From: an uncultured Chromatiaceae bacterium
Lineage (GTDB): Bacteria; Pseudomonadota; Gammaproteobacteria; Steroidobacterales; GCA-2729495
DNA: 64,000 bases
NCBI GenBank assembly: GCA_964415505.1
Contig: CAYQAR010000001.1
Coordinates: forward strand, 17,908 to 81,907
Direction of reading: 5' to 3'
The notes beneath the pieces were generated by a model. It searched no databases, was not told where the DNA came from, and saw only the letters and a list, made by a program, of their open reading frames with translations. Below, in pieces: positions 1 through 64,000 of the stretch. Every line of letters starts with the position of its first letter. The stretch's first letter is position 1. A program made the translations under genes and the position numbers.

Positions 1-1
1 A

Positions 2-181
2 GTCGTCGGCCTTGAGATCAAAGCGTCCGCGACCGTTCGGTCCGCAGATTTCGCCGGATTGCGGAAGCTGGCGGCGGCGGTCGGCAGCAAGTTCAGGTTG
101 GGCGTGGTTCTGCACGATGGGGACGCGGTCATCGGGTTCGGGGAGCATCTCGTCGCGGCGCCGCTTTCATGTCTCTGGTGA
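2..181 (+). CDS. C-terminal end of AAA ATPase/DUF4143 (restriction-endonuclease-like) protein, partial at window edge
   Basis: Frame 2 (absent from ORF track) reads VVGLEIKASATVRSADFAGLRKLAAAVGSKFRLGVVLHDG...APLSCLW*; EIK-A-S motif and tail are typical of the DUF4143 C-terminus. Confidence 0.75.
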   Translation, partial: VVGLEIKASATVRSADFAGLRKLAAAVGSKFRLGVVLHDGDAVIGFGEHLVAAPLSCLW

Positions 182-203
182 TCAGCGCCAGAGGGGCCGT
201 AAA

Positions 204-343
204 GCTTTCGTGGTATCTCGGCATCTATCGGCTTCAAGCGGCAACACGCGACGGTGGGCGTGACGGTAAAGGTCGCGCCCCTCGATACGAAAGTTCGTGC
301 ATTCAACCGCTTGCGGATACTGACAATGATTGAGTGGGAGTGA
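204..343 (+). repeat. Diverged ~140-bp direct repeat copy 1; putative att site ending in guaA-like 3' end (ATT GAG TGG GAG TGA = IEWE*)
   Basis: Shares GCTTTCG, TCTATCG-CT-CAAGCG, CGTGACGGT-AA and TTGAGTGGGAGTGA blocks, in the same order and spacing, with 1314-1454. Confidence 0.7.
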
Positions 344-538
344 GGACGGCGCTTCAGGATGCGCTCAACTCGCGGGCAAGTCTGCGGGCAGATTCGGGGA
401 AGAGATGGCCGAAACCGGAGCGCGTTTTCGGAGGAGGGACCAGATTCACCCTGAGGCCCGTTCGGGGAAGTGGGCGGCGCCCCGGAGGTACTTTGAATCT
501 CCGCCGTTACACCCGGAATATGCTATATTGCCGGCGAT

Positions 539-961
539 ATGAGTATGGTGCTGGACACGGACGTGATGATTGCCGCACTGCGCTCGCCGGCTGGGGCTTC
601 GTCCGAGTTGCTGCGCCAGGTTCTGGTCGGCAAACGGGTCGCCATGGCAAGCGTACCGCTGTTCGTCGAATATGAAGCCGTAATGAGCCGGCCGGAGCAC
701 CTGAAGGCAGCGGCGGCCACGGTCGAGGACGTGCGCAACCTGCTCGATGTGCTGGCGGGTGTCATCAAGCCGGTGGAGATTCGCTACCTGTGGCGGCCAC
801 AGCTGAGTGATGCCGATGACGATATGGTGCTTGAATGCGCGGCCAATGGCGGTGCTCGGCATCTGGTGACGTTCAATGTGGCCGACTTCAAGGGTCCGGC
901 CGAACCATTCGGAATCAGGCCCCTGACCCCTGGTCAGATGCTGAAGGAGATAAAGCTATGA
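539..961 (+). CDS. PIN-domain toxin, type II TA system
   Basis: VLDTDV start, conserved acidic residues, WRPQLSDADDDMVLECA and VTFNVADF motifs; ATGA overlap with the next gene. Confidence 0.9.
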   Translation: MSMVLDTDVMIAALRSPAGASSELLRQVLVGKRVAMASVPLFVEYEAVMSRPEHLKAAAATVEDVRNLLDVLAGVIKPVEIRYLWRPQLSDADDDMVLECAANGGARHLVTFNVADFKGPAEPFGIRPLTPGQMLKEIKL

Positions 962-1206
962 AGACCCCGAGCAACTACGCGCTGCGCCTGCCGGCTTCGC
1001 TCAAGAGGGCGGCTGAAGTGGTGGCACGCGAAGATGGCAGCACGCTCAACCAATTCATCGTGAGCGCGGTTGCCGAGAAGGTATCGGCACTGAAGACCGC
1101 CGAGTACTTCCAGGATCGCGCGACGCGCGGCGACAAGACAAAGGCCCTGCGTTTCCTGCGCCGCAAGGGTGGCGAGGCGCCGCGCTCTGGCGACGAGCGC
1201 CCCTGA
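958..1206 (+). CDS. Ribbon-helix-helix/HicB-like antitoxin
   Basis: MKTPSNYALRLPASLK...SxLNQFIVSAVAEKVSAL; AAGGAG RBS; translationally coupled to the PIN gene. Confidence 0.85.
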   Translation: MKTPSNYALRLPASLKRAAEVVAREDGSTLNQFIVSAVAEKVSALKTAEYFQDRATRGDKTKALRFLRRKGGEAPRSGDERP

Positions 1207-1313
1207 CGGCCAAATTGCTTGAATGACACCCGGCGCACCGCTGGCGCTGGCCGTGACTGCGATCAAATCTGCAGTGTCAGCGGCTGGGCGGATGCCATCC
1301 TCTTTTGGATGTC

Positions 1314-1454
1314 GCTTTCGGCATCTATCGCGCTCTATCGCCTCCAAGCGAGATGCCTTGTCGGTCGACGTGACGGTGAAATCACCTGACTCCCGTCGAG
1401 AACTTCAGCGACCACAAGGAATTGCGTGACCGCGAGATAGTTGAGTGGGAGTGA
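1314..1454 (+). repeat. Diverged direct repeat copy 2; putative att site ending in GTT GAG TGG GAG TGA (VEWE*)
   Basis: Same motif order as 204-343; TGACGGT-to-TTGAGTGG distance is 70 bp here and 69 bp in copy 1. Confidence 0.7.
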
Positions 1455-1521
1455 CGGAGCGGCTGTGGAAGGTCGAGTGGCGCGCCGGCAAGCCATGACC
1501 GGACGAAGGCCCTGGCTCAAA

Positions 1522-1914
1522 TCATTCCGGGCAATAACTCCCCATTTCCTCCACATCAACGCCGTCCTTCGCAGCTTCGGCAGCGATGCCGGGGTCGGTG
1601 ATCCCCACCAGGCAGCCCCCGCTGCCCCTCTTCAGGTTTGCCTGCTGGCCTCCCGGCATGGAGATGGTGATGTGCCCGTCGTCCCCCATGACGTAGGTGC
1701 CAGTCTCCGTGCTTCCCATGGCGGTGACCGCGACGGTATCACCGGACTGAAAGTTGAACTTCTCGATGAAAACCATCGGACTGTCCGGGTGCTTGGCGAC
1801 GAAGACGCCCGTCGGTTTGCCACTCCCCGCTCCGCCGCACCCTGCGAGCATCACGCCCAGCAGCGCACAGCACGCCGGACGACGCCATTCCGGAAATCGA
1901 TCACCAGTCATCAC
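1522..1914 (-). CDS. Hypothetical lipoprotein
   Basis: Lipobox LAGC after a hydrophobic stretch; overlaps the stop of the upstream gene. Confidence 0.65.
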   Translation of the reverse strand: MMTGDRFPEWRRPACCALLGVMLAGCGGAGSGKPTGVFVAKHPDSPMVFIEKFNFQSGDTVAVTAMGSTETGTYVMGDDGHITISMPGGQQANLKRGSGGCLVGITDPGIAAEAAKDGVDVEEMGSYCPE

Positions 1915-2537
1915 ACTCTCCCTCTCGCGGCGGCGGCGCCTTCACCATCCATTGTGTATCCCAGCAACCCGCCAACCGCATTGGCCAGAATCATGGCACG
2001 CTGGATGCTCAGCCAGCGCGCAATAACCACGGTCTTGCCGTCGTACTCCATATAGACCCGCTTGCCGGACGAATCAATGCCGCCAGCCACCATCATGGCG
2101 ACGCTCGTGGTTGCATCGGCGGCCATGGCCGACGCCCGGGCCATCGCGGGATCACCACCAAAGGGGTCGAGCTCGGCACGTCGCGCGACTTCGTTGTAGT
2201 CCTGCGCCGAGAGGCGGAAGTCCTGCCGGACACCGTTGGTCTCGACAAAGAGCCGCACAATCTTCGCCCGGTCATAGGTCTTTTTTCCGACCTTGAGGTC
2301 TTTATCGCCGACCGAGATTTCGCGTTTGCGCGAACGCCACCACGCCAGGATGCCGAGTGCGAGGAAAGGCAGTTGCCAGGCCCACCGCTCACCCAGGAGG
2401 AAAAACAGCGAGATCAGCGTAAAGAAGACGTACCAGGCGCATCCGGCCTTGAACCAGAGTTTGTCCTGCCGGTAGCGGATGACCTTCCGGCCGCCGCTCT
2501 CCGCATAGTCGAATCCGTATCTATAGTCTTTTTCCAT
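1911..2537 (-). CDS. Hypothetical membrane protein (2 TM helices)
   Basis: Start MEKDYRYG; two hydrophobic helices then a soluble domain; coupled to the lipoprotein gene. Confidence 0.6.
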   Translation of the reverse strand: MEKDYRYGFDYAESGGRKVIRYRQDKLWFKAGCAWYVFFTLISLFFLLGERWAWQLPFLALGILAWWRSRKREISVGDKDLKVGKKTYDRAKIVRLFVETNGVRQDFRLSAQDYNEVARRAELDPFGGDPAMARASAMAADATTSVAMMVAGGIDSSGKRVYMEYDGKTVVIARWLSIQRAMILANAVGGLLGYTMDGEGAAAARGRV

Positions 2538-2725
2538 GCTGTGCCAGCTGTCAGCCGAGCGGATTGAAGGTCGACGCGGTGCAATTCTGCCCGGGCGGTG
2601 GTGAACTGCATCGTGTTTGGCGGAGGGCGAAACGCCAGCACGGCCGTATTGCCCACCAACCGGGTTACGAGGCCGAGCAGGCGGGCGAGAACCGGACAAC
2701 TGTCGCTGGTCATCAGCGTTCTTCC

Positions 2726-3085
2726 ATGGGTTCTGGACAAGACGACGCTGTCGTGTGCCTTAGCGTATACGTATCAGGTAGCCGAATTGCAAGGGCGGCG
2801 CGAAGATCTTGCGCTGCACTCTGGAACCGCCCGGGTCGTCGGGACGCGGAAAGGCCGCTGACGCTGTGGTACGCAGAAGCGCGCCGGGCGAACTGGACGT
2901 CGCCTGCCGAAATCAAGGCGCGCTACCGACGGGCAAGCTTCCTGGCTGGCAATCGCGTGGTGTTTGACATCGCGGGTAACCGATACCGACTGGTGGTGAA
3001 AGTGAACTTCGACTTCGGAATCGTCTATGTGCGTTTCGTTGGCACGCATGCCGAGTACGATGCCATTGACGCAGGGAGTATCTGA
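2726..3085 (+). CDS. higB: HigB-family (RelE-like) toxin; start uncertain, 5' end possibly degenerate
   Basis: PLTLWYAEARRANWTSPAEIKARY..NRVVFDIAGNRYRLVVKVNFDFGIVYVRFVGTHAEYDAID; TGATG coupling to the antitoxin. Confidence 0.8.
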   Translation: MGSGQDDAVVCLSVYVSGSRIARAARRSCAALWNRPGRRDAERPLTLWYAEARRANWTSPAEIKARYRRASFLAGNRVVFDIAGNRYRLVVKVNFDFGIVYVRFVGTHAEYDAIDAGSI

Positions 3086-3438
3086 TGAACATCCGCCCCA
3101 TCAGGACCGAAAAGGACTACGAGCGGGCGCTCTCCCGTGTCGCCGCGCTCATGGACGCCAAGGCCGGCACGCCCGCGGGCGATGAACTCGATGTGCTGGC
3201 GACGCTCGTCGAAGCTTACGAGGACCGGCGCGAGCCGATGGCCGCCGTCAGCGCGATCGATGCCATCCTCTTTCGCATGGAGCAGCAGGGCCTGACCCGC
3301 AAGGACCTGGAACCCTACCTTGGCAGCCGGCATCGCGTGTCGGAGATCCTGAGCGGGCAGCGGCAGTTGTCGCTGGCGATGATCCGCAGGCTGCATGCCG
3401 GGCTGAAGATCCCGCTGGAGAATCTGATCCACGGTTGA
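3085..3438 (+). CDS. higA: HigA-family antitoxin (XRE HTH)
   Basis: MNIRPIRTEKDYERAL, DELDVLATLVEAYE, GLTRKDLEPYLGSRHRVSEILSG motifs. Confidence 0.9.
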   Translation: MNIRPIRTEKDYERALSRVAALMDAKAGTPAGDELDVLATLVEAYEDRREPMAAVSAIDAILFRMEQQGLTRKDLEPYLGSRHRVSEILSGQRQLSLAMIRRLHAGLKIPLENLIHG

Positions 3439-3488
3439 TCGCGGTGCCGGTTTTGGCTTGTTGAACAACGCTTTGTCGTCGATGGCGT

Positions 3489-3803
3489 GTGCTTGCCCGT
3501 GGACGGCTGCCCGAAGGGGCTCTACCAGGAGCGAGCCGGCACCTGGCGGTGCGCGGCTTCCGCGTGGAAGTGGCCGACTCCATCCACGGCCTCTATGGAC
3601 TCACGGGCGACACCGTGCTGCTCGCCACGCCGGTGGCGGATGGCGAAGAGATCGGCCGCTACGGGCCGGACACTGTCGTCGCCGTCATCGGCACGGCCGA
3701 GGATGGCGGCTGGTACTACGTCTCGCCCTGCAATGCCTGCGACAGCGGGTTCATTGCGCGTGCCGGCATCCGGCCGATACCCGAGCTCGACGGCGTTCGG
3801 TGA
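3489..3803 (+). pseudogene. Possible SH3b-like domain fragment
   Basis: C-terminal part (TVVAVIGTAEDGGWYYV...GFIARAGI) resembles bacterial SH3; no signal peptide or clear RBS. Confidence 0.35.
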
Positions 3804-3874
3804 CCGGGCGTGCGTCACCGAGCGTGCAGTGCGAGAGCGCGTGCTCGTGAACTGCGACCCGGCACCCCGTCAGG

Positions 3875-6148
3875 TCATGGCACCGGTGTCAGGTTGAAAA
3901 CGCCGTCGACCACAATCGGCGTTGTCTGGTCGACGATCTGGATATCCCTGAAGGCCATGTGGTCGATGCCGGCAACCGGCGTCGGGAAGCCGCCACCGGT
4001 GACGTAGGCGGCAATCGACAGGGCGTAGGTTCCTGGTAGCGGCATCCCGGCTGATGGACTGAAGATCCTGGCCGGGATCGTGTAGGTCAGTTGTGTGCCT
4101 GGCGTGGCGGCCCCGGGATCGATGTCGATATTCAGGAACCACATCGGGCTGGTCGTCACCGGCGGCTGCGTGCCTCCCGGGTACAGCACGGCCGCAAGCC
4201 GCCAGACCGGGCCGATCGTGCCCGGGTATGCCACCGTGAAGGTCAATGTGGTGTCGGTCTGCGCGTGGACGCGGTCGTTGCCGCCACCGGGTGGCGGGTT
4301 GGTGGTCGGTTCGGCAATCGGCAGCGTGGCGAAGAAATCCCAGATTGCATCGGCCTTGCTCCACCACTGGTGCCCGTCGCGGCCGGTGTCGTCGGTGAAG
4401 CACCATTGCACCGGATAGGGGGACGACCCGTCCGCGTAATCGATGCAGGGATCGGTCGTGCCGGGCCGGTAGGTGTCGAGGTTGAAACCGTTGTACAGCA
4501 CCCAGAAATCGCGCGTCGACTTGACGATGTCCGGAGAGACCACGGTGTCATTTCGGCTCTGGATCTGCATGACGGCGACGGAGCCGGTGCACGAAGGCGA
4601 GATCAGCGCACCGGAGCTCGGGGCAATGGCCCGCAGCAGGTCGCCATGCCGACAGCCGAGTTCGTGCACGAAGCCGGCGCCGGAACTGTGGCCGGTGGCG
4701 AAGATCCGCCGGTTGTCGAATACCAGCTTGCCCTTCAGCTCCGCAAGAAGGTCCTGGAAGAACGCGAAGTCGTAGCCGTAGTTCCACTGGTTGACGCCAT
4801 CCTCGCCTGGCAGTGCATTGAGGATGACGATGATGGCGTCATTGCCGACCTTCTGCCGGAGATCGCTGCCTTCGTTCGAATAGATGCCGCCCGGCATGAA
4901 GTTGCGGTAGGTGCCGCCGGTGCCATGGAACATGAAGAGCAGCGGCTTCGGCTCGCCCGTAACCGAGTAGTCGGAGGGGATCTCGAGGTAATAGCTGCGT
5001 TCGATATCCTGCGAGTTCATGGTCTTGAGGCCGGACTGCGGCGGCGGCTGCAGGCCCTTGCGCAACCGACCGGTGATGTCGTCGGCTTGAGCCACCAGCC
5101 GTGCTGCATCGGCCGCTGGAACCCAGTGCCCCGACAACCAGTGCAGCTTCCAGGAGAACCAGCTGAGGTGGATCACCGCCGGAAAGTCGCGGTTTCGGCG
5201 AATCGCCAGCCCAGCCCGCCTGAGATCGTCCGTCAGGAAGCGTGTGAGCCGTCGCGGAAGGTGAAGTGCAGAGAGATCACTGCCCAGTTTCGCCAGCAGA
5301 TCCGGTACTGAGCCACCTGTGACCGGCCCCAGCGACACGACAAAGTTCACCGCACTGCCGGCCGGGACACAGGCCTCGCAGGCCGAAGGATTCTGGCTGA
5401 CTACGGCCCCTGGCGGTACACTCGGATGATTGGCCTCGGTGACCGTGCCCACCACGAGCCCGGCATCGGTCACGGCGGCCTCCGCGGCCGACTGGTCCAG
5501 TCCACGGACTTCGGGTGCCGCCACGTGCGGCGTGATCGCCGAGACCTCGAACTCCAGCTGGATGCCTGCTCGACCGGGGTCTGCCGTCCATGCCGGCGAC
5601 TGCAACACCAGCGTCGAGCCATCGAAGGCGGATACAGCCGCGGCGTAATCGGCCAGTTGCTGCTGCGGGCCGGCCATCACGTCATCGCCGCCAACAGTGC
5701 GGGTGCCCGGGATCGTGGTGTAGTTCAGCGTGGTCTGGTTCGTGAAGTCGTCACCGTAGGTCGTGTTTGCACAGAGGCTCGCACCCACGAATGCGCCGAA
5801 GCCGCCTTCGACGCAGGCATACGACGTGGCGGCAATCGCCGTGCCAGCCACGTTGAGCACCGCACCCCGGAATTCGTGCGAGTAGAGCACGGTGGCCGGA
5901 CCCAGCTTGAACACCGCCGTGGTCGATGGCGAGACCTGCGTGACGGTACCGGCGGTGTCGTCATAAATGAATTCGGTGCCATCGAGCGAGGCTGCCGCGA
6001 CCATGCCATTGCTGCTGCCAGCGGAAATCCGCACCAGCTTCAGGCCGTACTGGGCGGCGGATGCGGGTGCAGGCAGGCCGGTCAGGAGCGTGGCAAGCCC
6101 AAGGGCCATGCCCATGGCAGCCAGAAACGCCTTGCGGGTCATCTTCAT
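3875..6148 (-). CDS. Secreted multidomain protein: N-terminal domain, PASTA domain, alpha/beta-hydrolase (PHB-depolymerase/LpqC-like esterase), C-terminal beta domain
   Basis: Signal peptide; PEVRGLDQSAAEAAVTDAGL...VPPGAVVSQNP (PASTA); FHGTGG, GHSSG, NDTVV and GHQW catalytic motifs. Confidence 0.8.
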   Translation of the reverse strand: MKMTRKAFLAAMGMALGLATLLTGLPAPASAAQYGLKLVRISAGSSNGMVAAASLDGTEFIYDDTAGTVTQVSPSTTAVFKLGPATVLYSHEFRGAVLNVAGTAIAATSYACVEGGFGAFVGASLCANTTYGDDFTNQTTLNYTTIPGTRTVGGDDVMAGPQQQLADYAAAVSAFDGSTLVLQSPAWTADPGRAGIQLEFEVSAITPHVAAPEVRGLDQSAAEAAVTDAGLVVGTVTEANHPSVPPGAVVSQNPSACEACVPAGSAVNFVVSLGPVTGGSVPDLLAKLGSDLSALHLPRRLTRFLTDDLRRAGLAIRRNRDFPAVIHLSWFSWKLHWLSGHWVPAADAARLVAQADDITGRLRKGLQPPPQSGLKTMNSQDIERSYYLEIPSDYSVTGEPKPLLFMFHGTGGTYRNFMPGGIYSNEGSDLRQKVGNDAIIVILNALPGEDGVNQWNYGYDFAFFQDLLAELKGKLVFDNRRIFATGHSSGAGFVHELGCRHGDLLRAIAPSSGALISPSCTGSVAVMQIQSRNDTVVSPDIVKSTRDFWVLYNGFNLDTYRPGTTDPCIDYADGSSPYPVQWCFTDDTGRDGHQWWSKADAIWDFFATLPIAEPTTNPPPGGGNDRVHAQTDTTLTFTVAYPGTIGPVWRLAAVLYPGGTQPPVTTSPMWFLNIDIDPGAATPGTQLTYTIPARIFSPSAGMPLPGTYALSIAAYVTGGGFPTPVAGIDHMAFRDIQIVDQTTPIVVDGVFNLTPVP

Positions 6149-6479
6149 CGGTCTTCCCCTCGGGCCCTGCTTTTTGTGCTGGTTGGGCCTTCGCCGAGTC
6201 TAGGCGGATTCCGGCAGTTGCGGGGAATCGGGGCGGGCCATCTGGCCGCAGGCCGGTCAGTCGGCTGGCACGCTCGAGTAAGCGGTGCCGGTGTTGGCTT
6301 TGGGGCTTCCTGCTCTGTTGAGGATTCCAGGCCTGAATGCCGGGATCGCCAGCAGTGCCCGTCAGCCGTTGAGCACGGCCTGCAGAAATTTCAAACGCTA
6401 ACACCGGCACGTCTTCACACGCAGGATGTTGCATCGACGGGTCGAGAGCGCTGTGGTCTGAACCTCCTATCCGTTCCTC

Positions 6480-6548
6480 CGAGAGCCAGTAGTGCGGGCG
6501 GAACATGAAGCCGCGGCGCACGAGTTCGCCGTCGAGGCGCTCCACCAC
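6480..6548 (-). pseudogene. Short relic resembling the N-terminal part of a putative zinc-binding metallopeptidase
   Basis: VERLDGELVRRGFMFRPHYWLSEE resembles that family's RGLxFRPHxWLSxEW motif; similarity stops abruptly. Confidence 0.4.
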
Positions 6549-6671
6549 AGCCGGCGGCGGGCCCTGCGTGCCCGGCCGCTCCGCTGCACGCCCGGGCGGC
6601 AGCAGATGCCGCCAACCACCCGACCGGACGATTGGTGCAGAATAGCTGCGGGGCTGGAACGGGCATTACAC

Positions 6672-7574
6672 ATGGGCAGCGAAGCGCCGAAGCGGCTTCC
6701 CGGCTTTGGCTACACGGAGGGCGAGTCCGCGGACGCCGCGGATTTCGGCTGCCCGCCCGACGGCTTGCGGCGACGGCTGTTCGTCGTCATCTTCGAGTCG
6801 GACACGCCGGCTGGCCGGCGCTTCGCGATCGCACTGCAGTTGCTGATCGTCGCGAGCGTGGTGGTTGTCATGCTCGACAGCATGGGCGTTGGCAGCGACA
6901 TTCTCGGCCGCTGGTCCGACGTGCCCGAGTGGTTTTTCACCGCGCTCTTCACCGTCGAGTACACCCTGCGCCTGTGGTGCGTCGAGCGCCCGCTCCGCTA
7001 CGCACGCAGTTTCTTCGGTATCGTCGACCTGCTCGCGGTGCTGCCGTCCTGGCTGGCGCTCTTCTTCCCCGCCCTGCAGGCACTGCTCGACGTACGGGTA
7101 CTGCGTCTCCTGCGCGTGTTCCGCATCCTCAAGCTCACGGCCTTCATCCGCGAGTACCGCGCGCTGGCGCGCGCGCTGCGGGCAAGCGCGCGCAAGATCT
7201 TCATCTTCATCGGGACGGTGGGCCTCATCGTCATCCTGCTCGGCACCGTCATGTACGTCGTCGAGGGGCCGGCCAACGGCTTCACCAGCATTCCCGTCTC
7301 GATCTACTGGGCCATCACGACCATCACAACGGTGGGGTTCGGCGACATCACGCCGCAAACGGGTGCGGGGCGCGTGATCGCGAGCTTCATCATGCTGCTC
7401 GGCTGGGGAACGCTCGCGGTCCCGACGGGCATCGTCACGGCCGAGATGGCCGCCGAGCGTTTCGCTCCGACGGCGGACGCCTCGCTCCCGGAACGCCGCT
7501 GTGGCGCCTGCGGCTCGCGGGGGCACCGGGCGGGGGCGCACTACTGCCAGGACTGCGGTAGCGCCCTCGACTGA
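6672..7574 (+). CDS. Voltage-gated K+ channel-like ion transporter with C-terminal zinc ribbon
   Basis: S4 RVLRLLRVFRILK, selectivity filter TTVGFGD, CxxC...CxxC tail. Confidence 0.9.
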   Translation: MGSEAPKRLPGFGYTEGESADAADFGCPPDGLRRRLFVVIFESDTPAGRRFAIALQLLIVASVVVVMLDSMGVGSDILGRWSDVPEWFFTALFTVEYTLRLWCVERPLRYARSFFGIVDLLAVLPSWLALFFPALQALLDVRVLRLLRVFRILKLTAFIREYRALARALRASARKIFIFIGTVGLIVILLGTVMYVVEGPANGFTSIPVSIYWAITTITTVGFGDITPQTGAGRVIASFIMLLGWGTLAVPTGIVTAEMAAERFAPTADASLPERRCGACGSRGHRAGAHYCQDCGSALD

Positions 7575-7692
7575 CCGCCGCGCGTCGAGCTGACCCGCGG
7601 GGCGGGGGCCAGGAAACCTCCGCGGAAGGCATCTTCCGAATATCGACGCTCGACGGCACCTTCCCCGGCACCGTCTGAATCGCGTCCCCCTC

Positions 7693-7714
7693 GTAGGAGC
7701 GGCTTCAGCCGCGA
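7693..7714 (+). repeat. REP-like palindromic element
   Basis: GTAGGAGCGGCTTCAGCCGCGA: GTAG head plus GCGGC/GCCGC hairpin, intergenic between convergent genes. Confidence 0.65.
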
Positions 7715-7803
7715 TCCTTGCTCCTGCGTTACTGCTCGCGCGCTGATCGTAGGGCACACCGCTGGCCGGTCTGCGTCGTCGCGCTGCAACCTTGCAGCCC
7801 GTC

Positions 7804-8462
7804 TCAGTTCGCGATCCGCCGCCGTGAGCGTGCGCCGAGGCCCATCAGCGCCGACAGCAGCAGCCAGCTGGCCGCCGGCAGCGGCACGGCCGCGATCGGC
7901 TGCGCGTAGTCGGCACCCGACGCCGAGGTGACGCTGAACTCCGTAACGAGGTTTCCGTTCTCGTCGCGCACCTCGGTGATGCCCTGCCATTCCACCGTGT
8001 TCAGGAAATCAAGCAGGGCGTTGCCGGAGATGGTGGCAGGGCCCGGCTGGACTGCGCCGGCCGCGACGTCGAGGCTCCAGTTGGTGCTGGCTGTCACGCA
8101 ATTCCAGGTGCAGTACTCAGGGTTGATGTTGCCTAACTGGTTCTCCGAGACGGTCGAAGAGAGCGCCACGCGGATCGCGAAGGTCGCCGTGCCGTTTGTT
8201 CCGGCGGGGCGCGGACCGCTGATGTTGAACGTGTCGCGCCACTCGACATCCGCGATCGCCAGGCCGTACGCACCAGCAGGATTGCTGGTCGAAATCGCCG
8301 ATGACACCGTGCCCATGAAGAATCCGAAGCCGATGGTTCCGGTCGCGAAGCTCTGCGCATCGCTGGTGGTCGCCGTGAGCGTACCGCTGCTCGCCGGGCC
8401 CTGATGGTCGCAGGTGTAAGGGTTCAGCGGGGAATCCGCCAGGAGCGCCGTCGATCTTCATG
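7804..8462 (-). pseudogene. VPLPA-CTERM (PEP-CTERM-like) surface protein, 5'-frameshifted or truncated
   Basis: C-terminus AVPLPAASWLLLSALMGLGARSRRR; frame is open upstream of 8316 to ~8458 without a start codon or signal peptide. Confidence 0.6.
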
Positions 8463-8900
8463 AGCGATCCTTTGCGAGCCACTGGGATTGATTCTTGGAG
8501 GGGCGCGCAGGGCCAAGCTACTCCTGCCCCTCAGGCGATGCAACATTCACAGTTCAGTAAACTTTCGCCGGACCTGGAGGGCGCCATGGCTGACGCGGAA
8601 ACCGGCCTGCCGAAGGCCTTCATCGCGGGACTGATCCCGACGATGGACAACACCGGCGTCATGACCGAGGGATTCGACGCGATTTCGCGCGGGCTCGCCG
8701 CCTGCGCCTGGTCCAGCCGGCCACCGGCTGCATTATGTTCCATCCCGCGGGGAGCGGTGCCGGCGCCGTTTCTCGGGCGTGTGCGCGTACTGCCGGCACG
8801 ACGGCACATGACTTGTGCCACCATCGGTGGAATAATGAGTCCAAAGGTTCTTCCACGACGTGCTGGACCGGGGAAACAAAAACACAAATAAGGTGCTGCC

Positions 8901-9695
8901 ATGAACCACAGATCATCGACTGTGCTCGCCTGTCTGCTCGGCCTGATCCCACTGGTATCGCATGGCGCCACCGAGTGGGCCACCTGGAACACCGCTGCCA
9001 GCAACCTGGGTTCGACGGGCAACTTCATCGATGGGCGTTCCGTCGCGCTGACGGCCTGGTTCGAAACCATCAGCGGCCCGGCAGCCGCCGGCACGATCTA
9101 TTCGGTGAACCCGGCAGTCCCCGGCCAGCCCGACGGCAGAAACCCATCGTTTACCTACGCACTCACCGGCCCGCTCCCCTACCCGAGTCTGGTCGACCCC
9201 GGCCACGTGGCGATGCATCTCGACCTCGCGAACTTTCCGGTCGACTCGGACACGCTGTTTGGTTTTGCTGATCTGAAGTTCCAATACCGGCTGGAACTGC
9301 AGGACGCCAACCACAACATCCTGCCGCTGACTGGGCTGGTAACGACCAACTTCGACCTGACGTACGACGGCAGCGCACTGATCGCCGACAAGGGCTGCAT
9401 CCTCAATACCGTCGCCTCGGGTTCGATCCCGGCCGGCAAGATCGACTACACCGGGAACGACGCCGGCGGCACATATTCACACACGGGTCTCTGCACATTC
9501 GGCAATCTGCCCACCGATACCCGTTTCATCCGCCTGATAAATTACGGCTTTCTTGGCCAGTATCAGGAGCAGACCGAAGGCATCCACGTCCTGTTCGGTG
9601 GCACTGCGTCAGCCGTACCGGTGCCAGCTGCCGCTCCATTGCTCGGAACGGCGATCGCCTTGCTCGTGACACGTGTTCGGCGCCGGACCCGCTGA
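8901..9695 (+). CDS. PEP-CTERM-like (VPVPA) secreted surface protein
   Basis: Signal peptide; C-terminal AVPVPAAAPLLGTAIALLVTRVRRRTR. Confidence 0.85.
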   Translation: MNHRSSTVLACLLGLIPLVSHGATEWATWNTAASNLGSTGNFIDGRSVALTAWFETISGPAAAGTIYSVNPAVPGQPDGRNPSFTYALTGPLPYPSLVDPGHVAMHLDLANFPVDSDTLFGFADLKFQYRLELQDANHNILPLTGLVTTNFDLTYDGSALIADKGCILNTVASGSIPAGKIDYTGNDAGGTYSHTGLCTFGNLPTDTRFIRLINYGFLGQYQEQTEGIHVLFGGTASAVPVPAAAPLLGTAIALLVTRVRRRTR

Positions 9696-9891
9696 TCGAG
9701 GCCGACATACCCGTGTACGTCTGAGCCAATAGGCCAAACCCGGCACCATTCCGGTTTTCCATAATACAGCCATGTCTCTCCGAGCAATTGACGGCAACGA
9801 GGGAGACGGGCTAGCGTGCTCGCGCACAGTCAATCAACTGTCCACGGATGGCTACCGGGCAGATTCGGGAACAAAACAAAAGAGTCGGAAC

Positions 9892-10587
9892 ATGCAACAG
9901 GTGCTGCGGGGAATCTCGTTAATGGTGTTGCTGGCCGGCCCGGCAGACGCAGCATTGCTGAGTCGACTTTCCGGTCAGGCGTACTACGACACGGCGCTGG
10001 ACATCACCTGGCTGGCGGATGCGAACTTCGCTTGGACTTCCGGATACGATGGCGATGGGCTGATGAGCATGGCCGCGGCGCAGACGTGGATCGCCTCGCT
10101 GAACGCTGCCAATCACCTCGGAGTGAACGACTGGCGCCTGCCGGCAATCGTGGATACCGGCACGCCCGGTTGCAACCCTGCGTACGTCGGTACCGACTGC
10201 GGCTGGAACGTGGATCTGTCGACCGGCGAGATGGCGCATCTGTATTACAGCACGCTCGGCAACCTGGGCCTCTACGACACCGGTGGCAACGAGACGGGCT
10301 GCAGCCCCTCGTCGCCATGGTGCCTGACGAACACCGGTCCGTTCTCCAATCTCCAGCCCTATATCTATTCGTCTGACACCCTCTATGCGCCCGATCCGGC
10401 TCTGGCGTGGCACTTCCACTTCAACAACGGCATCCAGGAATACGACGACAAGGGCAGCGAAATGTTTGCGTGGGCCGTACGCCGAGGTGACATCGGTCTG
10501 GTTCCCGTACCCGGTGCCATCTGGTTATTCGGTTCCACGCTGTGCGTGATGGGTGGGCTGTGGCGGCGTTTGCGGAAAGGACAGTGA
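9892..10587 (+). CDS. DUF1566 (Lcl C-terminal)-like protein with VPVP-CTERM sorting signal
   Basis: YDTALDITWLADAN, GVNDWRLP, EMAHLYY and AWAVRRGD motifs; tail VPVPGAIWLFGS-TM-RRLRK. Confidence 0.85.
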   Translation: MQQVLRGISLMVLLAGPADAALLSRLSGQAYYDTALDITWLADANFAWTSGYDGDGLMSMAAAQTWIASLNAANHLGVNDWRLPAIVDTGTPGCNPAYVGTDCGWNVDLSTGEMAHLYYSTLGNLGLYDTGGNETGCSPSSPWCLTNTGPFSNLQPYIYSSDTLYAPDPALAWHFHFNNGIQEYDDKGSEMFAWAVRRGDIGLVPVPGAIWLFGSTLCVMGGLWRRLRKGQ

Positions 10588-10612
10588 CCCGTCCATCTTG
10601 ATTCTCGGACAG

Positions 10613-12205
10613 CTACGCGTACCGCCGGCGGAGTTCTGTCTTGAGCACTTTGCCAGCGGGGTTGCGCGGCAGCGCATCGACGATCTCGAGCACCTTCGGG
10701 TGCTTGTAGCGCGCCAGCCGCTCGCTGAGGAATGCGTCGAGATCCTCCAGGCGCAATCCGCCGGTGGAGATCGCCGCTACCGCGACCGGCACCTCGCCCC
10801 ACTTCTCGTCGGGCCGCCCGATCACGGCCACCTCGACGATCGCCGGGTGGGCGGCGAGGGCGTTCTCGATCTCCGCGCAGTAGATGTTCTCGCCGCCGGA
10901 GATGATCATGTCCTTCTTGCGGTCCACGACCCAGATGTAGCCGTCGTCGTCCATCCGGACCAGGTCGCCGGAATGGAACCAGCCGCCGGCGAACGCCTCG
11001 GCGGTAGCTTGCGGATTGTTCCAGTAGCCGGCCATCAGGGTGGGCGCGCGGTATACGATCTCGCCGACCTCGCCGACCGGCACGTCGTTCATGTTCTCGT
11101 CGACGATGCGCGCGGACACGGTGGCGATCACCCTGCCGACGGACCCGAGTTTGCGGATGGCGTCCTCACCGGGCAGCGCACAGGTCACCGGTGACATCTC
11201 GGTTTGCCCGAACAGGGCCAGGATCTGGCTGCCCGGAAAGGTCTCGGCCATCTGCCGCAGCAAGGTGTCAGACGCCGGTGCCGCTCCCCAGGAGAGCACC
11301 CGCAGCCTGAGGTCGCGTGGTCGCGCCTGCTGGGCCGCGCACACCGCCTGCCACTGTGCAGGCACGAGGAACATGCCCGTTACCTTCTCAGCCTCGAGCA
11401 CGTCGAGCAGGCGGCCCGGGTCAAACGCGCCGAGCGGGTGGATCACGGACGGGGTGCCCAGCATCAGGCCGGGAAGCATGTTGCCGATGCCCGCGATGTG
11501 GAAGAGTGGTACACCGATGAACGCGATGTCGTTGGTGCCGGCGCCGTTGGTGTACAGCATCGTCATCGTCTGGCCGGTGAGATTGGTGTGCGTCAACACC
11601 GCACCCTTGGGCCGCCCGGTGGTGCCCGAGGTGTACATGATCAGCGCCGGGCTGTCGTTGGGGATGTCGACAGCCACGGGGGGCTCGCCCGCGGCGGCCG
11701 CTTCGGCGATCAGATCTTCGTAGCCGAACAGTCCGTCTGCACCGGGCGCCCCAGCAACGAGGATGGTCTGCAGCTGCGGGGCGAGGTCGCGAACCGCGGT
11801 GGCTGCGCCCGCCAGCACCGCCTCGGTGATCACGACGCGGGCTTCGCAGTCGTCGACCAGGAAGGCCAGTTCCGGTGGCGTCAGCCGGAAGTTGGCCGGG
11901 ACCGCGATGGCGCCGAGGAGGTTGGCAGCCAGGAACGACTCGATGTACTCGGTGCGGTTGAGCATCAGGATCATCACCCGGTCGCCGCACCGGACCCCGC
12001 GCCGGCGCAGCGCCGCGGCCAGCGCCGTCACCCGGCGATGGAGTTCACCCCAGGTGGTGGTTCGGCCGCTGAACCGCAGTGCGGTCCGGTCAGGCTGCAT
12101 CAGCGCGTGCCTGGCCAGCAGGGTGGTCCAGTTCTGCCGGCGCGACAGGTAGGGCTGCCCGGCGGTGGTCTGGTCAGCCGTGGATCCGGCCAGCTGTGCG
12201 CTCAA
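10613..12205 (-). CDS. fadD: Long-chain fatty acid-CoA ligase, FadD5-like
   Basis: YTSGTTGRPKG, FGQTE, GWFHSGD, DRKKDMIISGGENIY and PRNPAGKVLK motifs; TTG start giving (M)SAQLA...QPYLSRRQNW. Confidence 0.9.
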   Translation of the reverse strand: MSAQLAGSTADQTTAGQPYLSRRQNWTTLLARHALMQPDRTALRFSGRTTTWGELHRRVTALAAALRRRGVRCGDRVMILMLNRTEYIESFLAANLLGAIAVPANFRLTPPELAFLVDDCEARVVITEAVLAGAATAVRDLAPQLQTILVAGAPGADGLFGYEDLIAEAAAAGEPPVAVDIPNDSPALIMYTSGTTGRPKGAVLTHTNLTGQTMTMLYTNGAGTNDIAFIGVPLFHIAGIGNMLPGLMLGTPSVIHPLGAFDPGRLLDVLEAEKVTGMFLVPAQWQAVCAAQQARPRDLRLRVLSWGAAPASDTLLRQMAETFPGSQILALFGQTEMSPVTCALPGEDAIRKLGSVGRVIATVSARIVDENMNDVPVGEVGEIVYRAPTLMAGYWNNPQATAEAFAGGWFHSGDLVRMDDDGYIWVVDRKKDMIISGGENIYCAEIENALAAHPAIVEVAVIGRPDEKWGEVPVAVAAISTGGLRLEDLDAFLSERLARYKHPKVLEIVDALPRNPAGKVLKTELRRRYA

Positions 12206-12252
12206 CGGTCGGGTCTCCTGCGATTCGCGGTGGGTGTGGATCTGTGCAGATC

Positions 12253-13068
12253 TTACATTGGCGCGTCGCTCCACAGACGGCCCCGGTACGGCCCCGCGTA
12301 CAGTGCGAGAACCATGAACCACATGATGGCTGCGCTCCAGACGTCGTGCGAGAGGAAATGTGCGCCGCGCGCTTCCTGGCCGAACGCGAAGAGCGTGCCG
12401 ATCGTGAGCGCGAGGCTGAGCGCCCACCGAGCCGCGCGGCGGTGGCGGTCGCGCAGAGCGAAGTAGAGCGCGAAGAGCGCGAAGCCGGACGACGAGTGCC
12501 CGCCAGGAAAGCAGTGTGCCCGCGGCAGCGCGTCGGGCCGGTCGGCGAAAAGGTGCACGTAGGGCCGTGTGCCGCCGAAGGGTTCGAGCACGCGCGGACA
12601 GTCGATGTTGCTCGTCGCTTTGAGCAGGCCGACGAGCGTGGCCCCGAGCACCACGGCCGTCACCGCGTAGCCTGCTGCGCGTCGCCAGGGCACGAGCGCC
12701 GGCCGCAACCGGACGACCAACCAGGCGATGAGCAGCACGACCCCCGCTGCACGGATCGCTGCGCCGCCGCCCGCGTGCAGCAGTCCACGCGCCCACCAGT
12801 CGCCCGGGCCGGTACCGACGAACCGGCCGGCGGCCGCATTGAACGCCCAGGCCCGCGCCAGGGCGAGATCGAGTCCTGTGCGCGCCCCAGCCCAGGCCAG
12901 TGCGGCAAATGCCGCACCCGGCAACGCCGCGTGCCACAGCCAGAAGTGGCGCCCGCGGATACTCCGGTCTGCGGGAAGAGACCGGGCGCCCGTAGCCGGC
13001 ACCGGCACCGGCACGGGCAGCCGGGGAGCGGAGCGACGCGGCAGGACTTCGCAGGGGACCGAGGCCAT
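12253..13068 (-). CDS. PAP2-family membrane phosphatase
   Basis: LKxxxxxxCP, CFPGGHSS and RGAHFLSHD motifs; start uncertain. Confidence 0.85.
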   Translation of the reverse strand: MASVPCEVLPRRSAPRLPVPVPVPATGARSLPADRSIRGRHFWLWHAALPGAAFAALAWAGARTGLDLALARAWAFNAAAGRFVGTGPGDWWARGLLHAGGGAAIRAAGVVLLIAWLVVRLRPALVPWRRAAGYAVTAVVLGATLVGLLKATSNIDCPRVLEPFGGTRPYVHLFADRPDALPRAHCFPGGHSSSGFALFALYFALRDRHRRAARWALSLALTIGTLFAFGQEARGAHFLSHDVWSAAIMWFMVLALYAGPYRGRLWSDAPM

Positions 13069-13241
13069 GGCGGCACCGGGTGCAGGGAAACCGCCCGTGA
13101 GACGGCCGCAGCCGCGGAAATCAGTCGCGGGGGATGTGCGGTTCGACGGCCAGCGTATGGAACCGGATCTCGCCTGCAGACCCGACAACCCGGTAATCTA
13201 CGCCGTCCCTCGCAGCGCACGGCTGCAGCCCCGAGAAAGAC

Positions 13242-14144
13242 ATGCGATACACACGCAATCTGACCGTACTGCTGCTGGCCCTGCTGGCTGCTGCCCCCCT
13301 GGCGCAGGCTGACGAAACGGCGCAGGTACCCGCGCCGGATGGCGTGGCCGCCGCCACCTCCGTGCCGGAGGAACGCTGGTCGTCCTTCCTGCCCCTGATG
13401 GCGGAGGAAGCCCGCAAGCGCGGCTATGAACTGCCGTTGCCCTTCGGGGCCTCGGCCATCTACAACTACCTCGAGCGTGACATCGAGGTGACCGACCTGG
13501 GCATCGGCGTGAATGGCGCACCCGTAGGCAGCGTCAGCGATTACGTCGATCTCGGCTCCACCAGCCATGTCAACGTGGCGCTGGCCCGTTTCGACGCCTG
13601 GATCCTGCCCTTCCTGAACGTCTATGCGCTGCTCGGCCACATCGACAACCAGTCGACGACGCGGGCCGTCGTGACTGTCCCGGTGCCCGGCCCGGGCCCG
13701 GGCTCGAGCACCTTCGAGTTTGTCGGCGATACGGGCCTCACCGGCGTGGTGGGTGGCGGTGGCCTGACGGTGGCGGCGGGCTTCCAGGAGTTCTTCCTGA
13801 TGGCCGATGTGAACTACACCCAGACCGACATCGGCTTCGACGACAGCTTCCGGGCGCTGATCGTCTCCATGCGCTCGGGCTGGAACGGCCAGTTCCACAA
13901 CAAGCCAACCCGTCTCTGGGCCGGGCTCATGTATTGGGACACCCGCAACATTGCCCGCTCGACCGTCGAAGTACCGGACGTCGGCACTGTGACGTTCGAG
14001 GCCGACCAGGGGCCGAAGAGCCCCTGGAACCCCTCGGTCGGTGCCTCGGTGGCCTTCACCCCGCACTGGGAAGGCATGGCCGAATACGGCTTCAACTTCG
14101 ACGACGTCAAGGTCTTCCTGGCCGGGGTAACCTACCGGTTCTGA
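13242..14144 (+). CDS. Putative outer-membrane beta-barrel protein
   Basis: Signal peptide, ARKRGYELPLPFG, DAWILPFLNVY, C-terminal YRF. Confidence 0.75.
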   Translation: MRYTRNLTVLLLALLAAAPLAQADETAQVPAPDGVAAATSVPEERWSSFLPLMAEEARKRGYELPLPFGASAIYNYLERDIEVTDLGIGVNGAPVGSVSDYVDLGSTSHVNVALARFDAWILPFLNVYALLGHIDNQSTTRAVVTVPVPGPGPGSSTFEFVGDTGLTGVVGGGGLTVAAGFQEFFLMADVNYTQTDIGFDDSFRALIVSMRSGWNGQFHNKPTRLWAGLMYWDTRNIARSTVEVPDVGTVTFEADQGPKSPWNPSVGASVAFTPHWEGMAEYGFNFDDVKVFLAGVTYRF

Positions 14145-14256
14145 ACGCGCGCTCATGGATGGGCGGCACGGAGGTCGTCCGGCACCGTCCACGCTACCTG
14201 CCGGTGCGTCTTCTGCGCTAGCATCGGATCCACCGAAGCCACCGTCGAGGTCCGCC

Positions 14257-14811
14257 ATGCGCACTGTCCTTCGCTCCGCCGTCCTCGTCGTCGCCGCTGC
14301 AGGGCTTGCCGCCTGCGCTACGACATCTCCCGAGCGTCGCTCCATGAAGGACGCCAGCACCGACTTCTCCGCCTACCGGACCTTTGCCTGGCGCCAGGCG
14401 TTCGGCGAGGGTGCGCAGGATGCCCCGCTGCGCATGCTCGACGTCAACATCCACAGCGCGGTGACTGCGGAGCTCACCAAACGCGGTTACGCGGAGGACA
14501 CGTCGGCGCCGCAATTCCTCATGACCTACGAGACCGCCGTGAAGGACAAGGTGAAGTCGAGTCCCGTGCGCTTCGGCGTCGGTGTGGGCAGCTGGGGCGG
14601 CAACGCCGGTGGTTCGGTCAGCATGGGCACGCCGAGCGTGAAAAACTACCAGGAGGGTGAACTCGTCATCCGCGCCATCGACGCCGCGAAGAACACCGAG
14701 GTGTGGTACGGGACGGTTGCAGGCGAGGTGGACCGCTCGAAGCTCGACGCCGAGACGGTGGCCGCTGCGGTCGCCATCGCCATGCAGGATTTCCCGGTAC
14801 GTGCACCGTAG
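14257..14811 (+). CDS. DUF4136-like lipoprotein
   Basis: Lipobox LAAC; DFSAYRTFAW and YQEGELVIRAIDA..VWYG motifs. Confidence 0.8.
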   Translation: MRTVLRSAVLVVAAAGLAACATTSPERRSMKDASTDFSAYRTFAWRQAFGEGAQDAPLRMLDVNIHSAVTAELTKRGYAEDTSAPQFLMTYETAVKDKVKSSPVRFGVGVGSWGGNAGGSVSMGTPSVKNYQEGELVIRAIDAAKNTEVWYGTVAGEVDRSKLDAETVAAAVAIAMQDFPVRAP

Positions 14812-14987
14812 ACCACCGTGGCAGGTGACGTCGCAGGTGTCGATGCCGGGCATGCCGTCAAAATCTGCGCCAGACTCGCAGGACTTGTGCACGCATGCGA
14901 TCCGGGCCCGCCCGCCACCGGGCGGCGCCCGATCTGCAGGACCACGGATTACCAGCTCGAATGAACGGAATCCCAGCGGGGGAGGCG

Positions 14988-15692
14988 ATGGTCATGACGC
15001 GCAGGAATGGTTTGGTCGGTGTGGTTGCCGTGAGCCTTGCGCTGTGCGCTGCCGCGGTGCAGGCGCAGAACATCGACGACATGGTGAAATGGGTGTCAGC
15101 CCAGGTTGTGCACTACGACGTCGTGGCCGAGTACGCCGGTCCGGCAGACATCCTGCTCACCAGGGATCCCAGCGGGGGGAAGCTGGTCTACAGCACCAAC
15201 GTCAAGGATCGATTCGAGATGAGCTTCGACTGGAACCCGACGCCCGGGGAACTGGTGGGCAAGCCGACATTCAGGAATTTCCCGACCTCGCTGACGAGCA
15301 AATTGACTGGATACATGATGCTCGGAGCCACCTGTCCGCCGCCCAAGGTCACGGGCACCTACGATCACGTCGAGGTCGTCGAAGGCAGGAACGGCATCAT
15401 GGGCAGCAACTCTATCGAGTTCACCATGAAGCGCGCGTACGCCGCCGGGGCCCTGGCAATTGTGGGTGATGACGGCCGGTGCAATATCTGGATCGAAGCG
15501 CCCGCGGCAGTCGCGCCGGTGACCGACACGTCCATGCCCGGCATCGTCGTGCCGCCAGGCATGTACCTGGTGATGCCGCCGGAGGCACTCGCGAAAAACG
15601 TCAAGGTGGGCAAGGATGGCCGGACGATCGTGGTCGACGACAGTGCGACGGTCGGCTGGGTCTTCACGCACAAGCTGCGGATCGTGAAGTAG
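14988..15692 (+). CDS. Hypothetical secreted protein
   Basis: GGAGG RBS; signal peptide ending AVQA; coding-like codon usage. Confidence 0.65.
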   Translation: MVMTRRNGLVGVVAVSLALCAAAVQAQNIDDMVKWVSAQVVHYDVVAEYAGPADILLTRDPSGGKLVYSTNVKDRFEMSFDWNPTPGELVGKPTFRNFPTSLTSKLTGYMMLGATCPPPKVTGTYDHVEVVEGRNGIMGSNSIEFTMKRAYAAGALAIVGDDGRCNIWIEAPAAVAPVTDTSMPGIVVPPGMYLVMPPEALAKNVKVGKDGRTIVVDDSATVGWVFTHKLRIVK

Positions 15693-15698
15693 GATCCG

Positions 15699-17081
15699 TC
15701 AACGCATAATCGCAGTCTGACCCCTGTTTCGCACCAAGGCGGAAGCCACGAGCGCTACAACGACCGAAACCGCGCTCGTCCAGAATTCGGCGGCGCGGGC
15801 CGGGGCGATCGCCATCGCGACGATCACCGCGAGCATACCCGCAATCGCGAGGTAGCTGAGCCACGGGAACAGCCACATCGGCAGCGCCGGCGGTCGACCC
15901 TCGCGCTCGAGCTGTCGACGCAGGCGAACCTGCGACACCGCGATGGCGATGTAGATGTAGACGATCAGCGTGCCGGACGCATTCAGCAGGAAGGCGAACA
16001 CCCGGCTCGGCGAGAGGATCGCGGCGATGACCCCCGCAAAACCCGCGACACTCGCGAGCATGACCGACCGTGACGGAACCTGCCGGCGATTGGTCTGGAC
16101 CAGCCAGCGCGGCGCGTCACCCTTCCCGGCCAGCACGAACAGCACGCGCGAGCAGACATAGAAGGCCGAGTTCAGGCAGGAGAGGACGGCGGTCAGGATG
16201 ATCCAGGACATGATCGTGCTGGCGAACGGGATGTTCAGGGTGTCGAGCGCCAGCGTGAAGGGTGACTCGCCGGGCACGACCGTGTTCCAGGGTATGACAC
16301 AGAGCGCCATGAGGATCGAGCCGACGTAGAAGAGCAGGATGCGCAGAATAACCGCCGAGGACATGCGGGCGACGGCCCGTGCCGGCTCGGCGGATTCGAC
16401 GGCTGCGATGGTGACGATCTCCGCTCCCACCATCGAGAAGATCACGGTGGTCACGGCGGCGAGGGCGGCGAGGGCGCCGTTCGGCGCAAAACCGCCGTGC
16501 GCGAACAGGTTGGAAAACCCCGGCGCGGGACCGGCGGTGAGCCCGGAGGCATGGGCAACCGCGATCAGGATGAAGGCGATGATGGCCGACACCTTGATCG
16601 AGGAGAACCAGAACTCGAACTCTCCGTAGGCGCGGGCCGAGAGCAGGTTCACGGCCGTCATGACCGCCATCAGCACGACGCCGATCTGCCAGGTCGGCAG
16701 CGCGATCCAGTGCTCGATGATCACCGCGCCGGCGATGGCCTCGACGGGCACGACGACGACCCAGAAGAACCAGTAAAGCCAGCCAAAAGCGAACCCGGCC
16801 CAGTCGCCGAGACCGACGCGCGTGAACTCCGTAAACGAGCGGACCTGCGGCATGCCGACCGCCATCTCGCCCAGCATGCGCATGACCAGCAGCATGAGGA
16901 AGCCGGTAAGCGTGTACGTGACGAGGATCGCCGGACCTGCCGCGGCGATCGCCGCGCTGCTGCCGACGAAAAGCCCGGCGCCGATGATGCCGCCGATCGC
17001 GATCATCGTGATGTGTCGCCGTCGCAGCGACTGGCTGAGCGTTGGCGCCTCGGCCGGCAGCGCCGCCCGGTATTCGGTCAT
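15699..17081 (-). CDS. gabP: APC-family amino acid permease, GabP-like
   Basis: LRRRHITMIAIGGIIGAGLFVGS, YGEFEFWFSSIKV, ILTAVLSCLNS; ~12 TM; substrate not certain. Confidence 0.8.
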   Translation of the reverse strand: MTEYRAALPAEAPTLSQSLRRRHITMIAIGGIIGAGLFVGSSAAIAAAGPAILVTYTLTGFLMLLVMRMLGEMAVGMPQVRSFTEFTRVGLGDWAGFAFGWLYWFFWVVVVPVEAIAGAVIIEHWIALPTWQIGVVLMAVMTAVNLLSARAYGEFEFWFSSIKVSAIIAFILIAVAHASGLTAGPAPGFSNLFAHGGFAPNGALAALAAVTTVIFSMVGAEIVTIAAVESAEPARAVARMSSAVILRILLFYVGSILMALCVIPWNTVVPGESPFTLALDTLNIPFASTIMSWIILTAVLSCLNSAFYVCSRVLFVLAGKGDAPRWLVQTNRRQVPSRSVMLASVAGFAGVIAAILSPSRVFAFLLNASGTLIVYIYIAIAVSQVRLRRQLEREGRPPALPMWLFPWLSYLAIAGMLAVIVAMAIAPARAAEFWTSAVSVVVALVASALVRNRGQTAIMR

Positions 17082-17192
17082 GGAGGAACTCCGTGGCGCC
17101 ACGTGGCGCCAAGGCGAGGTTACCGCACGGCTGGGCTACAGCCTACGGACGATCCTGCCGGTCGTGATTCTCCTGGTGGCCACGCAATGGAA

Positions 17193-17675
17193 TCAGTTGC
17201 TGAGCGCGAAGCGCACCGCACGGCTCACCGAGGGAGCGATCACGGAAATGTGGTGCTCGCCTTCGATCACATGCAGCTTGACGTCCAGGCCCGGATCCCC
17301 GATCGCGTTGAGGCGCGATTGCAGGTCCCGGGCACGGTCGAGCATCCGCGTCTGGGTTTCCAGCCATTGCTGGCGCACTGGCGTCCGTGGCATGGCTGGA
17401 TCGCACTCGCCGAATGTCTGCTCGCAGCTGCCGGCGGTGATCAGCAGCGGCGCCGGCGTGTACCCCGATCGGACGCGGCGTTCCAGCTGGGGGATTTCCG
17501 TCAGGATGTGGCCGTCCGCGAACCAGACTGACGGGCTCATGGCGACATACCTCTGGAAGGCGTCGTTGCGCGTCAGATAGGTGTGGAGCGTGAACAGGCC
17601 GCCGTAGGAGTGCCCCGCCAGGGTCTGGCGCGTGCGATCAACCTTGAAGTCGCGCTCGATGGCGGGCCCATGCAT
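17193..17675 (-). pseudogene. 5'-truncated alpha/beta hydrolase (IroE/BesA-like esterase)
   Basis: PAIERDFKVDRTRQTLAGHSYGGLF, SPSVWF and GEHHISV motifs; N-terminal half missing. Confidence 0.65.
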
Positions 17676-17720
17676 AATCAACGGGCACTCGGTGGCGCTT
17701 ACCCGGACGAAGAGGTTCTG

Positions 17721-18473
17721 ATGAGCGAGGACGACAAGTCGGTAGTCGCCAAAACGATCGCCGACCGGACCTATCAGCGCATGCGGCGCGACATCATCTC
17801 GGGGGCACTTGCCCCCGGGACGAAACTCGCGATGGAGATGCTGTCGAAGCGTTACGATGTGGGTCTGAGCCCGCTGCGCGAAGCGCTCGTGAGGCTGACC
17901 GGTGATGCGCTTGCCGTGGCCGAGGGGCAGCGTGGATTCTGGGTATCCCCGATCTCGCTGGGCGAACTGCAGGACATGAACGATGCGCGCCTGCTGATCG
18001 AAAGCCAGGCACTCGCGCTGGCAATCGAGCGTGGCGGCGAGGACTGGGAGCAGACCGTCACGCAGGCCTACCAGGAAATCACCGTCCTGGAACGGCAACT
18101 GGATCGCGGGGACAGCGCTACCTTCGTGCGCTGGGAGAACGGCAACCGGCGCTTCCATGAGGCGCTGGTATCGGCCTGCGGTTCACCCTGGCTGATACGC
18201 CTGCGGAGCCTGCTGCACCAGCATGCCGAGCGCTACCGTATGATCTCGCTGGCGCAGAACATGATCTCGCGCGATGTCCACGATGAACACGAGGCGATTT
18301 TCGATGCGGCCATTGCGCGCAAGTCATTGCGGGCCTGCCGCCTGATCGAAATGCATCTGCAGCGCACGGTCGATGTGGTGCGGACGGCGCTTGAGCGTCC
18401 GGTTGAGGCGGTTGCGGCCAAGCGTTCCCCACGTGCGGCCACGAAACGAGGCAAATCGGCCAGTCGCCGATAG
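17721..18473 (+). CDS. GntR/FCD family regulator (CsiR-like)
   Basis: LAPGTKL..YDVGLSPLREALVRL HTH; NRRFHEALVSACGS and EHEAIFDA FCD motifs. Confidence 0.9.
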   Translation: MSEDDKSVVAKTIADRTYQRMRRDIISGALAPGTKLAMEMLSKRYDVGLSPLREALVRLTGDALAVAEGQRGFWVSPISLGELQDMNDARLLIESQALALAIERGGEDWEQTVTQAYQEITVLERQLDRGDSATFVRWENGNRRFHEALVSACGSPWLIRLRSLLHQHAERYRMISLAQNMISRDVHDEHEAIFDAAIARKSLRACRLIEMHLQRTVDVVRTALERPVEAVAAKRSPRAATKRGKSASRR

Positions 18474-18504
18474 CGTCTGGCGCACACAACGAGCGTCCGG
18501 GCTC

Positions 18505-18595
18505 TAGGGCCTGTTGACATTCATTGATAGTATTTGCCTCCACCTTCTTCAATAAGTTGGAGGCAAATACTATCAATGAATGTCAACAGGCCCTA
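18505..18595. mobile_element. MITE-like element: 38-bp perfect inverted repeat with 15-nt spacer
   Basis: TAGGGCCTGTTGACATTCATTGATAGTATTTGCCTCCA (18505-18542) and its exact reverse complement (18558-18595); AT-rich; TA at both ends. Confidence 0.7.
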
Positions 18596-18665
18596 ATTTG
18601 ATCACCGTGTTGGGAAACCATTGGATGGGAATGACTCTCTGGTCAGAAGCGCCAACCGCGCGACG

Positions 18666-19112
18666 ATGACCGATACCGAATTCATGACCCAGGCGCTGGC
18701 GCTGGCGCGCCGGGCTCAGGACGCCGGCGAGGTGCCGGTCGGCTGCGTCATCGTGCACGAGGGCAGGGTGGTCGCCACCGGCAGCAACCAGCCGATCGCG
18801 AGCGGCGACCCGACGGCGCATGCCGAGATCGTGGCGCTGCGGGCAGCGGCGCGCGCACTCGGCAACTACCGCCTGCCGGATTGCACACTGTACGTGACGC
18901 TCGAGCCCTGCCCGATGTGCGCCGGGGCGATGGTGCACGCGCGCATCGCGCGGCTCGTCTATGGCGCGGCCGATCCGCGTGCGGGTGCGGCCGGCACGGT
19001 GTTCGACCTCGCGCGCAGCGAGGCGCTGAACCATCGCATCGCGGTCGAGGGCGGCCTCCTCGCGGAGGAGAGTCGCGCGTTGCTGCAGGCGTTCTTCCGC
19101 AGCCGGCGCTGA
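18666..19112 (+). CDS. tadA: tRNA adenosine(34) deaminase
   Basis: GEVPVG, DPTAHAE, TLEPCPMCAGA and FFRSRR motifs. Confidence 0.95.
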   Translation: MTDTEFMTQALALARRAQDAGEVPVGCVIVHEGRVVATGSNQPIASGDPTAHAEIVALRAAARALGNYRLPDCTLYVTLEPCPMCAGAMVHARIARLVYGAADPRAGAAGTVFDLARSEALNHRIAVEGGLLAEESRALLQAFFRSRR

Positions 19113-19118
19113 GCAGCG

Positions 19119-20585
19119 TCAGCCGCGCCGGTTCGCGGCCGGGCGTGCGGCGACCTTCGTGCGACCAAGGTTGGCCTGTATCGCCGGCGGCGCGCTGCGC
19201 TGCTGCAGCCAGGGCGTGCCGTCATCCCCGCTCTCGTCGCGCGTCGCCCAGGCGAGCGCGTTGTAGTAGGTGCGCACGTTGTTGACGAAGTGCAGCGTCT
19301 CGCCGCCGCGGGCGTAGCCGTGGCGGGTCTTAGTGGCGATGGCCGGGTCGGCAAGCAGGCGGATGTGCGGGCGCACGTCGGTCCAGCGGTTCCAGTCGCC
19401 ACCGCGCTCACGCGTCAGGCGTCGCGCGTCGAGCAGGTGGCCGTAGCCGATGTTGTAGGTGGCGAGCGCGAACCACGTGCGGTCCGGCTCCTGGATGGTG
19501 TCGGGCAGCTTGTCGAGGATGTGGGCGAAGTAGCGCGCAGCGCCGCGGATGCTCTGCGCCGCATCGGTGCGGTCCTCGATGCCGAAGGTCGTCGCGGTTT
19601 CCTCGGTGAGCATCATCAGCCCACGCACGCCGGTCGGGGAGACGGCCTCGGGATCCCATTTCGATTCCTGGTAGCCGATCGCGGCCAGCAGACGCCAGTC
19701 GAGGTCGTGCTCGGTGGCCGCCGCCCGGAAGAGCGCGCGATACGAGGGCAGGCGCGCGCGCACATCCTTCATGTACTGGCGGGTGCCGACGTAGTCGATG
19801 CGCGGGACCGTGCCGTAGTAGTGGTCGAGGATGCGGTCGAGTTCACCGCTGGCGCGGATGGTCTCGAAGTAGCGGGCCGCAGCCTCGCGCAGGCTCGAAT
19901 CGGCACGCTTCGGGAAAGCCCAGGCTACCGACTCGCCTTCGGCGAGGTTGAACGCCACGCGGATTTCCGGGATGTAGGTGCGGTACACCGCGAAGGCATT
20001 CGATTTGACCACGGTGTAGTCGAGGCTGCCCTGGGCCACGCGGGTCAGCAGATCCTGCTGGTCGGCGACCGGGTTCTCCGTCCAGACCAGCTCCGGGTGT
20101 CGGGCCTGGGCGCGAGCCAGCGTCTTGACATAAGACGTCCCCGAGCCCACCTCCAGGCGCTTGCCGCGCAGCTGGGTGACATCCCGTGGCCGGCGCCGGC
20201 CCTCGCGGTAGATGAGGTGTTCGGTGACCTGCTGGAAGGCCGGGCCGAAATCGACCTGGCGTGCGGTGTCCGGATTGACGGTCAGACCCGCTGCTGCCAG
20301 ATGCGCTACCCCATCCACCACGGTCGGTAGCACATCGGTCGGACGGTCGACGACCATCAGGCGCAGCCGCACCCCGAGGAAGTCGGCAAAGCCGCGGATC
20401 AGGTCGTATTCCGGACCGGCCGGTCCCTCGCCGGAGGTGAAATAGGTGTGCGGCCCGTTGCGGGTGACAACGCGCAGTTCCCCGGTCGCCTGGACCTCCT
20501 CGAGGAGGGACGGCGGCCGGGCGCAGGTACCCAGCACTGCCGTCGTGCAGAGCAGGATTCCAGCCTTGACGCGTCGTGAAAGCAC
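19119..20585 (-). CDS. mltF: Membrane-bound lytic murein transglycosylase F
   Basis: Substrate-binding-protein-like N-domain plus YQESKWDP, GVRGLMML, YNIGYGH and GYARG; start uncertain. Confidence 0.92.
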   Translation of the reverse strand: MLSRRVKAGILLCTTAVLGTCARPPSLLEEVQATGELRVVTRNGPHTYFTSGEGPAGPEYDLIRGFADFLGVRLRLMVVDRPTDVLPTVVDGVAHLAAAGLTVNPDTARQVDFGPAFQQVTEHLIYREGRRRPRDVTQLRGKRLEVGSGTSYVKTLARAQARHPELVWTENPVADQQDLLTRVAQGSLDYTVVKSNAFAVYRTYIPEIRVAFNLAEGESVAWAFPKRADSSLREAAARYFETIRASGELDRILDHYYGTVPRIDYVGTRQYMKDVRARLPSYRALFRAAATEHDLDWRLLAAIGYQESKWDPEAVSPTGVRGLMMLTEETATTFGIEDRTDAAQSIRGAARYFAHILDKLPDTIQEPDRTWFALATYNIGYGHLLDARRLTRERGGDWNRWTDVRPHIRLLADPAIATKTRHGYARGGETLHFVNNVRTYYNALAWATRDESGDDGTPWLQQRSAPPAIQANLGRTKVAARPAANRRG

Positions 20586-20789
20586 GCGGTTCTTCCTCCG
20601 CTCCCGGCCATCTGTCGCAGCCGGTTCGCCATTTGCGGTGCAAACGTTACCATGGAGGCCCCGGGCGGTACCATTGGGCCGGGTCACCCTTATCGGGATG
20701 ACCATTATGTTTATAGAACGTTAAAACAATGAGTTACAGTATCTTCTTAAATCTGTTAGCTATTAGTTGGCCCGGGGCAGGCGAGCGCC

Positions 20790-21107
20790 GTGGGTGATTC
20801 GGCGATGCCGGACTGGCAAGGCATGGCCGACGCCGAGGGCCTCGACCAGGGCGAACTGCGCCTGGTCTTCGGCCGATACCAGGCTTACCGCCGCTATCAC
20901 CACGACCGGCCGGGCAGCGATCCGCTGCCGCTGGAAACCTGGTTCGGCTACTACCACCTCGAGGCCGCCAGCGAGGCTGGCCAGAATGCCCCGGCCGCGT
21001 CCGGCTGCTCGGTCGACCCCACCGCCCGCAACCGCGGCGCCGTCGCCCGACCCGCCGCCTTCCTGCGCGTCCTTGCCGCCCTCGCTGCCGTCGAATCCGT
21101 CGCCTGA
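20790..21107 (+). CDS. Hypothetical protein
   Basis: Coding-like codon usage; fills the gap between mltF and the tRNA; start uncertain. Confidence 0.55.
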   Translation: MGDSAMPDWQGMADAEGLDQGELRLVFGRYQAYRRYHHDRPGSDPLPLETWFGYYHLEAASEAGQNAPAASGCSVDPTARNRGAVARPAAFLRVLAALAAVESVA

Positions 21108-21198
21108 TCCGCGGCACCGGGCGCCAGTGGCGTCACGGTCTGCAACAGCGCGAGCGATGATTGTCCGTGGATCGTCTGGCGACCTCACGCGAACCGCC

Positions 21199-21204
21199 TA
21201 TAAT
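21199..21204 (+). promoter_or_regulatory. -10 element (TATAAT) of the tRNA promoter with GC-rich discriminator
   Basis: Perfect TATAAT ~24 bp upstream of the tRNA, followed by TCGCCCCGCC. Confidence 0.6.
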
Positions 21205-21227
21205 TCGCCCCGCCTGCCAGCGCCCGC

Positions 21228-21315
21228 GGAGGGATGCCGGAGCGGCTGAACGGCCCTGACTCGAAATCAGTGGGACGGAAACGTCACGGGGGTTCGAATC
21301 CCTCTCCCTCCGCCA
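21228..21315 (+). tRNA. tRNA-Ser (anticodon CGA)
   Basis: GGAGGGA/TCCCTCC acceptor stem, G73-CCA, CTCGAAA anticodon loop, long variable arm, GGTTCGAATCC T arm. Confidence 0.95.
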
Positions 21316-21347
21316 AATTGACAGCGTCGGCCTTGCCAGCCGCCGCG

Positions 21348-22016
21348 TCAGCGTTCCCCGGCCACCCCGACCCGCGGCCAGCGGTACGGTACCCCGTCCG
21401 CCTTGCCGAACAGCAGGGTGCCGTCGAGGGTGAAACCGCGCTCGAGCTGGCCAACGTCGACGGCCGTGATGTGCGTGACGGATTCCAGCCGGCGCTGATC
21501 GCCGCGCTTGCCGGTGATCAGGCAGTGCGCGGGGTCGACGCGGCCGGTGAAGCCGTCGGCCACCCGCTGCCAGCGCATCTCGCAGCCCGGGGGGAGCGGT
21601 GGGGTCGTGACGACGTCGCCGCGCTGCAGGCCGTTGGGGTCGGTGGCCAGGCGCGCGGCGCGTTCCCGGTCGGCGACGCCGAGCAGGCTCATGACATTGG
21701 CACCGCGGCCGGGGCTCTCGTCGAACAGGTAGATCGTCTGGCGGTAGAACTCGCCAGCGGGTCCGTCGTGGCGCATCTCGGCGTAGAGCGCGTGCCGGCG
21801 TCCGGCGGGTGGGGTCACGGCGCGGATGCGGAGATAGATCGGCCGTCCTTCGCGCGCACCGCCGTCGGCGCTCGAGAAGTAGTCCCCGACCAGGAGCGTC
21901 GTCAGTTCGTCGAGTTCAGCATCGAGCGGAGCCGATGGGGTGGGTGCCAGCGTGCAGCCGGCGAGCAGGGCACCGACCATGCTGAACAGACCGCTGAATC
22001 GTCCCGCTGCATGCAT
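21348..22016 (-). CDS. CpcT/CpeT-like (bilin lyase fold) lipoprotein
   Basis: Lipobox LAGC; LYAE..YRQ, PGCEMRW, C..., ERGF..DG.LLFG and PY motifs. Confidence 0.65.
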   Translation of the reverse strand: MHAAGRFSGLFSMVGALLAGCTLAPTPSAPLDAELDELTTLLVGDYFSSADGGAREGRPIYLRIRAVTPPAGRRHALYAEMRHDGPAGEFYRQTIYLFDESPGRGANVMSLLGVADRERAARLATDPNGLQRGDVVTTPPLPPGCEMRWQRVADGFTGRVDPAHCLITGKRGDQRRLESVTHITAVDVGQLERGFTLDGTLLFGKADGVPYRWPRVGVAGER

Positions 22017-22131
22017 CGCGACATCATAAAGGCATCGCGCCCTATGCCGCGATGACCGCATCGACACAGATCCCGCCCCCCAATGCCTCGTGCTCTCCCG
22101 TCGCGGGCCCTCGCTGCCCGCGCCCTGCCGA

Positions 22132-23007
22132 TCAGGCGGCGGCAGCCTGCGTCTGGCCGTCGCGCGGCGCTCGGCCCGGCGGGTTCGCGAGGTAGGCGAT
22201 GCCGGCCGCATAGACCACTGAAACGACCAGCGTCGTCAGCGGATAGTCCACCGGCTTCAGCCAGACCTCGTCGTAGAAGCCCATGTAGGAGGGCATCTCC
22301 ATCAGGCCCCAGCCGACGATGCCCACCGGGATGCCGTAGCGGAACGCGGGCCCGACGCGCGGATATTTCAGGAGCTTCCAGAAGAGGTAGGCGAACCAGC
22401 TGGCCCAGCCGACGTAGGCGACCATCATCAGGTTCTGGTTCGCCCCGATGAAGGAGACGTAGAGCCAGAAGAGATAGCAGGCCCAGATGACGAAGAGCGT
22501 CTCCAATGCGACGATGCGCCCGATGCTGCGGCCGTTGTCCGACGTCGGCATGCCCGGCGTCATGTGCAAGTTGCGGTGGAACCAGCGGACCAGGTTGCAC
22601 CGGGTCTGGCGGTTGTAGAAACCGTAGAGCAGGAACACGGTTGCGAAGATCGGCAGCGTCGATATCAGGAAGGTGACGCTGCCGGACGCCTCGAGTCCGG
22701 GCGCGGCGGTGTACGCCGGGTACGAGAAGAACACCGCGTAGAACTCGAACATCAACTCGAACCAGCCGACCCAGACGAACTGCGCGCCGAGGAAAGCCAT
22801 CCAGGTGGCTGCGATCTCGCCGAGCTTCAGGCTGCGGGCGATCATCACGGTGCCACCGAGGCCGAGTAGCAGCGACGGCCACTCGTGCCCGCCGTCGAAC
22901 CACGCCCGAAGCAGCGCCCACGTGGAGTGGCCGAGCCACTGGCTGAGGAACGCCACGCCGAAGACGACGAGGCCTAGGACGGGTTGCCTGTAGAGCAGGT
23001 TTGGCAT
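22132..23007 (-). CDS. Uncharacterised multi-pass membrane protein
   Basis: About 8 hydrophobic segments; strong coding bias. Confidence 0.75.
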   Translation of the reverse strand: MPNLLYRQPVLGLVVFGVAFLSQWLGHSTWALLRAWFDGGHEWPSLLLGLGGTVMIARSLKLGEIAATWMAFLGAQFVWVGWFELMFEFYAVFFSYPAYTAAPGLEASGSVTFLISTLPIFATVFLLYGFYNRQTRCNLVRWFHRNLHMTPGMPTSDNGRSIGRIVALETLFVIWACYLFWLYVSFIGANQNLMMVAYVGWASWFAYLFWKLLKYPRVGPAFRYGIPVGIVGWGLMEMPSYMGFYDEVWLKPVDYPLTTLVVSVVYAAGIAYLANPPGRAPRDGQTQAAAA

Positions 23008-23172
23008 GGTGGATTGCGGCTTCCGACCCCGTCCGAGGGACGGGTGCGCGCGGATGGTCGTGCGGCGCGCCCGGTCATGTCAACAGGAAACTGACGCTCC
23101 GCGTGGCACGCACACAGGGTGCCGCGGTGAAGGCTGTCGCGCTGGCCGCCGCGGTCAATCTGGGCACGCCGC

Positions 23173-24246
23173 TCAGCGCAACGGCATGCGCGTGCCGTCG
23201 TCGGTGACGACTTCGCGCTCGGGCCAGCGCACGGCGCCGAGGCGGGTGTGATCGGTCGCACCGTTCCCGGCCGCGCGTTCGCGGTAGCGGGCGCCGATGC
23301 CGAAGTCGAGGCAATACACGTTGCGTCCGGCGCCGTGCCACTCGTTCCAGGCGCTGCCGTCGAAGAGATCGTGTTCGCCGCGCGAGAACCGGGCGCGCGC
23401 CGCCAGTGTGGTCCAGCGCCAGTAGTGGCCGATCAGCACGGGGGTGTCGTGGCGGTAGCGCGCCCACCAGCGGACGCGGTCGAGCATGCGCCACTTGCCG
23501 GCGGCGAAGAAGGTGCGGTCCGCCAGCGCTTCCGGGCCGGAGGTGAGGATGCGCAGCGGATTGGCCATCTGGTGAAGGGCATCGAGGCGGCCGACGTCGG
23601 CGAGGAGCGGCACCGTGGCCTGCGGATCGCTCAGCCGCGCGCCATGCTCGCGCCACTCGGCGGCGGCCCGTTCGGCGAGGCCGCTGCGGCGGGCCACCTC
23701 ATTGGCACGGCCGGCGTAGGCCTGGTAGATATCGGCCGTGCTGCCGCGGCACTCGCGCAGCAGGTCGAGCGCCGCATCGTCCCAGGCGGCGTGCACCAGG
23801 CGCAGGTCGGGCCGTTCGAGGACCGCCGGCAGCGTGGCGACGAAGGCGGCGATGTCGGTGCGTGTGGCGGCTGTGGCGCGCCGGGCGGTGAGGAACTTCC
23901 CGCTGTCGCGGTCGTGATCGGTTGCGAAGAACCAGCCGTTGCCTTCCTTGACGGCGCCGCGCAGCAGGTTCAGCTCGTGGTTGCCGAGCAGGCACTGTGC
24001 CCGGCCGCGCGCGACGAGCCCCGCTACGAGACCGAACACGCCCGGGCTATCTTCGCCGCGGTCGCAGAGATCGCCGATGAACGCGAGCCGCCGACCGGCG
24101 GGGTGGCTGCCGGCGCTGTCATAGCCGAGCAGGGCGAGCAGCTGGCGCAGCGCGCCGATCTCGCCGTGCACGTCGCCGACGATGTCGATGGGACCGTCGT
24201 GGAGCGGCTGGAAGAGGTGGTTTGCCGGGACGGGGCGCAGCGTCAT
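23173..24246 (-). CDS. Calcineurin-like metallophosphoesterase (PPP/ApaH-like)
   Basis: GDVHG, GDLCDRG, LGNHE, VHA and GHYW motifs. Confidence 0.9.
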   Translation of the reverse strand: MTLRPVPANHLFQPLHDGPIDIVGDVHGEIGALRQLLALLGYDSAGSHPAGRRLAFIGDLCDRGEDSPGVFGLVAGLVARGRAQCLLGNHELNLLRGAVKEGNGWFFATDHDRDSGKFLTARRATAATRTDIAAFVATLPAVLERPDLRLVHAAWDDAALDLLRECRGSTADIYQAYAGRANEVARRSGLAERAAAEWREHGARLSDPQATVPLLADVGRLDALHQMANPLRILTSGPEALADRTFFAAGKWRMLDRVRWWARYRHDTPVLIGHYWRWTTLAARARFSRGEHDLFDGSAWNEWHGAGRNVYCLDFGIGARYRERAAGNGATDHTRLGAVRWPEREVVTDDGTRMPLR

Positions 24247-25274
24247 TGCAGCGCCGGGATCACGTGCTCGCCGATCAGGCGGATCGCCGCGGCCGGGTCG
24301 TCGTGCACGCGCAGGGTAATTTCGGTGAGCCCGGCGGCGGAAAATTCGCGCAGCGTGGCGATCGCCGGCTCGAGCTGGTCGAGCCCGCCGGCGAAGGAGA
24401 TGTTGCGGATCATCTTCTCGACCAGCGCGGCGGGCACGTGCTCGATCACATCGCTCCGGCGCAGGAACGCATTCAGGAAGTCGCGCTCGTGCCTGCGCAT
24501 GAGCGCGAGTTCGTCGGGGTCGAGGAAGGGGGCGAAATACTGCTCGCCCAGCCAGCCGCGCAGCATCAGCTCGCGGCGCGCCTCGGCCATTGAGGCCTGC
24601 GCGTCTTCCCTGATGTGCCAGGCCCAGAAGTTGCCGATCCGGAACTGCGCCGGATCGCGCCCGGCGGTGCGCAGGTCAGCGTGCGCGGCGGCGATGAACT
24701 CGCGCATCAGCGGTACGACGAAGTCGCTGGTGATGAGACCGTCGGCGAGTTCGCACGCGAGTCGGCGGCTCTGCGGGTGGTTGGCGCCGTAGTAGACGAG
24801 CGGTGGCGTGACGGTGTGCCACCGCGGCCGATAGCCCCACACCTTGTAGAACTCCCCGTCGAAATTCATGGTGCGCTCGGGCGTGGCGCCCTTGAGGATC
24901 CGCAGGCACTCGCGCACCCGGCCGATCATGCGGTCGCGCCGGCCGCCGATCGCCTGCTGCACCGCGCCGCCGCCGCCGACCATGATCATGGCGCGTCCGC
25001 CGGCGAGTTCGTTGAGCGAGAACAGCAGGTTCGCCATCTTCAGCGGGTGCAGTTCCGCGGGACTCACCGCCATCGGTCCGAGGCGGATGCGGCGCGACTG
25101 GTGGGCGAGCAGCGACAGCGTGAAGAAGGCGTCGCGCGACCAGGCGTAGTTGCTCGCCCAGACTCCGCGTACCCCGTAGCGTTCGGCCAGCAGGCCGAGT
25201 TCGACGGCCTCCTGCGGGGACGCGAACTCGTTGAGGATGATGTCGACCTCCATGGGCCGGTATTCTGCCATCAC
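24243..25274 (-). CDS. LLM-class flavin-dependent oxidoreductase (Mer-like)
   Basis: AERYG..VW, SRRIRLG, HP...ELAGGR and LADG motifs; start may be 25253. Confidence 0.85.
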   Translation of the reverse strand: MMAEYRPMEVDIILNEFASPQEAVELGLLAERYGVRGVWASNYAWSRDAFFTLSLLAHQSRRIRLGPMAVSPAELHPLKMANLLFSLNELAGGRAMIMVGGGGAVQQAIGGRRDRMIGRVRECLRILKGATPERTMNFDGEFYKVWGYRPRWHTVTPPLVYYGANHPQSRRLACELADGLITSDFVVPLMREFIAAAHADLRTAGRDPAQFRIGNFWAWHIREDAQASMAEARRELMLRGWLGEQYFAPFLDPDELALMRRHERDFLNAFLRRSDVIEHVPAALVEKMIRNISFAGGLDQLEPAIATLREFSAAGLTEITLRVHDDPAAAIRLIGEHVIPALQ

Positions 25275-25306
25275 CGCTGCACCGGCGTTCCGCTAAGCTG
25301 ACGGAT

Positions 25307-25855
25307 ATGACTGTGCGTCGCGTTCTCCGCCTGGGTCACCCGCTGCTGCGGGAGGTGGCCCGTCCGCTCGCCCCCGCGGAGATCGGCAGCGACGCCATGT
25401 GCCGCCTGGTCGCAGACATGGTCGACACCCTGCACGACTACGGCGGCATCGGGCTCGCGGCACCGCAGGTCGGCGAGTCGCTGCGCCTCGCCATCATCGA
25501 GATGGCCGGCGGCCCGAGCCGCTACGGCGAACTCGCGCCCATGCCGCTCACGGTATTCGTCAATCCGGTGATCGAGGTGCTCGATCCGGCCACTGCCGGT
25601 TGCTGGGAAGGGTGTCTTTCGGTGCCCGGCCTGCGCGGCTTCGTCGAGCGGCCGCAGCATGTGCGCGTCCGCTACCTGTCCGATCGGGGCGAGCCGCGCT
25701 CACTGGAGCTGCAGGGATTTCCCGCCACGGTCTTCCAGCATGAGTTCGACCACCTCGACGGCCGGCTCTATGTCGACCGTCTTGCCGATCCGCGGCTGCT
25801 GGTGTTCGAGGAGGAATACGAGCGCTACCATAGCAACGCTCCCGTGGCGGGATGA
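25307..25855 (+). CDS. def: Peptide deformylase
   Basis: GIGLAAPQ, EGCLSV and QHEFDHL motifs. Confidence 0.95.
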   Translation: MTVRRVLRLGHPLLREVARPLAPAEIGSDAMCRLVADMVDTLHDYGGIGLAAPQVGESLRLAIIEMAGGPSRYGELAPMPLTVFVNPVIEVLDPATAGCWEGCLSVPGLRGFVERPQHVRVRYLSDRGEPRSLELQGFPATVFQHEFDHLDGRLYVDRLADPRLLVFEEEYERYHSNAPVAG

Positions 25856-25859
25856 CAGG

Positions 25860-25929
25860 GGTCGCGGCTTGCGCCGCTCCCACCGGGCTCGGGGGGTGTT
25901 CTGCTGTGGGAGGGGCGCAAGCCCCGACC
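25860..25929. repeat. Inverted pair of REP-like units (REPIN-like)
   Basis: Left unit read on - strand GTGGGAGCGGCGCAAGCCGCGACC; right unit GTGGGAGGGGCGCAAGCCCCGACC; between convergent genes. Confidence 0.7.
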
Positions 25930-25956
25930 AGAAGAGTCGCGGGGCCGTCCCGAAGG

Positions 25957-26124
25957 TCAGCGGCGGCGGACGCGCAGGGGATGTTCGCCGGGCTGCTTCG
26001 CGCTGCCGGCTTCGCAGCCGCTGCAGCCGTCGCCACCAGACCGGCGGCGGCTGCGGCGGCGCCACAGGACGAGGCCGACCACCAGCACGACCACTGCGAG
26101 CGCGAGGACTTCCTGCAGGGCCAT
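25957..26124 (-). CDS. FeoB-associated small Cys-rich membrane protein
   Basis: Single TM, Arg cluster and GCSGC motif, immediately downstream of feoB. Confidence 0.7.
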   Translation of the reverse strand: MALQEVLALAVVVLVVGLVLWRRRSRRRSGGDGCSGCEAGSAKQPGEHPLRVRRR

Positions 26125-26129
26125 GGCCG

Positions 26130-28337
26130 TCAGGTCCCGAGCTGGAAGACGAGCAGGGCGCCGATGTAGCCCATGCCCGTCATGTAGACCCAGGCGAAAC
26201 CGGCCCAGCCCCAGCTGTTGGTTTCGCGCCGGATCATGACGATGGTGGCGACGCACTGCAGGCAAAAGGCGTAGAAGACCAGCAGGCCCAGCGCCATCGG
26301 CAGCGTGTATACGGGGCGGCCGTCGGGCCAGGTGGCCGCCCGCAGCTGCCCGATCAGTGCCACTTCGTTTTCGTTGGTGTCCGCCCCGACGGCGTAAATG
26401 GTGCCGAGAACGGCGACGACGACCTCACGCGCCGGAAAGCCGGCGATCACGGCTGCCGATACCTTCCAGTCCCAGCCGAGCGGGGCGAACAGCGGGGCGA
26501 TGAACTTGCCGAGGCGGCCGAGGTAGCTGCCCTCGAGGTGGGCGGCGCCCTCGGCATCGTCGATGCGGCGCAGTTCCGCGCCACGCTCTTCACCGCTGAG
26601 CGTGGCCTCGGCACGGGCGCGCTCGGTGTCGAAGCGTTCACCGGTCGTCTCCGGCGACGGAAAGTAGGCGAGCGCCCAGATCACCACGGCGACGCTGAAG
26701 ATGACGGTGCCGGCACGCACCAGGAAGACGCGCCCGCGCTCGAGCAGGCGCAGCAGCACCGAGCGCCAGTTCGGCAGGCGGTAGGGTGGCAACTCGATCA
26801 GGAAGGTCGGTGTGGGCCCACGCAGCGCGGTGCGTTTCATCACGAACGCGGTGAAGACGCCGGCGAAGATGCCGAGCAGGTACAGCGTGAGCAGCACCAG
26901 GCCCTGCAGGTTGACGCTGCCGCCGAGGTAGCGCTGGTCGGGGATGAAGGCGCCGATCAGCAGTGCGTACACGGGGAGCCGTGCCGAGCAGGTCATGAAC
27001 GGCGCGGCGAGGATGGTGGCGAGCCGGTCGCGCCGCTCCGGGATGACGCGCGTGGCCATGATGCCGGGCACCGCGCAGGCAAAGCTCGAAAGCATCGGGA
27101 TGAACGACTGCCCCGACAGCCCGCACAGGCGCATCACCCGGTCGATGAGGAATGCGACCCGCGGCATGTAGCCGGTGTCCTCGAGCAGGATGATGAAGGC
27201 GAACAGGATCATGATCTGCGGCAGGAAGATGACCACGCTGCCGACACCGGCGATGGCGCCGTCGACCAGCAGGCTGGTGAGTGCGCCAGGCGGCATCACC
27301 GCGCGGATGGCTTCGCCGAGCGTCGTGGTGGCCGCGTCGATCAGGTCCATGAGCGGCGTGGCCCACGAGAAAACCGCCTGGAACACGGTGGCCATCACCA
27401 GCACGAACAGCAGCGCGCCGATCACCGGATGGTTGGTGACGCGGTCGAGGCGCTCGCGCAGCGTCACGCGTGGCGGGGCGCGCCGTTCCACCACGGTGAC
27501 GATGCCGTTGATGAGGTCGTAACGGCTGCGTGCCTCGATGGCGGCGAGCGAGCTGCCGGTGCTGAGCCGCATGCGCAGCTCGACGAGTTCGACCAGGAAC
27601 TCGGGGCTCGTCGCGTACTCGAAGCGCCGCTCGGCGATGCCGCCGGCGTCGATCAGCGCGCGCTCGACCTCGTAGGCGGACAGATTGTGGCCGGCTGTGC
27701 TGAGCCTCGTGGACAGGTCGACTGCGGCACGGTGTACCTCGGGCAGCACGACGAGGCGTTCGCGCGGTGGTTGCGCGATGGCGGCAGCCAGCGCGGCGCG
27801 CAGCTGCGTCACGCCTTCGCCGCTGGTGGCGACCACCGGGACCACCGCGCAGTCAAGCCGCTGTGCCAGTGCGGCGACATCGATCTCGACGCCGGCCTCG
27901 GTGGCCACGTCGAGCATGTTGAGGGCGATCACCAGCGGCAGCCCGAGCTCGGCGAGCTGGGTCGCGAGGAACAGGTTGCGGCGCAGGTTGGTCGCGTCGA
28001 CGACCACCAGCACGGTGCGCGGCGGGGCGAGGTCTTCGACGTGGCCGAGCAGCACGTCGATCGCCACCATCTCGTCGGGGGAGCGTGCCGCGAGTGAATA
28101 AGTGCCGGGCAGGTCGACCAGGCACACATCGCGGCCACCGAGATCGATGCGCCCGGTATGCCGCTCGACGGTCACGCCCGGATAGTTGGCGGTCTTCTGC
28201 TTCAGCCCGGTGAGGGCATTGAAGAGGGTGCTCTTGCCGGTGTTCGGGTTGCCGATGACGGCGACGACCGGGGCGGCGTGGGGGTCGGGTGCCGCTGTAG
28301 CGCGCGTGGATGCCCCGGCCGGGGCCGGTGCGCTCAT
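26130..28337 (-). CDS. feoB: Ferrous iron transporter B
   Basis: GNPNTGKS, NYPGVTVE, DLPGTYSL, NMLD, CSARLPVY and ELPPYRLP motifs. Confidence 0.97.
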   Translation of the reverse strand: MSAPAPAGASTRATAAPDPHAAPVVAVIGNPNTGKSTLFNALTGLKQKTANYPGVTVERHTGRIDLGGRDVCLVDLPGTYSLAARSPDEMVAIDVLLGHVEDLAPPRTVLVVVDATNLRRNLFLATQLAELGLPLVIALNMLDVATEAGVEIDVAALAQRLDCAVVPVVATSGEGVTQLRAALAAAIAQPPRERLVVLPEVHRAAVDLSTRLSTAGHNLSAYEVERALIDAGGIAERRFEYATSPEFLVELVELRMRLSTGSSLAAIEARSRYDLINGIVTVVERRAPPRVTLRERLDRVTNHPVIGALLFVLVMATVFQAVFSWATPLMDLIDAATTTLGEAIRAVMPPGALTSLLVDGAIAGVGSVVIFLPQIMILFAFIILLEDTGYMPRVAFLIDRVMRLCGLSGQSFIPMLSSFACAVPGIMATRVIPERRDRLATILAAPFMTCSARLPVYALLIGAFIPDQRYLGGSVNLQGLVLLTLYLLGIFAGVFTAFVMKRTALRGPTPTFLIELPPYRLPNWRSVLLRLLERGRVFLVRAGTVIFSVAVVIWALAYFPSPETTGERFDTERARAEATLSGEERGAELRRIDDAEGAAHLEGSYLGRLGKFIAPLFAPLGWDWKVSAAVIAGFPAREVVVAVLGTIYAVGADTNENEVALIGQLRAATWPDGRPVYTLPMALGLLVFYAFCLQCVATIVMIRRETNSWGWAGFAWVYMTGMGYIGALLVFQLGT

Positions 28338-28561
28338 GGGCCGAGCCGGACCTCGACGCGGCGCGCCTCTTCGCGGCGCAGCGACAACGAGTAGCCCATG
28401 ACCTGGACCTCGACCGGGTCGCCGCCGAGGGCGCGGCGGATCATGGCGATGGGAGACCCCTCGAGCAGGCCGAGGGCCATCAGGCGCTGCACCAGCGGAC
28501 CGTCCCCGTCGACACGGGTGATCGTGCCCTGCTGGCCGGGCTTGAGTTCGTCGAGGGTCAT
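28334..28561 (-). CDS. feoA: Ferrous iron transport protein A
   Basis: RLMALGLLEG, ALGGDP and LSLRREEA motifs; overlaps the feoB start. Confidence 0.95.
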   Translation of the reverse strand: MTLDELKPGQQGTITRVDGDGPLVQRLMALGLLEGSPIAMIRRALGGDPVEVQVMGYSLSLRREEARRVEVRLGP

Positions 28562-28630
28562 CGCGCGGTAATTGTAGAGGAGAACCGCGTGCGGCGCTGG
28601 CCGCGTGCCGGTGGCGACGTCGTGGCTGGT

Positions 28631-29845
28631 TCAGGAAGCCTGTGCCGGGCGGCTGGCGATCGGGCGCGTGGCGCCGTGCTGCAGGAGTTCGAGCTCCTGC
28701 TCGTAGGACTTGGTCAGTTCGTCGATGACGATGGCGGGCAACGGTGCACCTTCTTCCTGGTGCATGAGCGTCAGGTAGCTCTCCTCGTAGAGCTCCCAGT
28801 ACTTGAGCTTGTTCGCTCCGGCCAGCAGCGGCGAGCGCTTCAGGCCGCGGTCGAAGCGGCCGCGCAGTTCGTCGGGTTCCAGCCGCTCGGCGAAGTCGCG
28901 TACCGCGTGGATCATTGCCTTGAACAGGGCCTGCTGGTGGTTGCGCACGTCCTGGAAGGCCGCCTGCACGGCACGGTCCGGCGGCATGTAGGACTGGCCC
29001 GGCTCGCCGAGCAGGTAGCGCAGTGCCTCGGCGACGTTCGGCGAGAACTTCAGCGGGTTGTTCGCTGCCGGGCGGATCACGGTCTGCGGCAGGCGCAGGG
29101 CATCCTTCATGCGCGAGCGGCTCTGCAGCAGGTCGGCCAGGCCGGTGACGAGCTCGCGGGTGAGGGTGCCGGCGATCCTGAGAATTTCCTCGGGGTTCGT
29201 GCCGTGCAGGTCGGCCGGCGTGAGCCCGGCGGCCTTGCAGAACACCTCGACCGCGGCCGCGTGCCCCCTGGCTGGCTCTGCCTTGCGCTCGGGCAGGCGG
29301 CCGGCATCGGCCGGCGGGCCCGGCGGTGTGCCGGCTGCGGGCAGACGCATCACGCTGCTCGCCCCCGGCTCGGCGGGCTTCAGGTGCCGCTCGAGGGCAT
29401 TGAATTCGAAGGCGCGCATGTTCTTTTCGTCGACGAGTTGCAGCTCCATCGACTCGTCGACCGGCACGAGCTGCGCGCGCACCACCGAATCGCGCATGCC
29501 ATCGTCGGCCACGCCCTCGTCGCCGGCGGTGACCTCCACGGTGATCTCGTACTCGCCCATGCGCAGGCGGTCGCCATTGAACAGCCGCTGCGGATGGCCG
29601 CGGCCCACGGCCGCGTCGGAGCCATTGATATAGACGCCGTTGCGGCTGGTGTCGACGAGGTAATAGGCGCCACCCTGGAAGTCGATGAGCGCATGGCGGC
29701 TGGAGATGAAGCGCTTGGTGTCGGGCAGCACCCAGTCGTTGTCCTCGGCGCGGCCGATGGTACCGCCGCAGGACACGAACTCGCGCAGCTGGGCCTCGCC
29801 CAACTGGCTTTTCTGCTGGCTGGTGATTCGCAGGCGCAACGCCAT
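28631..29845 (-). CDS. TagH/Fha-like FHA-domain protein (T6SS-associated family)
   Basis: IGRAEDNDWVL, ISSRHA, DTSRNG (FHA); NNPLKFS; YWELYEE. Confidence 0.85.
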   Translation of the reverse strand: MALRLRITSQQKSQLGEAQLREFVSCGGTIGRAEDNDWVLPDTKRFISSRHALIDFQGGAYYLVDTSRNGVYINGSDAAVGRGHPQRLFNGDRLRMGEYEITVEVTAGDEGVADDGMRDSVVRAQLVPVDESMELQLVDEKNMRAFEFNALERHLKPAEPGASSVMRLPAAGTPPGPPADAGRLPERKAEPARGHAAAVEVFCKAAGLTPADLHGTNPEEILRIAGTLTRELVTGLADLLQSRSRMKDALRLPQTVIRPAANNPLKFSPNVAEALRYLLGEPGQSYMPPDRAVQAAFQDVRNHQQALFKAMIHAVRDFAERLEPDELRGRFDRGLKRSPLLAGANKLKYWELYEESYLTLMHQEEGAPLPAIVIDELTKSYEQELELLQHGATRPIASRPAQAS

Positions 29846-30066
29846 GGTGGATCCCGGCCGCCCGGTATGCCCCCGTCGGGCAGCCGGTGCGACACTCAAT
29901 TTCCGCTGGTGCATCATGGCGCTGCACCCCGGTCGGTGCCGCCGTCTGGTTCACAGTTCTCCGCGCCTGGAGCCGGGTCTGCGCAGCAGCCGGCTGGGCT
30001 ATAATGCGGCCCCGTCTGAAGGGGTGCGTTGCTCCTGCCGGACTGGCCAGTCACCGCGCACCCGAG

Positions 30067-30408
30067 ATGTCCGCCCGCCGACTTTACAAAATCTCGTTCG
30101 TCAACCAGGGCAAGGTCTACGAGATCTACGCCCGGTCCGTGAGCCAGGGAACGCTGTTCGGCTTCATCGAGGTCGAGAAGCTCGTCTTCGGCGAGCGCAG
30201 CACCGTGGTGGTCGACCCGTCCGAGGAACGCATCAAGGCCGAGTTCGAGGGGGTGCGCCGCACCTACCTGCCGATGCACTCCGTGCTGCGCATCGACGAA
30301 GTCGAGAAGGAAGGCGTCAGCAAGATCAGCAAGGCCGAGGGCAGCAACGTCGCCCAGTTCCCGATGCCGGTCTACAGCCCCGGCAGCCGTCATGACGGCG
30401 GTGACTGA
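30067..30408 (+). CDS. DUF1820 family protein
   Basis: [30 protein letters not shown] and IDEVEKEG motifs; TATAAT at 30000-30005. Confidence 0.85.
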
Positions 30409-33400
30409 GCCGGCTGGTCCGCCACGGCCGGGGCTGCACGAGTTTCCCGGCCCACCGGCCCTGTCCGATTTCCGCCTGGCACGCCTGCTGGGCCAGGTCC
30501 AGGCCGTGGCGCCGCGCGTGACCGGGCTCGAGGCGCGCTTCGTGCACTACGTGGATGCAGCGACCGGCCTGACGCCGCGCGAGCGCGACACGCTTGGCGA
30601 ACTGCTGCACTACGGGTCGACCCGCGCGCCGCGGGCCGGCGCCGTGCCGGCGCTCTGGGTCGTCCCGCGACTCGGCACGATCTCGCCGTGGGCGAGCAAG
30701 GCGACCGACATCGCGCGCCTCTGCGGGCTCGGCGCCGTGCGGCGCATCGAGCGCGGCGTGGCCTGGAGCCTCGCGAGCGCGGTGCCGCTGTCGACCGTCG
30801 AGATCGGGGCGATCGCCCCGCTGGTCCACGACCGTATGACCGAGTCGGTGCTCACCCGTCCGGTCGAGGCGCTCGATCTGTTCGCGCGCCAGCCACCGGC
30901 GCGAGTGCGCCGCGTCGCGCTCGGCACGGGCGCCCGTGCGGCTCTCGAGACCGCCAACCGCGATCTCGGCCTCGCCCTCTCCACCGACGAAATCGATTAC
31001 CTCGCCAGGCACTTCGGCGAACTCGGCCGCGATCCGACCGACGCCGAACTGATGATGTTCGCGCAGGCGAACTCCGAGCATTGCCGACACAAGATCTTCA
31101 ACGCGACCTGGATCATCGACGGTGAGGCGCAGCCGCAGACCCTCTTCGACCTGATCCGCGCCACGCACGCTACCAACCCGGCCGGCGTGCTCAGCGCCTA
31201 CCGCGACAACGCTGCGGTCGTGGCCGGTGCCACGGCAGGACGGCTGCTCGCCGACCCGGCGACGGGCGCGTACCGGCTCGAACATGAGCCGGTGCACACC
31301 CTCGTGAAGGTCGAGACGCACAACCACCCGACGGCGATTTCGCCCTTTCCGGGTGCAGCCACCGGTGCCGGCGGCGAGATCCGCGACGAAGGCGCGACCG
31401 GGCGCGGTGCCAGGCCCAAGGCCGGGCTCTGCGGCTTCACGGTCTCACACCTGCGCCTGCCCGACGGCGCCGAGCCCTGGGAGAACGGTGGCCTCGGCCG
31501 GCCACGGCGCGTCGCCGCGCCGCTGCAGATCATGCTGGAAGGACCGATCGGTGCGGCCGCATTCAACAACGAGTTCGGCCGGCCGAACATCGCCGGCTAC
31601 TTCCGCACCTTCGAGCAGTCCATGGCGGGCGAGGCCGGCCGCGCCTGGGGTTACCACAAGCCGATCATGATCGCCGGCGGGCTCGGCAACATCCGCGAGG
31701 CCGACGTCCACAAGGCCGAGGTACCGCCCGGTGCGTTGCTGGTGGTGCTTGGCGGCCCAGCCATGCTGATCGGACTCGGTGGCGGCGCGGCCTCGTCGAT
31801 GACCGCCGGAACGAGCACCGAGGATCTCGACTTCGCCTCCGTCCAGCGTGGCAATCCGGAGATGCAGCGCCGCGCCCAGCAGGTGATCGAGTCCTGCTGG
31901 GCGGCTGGTGCGTCACCGTCGGGACACAACCCGATCCTCATCGTGCATGACGTCGGTGCCGGCGGGCTGTCGAATGCGCTGCCCGAACTCGTCGACCACA
32001 GTCACCGCGGCGCGCGGCTCGAGTTGCGCGACATCCCGAGCGCCGAGCCCGGGCTGTCGCCGGCGGAGATCTGGTGCAACGAGGCGCAGGAGCGCTACGT
32101 GCTGGCCATCGCGCCGGCCGACCTCGCCTGGTTCGCTGCCGCCTGTGAGCGCGAGCGTTGCCCGTTCGCCGTGCTCGGCTCGGCCGATACGAGCGGACAA
32201 CTGACGGTCACCGACCGCCTGCACGGCGAGCCGCCGGTCGACCTGCCCCTCGAGGTGCTGCTCGGCAAGCCGCCGCGCACGGTGATGACCGTGACGCGCG
32301 CTCGCCGCAGTGTGCCGGCAGCGGCCTTTGCGCACCTCGATCTGGCCGAATCCTGCCGGCGCGTGCTGCGCTTCCCGGCGGTCGCCGACAAGTCGTTCCT
32401 CATCCACATCGGCGATCGCACCGTCGGCGGCCTCGTCTGCCGCGACCAGCTGGTCGGGCCGTGGCAGGTGCCGGTGGCCGACGTCGCGGTCACTGCGCTT
32501 GGGTTCGAGGGCAGCGCAGGCGAGGCGATGGCGATGGGCGAACGCACACCGCTCGCCGTGCTCGACCCGCCCGCTTCCGGGCGCATGGCGGTCGGCGAAG
32601 CGCTGACCAACGTGCTCGCCGGCGGCATCAGCGCCCTCGACGAGGTGCGCCTGTCGGCCAACTGGATGGCGGCGAGCGGCGTGGCCGGCGAGGACGAAGC
32701 GCTGTTCGATACCGTCAGTGCGGTGAGCGTGCTGGCGCGGGCGCTGCGCATCGCCATCCCGGTCGGCAAGGACTCGCTCTCCATGCGCACGGCCTGGCAG
32801 GACCGCGGCCAGCCGAAGGCCGTGGTGGCGCCGGTGTCGCTGATCGTGTCGGCCTTCGCGCCGGTGCCCGATGTCACCCGCACGCTGACGCCGGAACTCG
32901 TGCGGACCGGCGACACGGAACTCTACCTCGTCGATCTCGGTGCCGGGCGCAATCGCCTGGGCGGTTCCTGCCTCGCGCAGGTGCACGGCATCGCCGGCGG
33001 GGCGGTGCCCGATGTGGACGACCCGGCGCGCCTCGCGGCATTCGCCGAGATCGTGCTCGGGCTGCACCGGCGCGGCCTGCTGCTCGCGTATCACGACCGC
33101 AGCGACGGCGGCATCTTCGCCACGCTGGCCGAGATGGCCTTCGCCGGCCGTGCCGGCTTCGCGATCGACCTGCCGCCGGGCGAGGGTGGGGCGGTCGGTG
33201 CGCTGTTCACCGAGGAACTGGGTGCAGTGCTGCAGCTGCGCGCCACCGATGTGCCCGCGCTCGAAGCGGCCTGCGCGGGCGCTGGTCTCGGCCACTGCCT
33301 GCACCGGCTCGGCGCCGTCGACGGCAGCGACCGGCTGGTCTTCCGCCACGATGGCCAGGTGCTGCTCGACTTCACCCGCGGGGAACTGCGGGCGACGTGG

Positions 33401-34333
33401 TCAGAGCTGAGTTACCGCATGCAGGCGCTGCGCGACCATCCGGCGGCGGCAGCCGAAGCCCACGCGACCGCCTGCGACGAGGCAGACCCGGGCCTTGCCC
33501 CGGTGCTCAGTTTCGCTCCGGCGGAAAACGTCGCGGCGCCGTTCATAGCCACCGGGGTGCGCCCGCCGGTCGCCATCCTGCGCGAGCAGGGCGTGAACAG
33601 CCAGCTCGAGATGGCGGCGGCCTTCCTGCGCGCCGGTTTCGCCCCGGTCGACGTGCACATGTCCGACCTGCTCGAGGGGCGCCGCTCGCTTGCGGAGTTC
33701 CGTGGCCTGGTGATCTGCGGCGGTTTTTCCTTCGGCGACGTGCTCGGCGCCGGTGGTGGCTGGGCGAAATCGATCCTGTTCAACGCGCAGGCGCGCGCCG
33801 GCTTCCAGGCGTTCTTCGAGCGCACCGACACGTTCACGCTCGGCGTGTGCAACGGCTGCCAGATGCTCGCCACGCTGCGCCCGATCATCCCCGGCACGGC
33901 GCACTGGCCGCGCTTCGTGCAGAACTTCTCCGAGCAGTTCGAGGCGCGCCTGAACCTGGTCGAGGTGCTGCCGAGCCGCTCGGTGCTGCTTGGCGGGATG
34001 ACGGGCAGCCGGCTGCTGATCGCGACCTCGCACGGCGAGGGCCGCGCCGAGTTTGCAGCCCCGACCGATCTGCCGGCCTGCTACGCCGCCGGCCAGGTGG
34101 CGATCCGCTACGTCGACAACCACGGGCGCCCGGCACGCAGCTATCCCGCCAATCCGAACGGATCGCCGGACGGCGTGGCGGGATTCACGTCTGCGGACGG
34201 TCGTGTGACGGTCTTCATGCCGCACCCGGAACGCGTTCACCTCACGCGCCAGCACTCCTGGGCGCCGCGGGAATGGGGCGAGGAAGGCCCGTGGCTACGG
34301 ATGTTCCGCAACGCCCGGGCGTGGGTGGGCTGA
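30392..34333 (+). CDS. purL: Phosphoribosylformylglycinamidine synthase (large type)
   Basis: [27 protein letters not shown] and MPHPER motifs. Confidence 0.98.
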
Positions 34334-34354
34334 TCGCCCCGAGCGCCGGTCCGG

Positions 34355-35071
34355 TCAGCGACCTGCCGAGCGCGACGCCGGCAGTTCGCCGGCGGGGCGC
34401 GCCGGTTCAGCGGCCGGGAACTGGCGCAGGCGCAGCGCCGCCTGCAACTTCGCGCGGCGCACATAGGCCTGGTAGAGCAGGTCCTTCATCGTCTCGAGCA
34501 GCACCGCCGCCTGCAGCCGCGTGAGCGGTGTGCTCGTCGTGCCCTGCACCGGCTCGCCCTCGAAGAGCACGCGGCGGATCGCGGCAAAGGTGGCTTCGTC
34601 GATCCCGGCGAGTGCCTTCACTTCGGCAACCTGATCGAAGATGCGCAGGCGGCTGCGCTCGCCCTGGTCCTCCAGCACCGCCTGGACCGTGGCCCGGCAC
34701 ATCACCGCGAATGCCTGCAGCAGGCCGGCTGCATGGCAGGCGAGCGCCTCGCGGAAGGCGGCGGCGACGCGCTCGGGGAGCGTGTCGTAGCTGAAGCGCT
34801 CCGGTGGGCGTTCCATCTGCTCGGGGTGCGGGTGGAACTCGACACGGTCCTCGTGCCAGGCGCGCACCCGGTAACGGACGAACAGCGGGGTGTGGCAGGA
34901 GTCGCACTGGAGCACGATGCCGACGCGGGCCGGGCGGTCGGCCCGCAGCCGCACGAAGCCGGGACAGGCGAGCAGCGACAGGTGCGCTGTGTTTCCGCAG
35001 TGCGGGCATTCACCGCTGACCGACTCGCGGTGCAGGCGGTTCTGGCTGTCGAGGTAGGCCGCTGTGGTCAT
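34355..35071 (-). CDS. Zinc-ribbon plus DUF4145/HEPN-like protein
   Basis: CPHC...CDSC, then LPERVAAAFREALAC..AFAVMCRATVQA and LLETMKDLLYQAYV. Confidence 0.6.
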   Translation of the reverse strand: MTTAAYLDSQNRLHRESVSGECPHCGNTAHLSLLACPGFVRLRADRPARVGIVLQCDSCHTPLFVRYRVRAWHEDRVEFHPHPEQMERPPERFSYDTLPERVAAAFREALACHAAGLLQAFAVMCRATVQAVLEDQGERSRLRIFDQVAEVKALAGIDEATFAAIRRVLFEGEPVQGTTSTPLTRLQAAVLLETMKDLLYQAYVRRAKLQAALRLRQFPAAEPARPAGELPASRSAGR

Positions 35072-35096
35072 AGTACGCGCTCCGTCCCCGCGCGCT

Positions 35097-36770
<1,674 letters not shown>

Positions 36771-36857
36771 GAAGTCCGAAGTCCGGCTGAACGGCGACGC
36801 GCGATTATCCCGGAAGCGCCGCGCCGCTGCACCCTATAATCCGGCTGAGTCCGCTCC

Positions 36858-37832
36858 ATGCCTTACCAGGTCCTGGTCATCCGCGATCCGCGCACCGCTG
36901 CCTACGGTTTCGGCGGCGGCCATCCTTTCGGCCCGGACCGTCACGATGTCTTTCACCGCGAACTGGAACGCAGCGGGCTCGCCGCGCAGGTGGCGCTGCA
37001 GGCCGGGCGACCGGCGACCCGCGAGGAACTGCTCGCCTTCCACACGAGCAGGCACGTCGATTTCGTCGAGCAGGCCTGCGCGAGCGGGCAGGGGTTTCTC
37101 GACGGCGGTGATACCCCGGCCGAGGCGGGCCTCGAGGCAGCTGCAGCCGCCGTGGTCGGTGCCGCCGTCGTCGCCATGGAGGCGGTGATGGCCGGGGAGG
37201 CGCCGAGCGCTTTCGTGCCGATCGCCGGGCTGCACCATGCCGGCCGTGACCACGCCGCGGGCTTTTGTGTCTACAACGACTGCGGCGTGGTGATCGAACT
37301 GCTGCGCCGGCGCCACGGGCTGGAGCGCATCGCCTACGTCGATATCGACGCCCACCACGGCGACGGCGTGTACTACGGCTTCGAGGCCGACCCGGGCGTC
37401 GTCATAGCCGACATCCACGAGGACGGCCGCTATCTCTATCCTGGCACCGGCGCGGTGCACGAGACCGGCCGCGACGCCGCGCGTGGGACCAAGCTCAACC
37501 TGCCGCTGCCGCCTGGCGCCGACGATGACGCTTTGCGCAACGCCTGGGCAGGCGTCGAGGCCCACCTCGAGGCCGCGCGCCCGCAGTTCATCGTCATGCA
37601 GTGCGGGGCCGACAGCGTCGTCGGTGACCCACTGACGCACCTCGCGTTCTCAGCGGCGACGCACGGTTGGGCGGCCGGCCGGCTCGCGGCACTCGCCGCA
37701 CGCCACTGCGGCGGGCGCCTGCTCGCCACCGGTGGTGGGGGCTACGACCGGGACAATCTCGCACGCGCCTGGACCGCCGTGGTGCGCGCCCTGCTCGACG
37801 CAGCCGGAGGCAGGTTTCCGGATCCGGCCTGA
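36858..37832 (+). CDS. Histone deacetylase/AcuC family protein
   Basis: [29 protein letters not shown] and GGGGY motifs; TATAAT at 36835-36840. Confidence 0.9.
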
Positions 37833-37887
37833 AGCGGCGCGGGTGGCTCGGGTACAATTGCGCCCCCCATCGACTCCGGAGACAGGC

Positions 37888-39141
37888 ATGTTCACGCGCG
37901 ATTTGACGATCGCCGGCTTCGATCCCGAGCTGGCTGCGGCGATCGCCGGCGAGGAGCGCCGCCAGGAAGAGCACATCGAACTCATCGCCTCGGAGAACTA
38001 TGCCAGCCCGCGCGTGCTCGAGGCCCAGGGCACGGTGCTCACCAACAAGTACGCCGAGGGCTATCCGGGCAAGCGTTACTACGGTGGCTGCGAGTTCGTC
38101 GACCGGGCCGAGGAACTCGCCATCGCGCGCGCGAAAGAGCTCTTCGGTGCCGCCTACGCCAACGTCCAGCCGCACTCCGGCTCCCAGGCCAACACGGCCG
38201 TCTACATGGCGCTGCTCAATCCCGGCGACACCGTGCTTGGCATGAGCCTTGCCCACGGCGGGCACCTGACGCACGGCTCGCCGGTGAATTTCTCCGGGCG
38301 CCTGTACCGCATCGTCTCCTACGGGCTCGACCCGGCGGGCGGAGAGATCGACTACGGCGCCGTCGAGGCGCTGGCGCACGAACACCGGCCGAAGATGATC
38401 ATCGCCGGGTTCTCGGCCTATTCGCGTGTGGTCGACTGGGAACGCTTCCGCCGCGTCGCCGATGCCGTCGGCGCCTGGCTGGTGGTCGACATGGCGCACG
38501 TCGCCGGCCTCGTCGCCGCCGGTGAATACCCGAACCCGGTGCCGGTGGCCGACGTCACCACGACCACCACGCACAAGACGCTGCGCGGTCCGCGTGGCGG
38601 GCTGATCCTCGCGCGCCCCAACGAGGATGTCGCGAAGAAGCTGAACTCGCTGGTCTTCCCCGGCATCCAGGGCGGGCCGCTGATGCATGTCATTGCCGCC
38701 AAGGCGGTGGCGCTGCTCGAGGCCATGCAGCCGGAGTTCCGCGACTACCAGCGCCGCGTCAAGGCCAACGCGCGCGCGCTGGCCGCCGCGCTGGCCGCAC
38801 GCGGTTTTCGCATCGTTTCCGGTGGCACCGACAACCATATGTTCCTGGTCGACCTCATCGACAAGGACATCACCGGCAAGGACGCGGATGCCGCGCTCGG
38901 TCGCGCCAACATCACGGTCAACAAGAATGCGGTGCCGAACGACCCGCGCTCGCCCTTCGTCACCAGCGGGCTGCGCATGGGCACCCCGGCGATCACCACC
39001 CGCGGCTTCGGTCCCGCCGAGGTCGCTGAACTCGCCGGCTGGATCGCCGAGGTGCTCGGCAACATCGGCGATGAGCAGCGCATCGCGCGCGTACGCGGTG
39101 CGGTGCTCGAACTCTGCAGCCGATTTCCCGTGTACCGGTAG
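37888..39141 (+). CDS. glyA: Serine hydroxymethyltransferase
   Basis: [16 protein letters not shown] and [13 protein letters not shown] motifs. Confidence 0.98.
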
Positions 39142-39159
39142 CGTCGCGGTTGGTGCCGG

Positions 39160-39816
39160 ATGGACGTCCTGGCAGCGCTGCGGGCACGACGCAGTATTCG
39201 CGCCTTCAGGCCCGATCCGGTCGACGCGACACTCCTGCGGCAGATCCTCGAGGGCGCCCGCGAGGCGCCCTCCTGGTCGAACACCCGGCCTTACCTGGTC
39301 GCGATCGCCACGGGTGAGCGGCTCGAGGCCATCCGTGCCGGCATGCTGGCTGCCGTCGATGCCGGGGTGCCGACGCCCGAGCACGCCTTCCCCACGGACT
39401 ACCCGTCACCGCTGCGGGAACGGCGCCAGGCGACCGGCTACGGTCTGTACGCCACGCTCGGCATCGACAAGCGTGATCTCGCGGGGCGCCAGCACCAGTT
39501 GCGCCGGAACTTTGCCTTCTTCGATGCGCCGGCAGTGATGTTCCTCTACGTGCACGAGGCGCTCGGGACCTGGGCCGTGCTCGATTGCGGCGCGTTCCTG
39601 CAGGCGCTCCTGCTGCAGGCGACCGCACTCGGTCTCGGTACCTGCGCGCAGGCGACCGCCGGCGCTTATCCCGAGGTGGTCGCGCGCCACTTTGCCGTCC
39701 CCGATCGTTACCGGCTGATGTGCGGCGTGGCCGTCGGGTACTCCGCCGATGCGCCCGTCAACACATTCCGGCCCGAGCACGCTCCCGTCGATGAGCTGCT
39801 GATTGCCGCACGCTGA
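39160..39816 (+). CDS. Nitroreductase family protein
   Basis: RRSIRAF, APSWSNTRP, NFAFFDAP and GLGTCAQ motifs. Confidence 0.9.
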   Translation: MDVLAALRARRSIRAFRPDPVDATLLRQILEGAREAPSWSNTRPYLVAIATGERLEAIRAGMLAAVDAGVPTPEHAFPTDYPSPLRERRQATGYGLYATLGIDKRDLAGRQHQLRRNFAFFDAPAVMFLYVHEALGTWAVLDCGAFLQALLLQATALGLGTCAQATAGAYPEVVARHFAVPDRYRLMCGVAVGYSADAPVNTFRPEHAPVDELLIAAR

Positions 39817-40047
39817 GCCTCGTCAGGCTGCTGGGCCGGGGCTGAGCAAGGGCGACAGCCCCGCCAACCGGAAATCGGGCGATCTTCGCGGGCACCGGTC
39901 GGGCGATCCGCGACCCGGCCCGCGCCCCGGCACATTGACTTTTCGTCGCAACAGGTGCAGAAGACCAACGAGGCCGTTGCTGCAATTCATGCAGACTCGG
40001 CCACTCGTTGACGAAAACGCAACACAAATTCACGGGAGGTACCTGGT

Positions 40048-40701
40048 ATGACGACGCAAACTTCGTGCAGCACACCGGTGGTCATCCTGCTGGTGTTCGG
40101 GCTGGCTGCGGCACCGGCCTACGCGGACTTTTTCGTCGGTGGCACGATCGGCCAGAGTGATATCGGTTCGTACGAGTTCGGCGACGATACCGTCCAGGAG
40201 AATGACGACAGCGACACGGCCTACGACCTGTTCCTCGGCTGGCAGCCACTGGAGTGGCTGGCGGTGACGGCCGGTTACACGGATTTCGGTGAACTCAAGG
40301 TGGCGGGCAGCTTCGATGACGAGGGCACGGTCAACTATACCGACCAGATCGAGGCCACCGCCTGGGACGTCTCGTTGATCGGTATCCTCGGGTTCGACCG
40401 GTTCGCGCGTGAAGGCAGCTTCCTCGCCCGCATGGCGGTATTCGCGCAGCTCGGCGTTGCACGCTGGGACCAGGACATCAGCTGGATGGACGACATCTCC
40501 GGTGCCTGGTCCGGCGGCGACGACGGCACCAACGCCGTCTACGGTCTCGGTCTCAACTTCGGCGTGACCGACAACCTCGGTATTCACGTGCGCTGGGCCG
40601 ACTATGGCGACATCGGTGACGAGGACGACCCGAACAGCGGCCACGAGCAGGACTGGGCCATGTGGGGCATCGGCGGCACCTGGAGCTTCGGCGGCAACTG
40701 A
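40048..40701 (+). CDS. OmpA-like 8-stranded outer-membrane beta-barrel protein
   Basis: Signal peptide; GYTDFG, YGLGLNF; acidic loops; aromatic C-terminal strand. Confidence 0.8.
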   Translation: MTTQTSCSTPVVILLVFGLAAAPAYADFFVGGTIGQSDIGSYEFGDDTVQENDDSDTAYDLFLGWQPLEWLAVTAGYTDFGELKVAGSFDDEGTVNYTDQIEATAWDVSLIGILGFDRFAREGSFLARMAVFAQLGVARWDQDISWMDDISGAWSGGDDGTNAVYGLGLNFGVTDNLGIHVRWADYGDIGDEDDPNSGHEQDWAMWGIGGTWSFGGN

Positions 40702-40884
40702 CGTCCGTCAGCGCTGGCCGTCGGGCCGTGTGCCTGGCGGCCAGCCTGCTCCTGGCGACAACCTGGAGCTGCTCTGCGTCTGCCGGCTTCCCGGGGACGC
40801 GATGTGTGAAGGTGCAGATCGGGTTCCCATGCCGGGGGCAATGGGACGCTCAGGTACAATTTGGCCTGGAGTGCCGCCAGTTCC

Positions 40885-41388
40885 ATGCATTGTCCCTTCT
40901 GCAGCCACGAGGAAACCAAGGTGATCGACTCGCGGCTGGCGGGTGAGGGGCGGCAGGTCCGGCGCCGTCGCGAATGCCTGAAGTGCAGCGAACGCTTCAC
41001 CACCTTCGAGACTGCCGAGCTGGTCATGCCGCGGCTGGTGAAGCGCGACGAATCGCGCGAACCGTTCGACGAGGCCAAACTGCGCAGCGGCATGGTGCGG
41101 GCACTCGAGAAGCGCCCCGTCGGCATGGAAGCGGTCGAGGCCGCGGTCGCGCGCATTGCACACCGCCTGCAGACCATGGGTGAGCGCGAGATCCCCTCGC
41201 GGCTGATCGGCGAGCTGGTGATGGAGGAACTGCGCCAGCTCGACGAGGTCGCCTACGTGCGCTTCGCCTCGGTCTACCGCAGCTTCCAGGACGTGACGGC
41301 GTTCCAGGAGGAGATCCGGCGCCTGCGCGAGATCGGCGCGGCAGAGTCGCGTCGCAACCAGATGTCACTGCTGCCCGACGACCAGTGA
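40885..41388 (+). CDS. nrdR: Transcriptional repressor NrdR
   Basis: MHCPFC, RRRREC, ATP cone, [13 protein letters not shown]. Confidence 0.97.
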
Positions 41389-42488
41389 GCGCCACCGCCG
41401 ACGACTACCGCTGGATGGCCCGTGCGCTGCAGCTCGCACGTCGCGGCCTGTACAGCGCGCACCCGAACCCGCGCGTGGGTTGCGTCATCGTTGCCCGTGG
41501 CGAACTGGTCGGCGAGGGCTGGCACCAGCGCACCGGCGGGCCGCACGCCGAGGTGGTGGCGCTCGCCGAGGCCGGCACAAAGGCCGCCGGCGCCACGGCC
41601 TACGTGACACTCGAGCCCTGCTGCCACCACGGCCGCACGCCGCCGTGCACCGCAGCGCTGCAGCGCGCGGGCATCCGCCGCGTGGTGTTCGCCGCGGCCG
41701 ACCCGAACCCGCGGGTAGGCGGTGGCGGGGCGCGGCAACTCGCCGAGGCGGGTATCGGCTGCCTCGCCGGGGTGCTGGAGGCAGAAGCGCGTGTGCTGAA
41801 CGCCGGTTTCAACTCGCGCATGGAACGCGGCCGGCCGTACGTGCGCGTCAAGCTGGCGGCGAGCCTCGATGGACGCACAGCGCTTGCCAGCGGGGCGAGC
41901 CGCTGGATCAGCAGCGAGGCCGCGCGCAGCGATGCCCACGAGTTGCGTGCGCGCAGCTCGGCGATCCTCACGGGGGTCGGTACGGTGCTCGCCGACGACC
42001 CGGAACTCACCGTGCGGCGCCCCGACCTCGGCGAGGTCCGCGGGCCGGAGCGGCTGGTGCTCGACTCGCAGCTGCGTACGCCGCCGACGGCCAGGCTCTT
42101 CGCCGCGCCCGGGCGCGTGCGCATCCTCTGCGGTGCATCCGACCCGGTGCGGCAACGAGCACTGGAGGCGGTCGGGGCCAGTGTCGAGGTGCTGCCGGCG
42201 CCCGGCGGGCGGCCGGACCTCGCCGTCCTGATGAAGCGGCTGGCGGAACTCGAGTGCAACGAATTGCTGGTGGAGGCGGGGCCGCAGCTTGCCGGCGCGC
42301 TGCTCGACGCGGCACTGGTCGACGAGATCGTGCTCTACCTGGCGCCGCACGTGCTCGGTGCCGATGCGCTCGGCATGTTCGCCAGCCGTCCGCTCGCGGA
42401 CATGGCGGCGCGCCACGCCTTCGAGATCATGGACCTGCGCCGCGTCGGGCCGGACTGCCGCCTCAGCTTCAGGCCACGGAGTTCCTGA
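41385..42488 (+). CDS. ribD: Riboflavin biosynthesis deaminase/reductase
   Basis: [23 protein letters not shown] and SLDGRTA motifs. Confidence 0.97.
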
Positions 42489-43093
42489 TGTTCACCGGAA
42501 TCGTGTCGTGTGTCGGCCGGCTGGTAGCCGTGGAACAGCATGATGGCGACGCGCGCCTGCAGGTGGATGTCACCGGGCTGCCGGTCGCACGGCTGGCGCT
42601 CGGCGCGAGTATCGCTGTCAACGGCGTGTGCCTCACCGTGACGACCCGCGAAGGAACGGTCGTGGCTTTCGATGTCTCGCGCGAAACGCTGGCCCTGACT
42701 ACCCTCGGACGCCTTGCGCCGGGCGCGAGGCTGAACCTGGAGCCCGCGCTGACGCTGGCCGAGCCGCTTGGCGGGCATCTCGTCAGCGGGCACGTCGATG
42801 GAGTCGGGGAAGTGGCCGCGATCGAGCCCGACGCCCGCTCCACCCGCGTTGTCTTCCGCGTGCCGGCCGGGCTCGCCCGCTACGTCGCTCGCAAGGGCTC
42901 GCTCTGCGTGGACGGGGTCAGCCTCACCGTCAACGAGGTGGTCGGGGACCGGGCTGGCGTGAATCTCGTGCCCCACACGCTCGGGCACACTATCATGGGC
43001 GACTACCGTCCCGGGACGACGGTCAACCTGGAGGTCGACCTCGTCGCGCGCTACCTCGAGCGGCTGCTCGGGGAGCAGGGCCGCCTGCCGTGA
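42488..43093 (+). CDS. ribE: Riboflavin synthase (alpha chain)
   Basis: MFTGIV start; GGHLVSGHVDG; VNLEVD. Confidence 0.95.
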   Translation: MFTGIVSCVGRLVAVEQHDGDARLQVDVTGLPVARLALGASIAVNGVCLTVTTREGTVVAFDVSRETLALTTLGRLAPGARLNLEPALTLAEPLGGHLVSGHVDGVGEVAAIEPDARSTRVVFRVPAGLARYVARKGSLCVDGVSLTVNEVVGDRAGVNLVPHTLGHTIMGDYRPGTTVNLEVDLVARYLERLLGEQGRLP

Positions 43094-44241
43094 ACAGCAC
43101 CGGATCGAACGTGACACCAGACCAGTCCAGCTACGCATTCGCCGACGTGCAGGAGATCATCGCCGACCTGCGCGACGGGCGCATGGTCATCGTCGTCGAC
43201 GACGAGGACCGCGAGAACGAGGGCGACCTGCTCATGGCTGCAGCGCGCGTTCGTCCCGAGGACATCAATTACATGGCCCGCTACGGTCGCGGCCTGATCT
43301 GCCTGACGCTCACCCGCAGCCGCTGCCAGCAGCTGCGCCTGCCGCTGATGGTCAACGGCACGGACGAGACCCAGGCGACCAATTTCACCGTGTCGATCGA
43401 GGCAGCCGAGGGCGTGACCACCGGCATCTCGGCGCACGACCGGGCGCGCACCATCCGCGTCGCCGTGGCGCCGGAGGCGCGTCCCGAGGACCTGCGCCAG
43501 CCGGGGCACGTGTTTCCGCTCATGGCCCAGCCGGGCGGGGTGCTCACCCGTGCCGGCCACACCGAGGCCGGCTGCGACCTCGCGCGACTCGCCGGGCTCG
43601 AGCCGGCAGCGGTGATCGTGGAGATCCTCAACGAGGACGGCACCATGGCGCGGCGCCCGCAGCTCGAGGCCTTCGCGCGCGAGCACGGGCTGAAGATCGG
43701 CAGTATCGCCGACCTGATCCGTTTCCGGCTGCAGAACGAGGTCTCGGTCGAGCGCATCTCCGAGCAGGCGGTGGCCACGGAGTTCGGCGAGTTTCGGCTG
43801 CTGTCCTACGAAGATCACGTCAACCGCAATGTTCACCTCGCACTGGTCCACGGGGACCTCACCCGCGGCGTGCCGCTGGTGCGCGTGCACGTGCAGGACA
43901 CGCTCGGTGATGTCATCGGCGTGCAGAGCCCGCGCCTCGGCTGGCCGCTGCGTGCCGCCATGCGCCGCATCGCCGAGGCTGGTGCCGGCGTGGTGGTGCT
44001 CCTGCGCTATCCGGAGGAGCCGCGCCAGTTCGTCGCGGCGATTCGCGCGCTCGCCAGCGACGGCGTGCCGGAGCCGGCGCGGCGCGAGCGGGTGGCGGTA
44101 CTGCGTACCTTCGGCACCGGCGCCCAGATCCTGCGCGATCTCGGCGTCACGCGCATGCGCGTGCTGAGCGCGCCAAAACAGATGCACGCCATTTCCGGCT
44201 TCGGCCTCGAGGTTGTAGAGTACGTCGACGACCCGGCGTAG
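43090..44241 (+). CDS. ribB: DHBP synthase fused to a degenerate GTP cyclohydrolase II domain (RibBX type)
   Basis: DDEDRENEGD and RAGHTEA intact; C-domain VRVHVQDTLGD lacks the zinc-binding cysteines. Confidence 0.9.
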   Translation: MNSTGSNVTPDQSSYAFADVQEIIADLRDGRMVIVVDDEDRENEGDLLMAAARVRPEDINYMARYGRGLICLTLTRSRCQQLRLPLMVNGTDETQATNFTVSIEAAEGVTTGISAHDRARTIRVAVAPEARPEDLRQPGHVFPLMAQPGGVLTRAGHTEAGCDLARLAGLEPAAVIVEILNEDGTMARRPQLEAFAREHGLKIGSIADLIRFRLQNEVSVERISEQAVATEFGEFRLLSYEDHVNRNVHLALVHGDLTRGVPLVRVHVQDTLGDVIGVQSPRLGWPLRAAMRRIAEAGAGVVVLLRYPEEPRQFVAAIRALASDGVPEPARRERVAVLRTFGTGAQILRDLGVTRMRVLSAPKQMHAISGFGLEVVEYVDDPA

Positions 44242-44268
44242 CGACGCCGGGGCAGCCGTCAGGATTCC

Positions 44269-44736
44269 ATGCGCACCATCGAAGGACAAATGACCCTGCG
44301 GGATGCAAAGTTCTGCATCATCGCGGGCCGCTTCAACGACCGCATCGTCGAGGATCTGATCCGCGGCGCCGGTGACGCTCTGCGCCGGCACGGGATCGGC
44401 GACTCGGCGATCGATCTGGTGCGTGTGCCCGGTGCCTTCGAGCTGCCGTTGGCGGCGCGCCGTCTCGCCCGCACGCGCCAGTACGACGCCCTGGTGGCAC
44501 TCGGCGTGGTCATCCGTGGCGCCACGCCGCACTTCGATTATGTCTGTGGCGAGTGCGCCGCGGGCCTGAGTCGCGTCAGCCTGGAGTTCGAACTGCCGGT
44601 CGGCTTCGGCGTGCTCACCTGCGATACGGTCGACCAGGCGGTCGAGCGTGCCGGGGTCAAGCACGGCAACAAGGGCGCCGATGCCGCGCTGGCCGCCATG
44701 GAAATGGTGAGCCTGCTGCGGCAGATCGCGTCCTGA
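44269..44736 (+). CDS. ribH: 6,7-dimethyl-8-ribityllumazine synthase
   Basis: RFN, VPGAFELP, IRGATPHFDYV and GNKG motifs. Confidence 0.97.
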   Translation: MRTIEGQMTLRDAKFCIIAGRFNDRIVEDLIRGAGDALRRHGIGDSAIDLVRVPGAFELPLAARRLARTRQYDALVALGVVIRGATPHFDYVCGECAAGLSRVSLEFELPVGFGVLTCDTVDQAVERAGVKHGNKGADAALAAMEMVSLLRQIAS

Positions 44737-44750
44737 GGGGAGCGGGTCGT

Positions 44751-45176
44751 ATGGCTCGTGGGCGCCACGGCGCGCGTCGCTTGTTGCTGCAGGCCCTGTA
44801 CCAGCGCCAGCTCGCCGGTCACGGGGCCGCCGAACTGGTCGCCCAGTTCCGCGACAGCAAGGAGTTCCGCGGCATCGACGCCGCCTATTTCGAACTGCTG
44901 CTCACCGAGATCGTCGGTGCCGAGCCCGCGCTCGATGCGCTGATCGTCGCCACCGCCGATCGACCGGTCGCCCAGCTCGATCCGGTGGAGCGCGCCGTGT
45001 TGTGGATTGCGGTCGCCGAGCTGCGCGATCATCCCGACGTGCCGCCACGCGTGGTGATCGACGAGGCCATCGAACTGGCGCGCGAGTTCGGTGCCCAGGA
45101 CGGCTTCCGTTACGTCAACGCCGTGCTCGACGCGATGGTGCCGCGGCTGCGTACCGGGGAGCGTCCGCCCGCCTGA
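44751..45176 (+). CDS. nusB: Transcription antitermination factor NusB
   Basis: ARRLLLQALYQ, VVIDEAIELAREFG and YVNAVLD motifs. Confidence 0.95.
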   Translation: MARGRHGARRLLLQALYQRQLAGHGAAELVAQFRDSKEFRGIDAAYFELLLTEIVGAEPALDALIVATADRPVAQLDPVERAVLWIAVAELRDHPDVPPRVVIDEAIELAREFGAQDGFRYVNAVLDAMVPRLRTGERPPA

Positions 45177-45205
45177 GGCGGGTGCGCTGCGGCGCTGCGC
45201 AGGCC

Positions 45206-46189
45206 ATGACCCCGCGCCGGGAGCTCGCCGAGGCCGAGATCATCACGCGTTTCTTCGCGCGCCCGGCGCCGCGGCGCCGCGACGTGGTGCTCGGTATTGG
45301 CGACGACGCCGCGGTGACGCGCCTTGCCGCTGGCTACGAGCTGGTGACCGCCGTCGACGCGGTTTTCGAGGGCGTGCATTTCCCGCGCGGCACACCGGCG
45401 CGTGCGGTCGGCCACCGCTGCCTCGCCGTCAACCTGAGCGACCTCGCCGCGATGGGTGCCGAGCCGCTGTGGGCGACGCTCGCGCTCGCCCTGCCGGCGG
45501 CCGATGCACGCTGGCTCGGTGGATTCGCCCGTGGCTTCGGTGCGCTGGCCGATGCATGGAACGTGGCGCTGATCGGTGGCGACACCGTGCGCGGGCCGCT
45601 TGGCATGTCGGTGACAGTGCACGGCCGCATACGGCCCGGTCGCCTCGTACGGCGCTGCGGCGCGCGTCCCGGCGACGGGCTGTACGTCACCGGCAGCCCG
45701 GGTGATGCGGTGGCCGGGCGCCTGTTGCTCGACCAGCCACGCGGCGGCTCCGCCGTGGCAGCGCTGCGCCGGCGCTTCCTCTATCCGCAGCCGCGCCTGC
45801 ACGAGGGCCGCCTGCTCGCGCGTGTCGCCTCGGCGATGCTCGACGTCTCCGATGGCCTGCACGACGACGCGGGCAAGCTGCTCGCGGCGAGCGGTGTCGG
45901 TGCCGACCTCGATGTGGCGTATCTGCCGCTGTCGGCGGCGTTGCGCGCCGTGGCGGGCGAGGAGCGCGGCCGCCTGCTGGCACTGACGGGTGGTGACGAC
46001 TACGAATTGCTGTTCACGGTGCCGGCGCGCCACGAGCAGTTGCTCGCCAGGCTCGCCCGCGGCTGGTCCTGCGGCGTGGCGCGGCTCGGTACGGTGAGCG
46101 CGCGCAAGGGGGTGCGCTGGCGTCTCGATGGCCGGCGGTTCGCCTTCGCGGACCGCACCTACCGGCACTTCGCCGTGGGGCGACGGTGA
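45206..46189 (+). CDS. thiL: Thiamine-monophosphate kinase
   Basis: GIGDDAA, NLSDLAAMGA, DVSDGL and GGDDYELLF motifs. Confidence 0.95.
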   Translation: MTPRRELAEAEIITRFFARPAPRRRDVVLGIGDDAAVTRLAAGYELVTAVDAVFEGVHFPRGTPARAVGHRCLAVNLSDLAAMGAEPLWATLALALPAADARWLGGFARGFGALADAWNVALIGGDTVRGPLGMSVTVHGRIRPGRLVRRCGARPGDGLYVTGSPGDAVAGRLLLDQPRGGSAVAALRRRFLYPQPRLHEGRLLARVASAMLDVSDGLHDDAGKLLAASGVGADLDVAYLPLSAALRAVAGEERGRLLALTGGDDYELLFTVPARHEQLLARLARGWSCGVARLGTVSARKGVRWRLDGRRFAFADRTYRHFAVGRR

Positions 46190-46686
46190 CGGCCGTGCCG
46201 CGGCGCGAACTCGCGCGGGCCGTCCTGCGCGATCCCGTGCACTGGCTCGCCTTCGGCGGCGGGGTGGGGCTGCTGCCGCTCGCGCCCGGTACCTGGGGTT
46301 CGGCCCTCGCGGTGGCACTGTTCTGGCTGGCGCCGCCGCTGGCCCCGGTGGTGCACGCCGCGCTGGTCGGTGGTGGCTTCCTGCTCGGCTGCTGGATCTG
46401 CGGGGCGAGCGCGCGCCGCCTCGAGGTGCACGATCATCCCGGGATCGTGTTCGACGAGATCGTCGCCATGTGGGCGGTGCTCGCGCTCACCCCCCGGCAC
46501 CTGGCCTGGTCAGCCATCGCGTTTCTCGCCTTCAGGATCATGGACGTGTGGAAGCCCTGGCCGATTCGGGAGGCCGATCACAGAATCGGCGGAGGGCTGG
46601 GAATTATGCTCGATGACGCGTTAGCGGCCGCATTTGCGGCCGTCGTCGTGTCGAGCCTGTGGAAACTCTACGCGTACCTGCCCTGA
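46186..46686 (+). CDS. pgpA: Phosphatidylglycerophosphatase A
   Basis: APGTWGS, HDHPGIVFDE, KPWPI and GIMLDD motifs. Confidence 0.95.
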   Translation: MTAVPRRELARAVLRDPVHWLAFGGGVGLLPLAPGTWGSALAVALFWLAPPLAPVVHAALVGGGFLLGCWICGASARRLEVHDHPGIVFDEIVAMWAVLALTPRHLAWSAIAFLAFRIMDVWKPWPIREADHRIGGGLGIMLDDALAAAFAAVVVSSLWKLYAYLP

Positions 46687-46739
46687 CTGAAGACGTCGTC
46701 CCGCCCGCTGGCCGCAGTGCCGCGGGGCCAGGTGCCGCT

Positions 46740-48002
46740 GTGCCCGAGCGCATCGGCAAGTACGTCATCGTCAACGAAGTCGGCAAAGGCAGCACCGGCA
46801 CCGTCTACCTCTCGCACGACCCGTATTTCAAGCGGGACGTGGCCATCAAGGTCTACAACATCGTCACCGCCGACGATCCCGAGCGCGCGCGCATCGCCCG
46901 CAAGATGTTCTTCAACGAGGCGCGCATGGTCGGGATGCTGCAGCACCCGAACATCCTGCCGATCTTCGACGCGGGCGAGGAAAACGGCCACTACTACGTC
47001 GTGATGGAGCACGTGCAGGGCGCGCGCACGCTCGGCGCCTATTGCCGCCCGGACAACCTGCTGCGCGTCGACGACGTCGTCAAGCTCGTCTACAAATGCG
47101 CGCGTGCGCTGCAGTACGCGCACAAGCGCGGTGTCATCCACCGCGACATCAAGCCGAGCAACATCATGCTCACCCGGGACAACGATGTGCGCATCATCGA
47201 CTACGGCATCGCCTTGCTGCGCGATGCCGACGTCTCGAGGATCGAGGGCATCGCTGGCTCGCCGAGCTATATGTCGCCCGAGCAGGTGGAGTCGGCCGAG
47301 ATCACGCCGGCCTCGGACATCTACTCCCTCGGCGCAGTCGCCTACGAGTTGCTCACCGGCTTTCGCCCGTTCCGGGCCAGCACGCTGTCGAGGTTGCTCA
47401 ACCAGATCGTCTACGCCACGCCGCCACCGTTGCACACGCTGCGCGACGGCATTCCGGACGAGCTCGAGCAGGCGGTGATGGCGGTCCTCGCCAAGGATCC
47501 GGTCGCCCGCATCAGTGCCGGGGAGTTTTCCGCACGCCTCACGCGCGTCTACCAGCAGCTGCGCGACCAGTACGCCAAGGCGGACAACCAGGAACACTTC
47601 GACCAGTTGCGCCGGCTGCGCTTCTTCCACGACTTCGCCGGCCCCGAGATCTGGGAGCTGCTGCGGGCGAGCGAATGGCGCGAGTACGGCCCGAACGACG
47701 AGATCGTGCGGGAAGGGGAGATGGACGACCGCTTTTACGTGATCGTCGAGGGCAACGTCACGGTCGAAATGAATGGCAAGTCCGTCGGCAATCTCATCGA
47801 GGGTGACTGCTTCGGCGAGAGCAGCTACGTCGGTGGCGTGAAGCGCAATTCGACCATTCGCGCCGACGGTTCGGTCACGGTACTCAGCGTCAGCGCCACC
47901 CTGCTCGAGCAGGTTTCCACCGACTGCCAGCTGCGCTTCAACAAGGTGTTCCTGCGCTCCCTGATCCGCCGCCTGCAGGGCTCGAACGGCACGCGCACCT
48001 GA
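46740..48002 (+). CDS. Hanks-type Ser/Thr kinase with C-terminal cyclic-nucleotide-binding domain
   Basis: GKGSTG, VAIK, HRDIKPSN, DYG and YMSPEQ; cNMP domain IVREGE..FYVIVEG..FGE..RNST; start uncertain (46659-46740). Confidence 0.9.
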   Translation: MPERIGKYVIVNEVGKGSTGTVYLSHDPYFKRDVAIKVYNIVTADDPERARIARKMFFNEARMVGMLQHPNILPIFDAGEENGHYYVVMEHVQGARTLGAYCRPDNLLRVDDVVKLVYKCARALQYAHKRGVIHRDIKPSNIMLTRDNDVRIIDYGIALLRDADVSRIEGIAGSPSYMSPEQVESAEITPASDIYSLGAVAYELLTGFRPFRASTLSRLLNQIVYATPPPLHTLRDGIPDELEQAVMAVLAKDPVARISAGEFSARLTRVYQQLRDQYAKADNQEHFDQLRRLRFFHDFAGPEIWELLRASEWREYGPNDEIVREGEMDDRFYVIVEGNVTVEMNGKSVGNLIEGDCFGESSYVGGVKRNSTIRADGSVTVLSVSATLLEQVSTDCQLRFNKVFLRSLIRRLQGSNGTRT

Positions 48003-48017
48003 CGCGTGTGACGCGCC

Positions 48018-48317
48018 TCAGGCGTCGTCCTCGTCGTCGGCTTCCGCTTCCTCATCGTCCGTGGCGTCGGGCGCACCGCCCGCGCCGGCGAGAGCCTGCG
48101 CGTCGAGATCCTTCAGGCCCTCGTCCATCAGCACCTGCACGCGCTGCTCGGCATCGCGCAGGGCCACCTGGCAGTCGCGGCTGAGTTTCACGCCACGTTC
48201 GAATTGCCGCAGTGCTTTCTCCAGCGGCAGGTCGCCGGACTCGAGCTGCGTGACGATCTCCTCGAGTTCGGCGAGAGCCTTCTCGAGATCCGGGCGTGGA
48301 CGACGGGCTTCGGTCAT
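48018..48317 (-). CDS. xseB: Exodeoxyribonuclease VII small subunit
   Basis: [40 protein letters not shown]. Confidence 0.93.
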
Positions 48318-48419
48318 GGCGTGGCACTGCGGCGGGCGACGGGGTGCGCGCCACGTTCGCACAGGCCCCGGTACCGGTCAATTGCGTGGTGTGCCTGCCG
48401 GGTCTGGTTCGCGGGGAAA

Positions 48420-48465
48420 TTGACAGCCTCTCCACGGACTGCCTATATTCCAGAACAAATCTAAA
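48420..48465 (+). promoter_or_regulatory. Sigma70 promoter of the rubrerythrin operon with an overlapping Fur/PerR/Irr-like box
   Basis: TTGACA(48420)-18 bp-TATATT(48444); TCCAGAA-CAA-ATCTAAA at 48449-48465. Confidence 0.6.
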
Positions 48466-48506
48466 GTGGTCCCGGGCGGGACCAGAATCACCTGAGGAGA
48501 GCCACC

Positions 48507-48926
48507 GTGAAACTCAAGGGCAGCAAGACCGAGAAGAATCTCAAGGATGCCTTCGCCGGCGAATCACAGGCGAACCGCCGTTACCTCTATTTCGCAGCCA
48601 AGGCCGACGTCGAGGGCTACAACGACGTCGCCGCCGTGTTCCGCTCGACCGCGGAAGGCGAGACCGGCCACGCCCACGGCCACCTCGAGTACCTCGAGGC
48701 CGTCGGCGACCCGGCAACTGGCTTGCCGATCGGCGAGACCGGCGCCAACCTGAAGGCCGCCATCGCCGGCGAGACCCACGAGTACACCGACATGTACCCG
48801 GGCATGGCCAAGGCCGCCCGCGACGAGGGCTTTGCCGAGATCGCCGACTGGTTCGAGACCTTGGCCAAGGCCGAGCGCTCGCACGCCAACCGCTTCCAGA
48901 AGGCTCTCGATACCCTCGGCCGCTGA
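48507..48926 (+). CDS. Rubrerythrin (short type, no rubredoxin domain)
   Basis: [28 protein letters not shown] and AERSH motifs. Confidence 0.95.
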
Positions 48927-49022
48927 GGCCGCTGCTGCCGGCCGGTGCCCGGGGCGTGCTCCGGGCGCCGGCCACTTTCGAACCGGTCGCCCCACCGCAC
49001 GGGGCGCCTTGCGGAGGTGAGC

Positions 49023-50366
49023 ATGGCCGCCAAACCGCCACGCGAGGGCAGCCTCGAGGCACCGCGCCGGCATCCGCTCGACTGGCGCGATCCGGCGTTT
49101 TACGACGTTGCCGCCCTCGACCGGGAACTCGAGCGAGTTTTCGACATCTGCCACGGCTGCCGGCGCTGCTTCAGCCTGTGCAACGCCTTCCCGACGCTGT
49201 TCGACGCCATCGATGCCAGCCCCACGGGCGAACTCGACGGCGTGCCGAAGGCGGTGTACCGCGAGGTGGTCGATCACTGCTACCTCTGCGACATGTGCTT
49301 CATGACGAAGTGCCCGTACGTGCCGCCGCATCCCTGGAATGTGGACTTCCCGCACCTGATGCTGCGGGCGAAGGCCAGACGTTTTCGGGACGAAGGCGCA
49401 CCCTGGCGCGACCGCCTGCTCGCCGACACCGACACCGTCGGGCGACTTGCGGGCGTCCCGGTGGTGGCCGAGGTGGTCAACGCCGGCAATGCAACCGGTG
49501 TCGGGCGCGCGTTGCTCGAGCGCACGCTCGGGGTCGCGCGCGATGCACCGCTGCCGCGCTACGCCTCGCGCCCGGCACGTAAGCGGCTCGGCGTCGAGCG
49601 CCGGCTGCCGGTCGCACCGGCAGGTCCCGCTGGCGGGACCACGGGGCGCGTGGTGCTGTTCACCACCTGCTACGGTAACCGCAACCTGCCCGAGATGTGC
49701 ATGGACCTGGTGGCGGTGTTCGAGCACAACGGCATCGAAGTGCGGCTTGCCGACAGCGAGCGCTGCTGCGGCATGCCGAAGCTGGAAATCGGCGATCTCG
49801 AGTCGGTCGCCCGCTCGCGCGACGCCAATGTCCCCGGCCTCGCGCGCCTGGTTGGGCAGGGCTACGACATCGTCGCGCCGGTGCCTTCCTGCGTCCTCAT
49901 GTTCAAGCAGGAGTTGCCGCTGATGTTTCCGGACGATGCCGACGTGGCACGGGTGGCAGCGGCATTCTTCGATCCGTTCGCCTACCTGATGGCCCGGCAC
50001 AGGGCCGGCCAGCTACGCACGGACTTCAGCACCAGTCTCGGCAAGGTGGCCTATCACGTGCCCTGCCACCTGCGGGTACAGAACCTCGGCCTGAAGACCA
50101 GGGAGGTGCTGGAACTCGTGCCGGGCACGGAGGTGCAGGCCATCGAGCGCTGTTCGGGCCACGACGGCACCTATGGGGTGAAGCAGCGCTTCCGGGCTGC
50201 GTCGGTGAAGATTGCCGCCCCGGTGGTCGGTCGTGTGCGCGATGCCGATGCCGCTCACTTCACCAGCGACTGCCCGATGGCCGGCGCACAGATCGCCGGC
50301 GGGCTCCCCGACGGGCCGGAATCCGTGCACCCGCTCTCGCTGCTGCGACGCGCGTACGGGCTGTGA
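49023..50366 (+). CDS. Fe-S oxidoreductase (GlpC/HdrD-like, CCG domains)
   Basis: [29 protein letters not shown] and HVPCH motifs. Confidence 0.9.
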
Positions 50367-50374
50367 GTCCCGGC

Positions 50375-50959
50375 ATGCACCGGCTCGCCCCGGACGACCT
50401 CTACAGCCTCGAGGAATATGCGCGCCAGCGTGCTGAATTCCGTGCACGGGTGATCGAGCACAAGGCGCACCGCAGGCTGGCGCTCGGTGAGCACCTGGTG
50501 CTCTGTTTCGAGGACCGGCTCACCGTCCAGTACCAGGTGCAGGAAATGCTGCGCATCGAGCGCATCTTCGAACCCGGCGACATCCATGCCGAACTCGCCG
50601 CCTACAACCCGCTGATCCCCGATGGCGGCAACTGGAAGGCGACGCTGATGATCGAGTACCCCGATCCGGAGGAACGGCGCCGCGAGCTCGCGCGCCTGGT
50701 CGGCGTCGAACGCGCCGTCTGGCTGCAGGTCGAGGGCTGCGGGCGGGTGCAGGCGATCGCCGACGAGGACCTCGAGCGCAGCACGGCGGAGAAGACCTCG
50801 GCGGTGCACTTCCTGCGCTTCGAACTTGCGCCGGCGATGGTCGCCGCGATGCACGCCGGGGCCGGGCTCGCCGCCGGTGTCGAGCATCCGGCGCTCACCG
50901 TGCGCATCGACACCGTCGCCGAGGTCGTGCGCGAGTCACTGGTCGCCGACCTCGACTGA
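50375..50959 (+). CDS. DUF3501 family protein
   Basis: YQVQEMLRIE, AYNPLIP and KTSAVHFLRF motifs; third gene of the rubrerythrin cluster. Confidence 0.9.
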   Translation: MHRLAPDDLYSLEEYARQRAEFRARVIEHKAHRRLALGEHLVLCFEDRLTVQYQVQEMLRIERIFEPGDIHAELAAYNPLIPDGGNWKATLMIEYPDPEERRRELARLVGVERAVWLQVEGCGRVQAIADEDLERSTAEKTSAVHFLRFELAPAMVAAMHAGAGLAAGVEHPALTVRIDTVAEVVRESLVADLD

Positions 50960-51038
50960 GCACCCGCGCGGTGCTAGCCGTCGCCAGGTCGCCGCGCTAC
51001 TATGCGCGCCGGGTTGTGCGCGGTTCCTGCGGCGAGCG

Positions 51039-52931
51039 ATGAGCACCAAATACGATGCCTCGGCGATCGAGGTCCTGAGCGGCCTCGATCCCGTGCGGCG
51101 CCGTCCGGGCATGTACACGGACACGTCGCGTCCCAATCATCTTGCGCACGAGGTCATCGACAACAGCGTCGACGAGGCGCTCGCCGGTCACTGCCGCCGC
51201 ATCCACGTCACGCTGTTCCGCGACGGCTCGCTGCAGGTGGCTGATGATGGCCGCGGCATGCCGGTCGACGTCCACCCGCAGGAGAAGGTGCCCGGCGTCG
51301 AACTGATCCTCACGCGACTGCACTCGGGGGCCAAGTTCTCCAGCAAGAGCTACCGTTTCTCAGGCGGGTTGCACGGCGTGGGCGTGTCGGTCGTCAATGC
51401 CCTGTCGCGCAACCTCGAGGTGTGGGTACGCCGCGACGGCCAGGAATACAACATGAGCTTCCGCGGCGGGGACCGCGCGAGCCGCCTCGAGGTGGTCGGC
51501 AAGGTCGGCAAGGCCAATACCGGCACCACGATCCGCTTCTGGCCCGATCCGAAGTACTTCGATTCCGACCGATTCTCGGTACCGGCGCTGCGCCATGCCC
51601 TGCAGGCCAAAGCCGTGCTCTGCCCGGGTCTCAAGGTCGTGTTCGAAGTCGAGCACCCGGCGCAGCTGGACGAGTGGGAGTACCGCGACGGTCTCGGCCA
51701 GTACCTCACGGAGTCGATCGGCGATGCCGGTGCACTGCCGGCCCCGCCGTTCACCGGCGAAGCGCGCGGCCAGCACGAGGAAGTGCAGTGGGCGCTTTGC
51801 TGGATCACCGGCGAGGCGGTTGCACTCACCGAGTCCTATGTCAACCTGATCCCCACGCCCCAGGGCGGCACGCATGTGAGCGGCCTGCGCGCCGGGCTCA
51901 CGGATGCGCTGCGCGCGTACTGCGAGTTCAGGAGCCTGCTGCCGCGCGGGGTGCGTCTGGCGCCCGAGGATGTGTGGGAGGGCGCGGCGTACGTGCTGTC
52001 GGTGAAGCTCGAGGACCCGCAGTTCTCCGGGCAGACCAAGGAGCGCCTGTCCTCGCGCGAGTGCAGCGCCTTCGTCTCCGGGATCGTCAAGGATACGTTC
52101 GCACTCTGGCTCAACCAGCACCCGGAGACCGGCGACCAGATCGCGTTGCGCGCGATCGCCGCAGCGCAGGACCGGCTGAAGGCGAGCCGCACCGTGGTGC
52201 GCAAGAAGGTCGTCTCCGGCCCTGCTTTGCCCGGCAAGCTCGCCGACTGCACCAGCGAGGATGCCACCGCCGGGGAGCTGTTCCTGGTGGAGGGCGACTC
52301 GGCCGGCGGCTCGGCCAAGCAGGCGCGCGACCGGCGCTTCCAGGCGGTGCTGCCGTTGCGGGGCAAGATCCTCAACGCCTGGGAAGTCGAACAGGCCGAG
52401 CTGCTCGCTTCGCAGGAGGTCCACAACATCAGCCTCGCGATCGGCGTCGAGCCGGGCAGCGCCGACCTCGCCAGCCTGCGCTATCACAAGGTCTGCATCC
52501 TCGCCGATGCGGATTCCGACGGCCAGCACATCGCCACGCTGATCTGCGCGCTGTTCCTGCGCCACTTTCCGCAGCTGGTGCATGCGGGGCACGTATACGT
52601 CGCCATGCCGCCGCTGTACCGGGTCGACGTCGGCCGCGAGGTCTTCTACGCGCTCGACGACGCCGAGCGCCAGGGCATCCTCGACCGCATCGAGGCGGAG
52701 AAGCTCAGGGGCAAGGTGAGCGTGACGCGCTTCAAGGGACTCGGCGAGATGAGCCCGGGCCAGCTGCGCGAGACCACCATGGCGCCGGAAACGCGCCGCC
52801 TGGTCCAGCTCACGGTCGACGGGCAGGACCAGACCGAGCAGTTGCTCGACATGCTGCTCGCCAAGAAGCGCGCGGCCGAGCGGCGCAGCTGGATCGAGAC
52901 CAAGGGCAACCTCGCCCAGGTGCAGGCCTGA
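51039..52931 (+). CDS. parE: DNA topoisomerase IV subunit B
   Basis: [24 protein letters not shown] and RFKGLGEM motifs; no GyrB insertion. Confidence 0.97.
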
Positions 52932-52944
52932 GCCGGGTACCGCC

Positions 52945-55215
52945 ATGACGAAGCAGAGCACACTCGACTTCGAGGGCATCGAGCGGCTGCCGCTGCGCGA
53001 GTTCGCCGAGCGCGCGTATCTCGACTATTCGATGTACGTGATCCTCGATCGCGCCTTGCCGCACATTGCCGACGGGCTCAAGCCCGTGCAGCGGCGCATC
53101 GTCTACGCGATGAGCGAGCTCGGGCTGGCCGCTGGCGCCAAGCACAAGAAGTCCGCGCGCACGGTCGGCGACGTCATCGGCAAGTTCCACCCGCACGGCG
53201 ACTCTGCCTGCTACGAGGCCATGGTGCACATGGCCCAGGACTTTTCCTATCGCTATCCGATCATCGACGGCCAGGGCAACTGGGGCTCGGCCGACGACCC
53301 GAAGTCCTTTGCCGCCATGCGCTACACCGAGGCGCGGTTGCGGCCCTACGCTTCGGTCCTGCTTGCCGAACTCGAGCAGGGCACGGTGGAGTGGGTGCCG
53401 AATTTCGACGGTACGCTGCGCGAGCCGGCGCTGCTGCCGGCACGGTTGCCGAACCTGCTGCTCAACGGCGCCACCGGCATCGCGGTCGGCATGTCCACCG
53501 ACATCCCGCCGCATAACCTGCGCGAAGTTGCTGCCGGCCTGGTGCGGCTCATCGACGACCCGGACCTCTCTGTCCGCCAGCTGCTGCGCACGATCAAGGG
53601 GCCGGATTTTCCCACCGGCGGGGAGATCGTTTCGGGTCGCGACGAGATCGCCGGGATCTACACGCGCGGCACCGGCACCTTGCGGGTGCGCGCCACCTGG
53701 AGCATGGAGGATGGCAGCATCGTCATCGACAGCCTGCCGTACCAGGCCTCCGGCGCGCGCGTGCTCGAGCAGATCGCCACGCAGATGCGGGCGAAGAAGC
53801 TGCCGATGGTCGAGGACCTGCGTGACGAGTCCGACGAGGACGAGCCCACGCGCCTGGTGATCACGGTGCGCTCCAATCGCGTCGACACCGATGCCCTGAT
53901 GCTGCACCTGTTCGCGACCACGGACCTCGAGAAGACGCTGCGCGTCAACCTGAACGTCATCGGCACGGACGGGCGTCCCGCGGTGCGTGACCTGCGCGCG
54001 CTGCTGCTCGACTGGCTCGAGTTCCGGCTCGAGACCGTCAGGAAGCGCCTGCGCTTCCGGCTCGAGCGGGTGGAGGAGCGGCTGCACATCCTCGATGGCC
54101 TGCTCATCGCCTATCTCAACGTCGACGAGGTGATCCGCATCATCCGTCGCGAGGACGAGCCCAAGCCGGTGCTCATGAAGAAGTTCCGGCTTAGCGACGC
54201 GCAGGCCGAAGCGATTCTCAACCTGCGCCTGCGTCACCTGGCAAAACTCGAGGAGATGAAGATCCGCGCCGAGCAGGAGGAGCTGGCGGCTGAGCGCGAG
54301 CAGCTCGACCGCATCCTGCGCAGCCCGGCGAAGCTGCGCTCCCTGGTGCGCGAGGAGATCGAACAGCTCGCCGGGGAGTTCGGCGACGAGCGCCGCACGG
54401 TGCTCGTCGAGCGCGCTGCCGCCCAGGCCATGGCCGAGGAAGATCTGGTGCCGGCCGAGCCGGTCACCGTCGTGCTGTCGGAGCGCGGCTGGGTGCGCGC
54501 GGCCAAGGGCCACGACATCGACCCGGGCACCCTCAGCTTCAAGACCGGCGACGGGTTTCTTTGTGCCGCGCGCGGGCGCAGCACCCAGCTCGCCGTCTTC
54601 CTCGACTCGACCGGGCGCGCCTACAGCCTGCCCGCGCATTCGCTGCCCTCGGCGCGCGGGCAGGGCGAGCCGCTGTCGGGGCGATTCAACCCGCCGGACG
54701 GAGCGAGCTTCCGCGGTGCGATGATCGGCGAACCGGCGCAGCGCTGGCTGGTGGCGAGTTCCGCCGGCTACGGCTTCTTCGTCCAGCTCGGCGAGCTGCA
54801 CTCGCGCAACCGTGCCGGCAAGTCAACGCTGAAGCTCAAGCCCGGCTGGGACGTGATCGTGCCGGCCGCTGCGCCGCCGGGTGATTTTCCGGGTGCTGCA
54901 CGCTTAGCGGCCGTCAGCTCGGCCGGTCACCTGCTGGTGTTCCCGGCCGCCGACCTGCCGGAACTGCCGCGCGGCAAGGGCAACCGCATCCTCGGCATCC
55001 CGGCGGCGAAGCTAAAGTCGGGCGAGGAGCGGCTGGTCGGCGTAGCCGTGCTCGGGCCAGGCGATGATCTGCGGGTGCAGAGCGGCACGCGCACCATGAC
55101 GTTGACGCCTGGCGATCTCGCTCACTACGCGGGGGAGCGTGGCCACCGCGGGCTGGTCCTGCCCCGCGGCTGGCGCACGGTGGAAGCTATCGAAGCGGCC
55201 CGGCCGGCCGGGTGA
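52945..55215 (+). CDS. parC: DNA topoisomerase IV subunit A
   Basis: [26 protein letters not shown] and AAMRYTEA motifs. Confidence 0.97.
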
Positions 55216-55225
55216 GGCTGGCGCC

Positions 55226-56992
55226 TCAGCGGCGCGGCAGCTGGTCGGTGCCGGTGCGCACCAGAGTGTCGTCGTCCTCGTCGGCCAGGATGCGGTTCAG
55301 CTTGCTCTGGTCGATCACCTGGCTGGCGGTGAGGTTCGACTCGTAGTCGTTCTCGAGCAGGTCGAGCGCGTCGCGCAGCGTACGCGACACTTCATCGTCG
55401 TCCACCGCGCGCTGCGACAAGGTCTGCAGGTCGATGTGCTCGATGGTCTCGGCGTCTGTGCCGCCGAGGCGTGGCATGTCCTCGGTCGGGCTGATCGAGG
55501 TGTCGTCGCCGAGCCAGCCGATGTCCTCGTCGATCGGGCCGTCCGGGGTGGCCGCACTGAGGTCGAGGTCGAGGTCGGCGACATCGGGCAGGTCCGAGGC
55601 GCCGACGTCAGCGACGTCCTCGTCGATCGGATCCGCACCGCTGAACTGTTTCAGGTCGCGTGCGGCCGGCGCACTGGCCTGATCGGCCCGATCCACGCCG
55701 CGTCGTTCGCTTGCCGGCATCGCGTCACGGCCGAAGCGGCCGGTGGTCTCCGCAGCGTGTTCTTCGACCACCATCGACGATTCGCGGGATGGACGGGTCT
55801 TCACGGGCGCGGGTGTCGGCACGACCGACGGTTCCGGCACCGGCATGACCGGCGCGATCGCTGTCGCGGGCGCCCGGTGTGGCCACAGGTTGCGCAGAGC
55901 GGTGAACAGGCGGTCGCGCAACAGGGCGAGGCTCGCCAGGGCACCGATCAGCATTCCGACCAGTACAGCCAGCCAGGCCGGCGCTGCGCGGTCCGCGGGC
56001 GCTGCGACCGCCGAATCCGACGTGGCGGTTTCCGTGACCGGCGCCGTGACAGGCGGGGCAGACGGCTGCTCGTCGGCGAAGACAGTGGCAGCAGGCGCGT
56101 CGACCGGCGCCGTTGCGGTAGCGCTGACTGCGGGCGGCAGGACTGCCGGCTCGGCGCCGATGGCCGGCGGCTCCGGCACGGCGTTGGCCGGCGGCGTCAC
56201 CGCCGCGGCCGTCGCTGCCACATCGGCGGCCGCTACCGGCGCGGGTGGCGGTGCCGTGGCTGCCGCCACAGCACCCTGCGGGATCGTGATCTCGCTGCCG
56301 AGCTTGATCAGGTCAGGATTGCCGCCGATGAAAGCCGCCGGATTGGCGGCGAAGATCGCATCGGCCGTGGCCCAGAGACCCTGGCCGCCGTTTACGCGTG
56401 CGGCGATGGTGGAAAGCGTGTCACCGGCCTGCACTCGATAGTGCGTGCCCTGTTCGATCGGGGTCGACGGTGCCGGCACTGTCCGGCGCGGACGGGGTGG
56501 CACCGCGGTGCCTGCCTCGGAGGCGGTTGCGGGCGGGTTGGCTGCCGGCACTGCCACCGTGGCGTTCGCAGCCGGTACCATGGCCGGAGGCGTACCCGGG
56601 AGGTCGAGCATCAGCACGTACTGGCGCACCACCAGGGCGGTGCCCGGGCAACGCACCTGCAGGTGCAGTTCGTACATCGGTTCGTACAGCGCCTGCGTGG
56701 TGGTGACACGCAGGTCGTAGATGCCCCCGACGGCCGTCTCCGGCACGGTCACCACCGGACGCGGCAGGGCGCCGAGTTCGGTGTTTGCCCCGGCAGGCAC
56801 GGTCACACAGCTGCCGACGAGGGTTTCGCCAGCCTGCAGGACGACGGGAACGCGGGCGCTCAGTGGCTGGCCGAGGGCCGACTCGAGCTGCAACTCGCCG
56901 AGCGTCACCGCACGGGCGGGATTGAGTACCGCGGCGATGGCACTGCCGAGAGCAAGCGCGCCGGCGGCAAGGCGTCGTTTGTCGATGCGCAC
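55226..56992 (-). CDS. FimV-like protein (FimV N-domain, LysM, TM, acidic tail)
   Basis: LGELQLESALGQPL, VQAGDTLSTIA..IFAANPAAF.GGNPDLIK, Pro/Ala linker, TM helix, acidic C-terminus; start uncertain. Confidence 0.8.
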   Translation of the reverse strand: MRIDKRRLAAGALALGSAIAAVLNPARAVTLGELQLESALGQPLSARVPVVLQAGETLVGSCVTVPAGANTELGALPRPVVTVPETAVGGIYDLRVTTTQALYEPMYELHLQVRCPGTALVVRQYVLMLDLPGTPPAMVPAANATVAVPAANPPATASEAGTAVPPRPRRTVPAPSTPIEQGTHYRVQAGDTLSTIAARVNGGQGLWATADAIFAANPAAFIGGNPDLIKLGSEITIPQGAVAAATAPPPAPVAAADVAATAAAVTPPANAVPEPPAIGAEPAVLPPAVSATATAPVDAPAATVFADEQPSAPPVTAPVTETATSDSAVAAPADRAAPAWLAVLVGMLIGALASLALLRDRLFTALRNLWPHRAPATAIAPVMPVPEPSVVPTPAPVKTRPSRESSMVVEEHAAETTGRFGRDAMPASERRGVDRADQASAPAARDLKQFSGADPIDEDVADVGASDLPDVADLDLDLSAATPDGPIDEDIGWLGDDTSISPTEDMPRLGGTDAETIEHIDLQTLSQRAVDDDEVSRTLRDALDLLENDYESNLTASQVIDQSKLNRILADEDDDTLVRTGTDQLPRR

Positions 56993-57218
56993 CGCCGCCG
57001 TAGCCCGCGCCGTACGCCGGTGACTTTCCTGGACGAGCTGCCGGTTCAATACCGGTGCGTCTTGGCCGCGACCCATAACGATCTCGCTCCGAAACAAGCG
57101 TTGGCAGCGTTTTGCAGAATCCCGGCCGCAACGATAGATATTTGTCAATAAGCCCGTAAACGAATCGGGTCTCGTTTCCGGATGCGCAGCGGCACTGCCG
57201 CGGTCGTGGTGTGAAAAC

Positions 57219-57234
57219 TGCGACACGCGTCACA
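57219..57234. promoter_or_regulatory. CRP/Vfr/Clp-like binding site
   Basis: TGCGA-CACGCG-TCACA, 9/10 match to TGTGA-N6-TCACA, upstream of the fimV-like gene. Confidence 0.55.
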
Positions 57235-57253
57235 CGTGCCTGGCGGCCCTGCC

Positions 57254-59344
57254 TCAGCCGGTCGCGCGACCCTCGGCACCCGGGGCGCTCTCGAGGACCA
57301 CGCCGCGGGTCTGGACGAAATTGCCCTGGAAATAGGCGATGCCGAGCTGCCAGAGCACGGCCATGGTCTTGGCGTCCTCGACCCGCTCGGCAATGGTGCG
57401 GATGTTGAGCTTGCGGGCCACCTGGGCCAGTGCGCTGACCTTGCGTTGCTGGTCGGAGTCGCGGTGCAGCCCCTGCATCAGGCTGCCGTCGATCTTCATG
57501 AACTGCATCGGTATATGGTGCAGAAGCTGGGTCGAGTCACGGCCGGTGCCGACGTGGTCGATCGCAAAGAGGAAGCCGGCGGCGGCGAGTTTCTCCGAGA
57601 GCTCGCGTGTCTGGCGTGTCTGTTGTGCGGCAACTTCCTCACTGACCTGGAAACATACCCGCTGCGCAGGCACCTTCATGCTGCGCAGGCGGGCGTTCAG
57701 CCACTCGGCCAGTGTTTCGTCGACGACCGAGTCGCGTGACAAACGCACGAATACCAGGGTTGGCTGCTTGGTGGCGCAGAACGAGAGCGAGGCGCCGATC
57801 ACCCAGCGGTCCACGTTCTTGATCATGTGCGCGCGTTCGGCTGGCGGCACGAACTCGTTGGGCAGAATGAGGTTGCCGGCTTCGTCGACCATGCGCACCA
57901 GGGTGTCGAACATGCCCTGGACTTCCTCGGTGAGGCTCGCGATTGGCTGATGGACGAGGCGGAAGCGGTTCTGCATCAGCGCGGTGCGGATGCGTGGCAC
58001 CCAGGTTGCATCGAGTACGCGCACTCTCTGGGTAGCGGAAGTCGAGTCGCAGAGCTCCACGCGGTTGCCACCGGCATCGCGGCCGGTGCGGCAGGCCTTC
58101 TCCGCGGCGGTCAGGAGTTCCGCGACGCCGTTGGCTTCACTGCCGATCTCGGTGAGCCCGACGGTGCAGGTCAGGGTGGTCGACTGATGGTCGACCTCGA
58201 ACACCCGGCCGGCAACGGCCTTGCGCACCTGCTCGGCCCAGGACTCGATGTCGTTCATGGTGCCGCGCTCGACGATGGCGGCGAAGATCGTGCCGCCGAA
58301 CCGCCCACACAGGTCGTTCGGCTGCAGCAGTTCGCGCAGCAGTTCGGCGAGGCGCAGAATCAGTGCCTCGGTACCGAGCAAGCCGACGTCGCGGTGCACG
58401 CGTGAGAAGTGATCCGGACGGATGTAGGCGAGGGCCCGCACGCCCCCCGTCAGGGGCTTCTGCAGCCGCTGGTCCATCTGCTCGAGGAAGTGGTGGCGCA
58501 ACAGCAAGCCCGTGGAGGGATCTTTCCACAGGGCCTGTTCGACCAGTTCCTCGGGCGGTGCCTCCGCCGGACGCTCGGCGGGCACGATCACGCGCACCGC
58601 GGGCTCGCCATCGACGGTGACCCGCTGCAGTTTCAGTTCCAGGCCTATGCCGGAGCCATCGCGACGCTCACCCGTGACCTGCAGGCTGGCGTCGTGCCAC
58701 TTGCCCTTGAGGCAGGCCTGCATCGCGCCCTTCAGGCTCGGCTGGTCCTTGTCGCAGAACAGGTCCATGAACGGCTGGCCTGCGAGGTCCTGCTCGTCCT
58801 CGAGCCCGAACATCGCCAGCCAGGCGGGATTGGCCGTGATGACGATGCCTTCCAGGACGTCGACGATCGCCTCGGTCGCGCCCTTCATCAGGTTGCGCAG
58901 TTCCTGCTTGTACTGCGTGGCCGACGACAGCACGCCGTCGAGCGCCGCCTGCAGGCGGCGTGCCCGCAGTTCGCGCTCGACCACGGCCTGCAGCCGTCCC
59001 TTGTGGGTGAGGGAGACGACGTCGCGCACGCCGGCAGCGACCGCATCGGCGATGCTGCGCTCGGTGACCTGCTGGCGCACCAGCAGCACGGGAATCGGCG
59101 GGTTGCGACGGAAGATGGTGCCGGAGAGGCCGGTGAGGTCGAGGTCCGGTTCGTCGGCGAAGATCAGGACCAGTTCGGGCGGCTGCTCGGCGATCGCTTC
59201 CTCGAGCGCCGCCGGCTCGTCGACGCGCCGGCAGTGCACGGCGTGCCCGGCCTCGCGCAGGACTGAATTGATCGCGGCGAGATGATCGTCGAGGCGACTG
59301 ACGACGATCAGAGGCACACCAACTGCGTTCGCCAATGTCCGCAT
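57254..59344 (-). CDS. FimX-like REC-PAS-GGDEF-EAL protein with degenerate catalytic motifs
   Basis: Domain order REC-like/PAS/GGDEF/EAL; GGTIF replaces GGDEF; DTLVR replaces EAL; IDHVG replaces DDFG. Confidence 0.85.
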   Translation of the reverse strand: MRTLANAVGVPLIVVSRLDDHLAAINSVLREAGHAVHCRRVDEPAALEEAIAEQPPELVLIFADEPDLDLTGLSGTIFRRNPPIPVLLVRQQVTERSIADAVAAGVRDVVSLTHKGRLQAVVERELRARRLQAALDGVLSSATQYKQELRNLMKGATEAIVDVLEGIVITANPAWLAMFGLEDEQDLAGQPFMDLFCDKDQPSLKGAMQACLKGKWHDASLQVTGERRDGSGIGLELKLQRVTVDGEPAVRVIVPAERPAEAPPEELVEQALWKDPSTGLLLRHHFLEQMDQRLQKPLTGGVRALAYIRPDHFSRVHRDVGLLGTEALILRLAELLRELLQPNDLCGRFGGTIFAAIVERGTMNDIESWAEQVRKAVAGRVFEVDHQSTTLTCTVGLTEIGSEANGVAELLTAAEKACRTGRDAGGNRVELCDSTSATQRVRVLDATWVPRIRTALMQNRFRLVHQPIASLTEEVQGMFDTLVRMVDEAGNLILPNEFVPPAERAHMIKNVDRWVIGASLSFCATKQPTLVFVRLSRDSVVDETLAEWLNARLRSMKVPAQRVCFQVSEEVAAQQTRQTRELSEKLAAAGFLFAIDHVGTGRDSTQLLHHIPMQFMKIDGSLMQGLHRDSDQQRKVSALAQVARKLNIRTIAERVEDAKTMAVLWQLGIAYFQGNFVQTRGVVLESAPGAEGRATG

Positions 59345-59596
59345 CCCAGGCCGGCCAGAGAACCCCATCCCGAACAGCCTGCGCAGGCTGACGGCGCGCT
59401 GCATTCTGCCGGTGGCCGGCAGGGGATTATGTGACCCGTGTCTGGTTATGTGACCTGCCGGCAATTATGTCAGCACGCTGCGGACAAAGGCCTTAGAATG
59501 GCGCCCGCCCCGCCGGGGCAAGCCCGTCACGTCGGCAGCAGCGCGGGGCCGCCGCGATGGTTGCAGCTGCACGACCCGCACGCCCTTCGAACCACC

Positions 59597-60163
59597 ATGG
59601 CCAGGTACAGCACCAGCGAATTCAAGGCGGGCGTCAAGCTCCTGCTCGACGGCGATCCCTATGTCGTGATCGAGAACGAGTTCGTCAAGCCCGGCAAGGG
59701 CCAGGCGTTCAACCGCGTGCGCGTGCGCAACCTCAAGACCGGGCGCACCGTGGAGAAGACCTTCAAGTCGGGCGACACGGCCGAGGGCGCTGACGTCATG
59801 ACCACGCCCATGCAGTACCTCTACAACGACGGCGATACTTGGTACTTCATGGAACCGGAGACCTTCGAGCAGCACGCCGCCGGCGCCGCGCCGGTGGGCG
59901 AGGCGAAGGAGTGGCTGAAGGAACAGATGCTCTGCAATATCACGCTGTGGAACGGCCAGCCGCTGCTGGTCGAGCCACCGCCGCACGCTGAACTGAAGAT
60001 CGTGCAGACCGACCCCGGCGTGCGCGGCGACACCGCTACCGGCGGCATGAAGCCGGCCACGCTCGAGACCGGCGCCGTCGTCAAGGTGCCGCTGTTCATC
60101 GAGGAAGGGGAAACGATCAAGGTCGATACGCGCACCGGGGAATACATCTCGCGCGTGCGCTGA
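59597..60163 (+). CDS. efp: Elongation factor P
   Basis: [16 protein letters not shown] and DTRTGEY motifs. Confidence 0.97.
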
Positions 60164-60187
60164 GCAGGCCGGACGTTCCTCCGGTCT

Positions 60188-61189
60188 TCAGTCCTGGTCC
60201 GGTCCGGGGGCGAAGGCCACCACCTGGCGAATCGAATCGAGGCCGAGCCCCGCCATCAGCAGCCGGTCGAAACCGACGGCGACACCACAACAGTCGGGGA
60301 GTCCCGCGGCGAGCGCCGCCAGCAGGGCCTCGTCGGGCACGGTGTCGGGACGACCGAGACTGCGCCGCCGCTCGCGATCGAGCGCAAAGCGCCGGCGTTG
60401 TTCGATGACGTCGCCGAGTTCGTGGTAGCCGTTGGCGAGTTCGATCCCGTCTAGGTAGATCTCGAAGCGGCGGGCGACGCGCGCATCGTCTGGCGCCAGC
60501 CGCGCGAGGGCTGCCTGGCTGGCGGGAAACCGGTCGATGACCACCAGCCCGCGCCGGCGCAGTGCCGGTTCCACGATGGCGACGATCAGCAGGTCGAGCC
60601 AGGCATCGCGGTCGTCGCCGAGCCCCTGTGCGAGACCAGCGTCGAGTTGCGCCCCGAGCAGGGCCTGCGCCCGGTCGCGGATCGCCACGACCGGCGCCTC
60701 GAGGGCATCGATGCCGGCGAACTCCTGCAGCAGCCCGGCGTAGCTGCACAGGTCGGGCAGGGGCAGGGTGCGCCCGAGCGCGGCCGCCACGCTGCGCACG
60801 AAGTCGGTCGCTTCGGCGATGAAGGCGGCGTAATCGATGCCGCGCCGGTACCATTCCACCAGCGTGAACTCGGGCAGGTGGCGGGCACCGGACTCGCCGT
60901 CACGGAACACCTTGCCGATCTGCCAGATGTCAGGCGCACCGGCGGCGAGCAGGCGCTTCATGTGGTACTCGGGCGAGGTGTGCAGGAAGAGGTCGCGAGC
61001 CGCAGAGCCGCCGAGGCTGACGCGGATGTTGGCGAGCTGCGGGTCGCTCACCGCATGGCTGACCAGGGCCGGTGTCTCGACCTCGAGCAGCCCGCGGGCG
61101 GCGAAGAACGCCCGCGCCGCCGCCAGCGCCTGCGCCCGCTGGCGCAGTACGCCGGGTGCGGCGAGCGGACGCCAGCGAGCGCCGCTCAC
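60188..61189 (-). CDS. epmA: EF-P lysine aminoacylase
   Basis: EVETP, TSPEYHMKRLLAAG, ELANGYHEL and GVAVGFDRL motifs; no anticodon-binding domain. Confidence 0.95.
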   Translation of the reverse strand: MSGARWRPLAAPGVLRQRAQALAAARAFFAARGLLEVETPALVSHAVSDPQLANIRVSLGGSAARDLFLHTSPEYHMKRLLAAGAPDIWQIGKVFRDGESGARHLPEFTLVEWYRRGIDYAAFIAEATDFVRSVAAALGRTLPLPDLCSYAGLLQEFAGIDALEAPVVAIRDRAQALLGAQLDAGLAQGLGDDRDAWLDLLIVAIVEPALRRRGLVVIDRFPASQAALARLAPDDARVARRFEIYLDGIELANGYHELGDVIEQRRRFALDRERRRSLGRPDTVPDEALLAALAAGLPDCCGVAVGFDRLLMAGLGLDSIRQVVAFAPGPDQD

Positions 61190-62055
61190 GGTGCCGTGAG
61201 GCGCCCGAGCGTCGCGCCGACCTTCACCGCCGCGCCGACGGTGAGACCGGCACGCCAGCCGGCCGCGCCACGCGGCAGCAGCACCACCACGGTCGAGCCC
61301 ATGTTGAACTGGCCGAGCAGGTCACCGCGCCCGAGGGTCATCCCGGGCGCCTCGGCGGCGTAGTCCCAGTGGTGCGGGCCGGCGGAGTGCCGAGGCAGCA
61401 CCTCGCCCGCCCAGGCGGTGGAGACACTGCCGACATTGAGCGCACCTACCAGCACGATGGCAAATGGCCCCCACGGCGCCACGCCGTGGCAGACCAGCCG
61501 CTCGTTGCGGCTGAACAGCCGGGGTATGCGCGCGGCGGTGACGGCATTCACCGACCAGAGCTCGCCGGGCACGTGCGTCATGCGGCGGATGCGTCCGGCC
61601 ACCGGCATGTGCACGCGGTGGTAGTTCCATGGCGCGAGGTAGATGGTGATGAACAGCCCATCGTGGAATGCCGCCGCAGCCGCTACATCGCCGAGGAGTT
61701 CGCCGGCGTCGTAGTCGCAGCCCTTGACCTGCAGCAGGGCCGCACCGCACAGCGTGCCGACCTGCTGGACGACGCCGTCGGCGGGGCTGGCGATGGCGGC
61801 CGGATCAGGATCCGCCGGCCGGGCTCCCGGCCTCAGTGCGCGCGTGAAGAAGGCATTGAAGCTCGGGTAGCCGCCGGGCAGTGGCAGGGCCTCGGCGAGA
61901 TCCACCGCGTACAGCCGCGTGAAGCCGCGGATCAGCAGGTCGCGCAGCAGCGGCCGGGTGCTGCGCGTGGCGCGGTACACGCAGCGGCCGAGGAACCGTG
62001 CCGGCAGCAGGCGCTGCAGGACGATGAACAGGTTTTCGCGCAGTTGCTTGAGCAC
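61186..62055 (-). CDS. psd: Phosphatidylserine decarboxylase
   Basis: FNAFFTR, SPADG, YHRVHMP and FNMGST cleavage motif. Confidence 0.95.
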   Translation of the reverse strand: MLKQLRENLFIVLQRLLPARFLGRCVYRATRSTRPLLRDLLIRGFTRLYAVDLAEALPLPGGYPSFNAFFTRALRPGARPADPDPAAIASPADGVVQQVGTLCGAALLQVKGCDYDAGELLGDVAAAAAFHDGLFITIYLAPWNYHRVHMPVAGRIRRMTHVPGELWSVNAVTAARIPRLFSRNERLVCHGVAPWGPFAIVLVGALNVGSVSTAWAGEVLPRHSAGPHHWDYAAEAPGMTLGRGDLLGQFNMGSTVVVLLPRGAAGWRAGLTVGAAVKVGATLGRLTAP

Positions 62056-62120
62056 GGCAGGCCGGGTGCGCAGTCACGCTAGACTTGGGGCCGTCATTCT
62101 ACACAGGGGTCTGCATCGCC

Positions 62121-63032
62121 ATGTCCGCCAATGCCGCAACGGTCGGCGAGCTGCTGCACCGGGCTGCCGCCGAGTTCGAGGCGGCCGGTATTGTCTTTGC
62201 CCATGGTGTCGCGGACGGCCGCGACGAGGCTGCTGCGATCATCTACCACGTCCTCGGCCTGCGGCACGACGACCCGTCGGCGTACGGGCGCCGGCTCTCG
62301 GGCGACGAGCGGCAGCGCTGCGAAGCGCTGCTCGCCCGGCGTATCGTCGAGCGCCAGCCGGCGGCGTACCTGCTCGGGGAGACGTGGTTCGCCGGGCTGC
62401 CGTTCTGCGTGGACCGGCGCGTGCTCGTACCACGCTCGCCGTTTGCCGAGCTGATCGAAACGCGCTTCGCTCCCTGGCTGGTGCTGCCTGACCAGCCGCG
62501 CATCCTGGAACTCGGCACCGGCAGCGGCTGCATCGCCATCGCCTGCGCCCTGACGTTCCCGGGCAGCGAAGTGCTGGCGACCGACATTTCTGCCGACGCG
62601 CTGGCGGTGGCGCGGCGCAATGTGGAGCGCCACGGCGCCGGCGGCCAGGTGCGCTTGCTGCAGGCCGACCTCTTCAACGGCGTGGCCGGGCGCTTCGACC
62701 TGATCATCAGCAATCCGCCGTACGTGCCCGATGGTGACCTCGTCGACATGCCGGCCGAGTTCGGCTGGGAGCCGCTCGGTGCGCTCGCCGGCGGCACCGA
62801 CGGACTCGACCTCGTGCGCCGGATCGTGGGCGGCGCCGGCGCTTTCCTGTCCCCGGGCGGCTGGCTCGCGGTGGAGGTCGGTGGCGGCATCGCCGCCCTC
62901 GAGGCGGCGTTCCCGCGCGTGCCCTTCACCTGGCCGGAGTTCGAGCGTGGTGGCGACGGGATTGCGCTGGTGGCGGCCGGCGACCTGCCGGGGGACAATG
63001 CGCCACCCGGGTGCGGTGCCCGGGACGAGTAG
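62121..63032 (+). CDS. prmB: Ribosomal protein L3 N5-glutamine methyltransferase
   Basis: [33 protein letters not shown] and [10 protein letters not shown] motifs. Confidence 0.93.
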
Positions 63033-63040
63033 GACGCGAT

Positions 63041-64000
63041 ATGGCCGGCAATACCCTGGGCAAGGCATTCACGGTCACGACCTTCGGCGAGAGCCACGGG
63101 CCCGGGCTCGGTGCCATCGTCGATGGCTGTCCGCCGGGGCTGGTCCTGTCCGAGGACGACATCCAGCGCGACCTGGAGCGGCGTCGGCCCGGCCGGTCGC
63201 GGCACACAACCCAGCGCCAGGAGCCCGACCGCGTGCGCATCATGTCCGGCGTGTTCGAGGGCGTGACCACGGGCACGCCGATCGGCCTGCTGGTGGAGAA
63301 TGTCGACCAGCGTTCGAAGGACTACTCGGCCATCAAGGACAAGTTCCGGCCCGGCCACGCCGACTTCACCTACCAGCAGAAGTACGGCATCCGCGACTAC
63401 CGCGGCGGTGGCCGTTCCTCGGCGCGCGAGACGGTGATGCGCGTGGCGGCGGGCGCGATCGCGCGCAAGTACCTGCGCGAGCGGCTCGGCGTGGAAATCT
63501 GGGCCTACCTCGCCCAGCTCGGCCCGCTGCGCCTCGGGGTCACCGACCGCGCGGCGATCGACGACAATCTGTTCTTCTGCGCCGAGCCCACGCGCGTGGC
63601 CGAGCTCGAGGCTTTCATGGACGCGTTGCGCCAGGAGGGCGACTCGATCGGCGCCCGCATCAACGTGGTGGTGCAGGGCATGCCGGTGGGACTCGGCGAA
63701 CCGGTGTTCGCCAAACTCGACGCCGAGATCGCCCACGCGATGATGGGGATCAACGCAGTCAAGGGCGTGGAACTCGGCGATGGTTTCGCCGTGGTGGAGC
63801 AGCGCGGCTCGCAGCATCGCGACGAAATCGTGCCCGGCGGCTTTCGCAAGAATTCTGCCGGCGGCACGCTCGGCGGTATTTCCTCGGGCCAGGACCTGCT
63901 GGTGAGCATCGCGCTCAAGCCCACCTCGAGCATCCGCCTGCCGGGTGCGACCGTGGATCAGGGTGGCACCGCCACCGGAATCGTCACCACCGGGCGGCAC
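63041..64000 (+). CDS. aroC: Chorismate synthase, partial (runs off window)
   Basis: MAGNTLG, TFGESHG, RPGHAD and [13 protein letters not shown] motifs; absent from ORF track because there is no stop in the window. Confidence 0.97.

Follow-up and report, generated by a model that had tools for sequence, protein, structure and literature searches.

The stretch of DNA that we analyzed, hereafter the window, comprises 64,000 nt and corresponds to positions 17908 to 81907 of contig C1 in the source assembly (G000; 3,283,825 bases, 96.6% complete). Near its left end lie two direct repeats, designated units 1 and 2, on either side of a putative toxin-antitoxin (TA) gene pair; the end of an ATPase gene precedes the first repeat, and tadA, mltF, and purL are found farther downstream. 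A third unit was recovered from contig C50 of the same assembly. Features are given below with their profile matches or, for units 1 and 2, with their score against R1, a sequence-only model of four units.

1..181, plus strand: 3′ end of a DUF4143/AAA_14 ATPase gene (Pfam DUF4143, 1.3e-46; AAA_14, 1.1e-24)
199..343, plus strand: unit 1, candidate attR-type junction (R1, 98.4 bits)
344..538, plus strand: noncoding left part of the TA segment
539..961, plus strand: PIN-domain toxin gene, PIN_3 (PF13470, E 5.8e-20; TIGR00305, E 4e-9)
958..1206, plus strand: small putative antitoxin gene (sub-threshold matches to YlcI/YnfO_N, E 7.7e-6, and HicB, E 1.3e-3)
1310..1454, plus strand: unit 2, candidate attR-type junction (R1, 114.4 bits)
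18597..19112, plus strand: tadA (Pfam)
19119-20720, minus strand: mltF (Pfam)
30143-34333, downstream of tadA and mltF: purL (Pfam)
C50:19783-19927, minus strand: unit 3 (72% identity with unit 2, E 2.8e-13)

Units 1 and 2 share a single order of parts: phased motifs, a GACGGT-like pair, a spacer of ~65 nt, and a 14-mer, TTGAGTGGGAGTGA. In unit 1, TTTCG and TCTATCG-like motifs with 10-nt phasing occupy 208-241, the GACGGT pair lies at 250-255 and 262-267, and the spacer of ~65 nt leads to an exact copy of the 14-mer at 330-343. Unit 2 has two copies of TCTATCG at 1318-1340, followed by GTCGGT (1360-1365) and GACGGT (1372-1377), 12 nt apart, and then by the spacer and the other exact 14-mer at 1441-1454. 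Each unit has a degenerate distal arm site, which reads GTCGGT in unit 2 and CGACGGTGGG in unit 1. The units have 55% identity over ~145 nt, with 52 of 61 aligned bases identical in the 5′ block of the alignment. This block has a local alignment score of 35. When 145-nt pieces were drawn at random from the window 2000 times, the score averaged 15.8 ± 2.4 and peaked at 26, so that 0 of 2000 reached 35, and the outcome was unchanged when the 14-nt core was removed. An earlier, sequence-only reading of this DNA had described two diverged direct repeats with GACGGT-like pairs at 250/262 and 1360/1372 and an (I/V)EWE-stop translation of both repeat ends. Both descriptions proved accurate, the translated ends being ATTGAGTGGGAGTGA at 329-343 and GTTGAGTGGGAGTGA at 1440-1454. 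The same reading had proposed aligning the repeats with the 3′ end of guaA; a derivation from guaA holds for the last ~15 to 18 nt of each repeat but not for the other ~125 nt, which represent the arm of an element rather than guaA sequence. These two copies are the only exact occurrences of the 14-mer in the 3,283,825-base assembly, and the 14-mer contains within it the att-site core motif GAGTGGGA, the core of GIsul2. At 0.62, GC content over the first 3 kb is below the genome value of 0.684, and a promoter and terminator consensus scan of 1-1700 found neither.

Within 344-1309, the only open reading frames (ORFs) are those of the PIN toxin and the antitoxin, which overlap by 4 nt with the toxin coming first; the segment has no integration or transfer genes, as is the case in a cis-mobilizable element (CIME). 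The two genes form a candidate type II TA pair with a PIN (VapC-like) toxin. The product of 958-1206 is likely a ribbon-helix-helix antitoxin, a prediction from sequence that we grade only as likely because the matches of this gene are sub-threshold. Of the PIN/ribbon-helix-helix pair named in the sequence-only reading, the PIN half is thus backed by the PIN_3 match (E 5.8e-20), and the antitoxin half has sub-threshold matches only. The segment has identical 14-nt cores on both sides and a full right arm (unit 2), with no left-arm motifs in 344-512; left-arm sites of the GACGGTAAA type are absent from 344-538. A 54-nt match (85% identity), starting at the shared core, was found between 330-382 and the sequence after the TA-associated unit in the metagenome contig L195, so that the first ~40 nt of the segment (344-382) resemble that sequence. 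Homology with other copies of the TA operon starts at 513, and 344-512 is not common to them.

The PIN protein was not found in 43 other genomes of its own family and is 80 to 87% identical in three genomes from another family of the same order. In those three, nucleotide homology spans 513-1219 only, and no unit was found within 1.5 kb, which means that the operon has additional ways of moving. A second TA pair, made up of HigB (PF09907, E 8.6e-30) and a helix-turn-helix (HTH) antitoxin, lies at 2800-3438, 1.4 kb past unit 2, and a copy that is 86% identical is present on contig C118 of a related genome, G002.

The ATPase gene at the left edge starts at C1:16850, ~1.06 kb before the window, and is the cargo of a preceding cassette. 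This cassette is opened by a fourth core, ACAATTGAGTGGGAGTAG, at C1:16413-16427, located 1.5 kb before the window starts. Just ahead of this core is what is left of a unit, its core-proximal ~58 nt (degenerate unit plus core, C1:16368-16427), and ~200 nt of left-arm (P′) sequence, homologous to DNA following guaA in G006 and G004, come after it. Along C1, the parts thus follow one another as core, left arm, ATPase, unit 1, TA pair, and unit 2. Contig C50 ends (23400-23415) with GATCGAGTGGGAGTGA, possibly the last 16 nt of guaA. Read inward from that end, it carries an RsgA-like gene, a Fic gene, an unknown ORF, unit 3, and an HlyD/ABC cluster. The source assembly has at least four junctions (three full units and one partial), all in the guaA-type core orientation and none elsewhere. 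No further core was detected between unit 2 and tadA, where 17 kb of other genes intervene. Unit 2 does not form the final junction with the chromosome, because these 17 kb of variable genes still lie before tadA.

The DUF4143 AAA ATPase is a recurrent cargo directly behind guaA in relatives, as observed in G002 (contig C499; guaA, ATPase, unit) and G004 (contig C44; guaA, left arm, truncated ATPase). The N terminus of the truncated G004 protein resembles that of the ATPase upstream of the window. The DUF4143 ATPase cassettes of G000 and G002 share only 108 nt at 75% identity, and we rejected the idea that they are one cassette on that ground.

Searches of the 96.6%-complete source assembly with PF00958 and TIGR00884 gave 0 hits for guaA, and no convincing copy of guaB was found in it. 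Since guaA was not assembled, the array is tied to guaA through gene order shared with relatives and through the 16 nt at the end of C50, where by our own estimate a 12-nt match is expected ~0.4 times genome-wide by chance. The sequence-only reading had placed guaA, and then a tyrosine integrase, upstream of the window; that expectation failed, as the upstream 17.9 kb of C1 has neither, an outcome that the reading itself had named as refuting it. Its other statements about the gene neighborhood fared better. A GuaA ending in IEWE-stop was confirmed in relatives, with guaA found in 12 of the 14 other genomes of the genus and all 15 recovered ends reading TIEWE-stop with ...ATYGAGTGGGARTRR. Empty sites, which it had suggested looking for, exist in G011 and G007, where tadA begins within ~45 nt of the guaA stop. 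The arrangement of guaA upstream of tadA-mltF-purL is likewise upheld by this adjacency and by the tadA-mltF-purL order in the window. In comparison to the empty sites, guaA and tadA are 73 kb apart in G009 and 94 kb apart in G012; the interval is a hotspot. In the window, tadA lies 17 kb downstream of the units, and the tadA-mltF-purL side fits the empty sites by orientation. Considered together, the missing guaA and guaB and the C50 end suggest an assembly break at a strain-variable integration hotspot.

Two smaller observations concern this interval. Three contigs of G010 (C21, C9, and C54) begin or end with an identical guaA 3′ end, a pattern that fits repeated, near-identical att copies breaking that assembly. 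Just upstream of tadA, at 18505-18595, there is a 91-nt near-perfect palindrome (DNA fold, -46 kcal/mol), which is single copy in the genome and is not conserved upstream of tadA in relatives.

Complete elements with the same arms were recovered from two relatives. In G012, guaA is followed by an arm, in which TCTATCG repeats accompany a GACGGTAAA pair, and then by genes for a tyrosine integrase (Phage_integrase, 2.8e-22; Arm-DNA-bind_3, 8.5e-18), OLD/UvrD-type proteins, and AlpA; a second core lies 78.4 kb downstream, with a GACGGTAAGGATGACGGTAAA pair ~65 nt before it and another left arm after it. In G268 (contig C34), the order is guaA, arm, a gene for a 418-amino-acid (aa) integrase, ~40 kb of sequence, and a full-length unit. 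The attR arms of both integrase-bearing elements have the same layout as the units in the window. Identity between these integrases is 62%, and they have 53.8% (G012) and 52% (G268) identity to the GIsul2 integrase on pAB3. Directly after its integrase, the 78-kb G012 guaA element encodes an OLD-family nuclease/ATPase and a UvrD-type helicase (L024, 1870-5705), a putative Gabija-like defense pair.

No integrase was found on C1 or C50. The five tyrosine-recombinase hits in the source assembly are on C6, C9, C13, C31, and C76, and none is a cognate GIsul2-family integrase; the only relative of the guaA-type integrase is 34% identical and sits beside tRNA-Leu. A tblastn search for integrase remnants over nine cassette-bearing sequences found none (best E, 2.2).

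The attR-like units together with the empty sites in relatives lead us to read the repeats as stacked attR-type junctions in the guaA-tadA hotspot. We assign a probability of about 85% to the repeats being attR (arm plus core) of GIsul2-family guaA islands, likely the scars of elements stacked between guaA and tadA. The repeats had already been proposed from sequence to be attR-type ends of tandem guaA-specific elements, and the occurrence of the same motifs and spacing at the right ends of the G012 and G268 elements bears this out. The TA pair between the units is likely an integrase-less remnant of a guaA island and an ordinary case of a known process. In such a process, the integrase would contact the GACGG pair through its arm-binding domain, and an accessory protein, AlpA for example, would recognize the TCTATCG motifs. 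Incoming elements would have integrated through core-to-core recombination (accretion), with the integrase and most of the cargo probably lost afterward; a clean deletion must be assumed, because decay left no integrase trace in the nine sequences. The TA pair may have been kept beside its attR because loss of a TA pair is penalized. In its present state, the 1.1-kb segment is most probably an inert leftover without an integrase, and excision between its two identical cores might be possible if a cognate integrase entered the cell. Read as stacked attR junctions, the locus would be a well-delimited example of a guaA-tadA hotspot built by site-specific accretion in an environmental bacterium.

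The TA operon recurs with its downstream unit inside guaA arrays in two metagenome contigs, where the left neighbors differ. In L195, the end of guaA is followed by a left arm and transposase fragment, the TA pair (89.7% nucleotide identity), and a unit; in L196, the order is unit, left arm, TA pair (90.3% nucleotide identity), unit, and another PIN gene. The antitoxin gene is kept with the PIN gene in both (94 to 95% amino acid identity). Unit 2 has 69 to 73% identity to the units following the TA pair in L195 and L196, and the three TA-linked units (window, L195, and L196) are mutually 69 to 77% identical, compared to 54 to 55% identity to unit 1. Third-codon divergence among the TA copies is 0.16 to 0.24. 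From the likeness of the TA-linked units and the divergence of the TA genes, it follows that the TA pair and its right-hand unit have shared their divergence as a single module. Between the left core and the TA promoter, by comparison, the three copies have unrelated DNA. In L196, the TA pair is flanked by a full left arm as well as a right arm, and a circle excised from there would thus possess a complete attP. A BLAST-level search of 89 family genomes with the L196 left arm found only G006 and two short motif hits, and no integrase-linked example of this left-arm type was found in those 89 genomes. A more remote PIN pair, with 42% identity, is enclosed by two cores in L222. Units or cores were nearby in 3 of 99 PIN-relative loci examined, and PIN TA pairs recur in guaA arrays (the window, L195, L196 twice, and L222). 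A second, different PIN_3 gene, without a left arm, is located at 3070-3356 of L196, ~100 nt past the unit that closes the TA pair, so that this array holds successive TA cassettes.

The stretch is present in public metagenome contigs from 19 runs in 11 studies, and contigs from two runs span unit 1 through unit 2, TA pair included, with 0 to 2 mismatches. Over C1:16408-21407, contigs of four metagenome runs had no joint that skips the TA pair, a result that does not speak against mobility because contigs hide rare excision. Loose contig ends at unit 2 were other unit copies, and the exact 38-nt unit-2 junction had 0 matches in metagenome contigs.

The closest known system is GIsul2 (PMC9376610), an island of Shigella, Acinetobacter (pAB3), and IncC plasmids, which inserts at the guaA 3′ end at GAGTGGGA, has three att sites, and encodes an integrase that excises and integrates an integrase-less CR2-sul2 unit between two att sites. 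The window resembles GIsul2 in its core, GAGTGGGA, which is that of guaA 3′-end integration, in having more than two att sites in tandem, in an integrase-less subunit bounded by two cores, and in a TA module within the island; in addition, the integrases of the relatives' elements are 52 to 54% identical to GIsul2 Int. The arms differ. Those in the window have TCTATCG and GACGGTAAA, whereas the GIsul2 ends on pAB3 are of the TGGCA/CATGGTAT type and have no GACGGTA next to the integrase; the window units therefore belong to a sister branch. Unlike GIsul2, the source genome has no such integrase, and the cargo is a PIN/antitoxin pair only, with no resistance genes.

In two of the relatives, we also observed verbatim GIsul2 or CR2 ends. 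On contig C213 of G013 (L015), 75 of 75 nt after guaA are identical to the GIsul2 left end on pAB3, and on contig C34 of G268 (L066), 80 of 80 nt after the unit core are identical to the attLR/CR2 flank of GIsul2, so that these environmental bacteria harbor the resistance-island family itself.

Tandem accretion of ICEs and IMEs (ICESt1 family) and of CIMEs is covered in a review (PMC5704250). The window, as read here, shares with CIMEs and the ICESt1 family a stack of elements, built up as newcomers integrate site-specifically at an att site already occupied in the 3′ end of a housekeeping gene. Unlike the ICESt1 family, it involves another integrase family and host phylum, and the TA segment has a core only on its left side, with no recognizable left-arm sites. 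Besides the GIsul2 paper (PMC9376610) and the IME review (PMC5704250), our search found no published description of integrase-less cassette arrays at guaA, and a literature search by motif returned unrelated primer hits only.

TA cassettes of superintegrons stabilize integron arrays, and the sgiAT system is a TA system that stabilizes the genomic island SGI1. The window is similar to these cases in having an addiction module inside an array of horizontally acquired segments, and by analogy with them, the TA pair may stabilize the array. Unlike integron TA cassettes, the TA pair here is bounded by lambda/P4-type arm-plus-core sites rather than attC hairpins, with no IntI. The segment does not fit an integron gene cassette, which has an IntI integrase, an attI site, and attC hairpin sites: the units consist of direct-repeat arm motifs and a gene-end core, and no tyrosine recombinase was found on C1 or C50.

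A different explanation is that the TA pair and the neighboring single-gene segments are true integrase-less cassettes moved by an integrase supplied in trans, with the guaA end serving as an integron-like platform. We consider this unlikely, though it has observations on its side. The GIsul2 integrase moves the integrase-less CR2-sul2 unit (PMC9376610), a precedent that makes plausible the suggestion of the sequence-only reading that the TA pair could be a minimal cassette excised in trans. The TA pair and its unit occupy different positions in three arrays, and the distant PIN pair of L222 also lies between cores. Integrase-less segments between a core and a unit recur, with three in the source genome, one in G002 (the DUF4143 ATPase), and one in G006. 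Moreover, integrase remnants are absent in 9 of 9 sequences, and the circle formed by the L196 TA segment, with both arms, would hold a complete attP. Against movement in trans, the cognate integrase was not found in the source genome, and the stretch separating the TA promoter from the left core is not conserved in the three copies, which indicates that whole core-to-core units were not simply moved. The contigs of the four runs had no TA-skipping joint, with the reservation that contigs hide rare variants, and neither unit of the window has kept its distal arm site intact.

A broader version can be put forward only tentatively, namely, that the guaA-end platform inserts, shuffles, and excises cassettes made up of cargo, an arm of ~130 nt, and a core by means of GIsul2-family integrases of rarer full-size elements. 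It is likewise a doubtful possibility that the PIN TA pair, the DUF4143 ATPase, and the Fic/RsgA-like block are the cassettes of such a platform in the source genome and that the platform operates in many Proteobacteria. If mobility in trans does hold for integrase-less segments, the locus would amount to a natural platform for cassettes, related to the CR2-sul2 one that spreads sul2.

Two further explanations of the repeats compete with the stacked attR junctions and survive poorly. A dispersed host repeat (REP/MITE-like or a small RNA) with a guaA-like 14-mer by chance would fit units that are short, noncoding, and multicopy, but it is very improbable: an Rfam scan of 1-4000 of the window gave no match at E ≤ 1, there are only three full copies and one partial copy, in the guaA-type core orientation and none elsewhere, and the copies in relatives lie downstream of guaA and close integrase-bearing elements. 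Scarcely credible, too, is an origin of the repeats as guaA pseudogene fragments from segmental duplication, which would account for the (I/V)EWE-stop at both ends but not for the upstream ~125 nt, which in the IEWE frame are unlike the GuaA C terminus conserved in 15 of 15 ends and which are homologous to element arms beside integrases.

The units, read as attR junctions of guaA islands, are not confined to the source genome. R1 had hits in 14 of 89 family genomes, the source genome included: 5 of the 14 other genomes of its genus and 8 of 31 in a second genus had hits, and there were 0 in seven other genera. The present analysis defines the arm anatomy: TCTATCG motifs in phase are combined with a GACGGTAAA pair, and the spacing to the core is fixed at ~65 nt. 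This anatomy belongs to a widespread and apparently uncharacterized branch of the GIsul2 integrase family. When a collection of species-representative genomes was scanned with the pattern TGACGGYRAA-N50-80-GAGTGGGARTRR, at least 123 stretches across Proteobacteria matched, and the matches listed were mostly from Beta-, Gamma-, and Alphaproteobacteria. A second GACGG, which the pattern did not demand, was present 12 to 13 nt upstream in 53 of the 76 units extracted from the matches listed.

What the first reader, a model, noticed from the sequence alone, without database searches (positions are those of the whole stretch)
10613..12205. Mycobacterial FadD5-like acyl-CoA ligase in a gammaproteobacterial chromosome
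From memory of the Mycobacterium mce1-locus FadD5, this protein matches it closely even outside universal motifs: N-terminal (M)xAQLA...QPYLxRRQNW, GDRVMILMLNRTE, VDIPNDSPALIMY, QQARPRDLRLRVLSWGAAPA. No yrbE or mce partner genes accompany it. This suggests cross-phylum transfer from Actinomycetota, or a chimeric assembly. Percent identity was not computed.
Basis: partly seen in the sequence, partly recalled or inferred. Interest (0 to 1): 0.7.

Follow-up and report, generated by a model that had tools for sequence, protein, structure and literature searches.

The report
Mycobacterial fadD5 gene in sludge proteobacterium
A sewage-sludge gammaproteobacterium carries one intact fatty-acid-activating gene, together with its leader sequence, that is mycobacterial in sequence and joined to host DNA in independent samples; it was likely picked up as a loose piece of DNA, which makes it a clean example of a known process, gene transfer between phyla.

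Summary
Confirmed. Window 10613-12205(-) is an intact FadD5 (NCBIfam 1006 bits, cut-off 733). Its 119 best homologues are 76-82% identical. Of the 35 with an organism name, 34 are mycobacterial, none proteobacterial. Relatives of the host have nothing above 40%; no match in 88 family genomes, or in samples of 400 order and 400 class genomes. A chimera is rejected: contigs from 6 of 6 DNA runs (six sludge or sediment studies) bridge both junctions at flank depth. New detail: the left break resolves to one base. Host PAP2 homology ends at 12260, and a mycobacterial 5' leader starts at 12259 (14/14, then 40/54 identity to a mycobacterial locus). The donor promoter, mce1R and the mce genes stayed behind, and the incoming DNA supplies PAP2's stop codon. 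No integrase or repeat marks the site; uptake with illegitimate joining is inferred. The catalytic motifs are intact. Two pocket-region positions differ from mycobacterial FadD5 (A331L, invariant in 172/172; M343A), which hints at altered substrate preference. Activity and expression are untested. The exact tree position (nested in or sister to mycobacteria) is unresolved by AU tests.

The parts
10613..12205 (-). fadD5, fatty-acid--CoA ligase of mycobacterial origin, 530 aa, intact; shortest C-terminal tail among 120 sequences compared
12206..12259 (-). 54-nt mycobacterial 5' leader with ribosome-binding site (AGGAGA). It begins with the distal half of the conserved mce1R-fadD5 intergenic element. 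Its first bases give PAP2 its last codon and TAA stop
   Evidence: 14/14 then 40/54 identity to L133 (the 40/54 was counted by hand from the printed alignment); TTTKATCA element in 42 of 60 loci
12259..12260 (.). left breakpoint between host and donor DNA
   Evidence: BLASTN to congener G006 ends at 12260; identity to L133 starts at 12259
12253..13071 (-). host PAP2-family membrane phosphatase gene, same strand, upstream. It ends WSDAPM* against WSDAPRRQAGEQTMTG* in G006. Likely source of read-through transcription
   Evidence: Pfam PF01569; 82% aa to G006
10588..10612 (.). 25-nt gap that holds the right junction (not resolved to the base)
   Evidence: mycobacterial DNA identity fades at about 10606-10641; congener homology of the neighbouring gene ends at 10576
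9772..10587 (+). host PEP-CTERM-like-tail / Lcl-domain gene, convergent with fadD5 (true start probably near 9892)
   Evidence: PF07603; VPVPG tail; 82% nt to G006:C110

Best explanation
A 1.65-kb piece of mycobacterial DNA (fadD5 plus its 5' leader, without promoter, mce1R or mce genes) sits in the end of a host PAP2 gene; it likely entered by DNA uptake and non-homologous joining, is likely transcribed by read-through from PAP2, and is predicted to work as a stand-alone ATP-dependent fatty acid:CoA ligase feeding host lipid metabolism. Shown: identity, intact frame and motifs, both junctions in independent samples, the left break, absence from the relatives searched. Inferred: the route of entry (ComEC and DprA present; no integrase on this contig, no flanking repeats), read-through expression, purifying selection in the new host, and the substrate range (medium to long chain, by analogy with the characterised FadD5).
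For: FadD5 family score 1006 vs cut-off 733. 34 of 35 organism-named top hits are mycobacterial. The gene falls in the Mycobacteriaceae clade with SH-aLRT 100 and 100/100 on DNA, grouped with L017 and L133 at 97/96; the same two loci share the leader variant AATGTAAGAT. Best match in 40 relatives is 40%; no match in 88 family, 400 order and 400 class genomes. Both junctions are bridged in X1, X2, X4, X5, X7 and X8 at depths like the flanks. In congener G006, PAP2 is followed directly by a host gene and shares a contig with DUF4136-tadA-mltF in the same order as in the window. The M. tuberculosis start site follows ...TAGTGTGACCC, about 21 nt upstream of the position equivalent to the break, so the donor promoter was not transferred (supplement table). 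No sigma-70-like promoter and no terminator lie between PAP2 and fadD5. Strain X8 differs at 11 sites in the gene, 8 of them synonymous (binomial p 0.002, or 4 of 6, p 0.049, without one short low-depth contig). Codon use lies between donor and host. ComEC and DprA are present. No integrase or rve transposase matches on contig C1. The P-loop, G motif, A5, linker and K522 match those listed for the characterised enzyme.
Against: No closer donor than about 83% is on record, so the date of transfer and which changes followed it are open. The AU tests do not reject a sister position. They also do not reject holding the gene with four distant host paralogues (p 0.24), which I attribute to where very long branches attach. 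No single contig spans the whole gene. The RNA runs give only short contigs that do not bridge PAP2 and fadD5. The host has no FadL match and already has about 28 AMP-binding matches. The FadD5 preprint cites that the M. tuberculosis gene did not complement E. coli fadD. G006 is not a clean empty site for the right junction (a different gene follows PAP2).
Confidence: 0.8

Rival explanations
1. Chimeric assembly or misbinning: a mycobacterial fragment was wrongly joined into a proteobacterial contig.
For: The genome is a 152-contig MAG from an environment where mycobacteria occur. No single Logan contig spans the whole gene.
Against: Each junction is bridged with 0-4 differences by contigs in 6 of 6 DNA runs from six studies (one may be the source sample), at depths equal to the flanks. 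A variant allele (X8) also runs from the gene into PAP2. The flanks are syntenic with congener G006.
Confidence: 0.02
2. Real transfer, but the gene is a passenger: weakly or not expressed after losing its promoter and Mce1 partner, with the pocket changes due to relaxed selection.
For: The native promoter was left behind. No clear RNA evidence. No FadL. Many resident CoA ligases. 9 departures at conserved columns against a mean of 3.6.
Against: The frame is intact in the window and in a 98%-identical cluster member of full length. The polymorphism is mostly synonymous. All catalytic motifs are kept. 11 of 172 mycobacterial sequences have as many departures.
Confidence: 0.12
3. The gene came on a mobile element (IS, ICE, phage or plasmid), possibly through an intermediate host, and the element has since been lost.
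For: The region left of tadA is variable among congeners and holds toxin-antitoxin pairs. A tRNA-Ser lies 9 kb away. Distant FadD5-like genes occur on records of the plasmid collection from Nocardia, Tsukamurella and Rhodococcus (68-74% nt).
Against: Donor DNA abuts host PAP2 with no intervening sequence. No terminal repeats or target duplication. No integrase or rve match on C1. No plasmid record holds a close copy.
Confidence: 0.06

Closest known systems
Mycobacterial FadD5 (Rv0166 / MSMEG_0131; NCBIfam NF005857; PDB 8r2q, 8r2r; bioRxiv 10.1101/2024.10.29.620959)
   Same: Family score far over cut-off; 884 bits to 8r2q over residues 2-529; same P-loop, G motif, DRKKDM linker and A10 lysine; homologous 5' leader and TTG start.
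   Different: Outside Actinomycetota, with no mce1R, yrbE1 or mce1A-F and no native promoter. A331L and M343A, plus L345P, P361A, G228A and Q29L, at positions conserved in mycobacteria. Shorter C-terminal tail.
Stand-alone FadD5-like ligases of Nocardia, Nocardioides and Streptosporangiaceae (L053, L054, L046, L025, L027)
   Same: A large aliphatic residue at 331 and a smaller one than Met at 343 (V/V, L/S, V/A), like the window protein.
   Different: Only 56-63% identical and outside the mycobacterial clade. A sliding-window test shows no mosaic patch from them.
Single-gene inter-phylum horizontal transfer by transformation and illegitimate recombination (general process, from my own knowledge)
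   Same: Short foreign segment, flush junction, no mobile-element marks, competence genes present.
   Different: Nothing different in kind. The Mycobacterium-to-Gammaproteobacteria direction for fadD5 was not found in print (0 papers; listings show no such case by title or abstract start).

Membership tests
FadD5 (NF005857) | Whole-protein HMM score over the curated cut-off | tested here: met
   1006 vs 733 bits
FadD5 (NF005857) | Phylogenetic placement with mycobacterial FadD5 | tested here: met
   Clade support 99-100 in four trees; nested versus sister not resolved by AU
FadD5 (NF005857) | Catalytic motifs P-loop IMYTSGTTGRPKGA, G motif GVPxxHIAG, A5 xxFGQTE, linker DRKKDM, Lys522 | tested here: met
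   All present; A5 reads ALFGQTE instead of AAFGQTE
FadD5 (NF005857) | Forms C12-C16 acyl-CoA in vitro; dimer; membrane-associated | not testable with these tools
   Shown only for the M. tuberculosis protein
mce1 locus (mce1R-fadD5-yrbE1AB-mce1A-F) | Divergent mce1R and downstream yrbE/mce genes | tested here: not met
   Neighbours are PAP2 and a PEP-CTERM-like gene; no orthologues in the genome; the MlaD matches lie on other contigs, C41 and C92
mce1 locus (mce1R-fadD5-yrbE1AB-mce1A-F) | Native promoter and complete TTTKATCA intergenic element | tested here: not met
   Only the part 3' of TTTKATCA is present
Mobile element cargo (IS, ICE, prophage) | Recombinase, terminal repeats or target duplication at the ends | tested here: not met
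   (two recombinase families searched genome-wide, not all)

The most novel reading that the evidence does not exclude
After crossing phyla and losing its Mce1 importer, FadD5 was re-tuned in its new host. Two-base codon changes at A331L (invariant in 172 of 172 mycobacterial FadD5) and M343A (equivalent to the substrate-determining Met344 of tobacco 4CL) remodel the acyl pocket towards the state seen in stand-alone actinobacterial ligases. It would be a natural, base-pair-resolved experiment in how a transporter-coupled enzyme is rewired and re-specialised after transfer.
Probability: 0.2. Interest if true: 0.55.

Novelty: new member of a known kind. Interest (0 to 1): 0.36.

Why it matters
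It is a verified single-gene transfer from a mycobacterium to a gammaproteobacterium in wastewater communities, with one junction mapped to the base and a natural gene-free relative for comparison. It shows that FadD5 can be kept without the Mce1 importer. It also offers a natural pocket variant for asking what sets FadD5's chain-length preference. The process and the enzyme family are known, so the general surprise is modest.

Tried and rejected
(1) Transfer through an RNA intermediate, which would put the break at the transcription start. Rejected: the M. tuberculosis start lies about 21 nt upstream of the equivalent position. The two M. smegmatis starts, 76 and 48 nt before the gene, are 28 nt apart, which also does not fit; they were not mapped exactly because that sequence was not held. 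(2) A large excess of substitutions at conserved sites. The first count was 11 against a mean of 2.4 and a maximum of 8; with a fairer leave-close-kin-out control it shrank to 9 against 3.6 +/- 2.9, with 11 of 172 as high. (3) A mosaic patch from another actinobacterium or a host paralogue near residues 321-370: not seen. (4) The AlphaFold model had mean pLDDT 65.8 and under 50 in the pocket segments, so it was not used. (5) RNA runs X15 and X16 gave short contigs in the gene and flanks with no bridging; DNA carry-over cannot be excluded, so they are no evidence. (6) The careful protein tree did not finish, so the quick tree is reported. (7) The 16S search found nothing. (8) The genome-wide PWM background was computed for an offset one base off; I rely instead on the exact 14-mer match and on the 10-mer occurring once in 6.57 Mb of both strands. 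(9) Earlier-finding look-ups gave nothing relevant. (10) Repeats and promoter scans gave only chance-level hits. bioRxiv supplements and figures of the FadD5 preprint, which list the residues near modelled myristate, could not be seen and bear on the pocket claim.

Full report
Observation. The minus-strand ORF 10613-12205 starts with TTG and encodes 530 aa without internal stops. It scores 1006 bits on NCBIfam FadD5 (cut-off 733); the next family scores 505. Of 120 listed homologues one is itself; the other 119 are 76-82% identical. 35 of them carry an organism name: 34 Mycobacterium or Mycolicibacterium and one 'Actinomycetota bacterium'; none is proteobacterial. Its own 90% cluster has three members: itself, a 530-aa Logan sequence with nine differences, and an unrelated-looking 53-aa piece. 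DNA identity to mycobacterial loci is 75-80% over about 1.55 kb and stops at the gene ends in BLASTN.

Host. The window lies on the 148.5-kb contig C1 of a 3.28-Mb genome, 96.6% complete and 1.7% contaminated. MltF and TadA lie 6-9 kb away. MltF relatives with names are labelled Gammaproteobacteria, Proteobacteria or Pseudomonadota, with two short fragments labelled Rhodocyclaceae. No 16S gene is assembled. In 40 relatives, including all 14 congeners, the best match to the ligase is 40%. The gene's DNA has no match in 88 of 88 family genomes or in 400 sampled order genomes. The FadD5 model finds none in 400 sampled class genomes. These searches scored only 2-3 candidates per genome and are samples, so the result is 'not found', not 'absent'.

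Artefact test. 14 DNA runs hold 82-97% of the sampled words of 9500-13500. I laid six of them, from six studies, and two RNA runs. Each of the six DNA runs has a contig across the right junction (X1 9997-10909, X2 9390-10856, X4 10356-10813, X5 10403-10909, X7 10266-10909, X8 9997-10909). Each also has one across the left junction (12143-14500, 10962-13388, 11017-13744, 12063-12524, 11960-12907, 12063-12567). They carry 0-4 other letters, and their depths of about 5-13 match the flanks. One run may be the source sample. No contig spans the whole gene; they break at universally conserved motifs. A chimera is very unlikely.

Phylogeny. In a 123-row protein tree the gene lies within an 86-row clade of mycobacterial FadD5 (SH-aLRT 100), far from host-lineage paralogues; I left out part of the distant (<43%) rows to save time. 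In a 33-row DNA tree it groups with L017 (Mycobacterium MAG) and L133 (a metagenome contig with the divergent GntR gene of the mce1 locus) at 97/96, inside a 100/100 clade. Against this, AU tests do not reject all sampled mycobacteria being one clade without it (p 0.52; p 0.16). They do not even reject holding it with four host paralogues (p 0.24), a result I put down to uncertain attachment of very long branches. A mycobacterial donor is firm; the sub-lineage is not.

Breakpoints. Congener G006 has the same PAP2 gene (86% nt) on one contig with DUF4136, tadA and mltF, but PAP2 is followed directly by a host PEP-CTERM-like gene. Homology with G006 ends at 12260. From 12259 the window reads AATGTAAGATCTGC, identical over 14 bases to L133 directly behind the element TTT(G/T)ATCA. 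That element stands upstream of fadD5 in 42 of 60 loci examined, and the distance to Trp26 is 129 nt in the window against 128 in L133. The whole 54-nt leader aligns with L133 (40/54 by hand count). The 10-mer occurs once in the host genome. The first donor bases give PAP2 a new end (WSDAP-M-stop, against WSDAPRRQAGEQTMTG in G006). In M. tuberculosis the fadD5 start site follows TAGTGTGACCC and the mce1R start lies in the TTTATCA element (PMC3898074, supplement rows). The transferred piece therefore begins about 21 nt downstream of the donor start site and lacks the donor promoter. The Mce1R binding site was described as undeciphered in PMC2867952 (passages), so I do not call the element an operator. 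The right end lies in the 25 nt before the convergent Lcl-domain gene and is not resolved. The C-terminal tail is the shortest among 120 sequences. No flanking repeats, and no integrase or rve match on C1. ComEC and DprA are present, as in most control genomes, so uptake is plausible but not shown.

Function. The bioRxiv preprint 10.1101/2024.10.29.620959 (parts 1, 3 and 4 of 5 read; figures and supplements not seen) shows that M. tuberculosis FadD5 is a dimeric, membrane-associated acyl-CoA synthetase, best on C12 and C16. It also cites failure to complement E. coli fadD. All motifs it lists are kept here, with the same numbering around A5. dN/dS to mycobacterial genes is 0.15-0.18, like 0.13-0.17 among mycobacteria, but includes time in the donor. 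Strain X8 shows 8 synonymous changes among 11, a modest sign of selection in the host. Codon use is intermediate: score 0.001 against -0.041 for 31 mycobacterial fadD5 (maximum -0.011) and +0.036 for 1725 heuristic host ORFs, 8% of which score lower. No promoter or terminator is predicted between PAP2 and fadD5, so read-through is my inference; the RNA data are inconclusive. The host lacks a FadL match and has many other CoA ligases.

Pocket changes. A331 is invariant in 172 of 172 mycobacterial sequences but is L here; M343 (162 of 172) is A. Both need two base changes. By the preprint's equivalence A330=Gln331 and F332=Tyr333 of tobacco 4CL2, position 343 matches Met344, listed as a substrate-determining pocket residue in 10.1101/2024.10.10.617703 (one passage). 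Position 331 lies in the A5 motif; that it faces the acyl pocket is recalled, not tested. Non-mycobacterial FadD5-like proteins carry similar residues there, so the states may be convergent or ancestral and may predate the transfer. The overall excess of departures is slight once controlled (9 against 3.6 +/- 2.9; 11 of 172 as high).

Literature. A search for FadD5 + horizontal + Gammaproteobacteria gave 0 papers. Two broader searches (listings only) showed no such case. Also consulted: PMC6448022 (supplement rows), PMC13492129, PMC12917453 and PMC6122825 (passages).

Verdict. A real, lineage-restricted, single-gene transfer from a mycobacterium into a sludge gammaproteobacterium. It is a new member of a known family moved by a known kind of process, notable for its resolved left junction and a testable pocket variant. 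Interest 0.36.

Noticed in passing
window 539-1206 and 2783-3438: Two toxin-antitoxin-type pairs (PIN_3 with a small partner; HigB with an HTH_3 partner) in the variable region left of tadA.
   Followed up: partly
window 7804-8316, 8901-9695, 9772-10587: Cluster of genes with PEP-CTERM-like VPxP tails; 25 such tails genome-wide by a simple pattern. Their congener homologues lie at different loci, which marks this region as frequently reshuffled.
   Followed up: partly
window 15699-18473: Amino-acid permease, esterase-like ORF and GntR/FCD regulator; in G006 this block sits on another contig (C92, 88% nt).
   Followed up: no
L116 (G006:C166) 9400-17700: In the closest congener, the interval beyond PAP2 and its PEP-CTERM-like gene holds what reads as a respiratory nitrate reductase cluster with a nitrate/nitrite transporter (named from the translations, not scanned).
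   Followed up: no
window 21228-21315: tRNA-Ser(CGA) beyond mltF; no integrase beside it.
   Followed up: partly
mycobacterial loci L017-L052, L126-L150, upstream of fadD5: Strongly conserved intergenic element TGTGACC-N4/5-CAACA-N-TTTKATCA-AAT(A/G)T(C/A)A in 42 of 60 loci, overlapping the mce1R and fadD5 start sites; a candidate for the Mce1R binding site, which PMC2867952 (2010) described as undeciphered.
   Followed up: partly
L016, L028, L039, L045, L049, L050, L058: Several mycobacterial loci lack mce1R: the upstream coding sequence runs straight up to fadD5 and the TTTKATCA element is missing.
   Followed up: no
window 25957-29954: FeoB-like ORF (GNPNTGKST motif) and an FHA-like ORF at 28631-29917, read from translations only.
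   Followed up: no
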